The notes under the pieces: generated by a model
Told to the model about the DNA's origin: nothing
Seen by the model: the letters and a program-made list of their open reading frames with translations, nothing else
Database searches by the model: none
Program-made: the position numbers and the translations under genes
Sequence record: BH153119.1
Origin: a phage
Strand: one strand, 5' to 3'
Length of the DNA stretch: 396 bases
Shown here: one piece after another, positions 1 to 396 of the stretch
How the letters are laid out: the number at the start of each line of letters is the position of its first letter
Position numbering within the stretch: the first letter of the stretch is position 1

Positions 1-128
1 GTATTTTTAAGGTTGTGGCGGTTGCTCATACTCAATTTGTAGCGCAAGCGCCGGATGAAGAATTTATTATCTACAATATTGGTAATGCAAGTTCTCATTT
101 TCATAATGTACTATATCGCGACCTTTGA
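1..128 (+). CDS. 3' end of a protein-coding gene of unknown function (5'-partial, continues upstream of the window; codon_start 3)
   Basis: Frame 3 is open from the window edge (first full codon 3-5) to TGA at 126-128, followed immediately by in-frame TAA at 129-131. Conceptual translation: IFKVVAVAHTQFVAQAPDEEFIIYNIGNASSHFHNVLYRDL. Codon-position composition is coding-like for a low-GC genome: G at first position in 13 of 41 codons, G/C at third position in only 10 of 41. The overlapping antisense open frame (complement of 1-104) shows the opposite pattern (G first position 2 of 34, G/C third about 18 of 34), as expected for a shadow frame. I do not recognise the protein family. Confidence 0.6.
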   Translation, partial: IFKVVAVAHTQFVAQAPDEEFIIYNIGNASSHFHNVLYRDL

Positions 129-136
129 TAATGTGT

Positions 137-143
137 GAGGTGA
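137..143 (+). promoter_or_regulatory. Shine-Dalgarno-like ribosome-binding site (GAGGTGA) 9 nt after the upstream stop codon
   Basis: GAGGTGA at 137-143 is complementary to the 3' end of 16S rRNA in the Firmicutes-type extended SD (GGAGGTGA). ATG at 146-148 follows after a 2-3 nt gap, slightly short but within functional range. The position right after the stop of the upstream CDS is typical of operon-internal translational coupling. The ATG it serves is followed by a stop after three codons, which lowers confidence that this is a functional RBS. Confidence 0.4.
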
Positions 144-145
144 AT

Positions 146-219
146 ATGAAACATTAAACCGTAAGCGTAAAGCACAACGACACAAAGAACGAGCTAAAAG
201 ATTGCTATTGAACTTGTAG
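146..219 (+). pseudogene. Possible disrupted small ORF encoding a highly basic peptide (frameshift relative to its apparent start codon); alternatively a sequencing artefact or non-coding
   Basis: ATG 146-148 reads ATG AAA CAT TAA (stop 155-157). Frame 1 from 139 to 216 reads GEYETLNRKRKAQRHKERAKRLLLNL, then TAG at 217-219, and contains no ATG/GTG/TTG before 202. It has 9 Lys/Arg plus 1 His in 26 codons and low third-position G+C (7 of 26), similar to the upstream CDS. Adding one A to the AAA run at 149-151 would join the ATG to this frame (M-K-T-L-N-R-K-R-K...). This is inference, not observed. Confidence 0.2.
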
Positions 220-269
220 AGCGAGAAGATAACTATTTGTCTACGGGTCGTTTGTATACATTCCATGCA

Positions 270-297
270 TTGTTGTGGTAAGCCAGTGTTGCATAAT
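270..297 (+). promoter_or_regulatory. Candidate sigma-70/sigma-A-type promoter (-35 TTGTTG, 16-nt spacer, -10 CATAAT)
   Basis: TTGTTG at 270-275 (4 of 6 match to TTGACA) and CATAAT at 292-297 (5 of 6 match to TATAAT) are separated by 16 nt. AT-rich sequence produces such matches by chance fairly often, so this is a weak call that depends on a + strand gene starting downstream. Confidence 0.2.
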
Positions 298-340
298 CAT
301 GATTGTTTGGCACTGTTTCACGAAATCAAACCAATTCATC

Positions 341-396
341 GTGAATGGGGATGACAACAAAGCAAAGGTCAATATTTCCTTACTTGTTCGTGTGGT
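341..396 (+). CDS. Tentative 5' end of a + strand protein-coding gene of unknown function (3'-partial; start codon uncertain, GTG 341 or ATG 299)
   Basis: Frame 2 is open from 233 to the window edge. From GTG 341 it translates VNGDDNKAKVNISLLVRV..., with G at first codon position in 7 of 18 codons and A-rich second positions. Alternative in-frame start ATG 299-301 gives MIVWHCFTKSNQFIVNGDDNK.... No SD-like purine run precedes either start. The same interval is also open on the minus strand and partly in + frame 1, so this is one of three competing readings. Confidence 0.2.
   Translation, partial: MNGDDNKAKVNISLLVRV

Follow-up and report, generated by a model that had tools for sequence, protein, structure and literature searches.

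A ribosome-binding site that opens only a three-codon reading frame in a 396-nt phage sequence belongs to the annotated RB49 gene RB49p054, very probably split by indel errors

The window analyzed here, meaning the whole 396-nt stretch of phage DNA, raises the question of what a strong ribosome-binding site and a start codon are doing in front of a reading frame of three codons, beside a very basic open frame that has no start codon of its own. The letters are as the first-pass annotation had given them, and they can be read directly on the plus strand, where GAGGTGA (137-143) is followed by ATG (146-148) and by AAA CAT TAA (149-157). The startless frame is likewise present. Frame 1 has no stop between 139 and 216 (GEYETLNRKRKAQRHKERAKRLLLNL) and closes at TAG (217-219) with no in-frame ATG, GTG, or TTG, and K or R account for 9 of its 26 residues (10 with H). 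The first-pass annotation took this arrangement for a small basic protein gene broken by a 1-nt indel or a mis-call, with a genuine three-codon mini-ORF as the other possibility. Open stretches of this size are ordinary in shuffled sequence, with 99.7% of mononucleotide shuffles of the window holding a stop-free stretch of at least 26 codons on the plus strand, and the meaning of the frame therefore had to be settled by sequence comparison.

Comparison identified the window as DNA of phage RB49 (Krischvirus, Straboviridae). It corresponds to positions 33613-34012 of NC_005066/AY343333, complement strand, between nrdD and nrdG, both of which lie outside the 396 nt. A blastn search of the phage collection returned 59 matching phage records, all with names or hosts of Escherichia or Shigella, and the records followed further among these are Krischvirus, RB49-like T4-type phages. 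RB49 was the best match (98.5%), and each of the 47 matches ranked from RB49 to GoldenSnicker covered exactly 400 nt of its record against the 396 nt of the window. Global alignment of the window with RB49 gave 395 matches, no mismatches, and 6 gap columns. The closest natural relatives after RB49 differ from it across this stretch by 6 to 23 substitutions and by no indels. Judged by the alignment, the window is RB49, or an isolate indistinguishable from it, plus six indels. The plasmid collection and the complete genomes of E. coli hold no match to the window, which is therefore not a prophage or plasmid copy. A permissive Rfam scan of both strands returned two chance-level matches only (E values of 3.8 and 4.6), far under the gathering scores, and no RNA element was found.

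To the window, ORF055 contributes its last 41 codons and ORF054 its first 85, and the 17-nt spacer between them contains the Shine-Dalgarno sequence GAGGTGA. The upstream part, in frame 3 from 3 to 128, is the 3' end of the RB49p055 orthologue (IFKVVAVAHTQFVAQAPDEEFIIYNIGNASSHFHNVLYRDL) with its stop TGA at 126-128. The peptide is identical to the C terminus of RB49p055, and the DNA from 3 to 128 is 100% identical to RB49 without indels. ORF055 ends in two in-frame stops, TGA TAA (126-131). The Shine-Dalgarno sequence of the RB49p054 orthologue stands at 137-143, and the base aligned to 146 is the start of the RB49 coding sequence (3146-3673 of the fetched RB49 locus, L001), so that the ATG at 146 occupies the syntenic position of ORF054 with ORF055 directly upstream. 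The RB49 annotation and the alignment thus bear out the proposal that a real protein-coding gene begins at this ATG, just downstream of the preceding coding sequence. A 51-aa ORF at 111-266, antisense to ORF054, was considered spurious; no contig on record encodes it.

In RB49, this gene, RB49p054 (NP_891625.1), encodes a hypothetical protein of 175 aa that starts MKSLNRKRKAQRHKERAKKIAIELVERE... (in a second rendering, MKSLNRKRKAQRHKERAKKIAIELVEREDNYLSTGRLYTFHALIDGKPVLHNHD...). An intact ORF of 175 to 186 aa, whose start is the homologous ATG or the codon preceding it (MSKLLN...), was found in all 16 of the relatives compared (14 phage records and 2 IMG/VR contigs). GAGGTGA stands in the same place before the start codon in every one of them, and in Ec_Makalu_002 it carries a ribosome_binding_site annotation. 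The TAA of 155-157 and the TAG of 217-219 occur in frame in none of the relatives, whose ORFs all continue to 175-186 codons. The conservation is frame specific. Among RB49-type alleles, the variable sites fall 11, 12, and 34 at codon positions 1, 2, and 3, and dN/dS is 0.09 to 0.21, which indicates purifying selection. The intact orthologue that had been suggested at the syntenic position in relatives therefore exists. With a conserved ORF and frame-specific constraint both in evidence, the comparison goes against the first-pass condition for a chance open frame, although the ORF concerned is that of a 175-aa protein. The accompanying expectation that such a gene would be poorly annotated did not hold, as RB49 and the other annotated Krischvirus records among the matches already list ORF054 as a hypothetical protein. 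The Krischvirus orthologues include Phi1 ORF054 (ABR24563.1) and JSE EpJSE_00055.

Relative to RB49, the window carries five single-base deletions and one insertion, all past position 151 and all within ORF054, and the protein is recovered in pieces between them. Frame 2 supplies the ATG and codon 2 (AAA) at 146-151. Codon 3 (TCA) has then lost its T between 151 and 152, where RB49 reads AAATCAT and the window AAACAT. This first indel is present in neither RB49 nor ELT4, and each of the 16 relatives has MKSLN or MSKLLN here. Because the T is removed, the true frame moves to frame 1 and the start codon is left with the three-codon ORF ATG AAA CAT TAA. That a single base was missing beside the AAA run had been deduced correctly from the letters, and the RB49 alignment confirms it. 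The suggested repair of AAA to AAAA restores the right frame but supplies the wrong base: the lost letter is not a fourth A, which would give MKTLN, but the T after AAA (ATG AAA TCA TTA AAC, MKSLN).

The basic frame is the continuation of this gene. Its segment at 154-198 in frame 1 matches residues 4-18 of RB49p054 exactly (LNRKRKAQRHKERAK), and it is by this homology that the frame is recognized as real coding sequence. The second indel lies in the A run at 196-199, which has four A's where RB49 has five. It shifts the frame again and so produces the false stop TAG at 217-219. Past residue 18, the true continuation of RB49p054 is KIAIELVEREDNYL..., and the RLLLNL tail of the supposed 24-residue peptide is read out of frame. 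The product is a protein of 175 residues, not a peptide of 24.

The remainder of the window follows the same course. Residues 19-43 (KIAIELVEREDNYLSTGRLYTFHAL) match frame 3 exactly at 198-272, where two isolated A's are missing one codon apart (indels 3 and 4, at 272/273 and 275/276 within 272-276; RB49 ATTGATTGATGG, window ATTGTTGTGG). Residues 46-69 (GKPVLHNHDCLALFHEIKPIHREW) match frame 1 exactly at 277-348. The fifth indel is an extra G at 347-350 (GGGG in the window, GGG in RB49), after which the alignment and the peptide pieces place residues 70-75 (DDNKAK) in frame 2 at 350-367. The sixth is in the A run at 364-366, three letters long where RB49 has four, and a peptide match puts residues 75-85 (KGQYFLTCSCG) in frame 1 from 364 to 396, where they run off the end of the window. 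The exact pieces of RB49p054 lie successively in frames 1, 3, 1, 2, and 1, each switch of frame falls at an indel, and residues 4-85 are recovered exactly except for two lost at indels 3 and 4. The window shares with RB49 all 395 aligned bases, the Shine-Dalgarno sequence, the start codon, and the upstream neighbor ORF055. It differs from the intact gene in its six 1-nt indels, in its five or more frame segments, and in ending at residue 85 of 175. Because the six indels break the frame, the window contains no intact single-frame ORF of about 175 to 186 codons. On this comparison of sequences, the locus is still the RB49p054 gene, the window as written cannot encode the protein, and a single ordinary gene has yielded both the three-codon ORF and the 26-codon basic frame as fragments.

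The question then becomes whether the six indels are errors or mutations. In the corresponding 400 nt of nine natural relatives, 145 substitutions and not one indel were counted, whereas the window has six indels and no substitution (Fisher test, 7e-11, a contrast to be read qualitatively, as the counts are not phylogenetically independent). Exact-string scans were made with two window-specific strings that together span three of the six indels. A 31-mer across indel 1 was absent from IMG/VR, the JGI metagenomes, and the GTDB genomes, and a 30-mer across indels 3 and 4 was absent from IMG/VR and the JGI metagenomes. The six events are confined to the final 245 nt, and their absence from the first 151 nt has a probability of 0.06 if they were spread uniformly. 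Such clustering at one end is consistent with quality that falls off within one read, and also with relaxed selection acting on a single gene. Five of the six events are deletions, four of these five remove an A, and homopolymer runs of three or more hold three of the six (P = 0.07 by chance). With only three of the six events in runs, a pure homopolymer-error signature of the 454 or Ion Torrent kind was not established.

Indel-dominated errors are found in the late portions of Sanger reads, at homopolymers in 454 and Ion Torrent data, and in uncorrected nanopore reads. The window resembles frameshift artefacts of single-pass or uncorrected reads in that its differences are indels only, mostly deletions and half of them in homopolymers, and in that its source is a single short record of 396 nt with the events clustered toward one end. 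The likeness is a general one, not tied to a specific error model. It is the pattern of the differences, indels only, no substitutions, and unique to this copy, that leads us to speak of error rather than mutation. The six indels are thus very probably an artefact, whether of sequencing, base calling, or assembly or noise introduced in some other way, and are unlikely to be mutations. The window would then be a low-accuracy copy of 400 bp of RB49 in which five single bases were lost and one was gained, all inside ORF054. The first-pass suspicion that the break might be a sequencing mis-call agrees with the indels-only pattern. Desplats et al. 2002 (J Bacteriol) reportedly carried out random partial sequencing of RB49, and a short RB49 record of low quality could stem from such work.

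Were the indels real, the source of the window would be a derivative of RB49, natural or made in the laboratory, whose ORF054 has become a pseudogene through decay, leaving at most a three-codon ORF. Such a history would account for the confinement of all six events to ORF054, with none in the 128 nt of ORF055, and the gene may indeed be dispensable, given that the region between nrdD and nrdG is variable and accessory and that the gene occurs as two very different allele types. Decay is nonetheless improbable. It would have to bring about six frameshifting indels without one substitution relative to RB49, in a stretch where natural relatives have gathered 145 substitutions and no indel, and in an ORF that all 16 relatives keep intact under purifying selection. 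Once the first frameshift had occurred, selection would not favor five further indels with every other base left identical, and the window-specific strings scanned for were seen in no other record or contig. If the indels were real all the same, a conserved and widespread gene of the C-x-C-G-x-x-G-C-x-G family would be dispensable for phage growth, and the Shine-Dalgarno sequence and ATG would drive only a three-codon ORF.

Two further readings are less likely still. The first is a separate, very basic gene of some 24 codons (MKTLNRKRKAQRHKERAKRLLLNL) that a single indel has inactivated, or else a genuine three-codon regulatory mini-ORF; in its favor, the Shine-Dalgarno sequence, the ATG, and the basic stretch are real and conserved. 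It is highly implausible that either exists, since the ORF from this ATG has 175 to 186 codons in every relative, the stop at 217-219 occurs in the window only and is owed to the A5-to-A4 deletion, and the C-terminal RLLLNL is out-of-frame sequence. The mini-ORF is refuted by the relatives, none of which has ATG AAA CAT TAA. Programmed ribosomal frameshifting or transcriptional slippage, with a recoding site at the A runs, could in principle restore the frame, and two of the six events do lie in A runs (196-199 and 364-366), the first event falling directly after AAA. Recoding would, however, have to change the frame five separate times, in both directions, within 215 nt, and three of the events are at non-slippery sites. 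In the relatives, one frame encodes the protein throughout, and no frame change at a slippery site conserved among them was found, which makes recoding barely conceivable. The reading as a real gene seen through sequence errors keeps from the first-pass interpretation the real gene, the real 1-nt deletion, and the probable mis-call, and departs from it over the base, the size, the class of product, and the annotation status.

The surroundings of the gene can be described from RB49 itself. The RB49 annotation places nrdD, ORF055 (178 aa), ORF054 (175 aa), ORF053, and nrdG on one strand, and the order nrdD-055-054-053-nrdG was seen in the 14 annotated relatives fetched. Outside the window, RB49 has an intrinsic terminator after nrdD (L001 2494-2515) and, directly after it and before ORF055, a perfect TTGACA-N16-TATAAT promoter (L001 2532-2559). 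A second promoter-like site follows ORF054 (L001 3678-3706). ORF055 and ORF054 are probably cotranscribed from the consensus sigma-70-type promoter just past the nrdD terminator, and they look like a bounded two-gene unit that would be read by the host sigma-70 polymerase. A promoter of this type would suggest early expression of the two genes. The unit resembles the promoter/stem-loop cassettes that have been described for RB49 and Phi1, with nrdD named among the associated genes (PMC2839356). The gene downstream of ORF054 is annotated inconsistently: E26 and Skers have a 75-codon ORF right after the ORF054 stop (2174-2401 of L012 and L016), and RB49 (L001 3749-3901) and most others have instead the 50-codon ORF053, which overlaps the start of nrdG by 11 nt.

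Two allele types of ORF054 occur in Krischvirus, one of RB49 type and one of JSE/Makalu/KFS-EC/KMB43 type, with dS between them above 1 and a protein identity of about 50%. The N-terminal LNRKRKAQRH and the central NKAKGQYFLTCSCGxAGCAGYWEP are nearly the same in both types (L001, L005, L008, L009, and L010), which differ by replacement of roughly residues 14 to 60. This pattern looks like mosaic exchange within the gene. In KFS-EC, the gene has a tandem duplication of five residues (DDSCY DDSCY). In the contig IMGVR_UViG_2974573495_000001 (L003), the motif reads TCLCG in place of TCSCG, an S-to-L change between the first two invariant cysteines, and the serine of TCSCG is not invariant across the wider family. 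A word-indexed protein search with RB49p054 returned six relatives only, all at 54% identity or less, and missed RB49p054 itself and its orthologues of more than 90% identity, which GenBank phage genomes do contain. A protein that this search fails to return may therefore exist all the same.

The intact RB49 protein matches the profile of PHROG 8242 end to end (E = 7.4e-83, residues 1-173), a family to which no function is attached. A profile search of 1.84 billion cluster representatives returned 137 at E ≤ 0.001, mostly of 150 to 220 aa, and the family members include 140-kb Escherichia myoviruses and Burkholderia pseudomallei. The motif C-x-C-G-x-x-G-C-x-G is invariant in 63 aligned members, where it lies within F-T-C-S-C-G-x-A-G-C-A-G-I-W...K-x-R-K-x-T-V-E-W-R. 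The window shows only its C-x-C-G (...FLTCSCG, 364-396), and the remainder falls beyond the window end. RB49p054 has no model in Pfam, NCBIfam, or PADLOC and no relative among PDB sequences (best E value, 0.17), BFVD returned unnamed family members only, and papers on RB49 and Phi1 do not mention ORF054. A function is given by none of the families, structures, or papers searched.

An AlphaFold2 model of a 54%-identical homologue, made with the family alignment, reached a pLDDT of 94.5, and the basic segment forms part of its predicted N-terminal helix (residues 3-17 of P0001). By this predicted structure, the intact protein would form a compact domain of the alpha/beta type whose N-terminal helix is basic. 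Among the first 25 family members inspected, this helix was seen only in the Krischvirus-like proteins and a few others, namely, P0001 to P0007 and P0012. The three invariant cysteines of the motif could form a small metal-binding knuckle. Functional statements on the intact protein draw on the predicted structure and the conserved motif, and from these we would tentatively guess that it is small and carries a metal-binding cysteine knuckle and that its basic helix, in Krischvirus, could contact nucleic acid or an acidic partner.

The gene is one already annotated as hypothetical in RB49, and its reading frame is disturbed here by six indels that are very probably errors. One similarity search settles the case, and no new gene, peptide class, or regulatory mini-ORF emerges from it. 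The case is a caution in that a startless frame for a "basic peptide" beside a strong ribosome-binding site was the N terminus of a normal gene split by indel noise. What interest remains lies not in the present finding but in RB49p054 and its relatives, with their invariant three-cysteine motif and confidently predicted fold.
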